A stretch of 26,414 bases of DNA from Dehalococcoidales bacterium (GCA_028711795.1 JAQTRN010000001.1:14080-40493); one strand, 5' to 3'. Positions 1 through 26,414 are shown, numbered from the stretch's first letter. Numbers and translations: made by a program. The notes: a model not told the origin generated them from the sequence alone.

Positions 1-20
1 CCGCAGGAGGGGGAGAGTAG

Positions 21-389
21 ATGTTCAAGCTGATTAGTGATGAGCAACAGAAGAAAATTGCTAGCCGGTACATTGGGAAAGAGGGTGCAGCTAAGGGTGG
101 TGCAAAAGCCCAACTCGCCTCCTGTGAGAAAGAGTTTGCCGAGAAGGTAGAGGCTGAACTAACCGAACTACGGGAGTTCAAGAGGCGATTTACTGACCCT
201 AGTTTAAGAGACAGCGCTAGGAAAGCGTCTGATGAATATGTAGAGGCTATCAAGCGGGAAGCCAGGAAAGAACTATTTGACTTTATGAACACTAATTGTG
301 AGCATTTTCATCCTGACCATCAATGGCAATCTTGCCCTTGTCAGCCCTGCTATGAAGCTAAGCTCAAGGAATGGGGGCTGGACAGTTAA
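21..389 (+). CDS. Hypothetical protein with C-terminal Cys/His cluster (CEH..H..C.C..C)
   Basis: RBS AGGAGGGGG upstream of ATG 21; 122 aa; possible Zn-binding C-terminus. Confidence 0.7.
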   Translation: MFKLISDEQQKKIASRYIGKEGAAKGGAKAQLASCEKEFAEKVEAELTELREFKRRFTDPSLRDSARKASDEYVEAIKREARKELFDFMNTNCEHFHPDHQWQSCPCQPCYEAKLKEWGLDS

Positions 390-393
390 GAGA

Positions 394-525
394 ATGGCTA
401 AACAAATCTGCCCCGCCTGTCACGGGACTGGAATACGGATAGACACAACGCACACATCCTACGAGGTTAAGTCTCCTGTTACCATGTGTCCCAAGTGTGA
501 AGGAAAGGGAAAATTAAATGCATGA
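394..525 (+). CDS. Small zinc-finger protein with two CxxCxGxG (DnaJ-type) motifs
   Basis: Start moved from 298 to ATG 394, 4 nt after the upstream stop; MAKQICPACHGTG...CPKCEGKG; 43 aa. Confidence 0.65.
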   Translation: MAKQICPACHGTGIRIDTTHTSYEVKSPVTMCPKCEGKGKLNA

Positions 526-727
526 CAAAATCCAGGCTGAAATGGTCTCTGTTGTGGGGACTGCCCCTGTAGGTACTTGCTGTTGTTGTGACATTTACGA
601 TAGTCACGGGAAGCTAGTTAAGCACGTTGACCAGTATCAGTTGAATAAGTGTCCTTGTGGACATTGGGCTTGCCCTACTCATTTCATAAGGGGGCTGTGC
701 CATGGCTGTTATGTGGAGGGAAAGTGA
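518..727 (+). CDS. Small Cys-rich hypothetical protein
   Basis: Overlaps the previous gene end; upstream GGAAAGGG; CCCC, CPCGHWAC and CHGC motifs; 69 aa. Confidence 0.6.
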   Translation: MHDKIQAEMVSVVGTAPVGTCCCCDIYDSHGKLVKHVDQYQLNKCPCGHWACPTHFIRGLCHGCYVEGK

Positions 728-792
728 AGGACAGCACCGATTACCCCTGGGTTATAAGTGGCAAAGCAATCCGCCAGGTTGGAGGATTTAAG

Positions 793-1164
793 GTGTCAAT
801 TAAAACGCCCGCCATGTCCGAGTCCGCCCTCAAGCTGGGCTGTGAGCAGTATCTTACCTACCTGCAAAACGCCGGAAAGCTCGTCTATATCAGGCTGAAC
901 GCTGGCGACTTCATTCTCCAGGGCAAAGAGGGCGAGTTCAGACGGCGGGTGAAAGGGGCCAGGAAAGGGACGGCTGACCTGCTGGTAATCTACGGGGCGC
1001 AGGGGCTGGCGCAGATAGTTTTCCTTGAGTTAAAGAGCACCAAGGGGAAGCAGTCACCGGAGCAGAAGGGCTTCCAGGCTGAAGTGGAGGCTCACGGGTG
1101 CCGGTACTTTATCGTGAGGAGCCAGGAGGAACTGGAGAAAATACTAGAGGGGGTACCTCAATAA
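793..1164 (+). CDS. VRR-NUC / PD-(D/E)XK family nuclease (Holliday-junction resolvase-like)
   Basis: ESALK...G.ADLLV...FLELKSTKGKQSPEQKGF...GCRYFIVRS match the VRR-NUC pattern. GTG 793 has GGAGG at 781-785; GTG 724 is an alternative in-frame start. Confidence 0.85.
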   Translation: MSIKTPAMSESALKLGCEQYLTYLQNAGKLVYIRLNAGDFILQGKEGEFRRRVKGARKGTADLLVIYGAQGLAQIVFLELKSTKGKQSPEQKGFQAEVEAHGCRYFIVRSQEELEKILEGVPQ

Positions 1165-1175
1165 CTACGCCGAAG

Positions 1176-1337
1176 GTGGCTGTACAGGTGACGGAGCGGG
1201 AGCAGAAGTTGCTGGAGTTCCTGCGAAAATACTGCCAGCAGCTTGCCTATGGCCGGATGTCGGTGGCTATCACCGTCCACGAGGGTGAGCCGGTGGACGT
1301 GGAAATATCAGAGATGAGGCCGAAGAAGAAGCTATGA
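1176..1337 (+). CDS. Small protein resembling the DUF2292/YezD type (start uncertain: 1161, 1176 or 1188)
   Basis: EQKLLEFLR...YGRMSVAITVHEGEPVDVE...KKKL resembles the helix-YG-strand-xG-strand-KxL pattern; recognised by eye only. Confidence 0.5.
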   Translation: MAVQVTEREQKLLEFLRKYCQQLAYGRMSVAITVHEGEPVDVEISEMRPKKKL

Positions 1338-1379
1338 GTATCAAGTTCTAACCTAATTTAAGGCCGACCAGAAACGGAG

Positions 1380-1412
1380 GCCCGTACCCCCGAGATGGGG
1401 GCGGGCTTTTTT
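1380..1412 (+). terminator. Rho-independent terminator
   Basis: GCCCG-TA-CCCCC GAGAT GGGGG-CGGGC followed by TTTTTT. Confidence 0.75.
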
Positions 1413-1429
1413 GTTGGAAAGGAGAAGCG

Positions 1430-1558
1430 ATGCGACGGCTAATCAGGAAACTGCTTTGCTGGCTCGGTAGGCGCGATACCAAGTTTCACTACCACTCTAC
1501 GGGTTGGTGGCGGGAGAGGTGCCGGTGGTGCGGATTCACTAAATACGGAGGGCGCTGA
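1430..1558 (+). CDS. 42-aa protein missing from the ORF track, DUF1660-like Cys motif
   Basis: RBS AAAGGAG; MRRLIRKLLCWLGRRDTKFHYHSTGWWRERCRWCGFTKYGGR; TGATG stop/start overlap with the next gene. Confidence 0.6.
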   Translation: MRRLIRKLLCWLGRRDTKFHYHSTGWWRERCRWCGFTKYGGR

Positions 1559-1767
1559 TGCTGGACGACGATTATCACCTGTCACCCCGGGAGCTGGAGG
1601 CGGCCACCCTGGTAGCCCAGGGGTACGGGCTGAAGGCAGTAGGCCGGCAGATGCGAGTCACCTACTACTCGGCCAAGCATACCCTGGAGCGGGCGAGGAG
1701 GAAGGCGGACGCCCCGACTAACGCTGCCCTCGTCTACCGGCTGATGAGGAAAGGACTGATTCGATGA
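1558..1767 (+). CDS. Stand-alone LuxR/GerE-type helix-turn-helix transcriptional regulator
   Basis: LSPRELEAATLVAQGYGLKAVGRQMRVTYYSAKHTLERARRK...NAALV...KGLI is the LuxR C-terminal HTH pattern; RBS GGAGGG. Confidence 0.85.
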   Translation: MLDDDYHLSPRELEAATLVAQGYGLKAVGRQMRVTYYSAKHTLERARRKADAPTNAALVYRLMRKGLIR

Positions 1768-1970
1768 AGTTGTGGGAGTGCCTCGACGAGGTGGAGCGGG
1801 CTTACCTCGTCAGATACCAACGCAAGTACCATCCGGACGAGCCGATTAACCCGCCGGCAGCAGAAACGCCTCCGGCGCCGGTTATCCCAGTCCACATCGA
1901 TGAGCAGGACTTGGCGGAGCTGCGCAAGGGCAGTCACTACCGGCCGGGGGGTGCAGATGCTGGACTGTAA
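1764..1970 (+). CDS. Hypothetical protein
   Basis: ATGA overlap with the LuxR gene; Pro-rich 68 aa. Confidence 0.55.
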   Translation: MKLWECLDEVERAYLVRYQRKYHPDEPINPPAAETPPAPVIPVHIDEQDLAELRKGSHYRPGGADAGL

Positions 1971-2406
1971 CTCTTGTAGGAACTGGGTGGGCTGTCCCGG
2001 AAAAGAGTATTACGAAATCAGCGAAATCAAGCCCTGCCATAACCAGGCGCTCTTTTGCCTGTCCTTCCTGGACGACTTGCACGAAGGCTCCTACCCGCCA
2101 CCCTCTTCGGGCTACGTTGACCAGACTATGCGGGAGAAGCGAGTACCCAAAGGGGCGTACTGGGAGACGCCTGTAATCCTGGCTGCCGAACTGTCAAAGA
2201 GGCTGGACAAGACAGGGACGGACGGCAAGTTGCTGATACGGGAGATTGAGAACTGCCTATTAAGAGGGATAGACCCGCAGAAACATCATTACGAATCAGA
2301 GAGCTGGACGGCATTGTGCTACGTGGTGGGGGTAGACCAGAAGAAAAGCTCTTATAACCACTGGAAAGCGGCTAGGGAATACCGGAGAAAACAGGTACCG
2401 GCGTGA
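1957..2406 (+). CDS. Hypothetical protein, candidate late-gene regulator/antiterminator by position
   Basis: Start moved to ATG 1957 (GGGGGG upstream); N-terminal CxxC..C..C and basic C-terminus; lies directly before a promoter-terminator unit and the packaging genes. Function inferred from position only. Confidence 0.6.
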   Translation: MLDCNSCRNWVGCPGKEYYEISEIKPCHNQALFCLSFLDDLHEGSYPPPSSGYVDQTMREKRVPKGAYWETPVILAAELSKRLDKTGTDGKLLIREIENCLLRGIDPQKHHYESESWTALCYVVGVDQKKSSYNHWKAAREYRRKQVPA

Positions 2407-2418
2407 CAAATTTGTCAC
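2403..2418. promoter_or_regulatory. Perfect 16-bp palindrome, candidate operator
   Basis: GTGACAAATTTGTCAC equals its own reverse complement; ends 12 nt upstream of a -35 box. Confidence 0.55.
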
Positions 2419-2430
2419 CAGGTGCCTTAC

Positions 2431-2459
2431 TTGACAAACTATTTGAGATGCGGTAGGCT
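2431..2459 (+). promoter_or_regulatory. Sigma70-type promoter (candidate late promoter)
   Basis: TTGACA (2431-2436), 17-nt spacer, TAGGCT (2454-2459). Confidence 0.6.
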
Positions 2460-2483
2460 AAGAAATTAGGGAGAACTACGCCC

Positions 2484-2520
2484 AAGGCCGAGTGAAATAG
2501 CTCGGCCTTTTCTATTTCAC
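2484..2520 (+). terminator. Terminator hairpin with an alternative pairing
   Basis: AAGGCCGAG (2484-2492)/CTCGGCCTT (2501-2509) stem, then a short T-rich tract; 2492-2500 is also complementary to 2512-2520. Confidence 0.65.
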
Positions 2521-2808
2521 CTTCCTCGGTTTATTCCAGTACGGGGAATTGCAGTCGGGGCAGAATCGGGGCATCTCCTGCGTACGCGGTAACCATTTGT
2601 GGCCACAGCGGGTACATTCCAGGGTGTTTTGCAGCCCCTGATTAACGAGCCAGCCCAATGTTTTGCGGTTGACGTCTCCACAATCAACCCCATTTACAGC
2701 TAGCGTTCCAACAAAATCAGGGAACAGGTTGATATAGGTCTGGATAGATTTCAGCCCGTGAATGGGGCGATTGCCTGTTACGTTTAAAACTATATCTGTA
2801 TTAGTCAT
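2512..2808 (-). CDS. Zinc-ribbon protein (CxxCxHxWxPR...CPxCxSPYWN)
   Basis: Start moved to ATG 2808 (RBS AGGAG, 7-nt spacer); C-terminal CTRCGHKWLPRTQEMPRFCPDCNSPYWNKPRK; 98 aa. Confidence 0.75.
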   Translation of the reverse strand: MTNTDIVLNVTGNRPIHGLKSIQTYINLFPDFVGTLAVNGVDCGDVNRKTLGWLVNQGLQNTLECTRCGHKWLPRTQEMPRFCPDCNSPYWNKPRKVK

Positions 2809-2818
2809 CGTAAAACTC

Positions 2819-3229
2819 CTAGTATTCGTCCCAATGCCGAGGGCATAAATCCCGCCCGGCTCCACTATTCCAGGTGGCGTTTGTGCTGCCACATTTGGCG
2901 CAGTGTTTAATCCTGGCCCGCTCCTGCCGGCTCAATTCAATTAGCTTGCCCATAACCTCCTCGAATGTTTTCCCGTGGCGGGCATTGTGTTCCAACCAGT
3001 GTTTTTCGCACATAACCCGTGATCCTGCGGTGCCTGAACAATATACTCGCCTGGAGATTTGGGTGTGTATCCCGTCGTGAATTTCGCATTCAACGCAGGA
3101 ACTCTCCCTCCAGCAGATTTCGTCCCATGATTGCTCTTGTTTCCGGTTAATTTCTATGGCTTTTAATTCAGCTAGGTTCTCAGCCGACTGGTCGACGTCC
3201 TGCGGTATCCGCCCGATTCCGTATCCCAT
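2819..3229 (-). CDS. Cys/His-rich hypothetical protein
   Basis: RBS AGGAGGG; 136 aa with CVEC, CEKH, CAKC and CPRH motifs; directly downstream of a consensus promoter. Confidence 0.7.
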   Translation of the reverse strand: MGYGIGRIPQDVDQSAENLAELKAIEINRKQEQSWDEICWRESSCVECEIHDGIHTQISRRVYCSGTAGSRVMCEKHWLEHNARHGKTFEEVMGKLIELSRQERARIKHCAKCGSTNATWNSGAGRDLCPRHWDEY

Positions 3230-3259
3230 CTCGTTTCCCTCCTATTTCTAACTATCCTT

Positions 3260-3288
3260 ATATTACTATGGTTATATAGGTATGTCAA
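3260..3288 (-). promoter_or_regulatory. Sigma70-type promoter for the antisense two-gene cassette
   Basis: On the - strand: TTGACA (3288-3283), 17 nt, TAATAT (3265-3260); AT-rich context. Confidence 0.75.
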
Positions 3289-3316
3289 TAGGCCAAAATA
3301 CCTAGTTTCTATTTTA

Positions 3317-3466
3317 GCGGGCTGTCCTACCCCCAGCCCGTCGCCCTCCTTTCCGGCTCTGGTATCCCTTACTCTACCCCCTTTCCTGGGGCGGGCTTGA
3401 GTCTACGGATTCGCCCGCCCCAAAGTATTTTAACTTGCCAGTAGGATACCGAATCTGGCGGTTTAA
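3317..3466 (+). other. Structured non-coding leader upstream of terS
   Basis: Hairpin GCGGGCTG/CAGCCCGT (3317-3341); long hairpin 3388-3421 capped by C(TACG)G; GGTATCC (3361-3367) pairs with GGATACC (3444-3450). Confidence 0.45.
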
Positions 3467-3507
3467 GCACTATCTTGTCAACAAAAGGTGCCCAATTAGG
3501 CGGACAA

Positions 3508-4167
3508 ATGAGCGCATTACTCAATCAAAGATGGGAACTGTTTTGCATCAGGCTATGTGAGGGCAGAACCCAAACCGAAGCGGCAATAGTGGCCGGGTAT
3601 AAACCGAGCCGGGCACGTCAAACAGGTGCGCGGCTGGTAACAATTGGTGACATCCAAACCCGCCTTCAAGAACTTCGTCAAAAGGCCGAGGACGCTACGG
3701 TAATGAATGTCCTGGAGCGCAAGCAGCGCCTTACCGAGATAGCCAGGGCGAAGCTAACCGACTTTATGGAACTCGGCCAGGATGGTTCGTGGGTGAACAT
3801 CGGTGCCGAAACACCGAACGGGGGAGCCATCCAAGAGATTCATTCCCGCACCGAGTATGACGATGATGGAGCCCACCCGACAGTCCACACCAGCGTCAAG
3901 CTCCACGACCCGGTGAAGGCCATTGACCTCCTGAACAAGATGGACGGGATTTACAAGGCTGAAGGTGCGGGAAATGAGGGGGAGGCGGTAAAGCAGAATG
4001 TCAACGTCGTTATCATCAACGGGGATGAAGTCGCCCTTGCCGTCATCGAGCTCCTACGATGTGGGGCAATTGGCGGCCTTATTGAAGCAGGTGCGCCTCC
4101 AGTGGACGAAGTACATTCCCCACAAGCCGACACCGAAGCAGCTCGCCTTCCTCTTGCTCAAAAGTGA
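3508..4167 (+). CDS. terS: Terminase small subunit
   Basis: N-terminal HTH (FC..L.EG.TQTEAAIVAGY...ARQTGARL) plus KLHDPVKAIDLL motif of the Terminase_2 type; ATG 3508 preferred over TTG 3475. Confidence 0.9.
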   Translation: MSALLNQRWELFCIRLCEGRTQTEAAIVAGYKPSRARQTGARLVTIGDIQTRLQELRQKAEDATVMNVLERKQRLTEIARAKLTDFMELGQDGSWVNIGAETPNGGAIQEIHSRTEYDDDGAHPTVHTSVKLHDPVKAIDLLNKMDGIYKAEGAGNEGEAVKQNVNVVIINGDEVALAVIELLRCGAIGGLIEAGAPPVDEVHSPQADTEAARLPLAQK

Positions 4168-5374
4168 AGAGGCATTCTACGGAGGCGCTGCCGGCGGGGG
4201 CAAGTCCGACGCCCTGCTCATGGCCGCCCTCCAGTACGTTGACTATCCCGGCTACTCGGCTATCCTATTCCGGCGCACTTACGCCGATCTGTCGCTCCCT
4301 GGGGCGCTCATGGATAGGGCGCGGGAGTGGCTCGCCGAGACCGACGCCCGGTGGAAGGACTCCGAAAAGACCTGGGTATTCCCTTCCGGGGCGACCATCA
4401 CCTTTGGCTACCTGGAGAACGAGCAGGATAAGTTTCGCTACCAGGGCGCCGAGTTCCAGTTCTGTGGATTTGACGAGGCCACCCAGTTCACCGAGACGCA
4501 GTACCGCTATCTCTTTTCCCGGCTCCGGAGACTGGCCGGCAGCGCCATCCCCGTCCGGATGCGGGCGGCCTCCAACCCGGGAGGCGTCGGTCACGACTGG
4601 GTAAAGCAGCGCTTTATCATCGAGGGGGCAGGCGCCGGCCGGCCTTTCATCCCGGCTAAGCTGACCGATAACCCGCACCTCGACCAGGTGCAGTACAACC
4701 GGAGCCTCCAGAACCTTGACCCTATCACCCGTCAGCAGCTCAAAGACGGCGACTGGTCGGCTAGACAAGCGGGTAACAAGTTCAAGCGCGAGTGGTTTGA
4801 GATTGTAGACGCTGCACCTGCCGATTGCCGCAAGGTCAGGCGCTGGGATATGGCAGCGACAGAGGCCAAGCCCGGTAAGGACCCGGATTGGACGGTCGGG
4901 GCGCTGGTAGGGATATCAAAAGCGGGCGTTATCTACATCTTGGACATCAAACGCTTCCGGGGCACACCGGGGGCGAATGAGCAGCTTGTCAAACAAACGG
5001 CCCAATTAGACGGTAGGTCAATCCCCGTTCGTATGGAGCAGGAACCGGGCAGCGCTGGCGTTAAGATGATTGACGACTACCGGAAACGGGTACTGATGGG
5101 TTGGGACTTCCAGGGCGTACCTTCGACGGGGAGTAAGGAAGTCCGGGCCAACCCAGTAGCATCCCAATCCGAGGCGGGTAACGTCAAACTCGTAAGGGGT
5201 ACTTGGATTAACGCCTTCCTAGACGAGGCGGAGGTGTTTCCTTCTGGCGCTCACGATGACCAGGTGGATGCGGTAAGCGCTGCCCTGGCCGACCTGACAG
5301 AGGATGCACCGATTCAAGAGAAAATCATCGTCTACGACTCAATGCCCCTGGTGGGGAACATTGACTTGAGGTAA
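3998..5374 (+). CDS. terL: Terminase large subunit (start uncertain: 3998, 4025 or 4061)
   Basis: Walker A GGAAGGGKS, Walker B FDEATQF, motif RAASNPGG, RNase H-like nuclease residues WDMA..., EQEPGSAG and HDDQVDA. Confidence 0.95.
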   Translation: MSTSLSSTGMKSPLPSSSSYDVGQLAALLKQVRLQWTKYIPHKPTPKQLAFLLLKSEEAFYGGAAGGGKSDALLMAALQYVDYPGYSAILFRRTYADLSLPGALMDRAREWLAETDARWKDSEKTWVFPSGATITFGYLENEQDKFRYQGAEFQFCGFDEATQFTETQYRYLFSRLRRLAGSAIPVRMRAASNPGGVGHDWVKQRFIIEGAGAGRPFIPAKLTDNPHLDQVQYNRSLQNLDPITRQQLKDGDWSARQAGNKFKREWFEIVDAAPADCRKVRRWDMAATEAKPGKDPDWTVGALVGISKAGVIYILDIKRFRGTPGANEQLVKQTAQLDGRSIPVRMEQEPGSAGVKMIDDYRKRVLMGWDFQGVPSTGSKEVRANPVASQSEAGNVKLVRGTWINAFLDEAEVFPSGAHDDQVDAVSAALADLTEDAPIQEKIIVYDSMPLVGNIDLR

Positions 5375-5376
5375 AT

Positions 5377-6834
5377 ATGCTGGAAGAACTACAGCAGTTA
5401 ATCAAAGAGGCAACGGCTTCCGTGGAGGCGCAACTCAGCCTAGAGGACGCTGGGTGGATTAAGCTCGGCGGCACCGGGACGGACGTTCTCACCGGTGCCG
5501 ACCGCATTGAGCAGGTCAAGAGGTCACGTATCTATGCGGCTAAAGACCCGCTTGCGAAACAGGCCCTTCGATTGTGGACTGACTACACCTTCGGAACGGG
5601 GATGTCGTGGCGCACCGACGAAGAATCTGTCAGTAAACTACTATCAACCTACTGGGATTCAAAGGACAACGCCCCGGTTCTTTCTGCCAGGGGCCAACGT
5701 AAGAACTCGGATAAACTTCTCATAGACGGCGAAATCTTCTTTGCCGTGTTCCTGGGTAGTCAAGGTCAGGCCACTATCCGGACGGTTGACCCGATGGAAA
5801 TTACTGAAATCATTACCAACCCGGACGATATCGAGGACGTGAAATACTACAAACGGGAGTGGGCTACCCCGCAAAGCGTTCAGAAAGTCGGATATTACCG
5901 GAGCTTCCGGAACGAAAAGGACGAGGCCACACCGGACTCTACCGGAACCTCCAGGCAGTCCACCGAGGACGCCTTTATTTATCACCTGACCTACAACACC
6001 ACTGGGCAGAGGGGCTTGCCCTTACTGCTTCCCGCGCTGGACTGGATTAAACTCTACCGTCAATTCCTAGCCTCCCGTGTGGCGGTTATGTTAGCTCTAG
6101 CCCGCTTTGCCTGGAAAGCCAAAGTCCAGGGCGGTGCCGCAGCTGTTGCCTCTGCTAAAGCCGTCTACAACGAGCAGACGCCGGCGGCGGGCAGCGTGGC
6201 AATCGAGAACATGGGGGCCGACCTTCAGCCTATCAAGACGGACTCCGGGGCTTCCCAGGCCTACCAAGATGGGCGGATGATTAAGCTCCAGGTTGCGGCG
6301 GCCACCGGCTGGCCCGAGCAGTATTTCGGGGACGTGTCAACGGGCAACCTGGCCACGGCCAAGACAGTTGAACTTCCCGTTAAAAAGATGTGCGAGTCCT
6401 ACCAGGCGGTGTGGGCCGGGGCTTACGACGACATTGACCAGTTCGTCCTTGAGCACAATAACATACCAGAGGACAAGAGATACATTGACAGAGACTTCCC
6501 GGCTATCAGTCCTGAGGACGCCGGCGAGATTGCGGCCAGTATCGCGGCCATTATGCCCTACTTCCCGCAGTTCGCCGAATCCCCGGACGTGTTACAACAG
6601 GCCCTAATGGCGGTTGGCGTTCATGACACCAACGATGCTCTCGAAGCCCTGAGTAAAGTTGCCAAGGAATCTTCCAGTGATGTGAACGTGGAACTTGCCA
6701 AGGCATTAAGACAATTTAGGGAGGTAATAGAGAGTGGCAACGTGTCCGGATTGCGGAGGGTTAAAGTATCGGGAGTTCGAGGCGGGACTGATTCACTGGC
6801 GCTGCCGGAAGTGCAAGGGAACGGGACTAATTGA
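5377..6834 (+). CDS. Portal protein
   Basis: Directly after terL; RBS GAGGT; 485 aa helical protein with portal-like segments (LLIDGEIF, GLPLL, YFGDVSTGNLATA). Confidence 0.88.
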   Translation: MLEELQQLIKEATASVEAQLSLEDAGWIKLGGTGTDVLTGADRIEQVKRSRIYAAKDPLAKQALRLWTDYTFGTGMSWRTDEESVSKLLSTYWDSKDNAPVLSARGQRKNSDKLLIDGEIFFAVFLGSQGQATIRTVDPMEITEIITNPDDIEDVKYYKREWATPQSVQKVGYYRSFRNEKDEATPDSTGTSRQSTEDAFIYHLTYNTTGQRGLPLLLPALDWIKLYRQFLASRVAVMLALARFAWKAKVQGGAAAVASAKAVYNEQTPAAGSVAIENMGADLQPIKTDSGASQAYQDGRMIKLQVAAATGWPEQYFGDVSTGNLATAKTVELPVKKMCESYQAVWAGAYDDIDQFVLEHNNIPEDKRYIDRDFPAISPEDAGEIAASIAAIMPYFPQFAESPDVLQQALMAVGVHDTNDALEALSKVAKESSSDVNVELAKALRQFREVIESGNVSGLRRVKVSGVRGGTDSLALPEVQGNGTN

Positions 6835-6934
6835 ACCTGTTAACAGAACTGGACGAGACCTTGAAGTTGCTGGAGGCGCAGATACCGGGAAGCCTCGCAA
6901 ACCCGCAAAACGCAAAGTTAGAGCGCGGGCTTGA
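6734..6934 (+). CDS. Overprinted zinc-finger protein (CPDCGG...CRKCKGTG)
   Basis: GTG 6734 with strong RBS AGGGAGGT 8 nt upstream; paired Cys motifs and a basic tail; fully overlapped by neighbouring ORFs in the other two frames. Confidence 0.5.
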   Translation: MATCPDCGGLKYREFEAGLIHWRCRKCKGTGLIEPVNRTGRDLEVAGGADTGKPRKPAKRKVRARA

Positions 6935-7022
6935 GAAAACGGTGGCCGAGTATTTCAAAAGGGTGGACGATGCTATGCCCGATTTGTCCGAAATCTACTA
7001 CCGGAACGCGGTGATAGAATGA
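6831..7022 (+). CDS. Small helical hypothetical protein
   Basis: TTG start overlapping the portal stop; ATGA-type junction with the next gene; amphipathic 63 aa. Confidence 0.6.
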   Translation: MNLLTELDETLKLLEAQIPGSLANPQNAKLERGLEKTVAEYFKRVDDAMPDLSEIYYRNAVIE

Positions 7023-7243
7023 GCGATTGCGTGCATTATTGGATTATAACCGAAGTAGATGACAAAGAAGTGGGGAAGTGTAAGAAGTGCGGGGCGGAGA
7101 AAGTCTTTCGGCATATTGACTTGCCGATTAAAAAGCGGCTGGCTAAATCGTTTGAGAACCCCAACCCCATCAGGCATTCTAGTAGCTATTTATATGAGCC
7201 GGGGAATTCCTGGGACAATATAATAGCGACATTGGAGCGGTAA
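7019..7243 (+). CDS. Small zinc-finger protein (CxHYW...CKKCG)
   Basis: ATGA overlap upstream and TAATG overlap downstream; Cys/His motif. Confidence 0.65.
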   Translation: MSDCVHYWIITEVDDKEVGKCKKCGAEKVFRHIDLPIKKRLAKSFENPNPIRHSSSYLYEPGNSWDNIIATLER

Positions 7244-7845
7244 TGACGTTTTCTGGCGATTTTGACGCCCTTATCGACCCTATCCTGATAGCCTTCCGGC
7301 GGCAGATTAGATTAAACATCGCTTCCCACCTTGTCAGGGCGTATCTCCAGGCTGATGCCCAGATGGTGAGCTGGGGCAGGACGAAACTGGGTTTGCCTAT
7401 CCTGTACGAAGGCCCGCCGATTCAGAGGGCGATAGACTGGGCTCAAGACCACTGTGCCAAATTAGTCACCAAGATGGACGAGGAAACCAAAACAAGGTTA
7501 GCCAAAGTCATTTCAGACGGGATTAATAACAAGAGAGGGATTGACGGGCTGACCAGGGACATCCGCAAGGAATTTGCTGATATGAGCCGGACGAGGGCGG
7601 AGTTAATCGCCAAAACCGAAACCCGTCAGGCTCTTACCCATGCCGCACAGGAGCGAATGGAAGATTTGGGCGTCACGGGTAAAGAATGGGTATTGGGGAG
7701 TGGTGGCGAGGGTGGGAACTGTGACGACTGCCGTCGCAACGCTTCGGTGGGGGTTATCCCCGTGACAAGTGATTTTCCTATACCACAGGACGAAATTCAC
7801 CCAGGTTGTACTTGTGCCGTAGCCCCGGCGATGCTGCCGAGATAA
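7243..7845 (+). CDS. MuF / SPP1 gp7-like head morphogenesis (minor head) protein
   Basis: RAELIAKTET, KEW, CDDC and HPGCTC motifs; located after the portal; no C-terminal toxin extension. Confidence 0.88.
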   Translation: MTFSGDFDALIDPILIAFRRQIRLNIASHLVRAYLQADAQMVSWGRTKLGLPILYEGPPIQRAIDWAQDHCAKLVTKMDEETKTRLAKVISDGINNKRGIDGLTRDIRKEFADMSRTRAELIAKTETRQALTHAAQERMEDLGVTGKEWVLGSGGEGGNCDDCRRNASVGVIPVTSDFPIPQDEIHPGCTCAVAPAMLPR

Positions 7846-7863
7846 CAAGAGAGTTAATTAACC

Positions 7864-7888
7864 GAGCCTCCGTAAGGGGGCTTTTTTT
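7864..7888 (+). terminator. Rho-independent terminator-like hairpin
   Basis: GAGCCTCC GTAA GGGGGCT followed by a T run. Confidence 0.75.
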
Positions 7889-7923
7889 GTTATCCGATTT
7901 AATAGCCCTTTTTGGAGGTAAAA

Positions 7924-9570
7924 ATGCCTTACACCGTAGATACCCCACCGGAAGCAGTCAAAGGACTTCCCGAGCACGCCATTGAAATATTTGTCGCCGC
8001 CTATAACTCGGCTTTTAAGCAGTACGAGGGGGACGAGGCCAAGAGCGCATCAGTGGGTTGGGCCGCCGTCAAAACCAAGTTTGAGAAGAAGGACGACAAG
8101 TGGGTGGCGAAGGAATCCCTTAACATCCTGGCCGAAATCATCCAGGAAGCCGGGAGACGGGGCAAGGTAAACGACCCGAAGGTGCAGAATGTTATCTCAA
8201 ACCCCGATGATGCCGAAGCCGCCTCCGTCCTGTCCTGGCTGAAAGAGCAGAAGCTTGTCAAGGTAGAGGACGGGCAGAACTATCTGTCAGAAGCCTTCGC
8301 CTTCGCCCCTTCCGACAATCCTATCGACTGGAAGTTAAGGTTGTGGGAGGACCCGGAGAAGAAGGTTACCAAGCACCAACTTGATAAAGCGGCAGCTTAC
8401 CTTTCACCCGGGGGGTACAAGGGGCAGAAGGTGGAAATCGCCAAAGAGCCCCTTCCCTCTGTGAAAAGGAAAATCCGGGCTGAATACCGGATGCTCGGCG
8501 TTGAAGAGGACGACATCCCGAAATGGGTGAAAGAAACCGAGTCCCGTACCATCGTTGGCGACTACATTCCTCTCACCGAGGCGAAGGTATCCGGTAAGGG
8601 AACGGCGTTAATCACCGTTATCAAGCCCGGATTTAACGCCACTAAAGAGAGATACTACCCGGCTGATATGCTGGCCAGGGATTACAAGGTGTTCGAGGGC
8701 GTGAAGATGTATGCCGACCACCCTTCTGAATCAGACGAAAAGAATCGCCCCGAAAGGTCTATCAAGGACTGGGTGGCCACTCTTCAGAACGTCCGGCCGG
8801 ATACTACAGGGGCAATCGTTGGTGAGGCCGTTGTGGTCGAACCCTGGATGAAGGAAAAACTGTCCACCTTACGGGATAAGAACCTGCTCGGTGAGATGGG
8901 CGTATCCATCAACGCCATTGGGACGGCAACAAAGGCCGAAATCGAGGGAACGAAGACGAACTATATCGAGAAGATAGCCCGGGCCCGCTCGGTGGACTTC
9001 GTGACTGAGGCGGGAGCCGGTGGGGGAATACAGCTATACGAATCAGTAAACGAGTTGGATGTTGACCTGGTTGGGGTTGAAGTTCTCAAAGAACGGAGGC
9101 CCGACCTGGTGAAGCAAATAGAATCCGCCGTTAGAGCGGAAGTACAGATGGAGGTCAAGCGAAAAATGGAGCTTGAAGAGAAGAACAAAGAACTGGAAAC
9201 CACCATTACCACCCTGACGGCGGAACTCACCGACCTGAAGGGCAAAATCACCGAAGCAGAGAAGGCGCAGAAGGTAGCCGAAGCCAAGTCCAAGATTGAC
9301 GAGGCCGTAAGCAAGTCCGAACTGCCCGATGCTGCGAAGGCGAAGCTGCTCGAACGGTTCAAGGGCGCCGAGACCGCCGAGGGGATCGCCGAGGCCATCA
9401 CGTCCGAGACCGCCTACATCGCCGCCCTGAAGGAAACCGGCAAGGTCAAGAACCTGGGCGGCAGCGTACCAGACCCGAAGGCCGACGCTGACGCCCTGAA
9501 AGTGAGCTTCAAGAGGATGCACCCCGACTGGAGCGACCGACAAATTGAGATTGCCGTCGCCGGGAGGTAG
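7924..9570 (+). CDS. ChaB-domain / prohead protease / scaffold fusion protein
   Basis: Start moved to ATG 7924 (GGAGGT). N-terminal ChaB-like MPY..P..V..LPEHA..IF..AYNSA..Y...A...W.AVK; protease motifs YADHP, GVSINA and SVDFVTEAGAGG; C-terminal coiled coil. Confidence 0.85.
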   Translation: MPYTVDTPPEAVKGLPEHAIEIFVAAYNSAFKQYEGDEAKSASVGWAAVKTKFEKKDDKWVAKESLNILAEIIQEAGRRGKVNDPKVQNVISNPDDAEAASVLSWLKEQKLVKVEDGQNYLSEAFAFAPSDNPIDWKLRLWEDPEKKVTKHQLDKAAAYLSPGGYKGQKVEIAKEPLPSVKRKIRAEYRMLGVEEDDIPKWVKETESRTIVGDYIPLTEAKVSGKGTALITVIKPGFNATKERYYPADMLARDYKVFEGVKMYADHPSESDEKNRPERSIKDWVATLQNVRPDTTGAIVGEAVVVEPWMKEKLSTLRDKNLLGEMGVSINAIGTATKAEIEGTKTNYIEKIARARSVDFVTEAGAGGGIQLYESVNELDVDLVGVEVLKERRPDLVKQIESAVRAEVQMEVKRKMELEEKNKELETTITTLTAELTDLKGKITEAEKAQKVAEAKSKIDEAVSKSELPDAAKAKLLERFKGAETAEGIAEAITSETAYIAALKETGKVKNLGGSVPDPKADADALKVSFKRMHPDWSDRQIEIAVAGR

Positions 9571-9573
9571 AAA

Positions 9574-9729
9574 ATGCACATCCTGGAACAGAAAAGCACC
9601 AAGCAAAGGATTGCCTTCGCTCTCAAGTGCAAAGTTGAGGAAGTCCCTGACACCCCGGAGAAAATCAAAGCAGCTCTTGAAAAGCGCCGGGGCGAACTGA
9701 AGGTGGCCAAGGCGGTGAAACATGGCTAA
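9574..9729 (+). CDS. 51-aa basic protein missing from the ORF track
   Basis: RBS GGGAGGT at 9562-9568; MHILEQKSTKQRIAFALKCKVEEVPDHPEKIKAALEKRRGELKVAKAVKHG; overlaps the next start. Confidence 0.6.
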   Translation: MHILEQKSTKQRIAFALKCKVEEVPDTPEKIKAALEKRRGELKVAKAVKHG

Positions 9730-10192
9730 TCCGTATACCAACCCTTACGAAGAGGTTGCCGGCCGCCAGGTTTCCTCTACGTCCGAAGGCCGCCACATCA
9801 ATATCGAGGAATCAAGCCTGATTCACCCCACGCACCCTGATGGTTTGGTTGATAAGGGCGACCCTGTCGCCTTCTTCGACGGCGTAGGGGTGGCTCTGAA
9901 ATCGGCGGAATCAGCAACCGAGTCCATCCCCATCGAAACCGAAGGCGTCTGGAGACTATCGGTCACCAACACCGGAGTCAACACCTTCGGGAACATCGTC
10001 GTCGGCCAGGTCCTCTACATTGACGCCTCGGGCGTCGTTTACGACGAGTGGAGCACATCCTACGCCGTTTTTGGCTACGCCCTTGAGCCGATTGCCGACC
10101 CTGGGGTAGGAGACCCTATCACCCAGGTAATCGCCGTCAAGGTTCACTGGCAGTGGCCATTTTGGTATTACACCACCGACATAGAGGCTTAA
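9722..10192 (+). CDS. Capsid cement/decoration protein, DUF2190-like, paralog 1
   Basis: KGDPV..GVGVA..A.....TEGVW...GQVLYI...FGYA...IAVKV pattern; between scaffold and capsid genes. Confidence 0.8.
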   Translation: MANPYTNPYEEVAGRQVSSTSEGRHINIEESSLIHPTHPDGLVDKGDPVAFFDGVGVALKSAESATESIPIETEGVWRLSVTNTGVNTFGNIVVGQVLYIDASGVVYDEWSTSYAVFGYALEPIADPGVGDPITQVIAVKVHWQWPFWYYTTDIEA

Positions 10193-10207
10193 AACAAGGG
10201 GCAGTTA

Positions 10208-10702
10208 ATGGTTGATTTTTGGAATCAGGAAGCTGAAGTTGCCGCGAATCCGTACCTGAACGCATACGCGCTTGCCGGCGAGGAAATCAGTTCAACCTAC
10301 GAAGGCAGGCACGTATTGATACAGGAGGTTGTGCTAGTCCATGCCGACCCAGGCGACGGGCTGGTTGACAAAGGTCAGCCGGTAGCCTTCTGGGAGGGCG
10401 TCGGAATAGCACTACAGTCTGCGCAATCAACAGCCGACAATATCCCCGTAGATACTGAGGGGATATGGCGGGTATCGGTAGTGGCAACGGCATCCATCAA
10501 AATCGGCCAGTCACTTTTCATTAACACTTCGGGAGTCGTTACGGACGACCCGACAAACGCTATGGCCGTATTCGGGTATGCGCTACAGACAATTACGGTA
10601 GCAGACGGCCCGGACACGGAAATCATAGCGGTCAAAGTCCACTGGATGAGCCTTAACTGGTTGTGGTTATTCTGGTGGCTCATCTATGGCCAAGAACCAT
10701 AA
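10208..10702 (+). CDS. Capsid cement/decoration protein, DUF2190-like, paralog 2
   Basis: Shares SSTYEGRH, DGLVDKG, DTEGIW, FGYAL and AVKVH with paralogs 1 and 3; Trp-rich tail. Confidence 0.8.
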   Translation: MVDFWNQEAEVAANPYLNAYALAGEEISSTYEGRHVLIQEVVLVHADPGDGLVDKGQPVAFWEGVGIALQSAQSTADNIPVDTEGIWRVSVVATASIKIGQSLFINTSGVVTDDPTNAMAVFGYALQTITVADGPDTEIIAVKVHWMSLNWLWLFWWLIYGQEP

Positions 10703-10720
10703 AAATTAGGAGGTAAAACA

Positions 10721-11719
10721 ATGCCTGCATTGTATCTGGCAACTGGCAAAACCGCTGGGGAGGAAATCTCCAGCACCTATGAAGGTCGGCACATTACTGT
10801 TGAGGAGTCCTACCTTGCCCACGCCTACCACGCCGATGGCCTGGTTGACAAGGGAGACCCCTGCATCATCGGAGAGAACATCGTCGGCGTAGCGTTGAAC
10901 AGCGCGACCGCCGCAACCGACCTCATCACCCTGGACACGGAGGGTATCTGGTTTCTAAACGTCGTGGGTTCCGTTTCCGACGGCACCAGCGACGGTATCG
11001 CCAAAGCCCTCGTCCCGGGCGATGTGGTCTACATCGAGCAGACCCCCGGCGCCGGCGTCAACCTGTCCGGTGAGTCAGACCCGAACCGCTTTAAGCAGTT
11101 CGGCTATCTGCTCGGCAATGTATCCGCTCACGTGACCACCGCAACCCTCGTGGCCGTCAAGGTTCACGGTGAGGGAGTCCCAAACAACGGGGTTTTGAAC
11201 TTCGGTAGTGGGAGCACTGCCGGGTTCAACTTCCCGCTTGAGGGTGATGTCGCACTCAGGAACAGCGTGCTTATCCGGGCAACCATTGAGCCGGCCACCA
11301 TTCTACTGGCTGGCGAGCAGCTTCACGGCTTCAACATCCGGATTGTTGATAATGCCATCAGCACCGGCGGCGAAATCACAGCCGGCGAACTGAAAGCCGT
11401 CCGCGACGAGGCCACCGACGCTACTGTTTCCTCGGCCACCGCCCTGAAACTGAACGTCGATAACAAAAACGGCGGTGTCGCCCCCTTCCTGCGTGCCCTG
11501 GACATTATGATTGAGGGTGCTCCGGGCACGACCCCTGCCAAGCGCTCCGGCATCCACTTCAATTCTTCCGGTACTGCCGGCACGCTCGAAGCCCTCATCG
11601 AGCTTGAGGCCTTCACTGTCCTCGGAGGCGTGGCCTCGGACACCCTGAACACCCCGTCCGGCACCATCGCCGTCAACGTGGCCGGGGTAATCCACTACAT
11701 CCAGCTCTACAGCACTTAG
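10721..11719 (+). CDS. Capsid cement protein, DUF2190-like, paralog 3, with about 180-aa beta-rich spike/fibre extension
   Basis: Same core motifs up to AVKVH, then a Gly/Ala/Thr-rich extension ending TPSGTIAVNVAGVIHYIQLYST; RBS AGGAGGT. Confidence 0.8.
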   Translation: MPALYLATGKTAGEEISSTYEGRHITVEESYLAHAYHADGLVDKGDPCIIGENIVGVALNSATAATDLITLDTEGIWFLNVVGSVSDGTSDGIAKALVPGDVVYIEQTPGAGVNLSGESDPNRFKQFGYLLGNVSAHVTTATLVAVKVHGEGVPNNGVLNFGSGSTAGFNFPLEGDVALRNSVLIRATIEPATILLAGEQLHGFNIRIVDNAISTGGEITAGELKAVRDEATDATVSSATALKLNVDNKNGGVAPFLRALDIMIEGAPGTTPAKRSGIHFNSSGTAGTLEALIELEAFTVLGGVASDTLNTPSGTIAVNVAGVIHYIQLYST

Positions 11720-11727
11720 GAGGCTAA

Positions 11728-11973
11728 ATGCTGAAAGATTCAGTCAGCACTCGACAATCGCAATATACCGTCCAGATAGGGAAGCTGGCGTACGAACGAC
11801 TGCAACTTATGAGACGAGTGGATGAGATTGACAAGCTCATTTCACAACTCGAAGGGGCGCAGTCCGAAAATACCCAGTCCCTGAAGGACATCCAGACCCA
11901 GGAAGCCATCGACAAGGCCCAGAAAGAGGCCGCTGAAAAGAAAGCGGCTGACGCAGAGCAACCAAAAAATTAA
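11728..11973 (+). CDS. Small coiled-coil protein, possible fibre assembly chaperone
   Basis: RBS GGAGG; heptad pattern; directly follows the extended cement gene. Confidence 0.6.
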   Translation: MLKDSVSTRQSQYTVQIGKLAYERLQLMRRVDEIDKLISQLEGAQSENTQSLKDIQTQEAIDKAQKEAAEKKAADAEQPKN

Positions 11974-11986
11974 CGGAGGTAATCAA

Positions 11987-13135
11987 ATGCCTGACTTTAT
12001 GAAACTGATGGAGGACTGGAGGGGATATGTATCCCTTTCAGAAGTCAATAAACCGGAGGGCTATGAGGCCCGGCTCAAGGAAACCATTGACCTGCTAACC
12101 AACGCAAAGGGCTTTCCGCAGCACCGTCACGAGTACCTGCTCCGTGAAGCCCTGACCACTTCCGACTTCCCCTACCTGTTCGGCGACGTGCTGGACAGAC
12201 AGGTGCTGGCCAACTATAAGGCCACCGACCCCGTCTGGAAACAGTTCGTCCGCATGGGGACAGTCCCCCGCATCTACCCCCAGGTGGGTGGTTACCGCTT
12301 CGCCATTACCGGCGGAGACCAGCACCTTGACCTGGTAGCGGAAAAAGGTGAGTACCTTGCTTCCGACCGGAACGAGCTGCGCGACATCATCTACGTCCGG
12401 AAATATGGCCGCCAGTTCGACATTTCCTGGGAGGCCATCATCAACGACGACCTCGGCGCCCTACAGGACACCCCGGTCCGGTTTGCCACGGCAGCCGTGA
12501 GAACCGAGCACCGGCTGGTATCCACCACCTACGTCAACGACCTCGGTACTCATGCTGGCGGGAACCTGTACCAGAACGCCATCAACGAGGACGTGCTCCC
12601 CCTGACCATCGCCAACCTGGAGAACACCATCGAGGCCATGCAGGGGCCGCTGTTTGTGGACGTGAACGGCGAACCCATCCAGAACCGGCCGAAGTTCCTG
12701 GTCGTCGGCCCTGCCCTTGAATTCACCGCCCGCCAGATTCTCACCAGCACGATGAAGATGTGGACGTACGGCGGAGACGATGAAGCGGCAGCCGTTCCCT
12801 ACCCGATGAGCAACGTCATCAGCCAGTACGGGCTTGTCCTCGTGATTGACCCGTACATCCCAATTCTGGACGCTTCCTACCCCGGGAGTTGGTATCTGTT
12901 CAGCGACCCGAAGGACATCGCTGCACTGGAATGCGACTTCCTGGCCGGACACGAGAGACCGGAAATCTGCATGAAGGCCAGCGACAAGGTAAGCGTTGGC
13001 GGAGGCGAGCTCGGGCCCATGTCCGGCGACTTCGCTACCGACAACGTGTTCTACCGCGTGCGTGAGGTTTTCGGCTGCAACAAGCTGGTCGCGACCGGCG
13101 GGTGGAGAGCCACCTATATGCAGCGCCATGCCTAG
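11987..13135 (+). CDS. Major capsid protein (HK97 fold, Mu gpT-like)
   Basis: TTSDFPYLF, YGRQFDISWEAIINDDLGAL and PKFLVVGPALEFTA motifs; strong RBS GGAGGT; GC3-rich codons. Confidence 0.92.
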   Translation: MPDFMKLMEDWRGYVSLSEVNKPEGYEARLKETIDLLTNAKGFPQHRHEYLLREALTTSDFPYLFGDVLDRQVLANYKATDPVWKQFVRMGTVPRIYPQVGGYRFAITGGDQHLDLVAEKGEYLASDRNELRDIIYVRKYGRQFDISWEAIINDDLGALQDTPVRFATAAVRTEHRLVSTTYVNDLGTHAGGNLYQNAINEDVLPLTIANLENTIEAMQGPLFVDVNGEPIQNRPKFLVVGPALEFTARQILTSTMKMWTYGGDDEAAAVPYPMSNVISQYGLVLVIDPYIPILDASYPGSWYLFSDPKDIAALECDFLAGHERPEICMKASDKVSVGGGELGPMSGDFATDNVFYRVREVFGCNKLVATGGWRATYMQRHA

Positions 13136-13172
13136 AAGTAATCAGGAGGGGCGGGCGCATAACCCGCCCCTC
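13133..13172 (+). repeat. Gene-end element copy 1 (AAGTAATCAGGAGGGGCGGGC hairpin)
   Basis: GAGGGGCGGG/CCCGCCCCTC stem with no T tract; near-identical copy at 14072-14112. Confidence 0.6.
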
Positions 13173-13192
13173 TCCCCTTCAGGAGGATTCAA

Positions 13193-13498
13193 ATGCCAAA
13201 TTCAATAATTGACTTCCCCTTTGAATATAAGCACATCACGGGAGACACACAGGTAAGCGCTCATCCAGGCGTGTTGCATACGGTAACCATCAACGGCCCC
13301 TCGACAACGGCGGGCGTGCTCACTCTTTACGACAGCCTGACGGAAACGGGGACGGTAATCGCTGCTATCACTATCGGCAAAAAGGACGAATCCCAGGGGA
13401 TATCGTGCCTGATATTTGACGTGGCATTTACGACCGGACTGTATGCCGGATTTGACGGCACGCTGGCCGGTGCGGATATCACCATCAGCTACAAGTAA
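13193..13498 (+). CDS. Small beta-rich virion (head/neck) protein
   Basis: RBS AGGAGG; 101 aa predicted all-beta; directly after the capsid gene. Confidence 0.65.
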   Translation: MPNSIIDFPFEYKHITGDTQVSAHPGVLHTVTINGPSTTAGVLTLYDSLTETGTVIAAITIGKKDESQGISCLIFDVAFTTGLYAGFDGTLAGADITISYK

Positions 13499-13510
13499 TC
13501 GGAGGTAACG

Positions 13511-14074
13511 ATGGAAGCGAATCTTCTCTTAAACCCGAAGGGAATCAGGTCCGGGGCCAAGCTCAGAGGCCACTGGGACATCGAGGTTTACAAGGACAAG
13601 GCGCCCTTTGAGCGGGGGGATAAGCCCATCTCGAAATCAGAGTGCGACAACATCATCACGGACGAGGGGCTGGACAGAATCCTGGACGTGATGCTGCACG
13701 GCACAACCCAGACGGCCACCTGGTACTGTGAGCTGTTCGAGTCCAACACCACCCCGGACGGCTCGGAGACCTACGATGTGCCGGTCTATACCCCCTGCAC
13801 GGCGTACGACGAGGCCACGCGCCCCGCTTACAATGAGGCGGCCTCGTCCAGTCAGTCCGTCACTAACTCGGCTAACAAGGCGGTGTTCACGATGAACGAT
13901 ACCAAGACGCTCTACGGGGCTTCATTGGTAAGCGTTAACACCAAAGGCGACCACACCGGAGGGGCTAACAACGTCCTCTTCTGTGCAGGCAAGTTCGCCG
14001 TTGCCCAGCCTGTCATCTCCGGGAACGTGGTAAACCTTAGTTATACCGTCACGGCTGCGGATGACGGTGCATAG
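13511..14074 (+). CDS. Virion structural protein, putative fibre anchor/adaptor
   Basis: RBS GGAGGT; KLRGHW...NIITDEG.D.ILD...WYC...TTP pattern shared with 25169..25642. Confidence 0.6.
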   Translation: MEANLLLNPKGIRSGAKLRGHWDIEVYKDKAPFERGDKPISKSECDNIITDEGLDRILDVMLHGTTQTATWYCELFESNTTPDGSETYDVPVYTPCTAYDEATRPAYNEAASSSQSVTNSANKAVFTMNDTKTLYGASLVSVNTKGDHTGGANNVLFCAGKFAVAQPVISGNVVNLSYTVTAADDGA

Positions 14075-14112
14075 CAAGTAATTCAGGGGGCGGGCTAACT
14101 ACCCGCCCCCCC
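14072..14112 (+). repeat. Gene-end element copy 2
   Basis: TAGCAAGTAATTCAGGGGGCGGGCTAACTACCCGCCCCCC aligns with 13133-13172. Confidence 0.6.
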
Positions 14113-14124
14113 ACTTGAAAAACG

Positions 14125-15918
14125 ATGATAATCAGATTTGAACCATCAGGCACGCAGGTACACAAAGGGCAGCTTAAAGTCCGGCTGGATTTATACCCCG
14201 AAACCGGAGAGAAAAGCTACGCCCAGAACTATGTCAACGTGCCGGTGTTCCCTGACCCGGCCAAGCCGCTAGGGGGCTATCCGGGGAAAATCAACGCCGA
14301 TGGTTCCCCCGTCAATCAGAAACAGTACGATAACTGGGTAGCCTCCCTTCCTCATATCTGGCAACTAAACCCCTGCCTATGCGTGTTCGTCTCGGTAGGC
14401 CAGGATGTTAGTAAAGCCCTTTTAACCGAGTGGGTAGGCGACCTGTGGACGCCGAACGTGCTGGCGACCATAGACGATTGTATGATTCGGGCCAACTCCG
14501 CCCACCTGATAAGCCCCTATATGAACGGGCGAAACAAGGCGAGGACACAGTTATCCACCGCTAAGACTTTAAGTTTTGACGAGCAGCACAAGACCATCGT
14601 CAATACCCTGCTGGCGGGCTTCTCTATTAGCGGGCAGGCTGGCGGGACGATTGAGCGGGTTGAGCCGGGGAGTATTGACGTAGGCGCAGCAGCCACTGAC
14701 CGAGCCTCGTCAACATCAATATCAACCTACACCTTAATCAGTATAGAAAATCCCGCTAATGCCACAGGCACGATTGATACTGTTGAGGTATTCGCTGCCG
14801 TTAATGTATCCAATGGCGAAGTGGCTATCTTCTACGTTGTATCGGGGAACAACCTATCCACCAGGGACACGCATACCATTGGTAACTTCAGCGCAGGGAG
14901 CAAGGTAACCGTCTCCGGGATTAGCGACTTTAACGTAACCTCCGGGGATTATATCGGTATTCACGGTACGGCCGGTAGTATTGAACGTGATAGTAGCGGG
15001 TCGGGGTATTGGAGATATTCCGGGGATTCCATTCCGTGTACCGACCTGACCCACGATGTATCCACTGACCGGACACAAAGCCTCTACGCCACCGGCACCG
15101 AGGCGGGGCCGACTGAATATAATCTCTCCGTCACTGATGGGCTCTTAATCGGAGACACTAAAACCGCAGCGATGACGGCTGGGGTAGCTGTAACTGACGG
15201 CCTTAAGTCGGGTGATACCACTTCCGAGCTGGGGACAATGGCGACGGCTCTCACGGACGGGCTGGAAGTTGGAGACGTGAACTCAATCCTACCCCTGCTG
15301 GAAATACTAGACGGACTGATTACTGGGGATACCCCGGTCTCGGAAATGAGTGCTGATGCAAGCCTGACTGACGGGGTCAGTATTGGGGATATCGCACAAG
15401 CCCTTGCCACAATGAACGTCCAGGTAACGGACGGGTTGACGCTCGGCGACCTGGCTGTAATTGAACTGGCCGCCGGTATTTTCTACCTGACCGTCACGGA
15501 CGGGCTGAAGGCCGGGGACTCGCCCCTTGCTGAAATGCTTTCCAGCCTGACTTTATCAGACGGGACTAAACTAGGCGACTCGCCGCTTATTACCGCACTA
15601 GCCAACCTATCCCTGACTGACGGGGCAAAAATAGGCGATACCACCCTGGGCTGCATGCTGGCTGCTCTCACCCTGGCTGATGGACTGACAATCGGCGATG
15701 CCACTTTAACCAATATAATATCCGCTGTCTTCAACCTCTCCGTCACCGATGGCGTGAAACTAGGGGACAGTATCACCGGGCTGATATTACTGAAAACCTA
15801 TCTCCGGCAAGCGATAGCCCGGATGCCCGCTGAAAGGGTGGGGCTGGCCAAGATGGACGTTAACCGGATGAGGCTGGCAAGATTGGCGCTCTACCGATGG
15901 CTGACGAGGGAGTTCTAA
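14125..15918 (+). CDS. Putative head/neck fibre protein with TDGLxxGD repeats
   Basis: 597 aa: N-terminal globular domain, Ser/Thr/Gly-rich beta domain, 11 repeats, basic C-terminus; lies in the head-to-neck interval. Confidence 0.65.
   Translation: MIIRFEPSGTQVHKGQLKVRLDLYPETGEKSYAQNYVNVPVFPDPAKPLGGYPGKINADGSPVNQKQYDNWVASLPHIWQLNPCLCVFVSVGQDVSKALLTEWVGDLWTPNVLATIDDCMIRANSAHLISPYMNGRNKARTQLSTAKTLSFDEQHKTIVNTLLAGFSISGQAGGTIERVEPGSIDVGAAATDRASSTSISTYTLISIENPANATGTIDTVEVFAAVNVSNGEVAIFYVVSGNNLSTRDTHTIGNFSAGSKVTVSGISDFNVTSGDYIGIHGTAGSIERDSSGSGYWRYSGDSIPCTDLTHDVSTDRTQSLYATGTEAGPTEYNLSVTDGLLIGDTKTAAMTAGVAVTDGLKSGDTTSELGTMATALTDGLEVGDVNSILPLLEILDGLITGDTPVSEMSADASLTDGVSIGDIAQALATMNVQVTDGLTLGDLAVIELAAGIFYLTVTDGLKAGDSPLAEMLSSLTLSDGTKLGDSPLITALANLSLTDGAKIGDTTLGCMLAALTLADGLTIGDATLTNIISAVFNLSVTDGVKLGDSITGLILLKTYLRQAIARMPAERVGLAKMDVNRMRLARLALYRWLTREF
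15121..15769 (+). repeat. Eleven coding repeats of 18-23 aa, consensus xLx(V/L)(T/S)DG(L/V)xxGD
   Basis: Counted in the translation from NLSVTDGLLIGD to NLSVTDGVKLGD. Confidence 0.85.
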
Positions 15919-15919
15919 G

Positions 15920-16258
15920 ATGACAACGACCTACGACATTACTAATTCTGTGGGACAGGTTAGGCTAATAATCAGTGACACTGTGATAGCCACTGCCCAT
16001 TTTACCGACGAGGAAATCACCTATTTTCTGACGGCTAACGGCAACTCGGTTAATTTAGCGGCGGCTCAAGCCTTGGAAGCGTGGGCGGCCTCTTATGCGG
16101 CCAACGCCGACAGCGAACATATCGGGGATTACGCCTACGCTCAGACGATTACCAAGAAGATGCTCGACCTGGCGGCCAGATTAAGGGAAACGGAAGCCAC
16201 TACACCTGTCTTAGATTGGGCGGAAATGACGCTGGTTGAAGAGGAAGAGGACGAATAA
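15920..16258 (+). CDS. Head-tail connector/adaptor (HK97 gp6 / SPP1 gp15-like)
   Basis: VRLIISD...FTDEEI..FL...NLAAAQALE pattern; position. Confidence 0.75.
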   Translation: MTTTYDITNSVGQVRLIISDTVIATAHFTDEEITYFLTANGNSVNLAAAQALEAWAASYAANADSEHIGDYAYAQTITKKMLDLAARLRETEATTPVLDWAEMTLVEEEEDE

Positions 16259-16440
16259 TGGCTAGTCCAACGATAAATGTACCAATTCAGCACGCTTTGC
16301 AAAACGTAACTCTGACAGTGAAAATCACGGGGCTGATTAAATGGCGCTTTCAATTATGGCTGGCAACCCAGCTCATTAAGCTGGCGGCCATTATCCTGAA
16401 TATGGGGATAGAACTTTCAACGGACGTGAAAGGGCTATGA
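16258..16440 (+). CDS. Small hydrophobic hypothetical protein
   Basis: TAATG and ATGA overlaps with both neighbours; RBS GAGGA; 60 aa. Confidence 0.6.
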   Translation: MASPTINVPIQHALQNVTLTVKITGLIKWRFQLWLATQLIKLAAIILNMGIELSTDVKGL

Positions 16441-16763
16441 GCTACGAATCTCTCCTTGTCAACACCTGCGACATCTCCCGTTTTACCGCGGGCGCGCAGG
16501 ACGAATACGGCAATCCGGCGAAGGCGTGGGCCGTTTTGCATGATGACGAACCCTGCCGATGGTCGACGCCCAAAAACAGGGAAGTCAAAGTCGGGGCCGA
16601 AGTCGTTATAGCCGACCTGCAATTATTCCTGGGCGACGTCGATATCACCGAACAGGATAGAGTCGTATTGGACAGCCTGACTTACGAGGTGCTTTCCGTA
16701 GCTGACAGGCAGGACGCCATCGGGAATCATCACGTCGAATGTATGTTAAGGGTCATCCAATAA
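16437..16763 (+). CDS. Head closure/stopper protein (SPP1 gp16-like)
   Basis: D.YGNP..W, DITEQDRVVLD..TYEV.SV...H.E pattern. Confidence 0.75.
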   Translation: MSYESLLVNTCDISRFTAGAQDEYGNPAKAWAVLHDDEPCRWSTPKNREVKVGAEVVIADLQLFLGDVDITEQDRVVLDSLTYEVLSVADRQDAIGNHHVECMLRVIQ

Positions 16764-17137
16764 TGGAAATCAAAGTATCAATCGAACTTAACCTCAAAGA
16801 CAAAGAGGTCACGGAAGCGGTCACGAAGGCGGCTCAAAACGCTATGCGTGACACCGTGGTGGAAGTGGCGAACGACGCTATCCACCACAGCCCGAGAGAC
16901 ACGGGCAACAATATGCGCTCCATCATGTACGAGTCAAGCGGGTCACAGGGCACCGGGACAGAGGGGATTGTCGCGACGACTAAAATCGGGGGAGCCGTTT
17001 ACGGGACGAGCGGCTATTCGGGTTATCTCGAAACGGGAACTCGCCGCATGGCCGCACGTCCCTACTTCAAGCCCGCTCTTGATTTACATTTCTCTCTTGA
17101 GAAGTTCGTCAACAAGATGAAGGGGTATCTCAAGTGA
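16763..17137 (+). CDS. HK97 gp10-like tail completion protein
   Basis: Start moved to ATG 16763; PRDTGNNMRSI and YSGYLETGTRRMAARPYFKPA motifs. Confidence 0.85.
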   Translation: MEIKVSIELNLKDKEVTEAVTKAAQNAMRDTVVEVANDAIHHSPRDTGNNMRSIMYESSGSQGTGTEGIVATTKIGGAVYGTSGYSGYLETGTRRMAARPYFKPALDLHFSLEKFVNKMKGYLK

Positions 17138-17532
17138 TTGAAACCAACAGCGTCATTAGGGCGCACCTGGCTGCCGATGCCGGGCTGATTGCCCTTGTCG
17201 GCATCAGGGTATACGTCCCACGTCTCCCGGAAAACGCCGCTCTTCCGGCTGTGGGACTGTTCACCCGCGGGGGCACGTCCACGCCTTACATCCCAACTAT
17301 CCCCAGCCCGTCGGTACAGATAGACTGCTGGGGGAGGACGCCCCAGGAAGCCCGCCAAGTGTACCGGGCCGTATACGATGCGCTTCAGGGAATCCAAAAC
17401 GTCACCGTCACCATCGGGCTGACTGATTACGTAATACTGGCCTCCCGGGAAGAAGTACAGGGGCAGGACCTGGCCGACGAGCTTCAAGGGTACTACCGGG
17501 TACTTACCTTCTTTGAGGTAATGTTAAGGTAA
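17134..17532 (+). CDS. Tail terminator protein (DUF3168 / SPP1 gp17-like)
   Basis: L.ALVG.RVY.P..PE...LP, VQIDCWG.T..EA..V..AV..AL pattern; GTGA overlap. Confidence 0.8.
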   Translation: MIETNSVIRAHLAADAGLIALVGIRVYVPRLPENAALPAVGLFTRGGTSTPYIPTIPSPSVQIDCWGRTPQEARQVYRAVYDALQGIQNVTVTIGLTDYVILASREEVQGQDLADELQGYYRVLTFFEVMLR

Positions 17533-17553
17533 CGCTTTATATTCCCAATCCCA

Positions 17554-17578
17554 GAGCCCCCGCAGAGGGGGCTTTTTC
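17554..17578 (+). terminator. Rho-independent terminator-like hairpin
   Basis: AGCCCCC GCAGA GGGGGCT followed by TTTT; similar in sequence to 7864-7888. Confidence 0.7.
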
Positions 17579-17607
17579 ATTTCTCAAGAAATTAAACGGA
17601 GGTAAAT

Positions 17608-18138
17608 ATGGGCACTACTGCAAACGTACTCGTTGGTGTTGCTACCGTAACAATCACCTGCGCGGCCAACCAATCCGGCGGTCTACAGGAATCGGGCACG
17701 GCCTCCATCACCGGATTCTACACCGTTGATGGGGTGAGCGTGACCGTCCGCAGTTCCTTCGCCGATATCAAGGTGGAGGAAAACGTCGGGACGGTGATTC
17801 GCCGCCTGACCGACCAGGAAATGCTCGTTACCCTGACCTTTGCGGAGGGGACGCTAGACAATCTGGTGGCGGCCATCGCCGGTTCCGCAATTAACGCCGG
17901 GGGCACCGTTGTTACTATCGGCGGAGGCCTGGCCGGTGACCCACTGCTTCAGGATTTTGAACTGGATATCGTCGGTGTCAATCCCGCCGGCGCAGCTCGT
18001 ACCATCAATATCCCCCACTGCAACCCCACGGGAGAAGTTGGAATCCCCTACAAGAAGGGCGAGGTTTCCGTTGTGCCGGTGACCTTCTCCGCCCTGGTCT
18101 CTGATGCGGGCGTGTTCGCCACGATTACCGACGCATAG
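17608..18138 (+). CDS. Major tail (tube) protein, paralog 1
   Basis: Position after the tail terminator; RBS GGAGGT; beta-rich 176 aa with YKKGEVSVVPVTFSAL. Confidence 0.85.
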   Translation: MGTTANVLVGVATVTITCAANQSGGLQESGTASITGFYTVDGVSVTVRSSFADIKVEENVGTVIRRLTDQEMLVTLTFAEGTLDNLVAAIAGSAINAGGTVVTIGGGLAGDPLLQDFELDIVGVNPAGAARTINIPHCNPTGEVGIPYKKGEVSVVPVTFSALVSDAGVFATITDA

Positions 18139-18149
18139 GAAGGTGAAAA

Positions 18150-18953
18150 ATGGTTGCGACAGCTAACGTATTGGTAGGCACGGCGGAAATCACCCTCGGC
18201 GTCGGGGTGTCCGCCGTTGTCATCGGTTATACGGTGGACGGGGTGAATATGACCGTCCGTTCAAGTTTCTTCGACGCCAAAGTGGATGAGAACGAAGGCA
18301 CGATTATCCGCCGGCTGACTGACCAGGAGGTCTTGGTAACGCTCAACGTGGCGGAAGGCGCTATTGCTAACCTGGCGGCTGCTATACCTGGCAGCGACCT
18401 CACCGGCGCCGTCCTCACCGTCGGCGGGAGTGCTCTACAGGCTCACCGCCTTACCCTCAAGGGAATCAACCCCGCCGGGTATCCGCGTGTCATCATCCTC
18501 ACGTCAGTAAACCCGACCGGTGAAGTGACTACCCCTTATAAAAAGGGCGAGGTTACTGTCGTCCCGATGCAGTTCTCGGCGCTGGTAGCCGATGCCGGGA
18601 CGTTCGGCACTGTCCTGGACGCGGCGGCCGTCGCCCCTACACTGTTAGTCGGGGCCAGCACCAAGAGCAACGCCGCAGGGACAATCATCGAGGCCAAGTT
18701 CTCTGCGAACATGGCTACTCCGGTCGGCAAACACCTGGAGTTCTGGTTTACGGAGGCCGACTTTGGGAGTGTCCGAGCTTTCAGCGCAGCCGCTCTAAAC
18801 GCCGACATTACCATCATCAACCTGACAGTAAGCGGTGTAGCCATCACCGCCGGGAAGGCCCTGGCCTTGTACTACAGGCTAGGGTCAGTCACGTCGGCGG
18901 CTGTCGGTGTGCTGGCCTCATTCACCGCCCAGGCAGTAGTTGCCAGACCATAG
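18150..18953 (+). CDS. Tail tube paralog 2 with C-terminal Ig-like (SwmB-like) domain
   Basis: Shares TANVLVG, YTVDGV, TVRSSF, IRRLTDQE, NPTGEV and PYKKGEV with paralog 1; about 105-aa extension PTL...IEAKFSANM...INLTVS...LYY. Confidence 0.8.
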   Translation: MVATANVLVGTAEITLGVGVSAVVIGYTVDGVNMTVRSSFFDAKVDENEGTIIRRLTDQEVLVTLNVAEGAIANLAAAIPGSDLTGAVLTVGGSALQAHRLTLKGINPAGYPRVIILTSVNPTGEVTTPYKKGEVTVVPMQFSALVADAGTFGTVLDAAAVAPTLLVGASTKSNAAGTIIEAKFSANMATPVGKHLEFWFTEADFGSVRAFSAAALNADITIINLTVSGVAITAGKALALYYRLGSVTSAAVGVLASFTAQAVVARP

Positions 18954-18970
18954 AACAGAAAGGGGAGAGA

Positions 18971-19357
18971 ATGGAAAGAACGGAAGAGGACAAACTCACT
19001 CAATCGCCAATCACGGTATCACTGGGGGGCAGGGATTATCAAGTCCGCCCCCTGGTGATCCGGGAGTCAAGAGAGTGGCGGAAGCAGCTCATTAAGGCTT
19101 TCGCTCAATTACCTCAATACATCAATGCCACCACCGACGAGCCGGAAGGATTCACCAAAGCCCTCAATGCCATGCTCGTTGAAATGCCTGATATGGTGAC
19201 CGACCTCTTTTTCTCTTATGCCAAAGAACTTATCCGGGAAGAGATAGAGGGCGTCGCGACGGATGCGGAACTCTCGAAAGCCTTTGAGGAGGTGATGGCC
19301 TTCGCCTTCCCTTTAGCACAAACACTCACAAAGGTACTGGGGAAGGCCAGTCCCTAG
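18971..19357 (+). CDS. Tail assembly chaperone (lambda gpG analogue)
   Basis: Position between tube and tape measure; acidic helical 128 aa; slippery C CCT TTA near the 3' end. Confidence 0.8.
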   Translation: MERTEEDKLTQSPITVSLGGRDYQVRPLVIRESREWRKQLIKAFAQLPQYINATTDEPEGFTKALNAMLVEMPDMVTDLFFSYAKELIREEIEGVATDAELSKAFEEVMAFAFPLAQTLTKVLGKASP

Positions 19358-19593
19358 CCTCTGCTTTTGAGTTCTTAATGGCTGAGTGGCACGTCACGCC
19401 GGATTACATCGTGACCCACTGGACAGAGGAACTTTTAGAACTGATGATAAGCAAGCTCACCGAACGCAAGACGCGGGAAGTAGAAGCCGTGAAAGGCCCG
19501 AAGAGCGTGAACCCCGTATCAAACGACCAGATAGTTTCTGATAAGGCGCTCTTCAATGAGCTTGGCGTCAAGCTAAAGGTGAATAAGGCTTAA
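19309..19593 (+). CDS. -1 frameshift extension of the chaperone (gpGT analogue), includes ORF 19378..19593
   Basis: The -1 frame is open from 19288 to TAA 19591-19593; ATG 19378 has no RBS. Confidence 0.75.
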   Translation, partial: PFSTNTHKGTGEGQSLASAFEFLMAEWHVTPDYIVTHWTEELLELMISKLTERKTREVEAVKGPKSVNPVSNDQIVSDKALFNELGVKLKVNKA

Positions 19594-19817
19594 ACGGCGT
19601 CGGCTAATTTATTGTAAAGCCGTTTCCCTTCATTATCCCGGCAGGCTGACAGCGTTCTCAAAATCTTCCTGGCCTTCGCTTTATCAATCGTCCCGCTATC
19701 CAGCATCTCCTGGGCTTGCTTCTTGGCCCGGCTCTGACTCATTACGAGAATCATAGCTAACGGGACGGCAAGCAAAACCCCCAACACAACAAGCCCGATA
19801 AATATAGCGATTATCAT
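19590..19817 (-). CDS. Small membrane protein in an antisense moron
   Basis: RBS AGGAGGT; N-terminal hydrophobic helix IIAIFIGLVVLGVLLAVPLAMILVM followed by a basic helical domain; 75 aa. Confidence 0.8.
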   Translation of the reverse strand: MIIAIFIGLVVLGVLLAVPLAMILVMSQSRAKKQAQEMLDSGTIDKAKARKILRTLSACRDNEGKRLYNKLADAV

Positions 19818-19840
19818 TTCCCGACCTCCTATCCTAACCG

Positions 19841-19872
19841 ATTATACACGTCCCGATTAACTAATTTGTCAA
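19841..19872 (-). promoter_or_regulatory. Candidate promoter for the moron
   Basis: Perfect TATAAT (19846-19841); TTGACA (19872-19867) is present but the spacer is 20 nt, which is non-canonical. Confidence 0.5.
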
Positions 19873-19882
19873 GAGGTGTAAC

Positions 19883-22024
19883 GTGGCAATTTCCGTGGGA
19901 GACGCTTTACTCAAGCTCGGTGTAGATTCATCCGAGCTTGATAAGGATATGAAAAAGGCCGTTGACAAAATCAAGGGCGATATGCGGACGTTCGGCCTTG
20001 CCCTAACCGCAATCGGGGCCTCCATTACCGGGACGTTAGCCCTCGCCACCAAATCGGCCATGGAGGTGGAATCTACCAAGACCGCATTTGAGAACCTGGC
20101 CAAGTCAAACCGCCAATCGGCAGACGAGATTCTATCAGCTATGAAGGACGCCTCAAAAGGGACAATAGCGGCCAGCGATTTGATGCTCTCGGCTAACCGG
20201 GCGATGGTATTGGGAGTGGCCACTAACACCGAGCAATTCAAGACACTGATGGAGATTGCCCGGGACCGGGCCCGAGCGATGGGTCTGACCGTGACACAGG
20301 CGTTTGACAACATCGTGACCGGTATCGGCAGAGGTTCCCCCCTCATTCTGGATAACCTCGGGTTGGTTATTGATGCGGCAAAGGCTAACGAGGTTTACGC
20401 TAAATCGTTAGGTAAAACCGCCGACCAGCTAACCGAGGCCGAAAAACAGCAGGCTTTGCTTAACGAAGTCCTGAAACAGGGCCAATCCTCAATAGATAAA
20501 TCCGCTCAGGCCACAATGACAACCTCCGAAATCTTCCAGGCGCTTAAAGCCTCAATCGGAGATTTGGTGGCCGCCATCGGCAAGAATCTTCTCCCCACTA
20601 TCAAAAACCTATTCAACACTATCAAACCCCTCATAGACGGGCTAATCAAGTGGATGAAGGCCCACCCCGACCTCGCCAAAAACATCGTCATATTAACAGG
20701 TGTACTGGGCGGCCTCTTTTCTATCATCGGGCCTCTATTGCTAGCCCTCCCCGCGTTAGGAGCCGCTTTTCACGCTGCGCTTGGCCCGGTTGGGTTAGTC
20801 ACGCTTGCCATTACTGCCCTGATAGTCGCCGGCACCGCCCTGTATCTCAACTGGGACAAGGTGACTAAATTCTTCAAAGATTCCTGGACTAACATCAAGC
20901 TCTTCTTCCTGGAGGGCGTTAAGTCAAACCTGGAATCCCTCTCGATGCTGACACGATTCATCCCTGGACTGAATAGAGCGGTGGAAGAAGCCAAAGCTCG
21001 TATACAGGGGATGATTGACGCCGAGAAGGTAGGCCGGGATGCCCGGGCGATGACCTCCACTATTAAGTCGGAACTGGAAAAACAGAAACAGGCCGAGCTT
21101 GATTTCCTTGCGGTAAAGAAGGGTATAGCCGCTAATGAGCTTGCCCTCGCCCGTAAAAATCACGACGCCAAGATTGACCTGCTCCAAAAAGAGTACGACG
21201 AGAAAATCAAGACCCTGAACGCCGAGACTGATTACGCAGTCAAGGCAATCCAAGACCAGATAGATGCCATTGATGCTCAAACGGATGCGGAAGAGCTGGC
21301 CATTACACGGGCCGAAGAGCAGAGGCGTCTGGCCGAACTGGAGGGCGCTTATTTATCAGCCGAAACTGCCGAAGAGAAGGCTGCGGCTAAAAAAGCCTAT
21401 GAGGAATACGGGACACAGGTAGCCCGTAACGAGATATTAAGACAACGGGATGCCGAAAAGGACGCCCTCCGTGATGCGATGGACGACCTTCGCACAAGGG
21501 CGGAGGCCGAGGCCGGCAGATTAGAGAAGGAACTTGAGGCCAACAAAACCCACGAGAATAACCTGTTGACCCTGGCCGAGGAGCACGAGAAGAACGTCGC
21601 TGCAGCTCTTGGCCGGGAAGAAGAAATGCTAACCGCCTCTTTTGAAACCCGGCTGACTGACGCCGCAGTTTATCAGGCTGCCCTAGAAGCTACCCTGAAA
21701 GACGTTAATCAGACAGTGACGGTTACCACCGTCAACCGGACGGAGAGCGAGTCCTTTGCGGGTAATGCTTACGAAGCTCCCAGGGGGCAAGTCCAATATT
21801 TTGCCCAGGGGGGAATGATCACCGAACCGACCTTGCTATCAAGGCTCTCGGACATGCGCCCTTATGCCATTGCTGGGGAGCGTGGCCCGGAGCGGGTGGC
21901 CCCTGTTGCCGCTGGTTATCAGACGGCCAACATCTACATTCAGCTTGACGGGCGCACGCTGGCGCAGGTGGTAGGGCAGCCCCTGGTTGACCTGATTAGA
22001 GTCAAAACGGGAGTGAGAATCTAA
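19883..22024 (+). CDS. Tape measure protein
   Basis: GTG with AAGAGG; Ala/Leu-rich helical 713 aa; central hydrophobic segments; C-terminal FAQGG...AGERGPERV...IQLDGR.LAQ.V motifs. Confidence 0.92.
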   Translation: MAISVGDALLKLGVDSSELDKDMKKAVDKIKGDMRTFGLALTAIGASITGTLALATKSAMEVESTKTAFENLAKSNRQSADEILSAMKDASKGTIAASDLMLSANRAMVLGVATNTEQFKTLMEIARDRARAMGLTVTQAFDNIVTGIGRGSPLILDNLGLVIDAAKANEVYAKSLGKTADQLTEAEKQQALLNEVLKQGQSSIDKSAQATMTTSEIFQALKASIGDLVAAIGKNLLPTIKNLFNTIKPLIDGLIKWMKAHPDLAKNIVILTGVLGGLFSIIGPLLLALPALGAAFHAALGPVGLVTLAITALIVAGTALYLNWDKVTKFFKDSWTNIKLFFLEGVKSNLESLSMLTRFIPGLNRAVEEAKARIQGMIDAEKVGRDARAMTSTIKSELEKQKQAELDFLAVKKGIAANELALARKNHDAKIDLLQKEYDEKIKTLNAETDYAVKAIQDQIDAIDAQTDAEELAITRAEEQRRLAELEGAYLSAETAEEKAAAKKAYEEYGTQVARNEILRQRDAEKDALRDAMDDLRTRAEAEAGRLEKELEANKTHENNLLTLAEEHEKNVAAALGREEEMLTASFETRLTDAAVYQAALEATLKDVNQTVTVTTVNRTESESFAGNAYEAPRGQVQYFAQGGMITEPTLLSRLSDMRPYAIAGERGPERVAPVAAGYQTANIYIQLDGRTLAQVVGQPLVDLIRVKTGVRI

Positions 22025-23583
22025 TGGCTAACGAGCTCAGACACAAAAATACCGACGTTGTAAATAAGCTCTCCGCTTCCGAGTGGGTGGACGTTGATAC
22101 CCACCAATTCAATAACCAGGCCACGGGCGACTTGGCCTACGCACCATCAGCAACGCAGATTAGCCGGTTTCCGATTGGCGCTAACGGGAAGATTCTGTCC
22201 GTGGCTTCTGGTTTACCTGCATGGGTAGTGCCTGGAGCTTTAGGGGCTTCGGCTTATGTTATCGCCAACGACGCGCCTGCTGCTATCAAGACGTGGGCGA
22301 CTATATTACAGACGGCGGGGTTTCCGGTGTGGGGCTGTGACGGGACGGCAGATGATGTTCAGATTCAGGCGGCGATAACTGCTGCTGCTGCAGGTAACGG
22401 CGGAATCGTACAACTATCTGACGGGAGGTTTACGCTGAGCGCTCCATTGGTTCTCGCCAGCAATGTATGGCTCAGGGGCAATGGTGCGGACAAAGACATA
22501 ACCTTCTACGTTACGCCGCCCAGCCCGCTACCGAGACTTAACAATGGTACTGTCCTGTTTATAGATACTGCTGCAATGAATGCCATCAACATAGCAGGAG
22601 AATTGCAAAGTGCCTACCTATCCGATTTCAGTATTGACTTCAACAACGGGCTAGCCTCGACAGGCCACGGTATCAACCAAACAGCATTGTTAAACGGGTT
22701 AGGACTGACCCAATTCAACTTCAAGAACATACTAGCCAACAATGTGGACAAAGACCACTATTCACTGTATATGGAAACTCCTTGCCTAGGCAGAATCGAG
22801 GACTTCTATTCGTACGGTGGCGGTTATATCAAGATAGTGTTAACAGATACGAATGGTCTTTACGGCAGCCAATTCAACGCCGGTAATATCCAGTTCGACA
22901 ACTGCTTTGCGTACGTTACAACGGCGACAATGACCGTTCCTCCTGTGATGATGGGGTGGTCAACCGCCTCGGCGGGGATTCTGAATCTGATGCAATTCAA
23001 CCGATTCCAAGTCAATGCCACACTGCCCGCTGGTACTGACGGAATGCAACTAACTCACGTCTGGTACACCGGGTTTTACAACCTTGACCTTGAAATAGCA
23101 GGGTCTACTAAAGTTGTCGCACTAAACAATTCACAGGAGGTTGCGTTCTTCAATCCCCTAGTAGGCGGGGGTGGTGAAAAATTCGAAGCGGTTTCGAGCT
23201 TAGTAAAAGCGTATGGCGGACGGTGGGGGTTGGTGCTTTACGATGACAACCAATATAGCGTTTATGACGGAATCTACTTAAATTCCCTGCATGCCGGCAG
23301 CTCCGCTAAACCAACACATAGTGTAATAAACAGTCTTAGGTCGGAGAACTCCGGCACCGCCACTATCCTTGATACCACAACCTCTATCAAAGTTACTCAC
23401 GGGCTGGCCGCTGTGCCGACCAGAGTGATTATCACGTTAACTACCAGTCTCGGTGACGCCACGGAAATCTACGTCAGCAATAAAGATATTGATTCCGATG
23501 GGTTAAAATTCCAGGTTGATGTTGACCTAGACCCTGGGGCAAATGTCTCCTTCGACTGGCGCGCTCAGGTAGGTGAAGGCTAA
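22024..23583 (+). CDS. Tailspike / receptor-binding protein with pectin-lyase-like beta-helix (putative depolymerase)
   Basis: DGTADDVQIQAAI..A...GGIVQLSDGRF.L...L.L.SNV.L.G.G is the usual beta-helix start; N-terminal GDLAYA...GKILSV.SGLPAW; C-terminal beta domain (VTHGL..VPT.V). Confidence 0.8.
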   Translation: MANELRHKNTDVVNKLSASEWVDVDTHQFNNQATGDLAYAPSATQISRFPIGANGKILSVASGLPAWVVPGALGASAYVIANDAPAAIKTWATILQTAGFPVWGCDGTADDVQIQAAITAAAAGNGGIVQLSDGRFTLSAPLVLASNVWLRGNGADKDITFYVTPPSPLPRLNNGTVLFIDTAAMNAINIAGELQSAYLSDFSIDFNNGLASTGHGINQTALLNGLGLTQFNFKNILANNVDKDHYSLYMETPCLGRIEDFYSYGGGYIKIVLTDTNGLYGSQFNAGNIQFDNCFAYVTTATMTVPPVMMGWSTASAGILNLMQFNRFQVNATLPAGTDGMQLTHVWYTGFYNLDLEIAGSTKVVALNNSQEVAFFNPLVGGGGEKFEAVSSLVKAYGGRWGLVLYDDNQYSVYDGIYLNSLHAGSSAKPTHSVINSLRSENSGTATILDTTTSIKVTHGLAAVPTRVIITLTTSLGDATEIYVSNKDIDSDGLKFQVDVDLDPGANVSFDWRAQVGEG

Positions 23584-25157
23584 TGTCCCCTTTTCCTTAC
23601 ACTTTCCCAATTGAGTTCGGGGTAAACCCGTCTTGTGTCGTTTTAATTGACGGGGACTTGCCTCAAATCCTGCGTGGTTCTTTGTCCATTGACAAGCGGA
23701 TTGAGGAACGCTCTACCGCCTCTTTTACCCTGGTAGATGCGGCCGGGACGGAATCCTATGCCCGGGGCCAGCCCGTATATATCTACGACCTTGAGGACAA
23801 CTTAATCTTCGCCGGATTCATTGATAACCCGGGGAAAACACGGATGGCCCCCGGCTCCGGGCTGCTGCACGAAATATCCTGCATGGACAACCACTACCTG
23901 GCCGATAAACGACTCGTCATCCGCTCTTACGCCAACCAGACGGCGGGCTATATCGTTAACGAGCTGCTCACCGACTACCTGGCCGGTGAAGGCATCACGG
24001 CAGGGGAAATCCAGGACGGACCCACCATCCAGTCGGCGGTATTCAACTACGTCAAGGCTAGCGAAGCTCTCGACGCCTTGAAGGAACTATCCGGCTTCAC
24101 CTGGTATATTGACGAAAACAAAGATCTATACTTTGTTGACCGTTCTACCTACACGGCCCCCTGGCAACTGGACTGGGTGAATCATAGAGCGTTAAAGGGC
24201 AGCTCCCACCTATCAACCGGAAATCCTTTGTACCGCAACCGCCAATACATCAGAGGCGGGAAAGGACTTACATCTCTTCAAACGCTTCATTTCACCGGGG
24301 ACGGAGTGTTGCAGTCCTTCATTCTAGGCTATCCACTAGCGCTGGAACCAACTATCACCGAAGATGCCGCCGCTATGACAGTAGGTATCAAGGGTATCGA
24401 AACGGGCTTTGACTACTACTGGAACAAGGGCGATAACTCAATCTACGCCGATACTGCCCCAGGGGTAGGGGTAGACGTTGAAGTCCAATATTACGGACAG
24501 TATCCGCTAATTACTCTGTCGGTAGATGCGGCCGGGCAGGTAGCAAGGCAGGCCATTGAAGGCGGGACGGGTTACGTCGAGGATATCGTAACAGAATCAC
24601 AACACGAGACGGCGGAGGCCGTCCAGGAATCAGCTAGTGCCAAGCTCACCGTATACTGCCAGGAAGCCGAGAAGTTCACCTACCAAACTCACACGTCAGG
24701 ACTAGCCCCCGGCCAGCTACAGGAAATCACCTATGCACCCTTCGGATTCGCCGCTCACGAAATGCTAATTGAGTCCATCCATATCACGGCAGAGGGGGGA
24801 TTAGTTACTTGCGATGTGAGCTGTGTCACCGGGCCGACTATGGGGAGCTGGGCGAAGTTCTTCTCGAATATCCTTACCCGCCAGGACAAGACGCTACAGG
24901 TGGGGGATTCGTTGCTATTGGCGCTCTTGGAGCAGGCTGAAACAGTAGCTATCGCCGAATCAGACAACATCGAGACGGATGACTTCTCGGGCGGGATTGT
25001 CAACAGGTGGATTGCCTTACCCCCCACGCAAGGGGCAGGGCATAACGTAGAACACGAGCTGGTGGCGATTGCCGAAACCCCGAACTTGGTAGACCACGAC
25101 ACGGAAGATTACGAGTGGGACGACGGCTGCGAGTGGGATTTCGCTACCTGGGCGTGA
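23583..25157 (+). CDS. Tail tip hub protein (gp27/gpD/Tal-like)
   Basis: SIDKRIEERSTASFTL...IFAGFID, ASEALDALKELSGFTWYIDENK.LYF and YRNRQYIRGG patterns; C-terminal WDDGCEWDFATW. Confidence 0.75.
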   Translation: MSPFPYTFPIEFGVNPSCVVLIDGDLPQILRGSLSIDKRIEERSTASFTLVDAAGTESYARGQPVYIYDLEDNLIFAGFIDNPGKTRMAPGSGLLHEISCMDNHYLADKRLVIRSYANQTAGYIVNELLTDYLAGEGITAGEIQDGPTIQSAVFNYVKASEALDALKELSGFTWYIDENKDLYFVDRSTYTAPWQLDWVNHRALKGSSHLSTGNPLYRNRQYIRGGKGLTSLQTLHFTGDGVLQSFILGYPLALEPTITEDAAAMTVGIKGIETGFDYYWNKGDNSIYADTAPGVGVDVEVQYYGQYPLITLSVDAAGQVARQAIEGGTGYVEDIVTESQHETAEAVQESASAKLTVYCQEAEKFTYQTHTSGLAPGQLQEITYAPFGFAAHEMLIESIHITAEGGLVTCDVSCVTGPTMGSWAKFFSNILTRQDKTLQVGDSLLLALLEQAETVAIAESDNIETDDFSGGIVNRWIALPPTQGAGHNVEHELVAIAETPNLVDHDTEDYEWDDGCEWDFATWA

Positions 25158-25168
25158 TAGGAGAACGT

Positions 25169-25642
25169 ATGAAGACCAAAAAGAACGAATCTATTAAGCT
25201 CATCGGGCGGTGGAAACTCACCGCCCGCAATCGTTTTACGGGTGAGGTAATCACTAAAGAGGGCGGGAACCTCGTTACCACAGTAGGAAAACAATTAGTC
25301 GGGGATATGCTGATTGACAGAACGGGCTATGATACCGGCCTGACCTACTGCGCCATCGGCTCTGACAATACCGCCCCGGCCATAACGGATACTACCCTCA
25401 CTGTAGAGGAAGCCCGCAAAGCGATTACCTCTAGAACTAGGGCGGGTAACGATATCACCCTGTCCACCTTTTTCACTGCGGCGGAGGCGACTTATGCCAT
25501 TGAAGAGGCTGGGGTGTTCGGACATTCTACGGCTTCGGCTGCTGCGGATAGCGGCGTGCTGGCCTCACATTTCCTCGTTAGCTTTGATAACACCGGGGGG
25601 TTATACGATATCACCGTTCAGCTCACGTGGACGATAGGCTAG
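25169..25642 (+). CDS. Tail-tip structural protein, fibre anchor-like
   Basis: Start moved to ATG 25169 (AGGAG); NLVTTVG...YCAIG.DNTAP...DT.L..E..RK...EEAGVF pattern, resembling tail-fibre N-terminal anchor domains. Confidence 0.7.
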   Translation: MKTKKNESIKLIGRWKLTARNRFTGEVITKEGGNLVTTVGKQLVGDMLIDRTGYDTGLTYCAIGSDNTAPAITDTTLTVEEARKAITSRTRAGNDITLSTFFTAAEATYAIEEAGVFGHSTASAAADSGVLASHFLVSFDNTGGLYDITVQLTWTIG

Positions 25643-25651
25643 AGGTGAATT

Positions 25652-26008
25652 ATGGCGATTGCAACAGGTAATCAGATACTAGCGGCGGATGTGGCCCTAG
25701 GAGCTAATATGCCGTCTGGCTCAATTATTATCTGGACGGGCACTATCGCCAACATCCCGGCCGGGTGGCTGATATGCGACGGCAACAACTCTACCCCTAA
25801 CCTGCTGGCGAAATTCCTGGAAGGGGTGGCAACGGCGGGAACTGACCCAGGGACTACAGGGGGGAATGTCAGCCATACGCATACACTACCGGACGGCGGG
25901 ACTATTACCTCAACCGGGACAGGCACTTACCTGATGAACCCCTTAACCTCTGGCAGCACCGACGGCCGCCCGCCGTTCTACGACGCAGCCTTTATCATGA
26001 AGTCTTAA
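25652..26008 (+). CDS. Minimal tail fibre with phage tail collar domain
   Basis: PSGSIIIWTG..ANIPAGWLICDG..STPNL..KF and GG..SHTH...PPFY..AFIMK; 118 aa. Confidence 0.85.
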   Translation: MAIATGNQILAADVALGANMPSGSIIIWTGTIANIPAGWLICDGNNSTPNLLAKFLEGVATAGTDPGTTGGNVSHTHTLPDGGTITSTGTGTYLMNPLTSGSTDGRPPFYDAAFIMKS

Positions 26009-26021
26009 ATCGAGGTGGGCT

Positions 26022-26408
26022 TTGATTATTAAATGCTTTCGCTGCGGTAAGGACATTGACTCCCCCGGAATCAAGGGCAAGAGGGTAGGCGGCAAGGTAG
26101 AGACCTACTTCAACGCCGACTACGTAATGGCCGAAGATACCCAGGCGGACGAGGAACGAGCGGCTTATGAGGCCGTCAAACATACCGAGACGACCTTAAA
26201 AAAGAAGGACAAGGGCGAGCCGATTGACGAGAACGAATACGAGCGTGTGCCAATCGTCAGCCCCGGCCATGTAGCAATCGGCCAGGATAACGTCATCCGG
26301 GTGGAAGTTGTCAAGAAGATGGCGCGAGTCCAGAAAACTGGAATCGTCTGCCCGGACTGTTACAGACCGACAGACACGGTAATCTGGGGCGCTCACAAGG
26401 CGGTGTGA
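26022..26408 (+). CDS. Hypothetical protein with split CxxC...CxxC, possible fibre chaperone
   Basis: TTG with RBS GAGGTG; CFRC at the N-terminus and CPDC near the C-terminus. Confidence 0.65.
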   Translation: MIIKCFRCGKDIDSPGIKGKRVGGKVETYFNADYVMAEDTQADEERAAYEAVKHTETTLKKKDKGEPIDENEYERVPIVSPGHVAIGQDNVIRVEVVKKMARVQKTGIVCPDCYRPTDTVIWGAHKAV

Positions 26409-26414
26409 TATGTC

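Follow-up and report, generated by a model that had tools for sequence, protein, structure and literature searches.

Conserved aromatic C-terminal tails on short cement proteins of uncultured tailed phages, a candidate clasp of the cement trimer

The closest described counterparts of the proteins analyzed here are the plain PF09956/DUF2190 proteins, such as that of Clavibacter phage CMP1 and those of many uncultured phages, which share the family, the fold and the capsid-adjoining position but are ~112-145 aa long and end at ..VKVH plus 0-3 residues, without an aromatic tail. In phage T1 (PDB 9kzj), a short cement protein, gp49 (158 aa), is accompanied by a long one, gp48 (255 aa), with an additional, outward-directed C-terminal domain; both homotrimers of gp49 and heterotrimers in which one gp48 joins two gp49 subunits are formed (PMC11945409). 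The locus described below resembles T1 in having short and long beta-tulip paralogs, the long one extended at the C-terminus at the point where the short one ends, an arrangement shown here by alignment of the paralogs with one another. It differs in that gp49 has no reported Trp-rich tail and sequence similarity between the two sets of proteins is undetectable; furthermore, heterotrimers are established for T1 and only proposed for the present proteins. The phi29 head fiber protein gp8.5 rests on the capsid with a base made up of residues 1-116, from which residues 117-280 protrude as the fiber (PMC6542822; PMC7602432). This protein (PF11133; base, PDB 6qyy) likewise has a trimeric N-terminal base of the same fold class, from which the C-terminal part exits along the axis, but that part is a 160-residue helix-turn-helix supercoil as opposed to the 14-19 mostly aromatic or hydrophobic residues found here. 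The C-terminal tail of the phage L protein Dec is disordered in the monomer and becomes a three-stranded, trimer-holding element on the capsid (PMC7602432). Dec has an unrelated OB-fold, and its 40-residue tail forms a beta-helix and is not Trp-rich; hence, the comparison concerns only how the tail works. The foldon of T4 fibritin, a C-terminal trimer-holding segment, provides another comparison of this functional kind. Finally, the HIV-1 gp41 MPER and indolicidin/tritrpticin are Trp-rich interfacial peptides, amphipathic or cationic, that act on membranes; clustered Trp and favorable interfacial partitioning are common to these peptides and the tails described here, without homology.

The window analyzed is a stretch of 26,414 nucleotides from a Dehalococcoidales bacterium (GCA_028711795.1, JAQTRN010000001.1:14080-40493). 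It belongs to a phage-like contig of 40.5 kb, binned in a 1.4-Mb MAG, that has replication genes upstream and lacks a host flank. In the 14 kb preceding the window (G000:C114:1-14079, L039) lie genes for D12 and N6/N4 DNA methylases, an IstB-like ATPase, an MCM/AAA protein and a ParB-like protein but no host genes; overall, the contig resembles a phage genome more than an integrated prophage. The window contains a tailed-phage head module on the + strand, in which the cement genes lie between the protease-scaffold and capsid genes:

7912-9570, + strand: ChaB-protease-scaffold protein (Pfam and PHROG matches)
9722-10192, + strand: paralog 1 (p1), short cement/decoration protein of 156 aa, PF09956 core plus aromatic tail
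10148-10189, stop codon 10190-10192, + strand: tail of p1, WQWPFWYYTTDIEA, with the family motif HW[MQ]-[YW]-P-[YWF]-W-[FYW]-Y-[TD]
10208-10702, + strand: paralog 2 (p2), short cement/decoration protein of 164 aa, PF09956 core plus Trp-rich tail
10643-10699, stop codon 10700-10702, + strand: tail of p2, WMSLNWLWLFWWLIYGQEP, five Trp, helix predicted at residues 151-161
10721-11719, + strand: paralog 3 (p3), long cement paralog of 332 aa, the core of p1/p2 up to AVKVH followed by a domain of ~180 aa
11728-11973, + strand: small coiled-coil-like protein, recovered in 10/27 related loci
11987-13135, + strand: major capsid protein (PF25209 Phage_capsid_4, E = 1e-34)

Both short proteins match PF09956 (Phage_cement_2, DUF2190), p1 with 40.6 bits and p2 with 32.7 bits against a gathering cut-off of 24, and both match PHROG 122 ("head decoration"). 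Together with the fold model presented below, these matches bear out the initial annotation, which took the two proteins for capsid decoration paralogs and placed their tails at 10148-10192 and 10643-10702, exactly where they are found. The long paralog p3 aligns with p1 at 42% identity over the core, which is common to these proteins up to AVKVH. The major capsid protein would provide the surface on which the cement trimers sit. The nearest relative of this protein (11987-13135) in cultured viruses comes from the archaeal Methanoculleus viruses L4768 and Blf4 (37.5% identity over 82% of the protein), where it is annotated as Clp-protease-like. Ribosome-binding sites were read in 9705-9721, 10193-10207, 10703-10720 and 11970-11986. 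The p3, coiled-coil and capsid genes have GGAGG sites, and the two short tailed genes have the weaker sites AAGGCGG and AAGGGG, which suggests that the short tailed proteins may be made in lower amounts than p3.

The composition of the tails was compared with that of the 28 + strand ORFs scanned in the window (7537 residues), in which Trp accounts for 1.39% of the residues. At this frequency, five Trp within 12 residues are expected by simple arithmetic with p ~4e-7 per position and ~3e-3 over the scanned residues. The two most negative 14-mers on the Wimley-White interfacial scale among these ORFs are the two tails (-12.6 and -6.4 kcal/mol), followed by a 14-mer of -4.8 kcal/mol. The interfacial sum reaches -13.5 kcal/mol over 15 residues of the p2 tail and -7.5 kcal/mol over 8 residues of the p1 tail, compared with roughly -6.7 kcal/mol computed for the HIV-1 MPER. 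Both tails thus combine strongly negative interfacial energy with clustered Trp, the properties of the MPER-like class, and this extreme interfacial hydrophobicity makes it physically plausible that they are sticky toward membranes or other hydrophobic surfaces.

The length of the tails bears on one form that such stickiness could take. The hydrophobic run spans 12-15 residues in p2, 9-14 residues in a p2 subtype in which it is broken by G-V-P, and 8 residues in p1. A transmembrane helix needs roughly 19-20 residues, so that, with a run of 8-15 residues, a tail-anchored or single-pass membrane protein was rejected. For the same reason of length, it appears very improbable that the tail is a tether in the infected cell, that is, a C-terminal anchor that would keep unassembled cement protein on the host membrane, or in micelle-like oligomers, for as long as no expanded capsids are available. 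Such a role would suit a hydrophobic segment located at the C-terminus, but no cleavage site or partner is evident.

Conservation of the tails was assessed in a set of 5.8 billion proteins, in which the search with p2 yielded 323 clusters at 90% identity, 120 of them listed, and the search with p1 yielded 144 such clusters, 114 of them examined; the two sets overlap in part. All 120 listed p2 clusters (63-93% identity) contain the motif AVKVH-W-M-[SAG]-[LV]-[NP]-W-x-W-[LF]-x-W-W, with 4-8 Trp in the last 30 residues and with at least four Trp and at least five aromatic residues among the first 14 residues of the tail. The p1 motif, AVKVH-W-[MQ]-[YW]-P-[YWF]-W-[FYW]-Y-[TD], is present in 107 of the 114 clusters examined, and the other seven (P0019, P0029, P0044, P0067, P0087, P0103 and P0234) are of the p2 type; at least five aromatic residues occur in the first 14 tail residues of all 114. 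In the p2 alignment, W146, M147, W151, W153 and W156 are invariant or nearly so, whereas positions 152, 155, 158 and 159 vary among hydrophobic residues, a pattern that gives one fixed Trp face on the predicted p2 helix. The tails are therefore strongly kept across homologue clusters, and the objection raised in advance in the initial annotation, that they might not be conserved, falls away.

Because Trp has a single codon, conservation of Trp alone does not separate selection on the protein from selection on TGG-rich DNA or RNA. Codons were therefore aligned across the window, a second contig from the same MAG and 27 IMG/VR loci. Within the tail, codons for Leu, Asn, Gly, Val and Pro change synonymously between loci while the residues are kept, which indicates selection on the protein and largely refutes an RNA-level explanation. 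Moreover, positions that vary do so by non-synonymous changes that leave them hydrophobic or aromatic, and the position of the stop codon is kept within a few codons in >230 clusters, at odds with a meaningless read-through extension as well. A nucleic-acid feature or read-through origin is hence barely credible; the tails are translated and selected at the protein level. Analysis of mutual information further indicated covariation of tail positions 148-154 with core residues 89 and 122, a pair that switches from V+F to L+I; this clade-linked pair was the only one to emerge from ~120 related sequences, so the signal is suggestive at most and may be purely phylogenetic.

A HMMER profile search of 1.84 billion representatives identified 298 relatives, which place the tails in the context of the wider family. 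Among the best 150 of the 298, plain short relatives end at ..VKVH plus 0-3 residues, whereas long relatives, of ~204-507 aa overall, continue with VKVH-[WF]-[DNSG]-P and a further domain. Given that plain relatives stop and long ones extend at the same point, the core ends at VKVH, and the tail is a lineage-specific add-on; both tails in the window begin directly after the last core strand (AVKVH). This result agrees with the view in the initial annotation that aromatic tails are unusual for a cement protein. A few short clusters among the same best 150 relatives have other aromatic tails (HWDGLWWVWMNW, HWMDTGVWWVWFWLF, HWMFWWWFF and HAYQILFPWWLF); thus, the motif is fixed within subfamilies, and only the aromatic composition is kept at greater distance. 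In some p1-type members, the aromatic motif is followed by a two-heptad helix, e.g., ..YYDLRVEDLEDRVLALENP. Collagen-like repeats after the core were not found in the fetched homologue set.

The tailed proteins have so far been encountered in uncultured phages. A tblastn search with p2 against 50,697 phage records of cultured phages (INPHARED) gave no match, a search of the ESM Atlas only found the PF09956 clusters again, and PDB sequences searched with a profile of the family alignment yielded nothing beyond chance matches to coagulation factor V (E ~1). A full-text literature search returned no description of a conserved, almost purely aromatic C-terminus of a cement protein, with up to 8 Trp in 14 residues.

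To place the tails on the protein, p2 was modeled with AF2 as a single chain on a 77-sequence alignment. The core was predicted with a pLDDT of 88.5 and a pTM of 0.80. The last strand of the core is long (residues 136-147) and leads into the tail, where a helix made up solely of hydrophobic residues is predicted at 151-161; confidence in the tail was only moderate (pLDDT of about 64-81). Foldseek matched the p2 model to decoration proteins of phiCD508, Sf11, T1/FCWL1, HFTV1, Pam3, BB1 and TW1 and to the N-terminal base of the phi29 head fiber gp8.5. The Foldseek probability was ~1.0 for phiCD508, Sf11 and the gp8.5 base, but the TM-scores were only 0.35-0.68. As modeled, the cement core is a beta-tulip-type decoration fold. 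Among the predicted viral structures of BFVD, Foldseek retrieved plain DUF2190 proteins of 112-120 aa along with many long proteins in which the cement fold is the N-terminal base, in chains of up to 1489 aa; some of these long relatives are annotated as capsid fiber or preneck appendage. The AF2 model of p3 was of moderate quality (pLDDT 65-85), and its Foldseek matches, which include the T1 and FCWL1 cement chains also matched by p2, involve solely the N-terminal domain. The ~180-aa C-terminal domain of p3 matched no Pfam family and no solved fold, so that it gave no orientation.

A similar-looking segment, ..I.V.G..Y.I.LY, closes several p3 homologues (within P0389-P0496), including ones with a different middle part of the domain; in the window p3, AF2 predicts a beta-hairpin at this segment (residues 313-330). 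Two of the p3 homologues are labeled as proteins of Methanoregula sp. MAGs.

The orientation of the fold bears on the suggestion in the initial annotation that the tails could act as plugs in the capsid shell. In this fold, the long paralogs, the phi29-type fibers and the T1 gp48 domain all project outward from the C-terminus, and a plug in the shell is less likely because of this exit point. More generally, we consider quite improbable a capsid-facing or inter-trimer anchor, in which the tail would fold back and occupy a hydrophobic pocket in the major capsid protein or, alternatively, pair with the tail of a neighboring trimer across a two-fold axis to give a cement network. A greasy tail does need a partner surface, and the C-terminal helices of adenovirus protein IX, which link triskelions, offer an analogy. 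Both termini of lambda gpD also reportedly lie on the capsid-binding side, facing the capsid; if so, orientation differs among beta-tulip subfamilies, which counts for such an anchor and against an outward location of the tails. In the closer structural relatives, phi29 gp8.5 and T1 gp48, however, the chain leaves outward, and long paralogs and fibers start at the same residue as the tail. Furthermore, the tail covaries, if at all, with residues of its own core and not demonstrably with the capsid protein.

The genomic neighborhood of the tailed proteins was examined for a constant partner. The gene order of protease-scaffold, cement and capsid is the same in most of the 27 IMG/VR loci, and the capsid gene is present where a locus reaches far enough, often with the preceding coiled-coil gene. 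Of the 21 IMG/VR loci in which the downstream gene can be seen, 19 have a long p3-type gene directly after the short tailed gene; the remaining two, L007 and L008, have it upstream of the capsid gene. The short/long pairing recurs in loci L002-L027 and L040-L046, four contigs retrieved by protein look-up included. Some contigs have the p1 type as the sole short gene (L040, L041 and L042/L043), others have the p2 type as the sole short gene, and the triple p1-p2-p3 recurs on independent contigs (L044/L045 and L046); p1 and p2 also occur together on a second contig of the same MAG, which ends before any p3. Contigs with only one of the two types indicate that the short partner of a long paralog can have either type of tail. 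The short tailed gene itself varies in position: it follows the capsid gene in L007, L008, L010 and L011 and precedes the protease-scaffold gene in L014.

These loci also allowed comparison of the tails with the C-terminal domains of the long partners. The p3 C-terminal domain has been swapped repeatedly without tracking the tail subtype; for example, the "IPINIDGV..IPV.AW" type of p3 C-terminus occurs with all three p2 tail subtypes. Docking of the tail on the p3 C-terminal domain was accordingly rejected: tail subtype and domain type do not covary, which speaks against a fit specific to this variable region.

Our preferred reading, held tentatively and at a little under even confidence, is that the tails converge at the outer axial face of the trimer, where they form an aromatic clasp. 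By analogy with other members of the fold family, the chain would leave the trimer on its outer, axial side at AVKVH-W, and with three subunits on a three-fold or quasi-three-fold capsid site the tails would come together, as three short Trp-faced helices in p2 and as three WxYPYWFY turns in p1. They could then pack into an aromatic mini-bundle or cap, with the invariant Trp face in contact, and hold the trimer together in the manner of the C-terminal tail of phage L Dec or the foldon. In 2:1 heterotrimers, as the T1 analogy suggests, the clasp may also secure a pair of short subunits around the p3 stem. The axial meeting of the tails, their mostly buried state and the formation of hetero-oligomers are all inferred from such analogies. 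Burial in the trimer core, named in the initial annotation as a result that would speak against sticky tails, is what this reading favors.

Several observations point toward a structural role of this kind. The two-heptad helix that follows the motif in some p1-type members implies that the three C-termini must lie close together. Retention of the tail while the p3 C-terminal domain is swapped fits a structural part and not a host-specific adhesin, and the five invariant positions, together with the covariation of tail and core, likewise favor a structural part over an adhesin. In addition, phiCD508 carries 420 copies of gp48 and Sf11 415 copies of gp40 per head; if the present head is decorated to a similar extent, exposure of hundreds of tails, at some -13.5 kcal/mol each, would be hard to keep. 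On the other side, since the p2 helix is hydrophobic at every residue, a three-helix bundle would still be greasy on the outside, which counts against the clasp.

A second reading develops the main idea of the initial annotation: the tails would stay largely solvent-exposed on the outer face of the trimer as an adhesive knob, with Trp-rich patches that bind membranes, vesicles, S-layers, glycans or hydrophobic particles and so raise the rate of encounter with the host. We regard this as possible but doubtful. The tails do sit at the outward exit point of the fold, and the p2 tail partitions more favorably into interfaces, as computed, than the MPER. At larger distances, composition is conserved rather than motif (e.g., HWDGLWWVWMNW, HWMFWWWFF and HAYQILFPWWLF), as would be expected also for non-specific binding to membranes or surfaces, and adhesion roles are known for the decoration proteins Hoc, pb10 and gp8.5 (PMC7602432). 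Conversely, the tail is kept while the p3 C-terminal domain, which is more likely to be the adhesin, is swapped; exposed by the hundreds, tails this hydrophobic would be expected to make virions or the free protein aggregate; five invariant positions are more than non-specific lipid binding needs; and the p1 motif comprises only 8 residues and is rich in Tyr and Pro. That exposed tails make the phage head a particle that binds membranes and hydrophobic surfaces, with a capsid-borne interfacial adhesin, is a proposal from sequence that we consider unlikely. On this proposal, a head would present ~140 trimer sites with up to three MPER-like Trp clusters each, by geometry with T=7 assumed for a 40-kb genome, and the adhesin would serve a large group of uncultured phages, possibly those of wall-less, S-layered hosts such as Dehalococcoidia, in dwelling on cells, vesicles or organic particles.

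Dehalococcoidia are wall-less, and two clues to the host would accord with exposed tails, both of them weak: the MAG has no match to PBP transpeptidase, and relatives are binned with Dehalococcoidia. The MAG (82% completeness) was searched for McrA, archaeal S8e and PBP transpeptidase, in each case with a negative result; a search for dehalogenase was negative as well, but the control for dehalogenase also failed. Relatives are binned not only in Dehalococcoidia but also in Gammaproteobacteria and Woesearchaeota MAGs, and such mixed binning makes the binning unreliable.

The tailed cement family is large, with 323 and 144 clusters that show some overlap, and is absent from the cultured phages of INPHARED. 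Decoration proteins serve as display platforms and as models of capsid reinforcement. If the aromatic clasp is real, it would be a very compact natural trimerization tag and would explain the co-assembly of short and long cement paralogs; if the tails are instead exposed, they would represent a new way for the head of a tailed phage to adhere to membranes or particles.

Related contigs showed further features of the head module. The second contig of the same MAG (G000 contig C51, L029/L030), of ~3 kb, carries protease-scaffold, p1-type and p2-type genes; its p1-type tail is HWMWPWWYYTDSNPPWGP, and its p2-type gene has 80% identity to the window p2, from which it appears that two related phages are binned in one MAG. 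In a close relative (IMGVR_UViG_3300037067_004068, L001:1979-4028), the gene for the major capsid protein is interrupted; its two parts, 1979-2488 and 3408-4028, have 96% and 94% identity to the window capsid protein. The ~0.9-kb gap between them contains an antisense Cys-rich ORF (2640-3326, - strand), HNH-like by eye, and the split is probably due to an intron or to insertion of a homing endonuclease. Another ORF that is HNH-like by eye, of 186 aa and without a Pfam match, lies between the p1-type and p3-type genes at L040:5478-6038, on a contig that is binned as Chloroflexi RBG_13_54_8.
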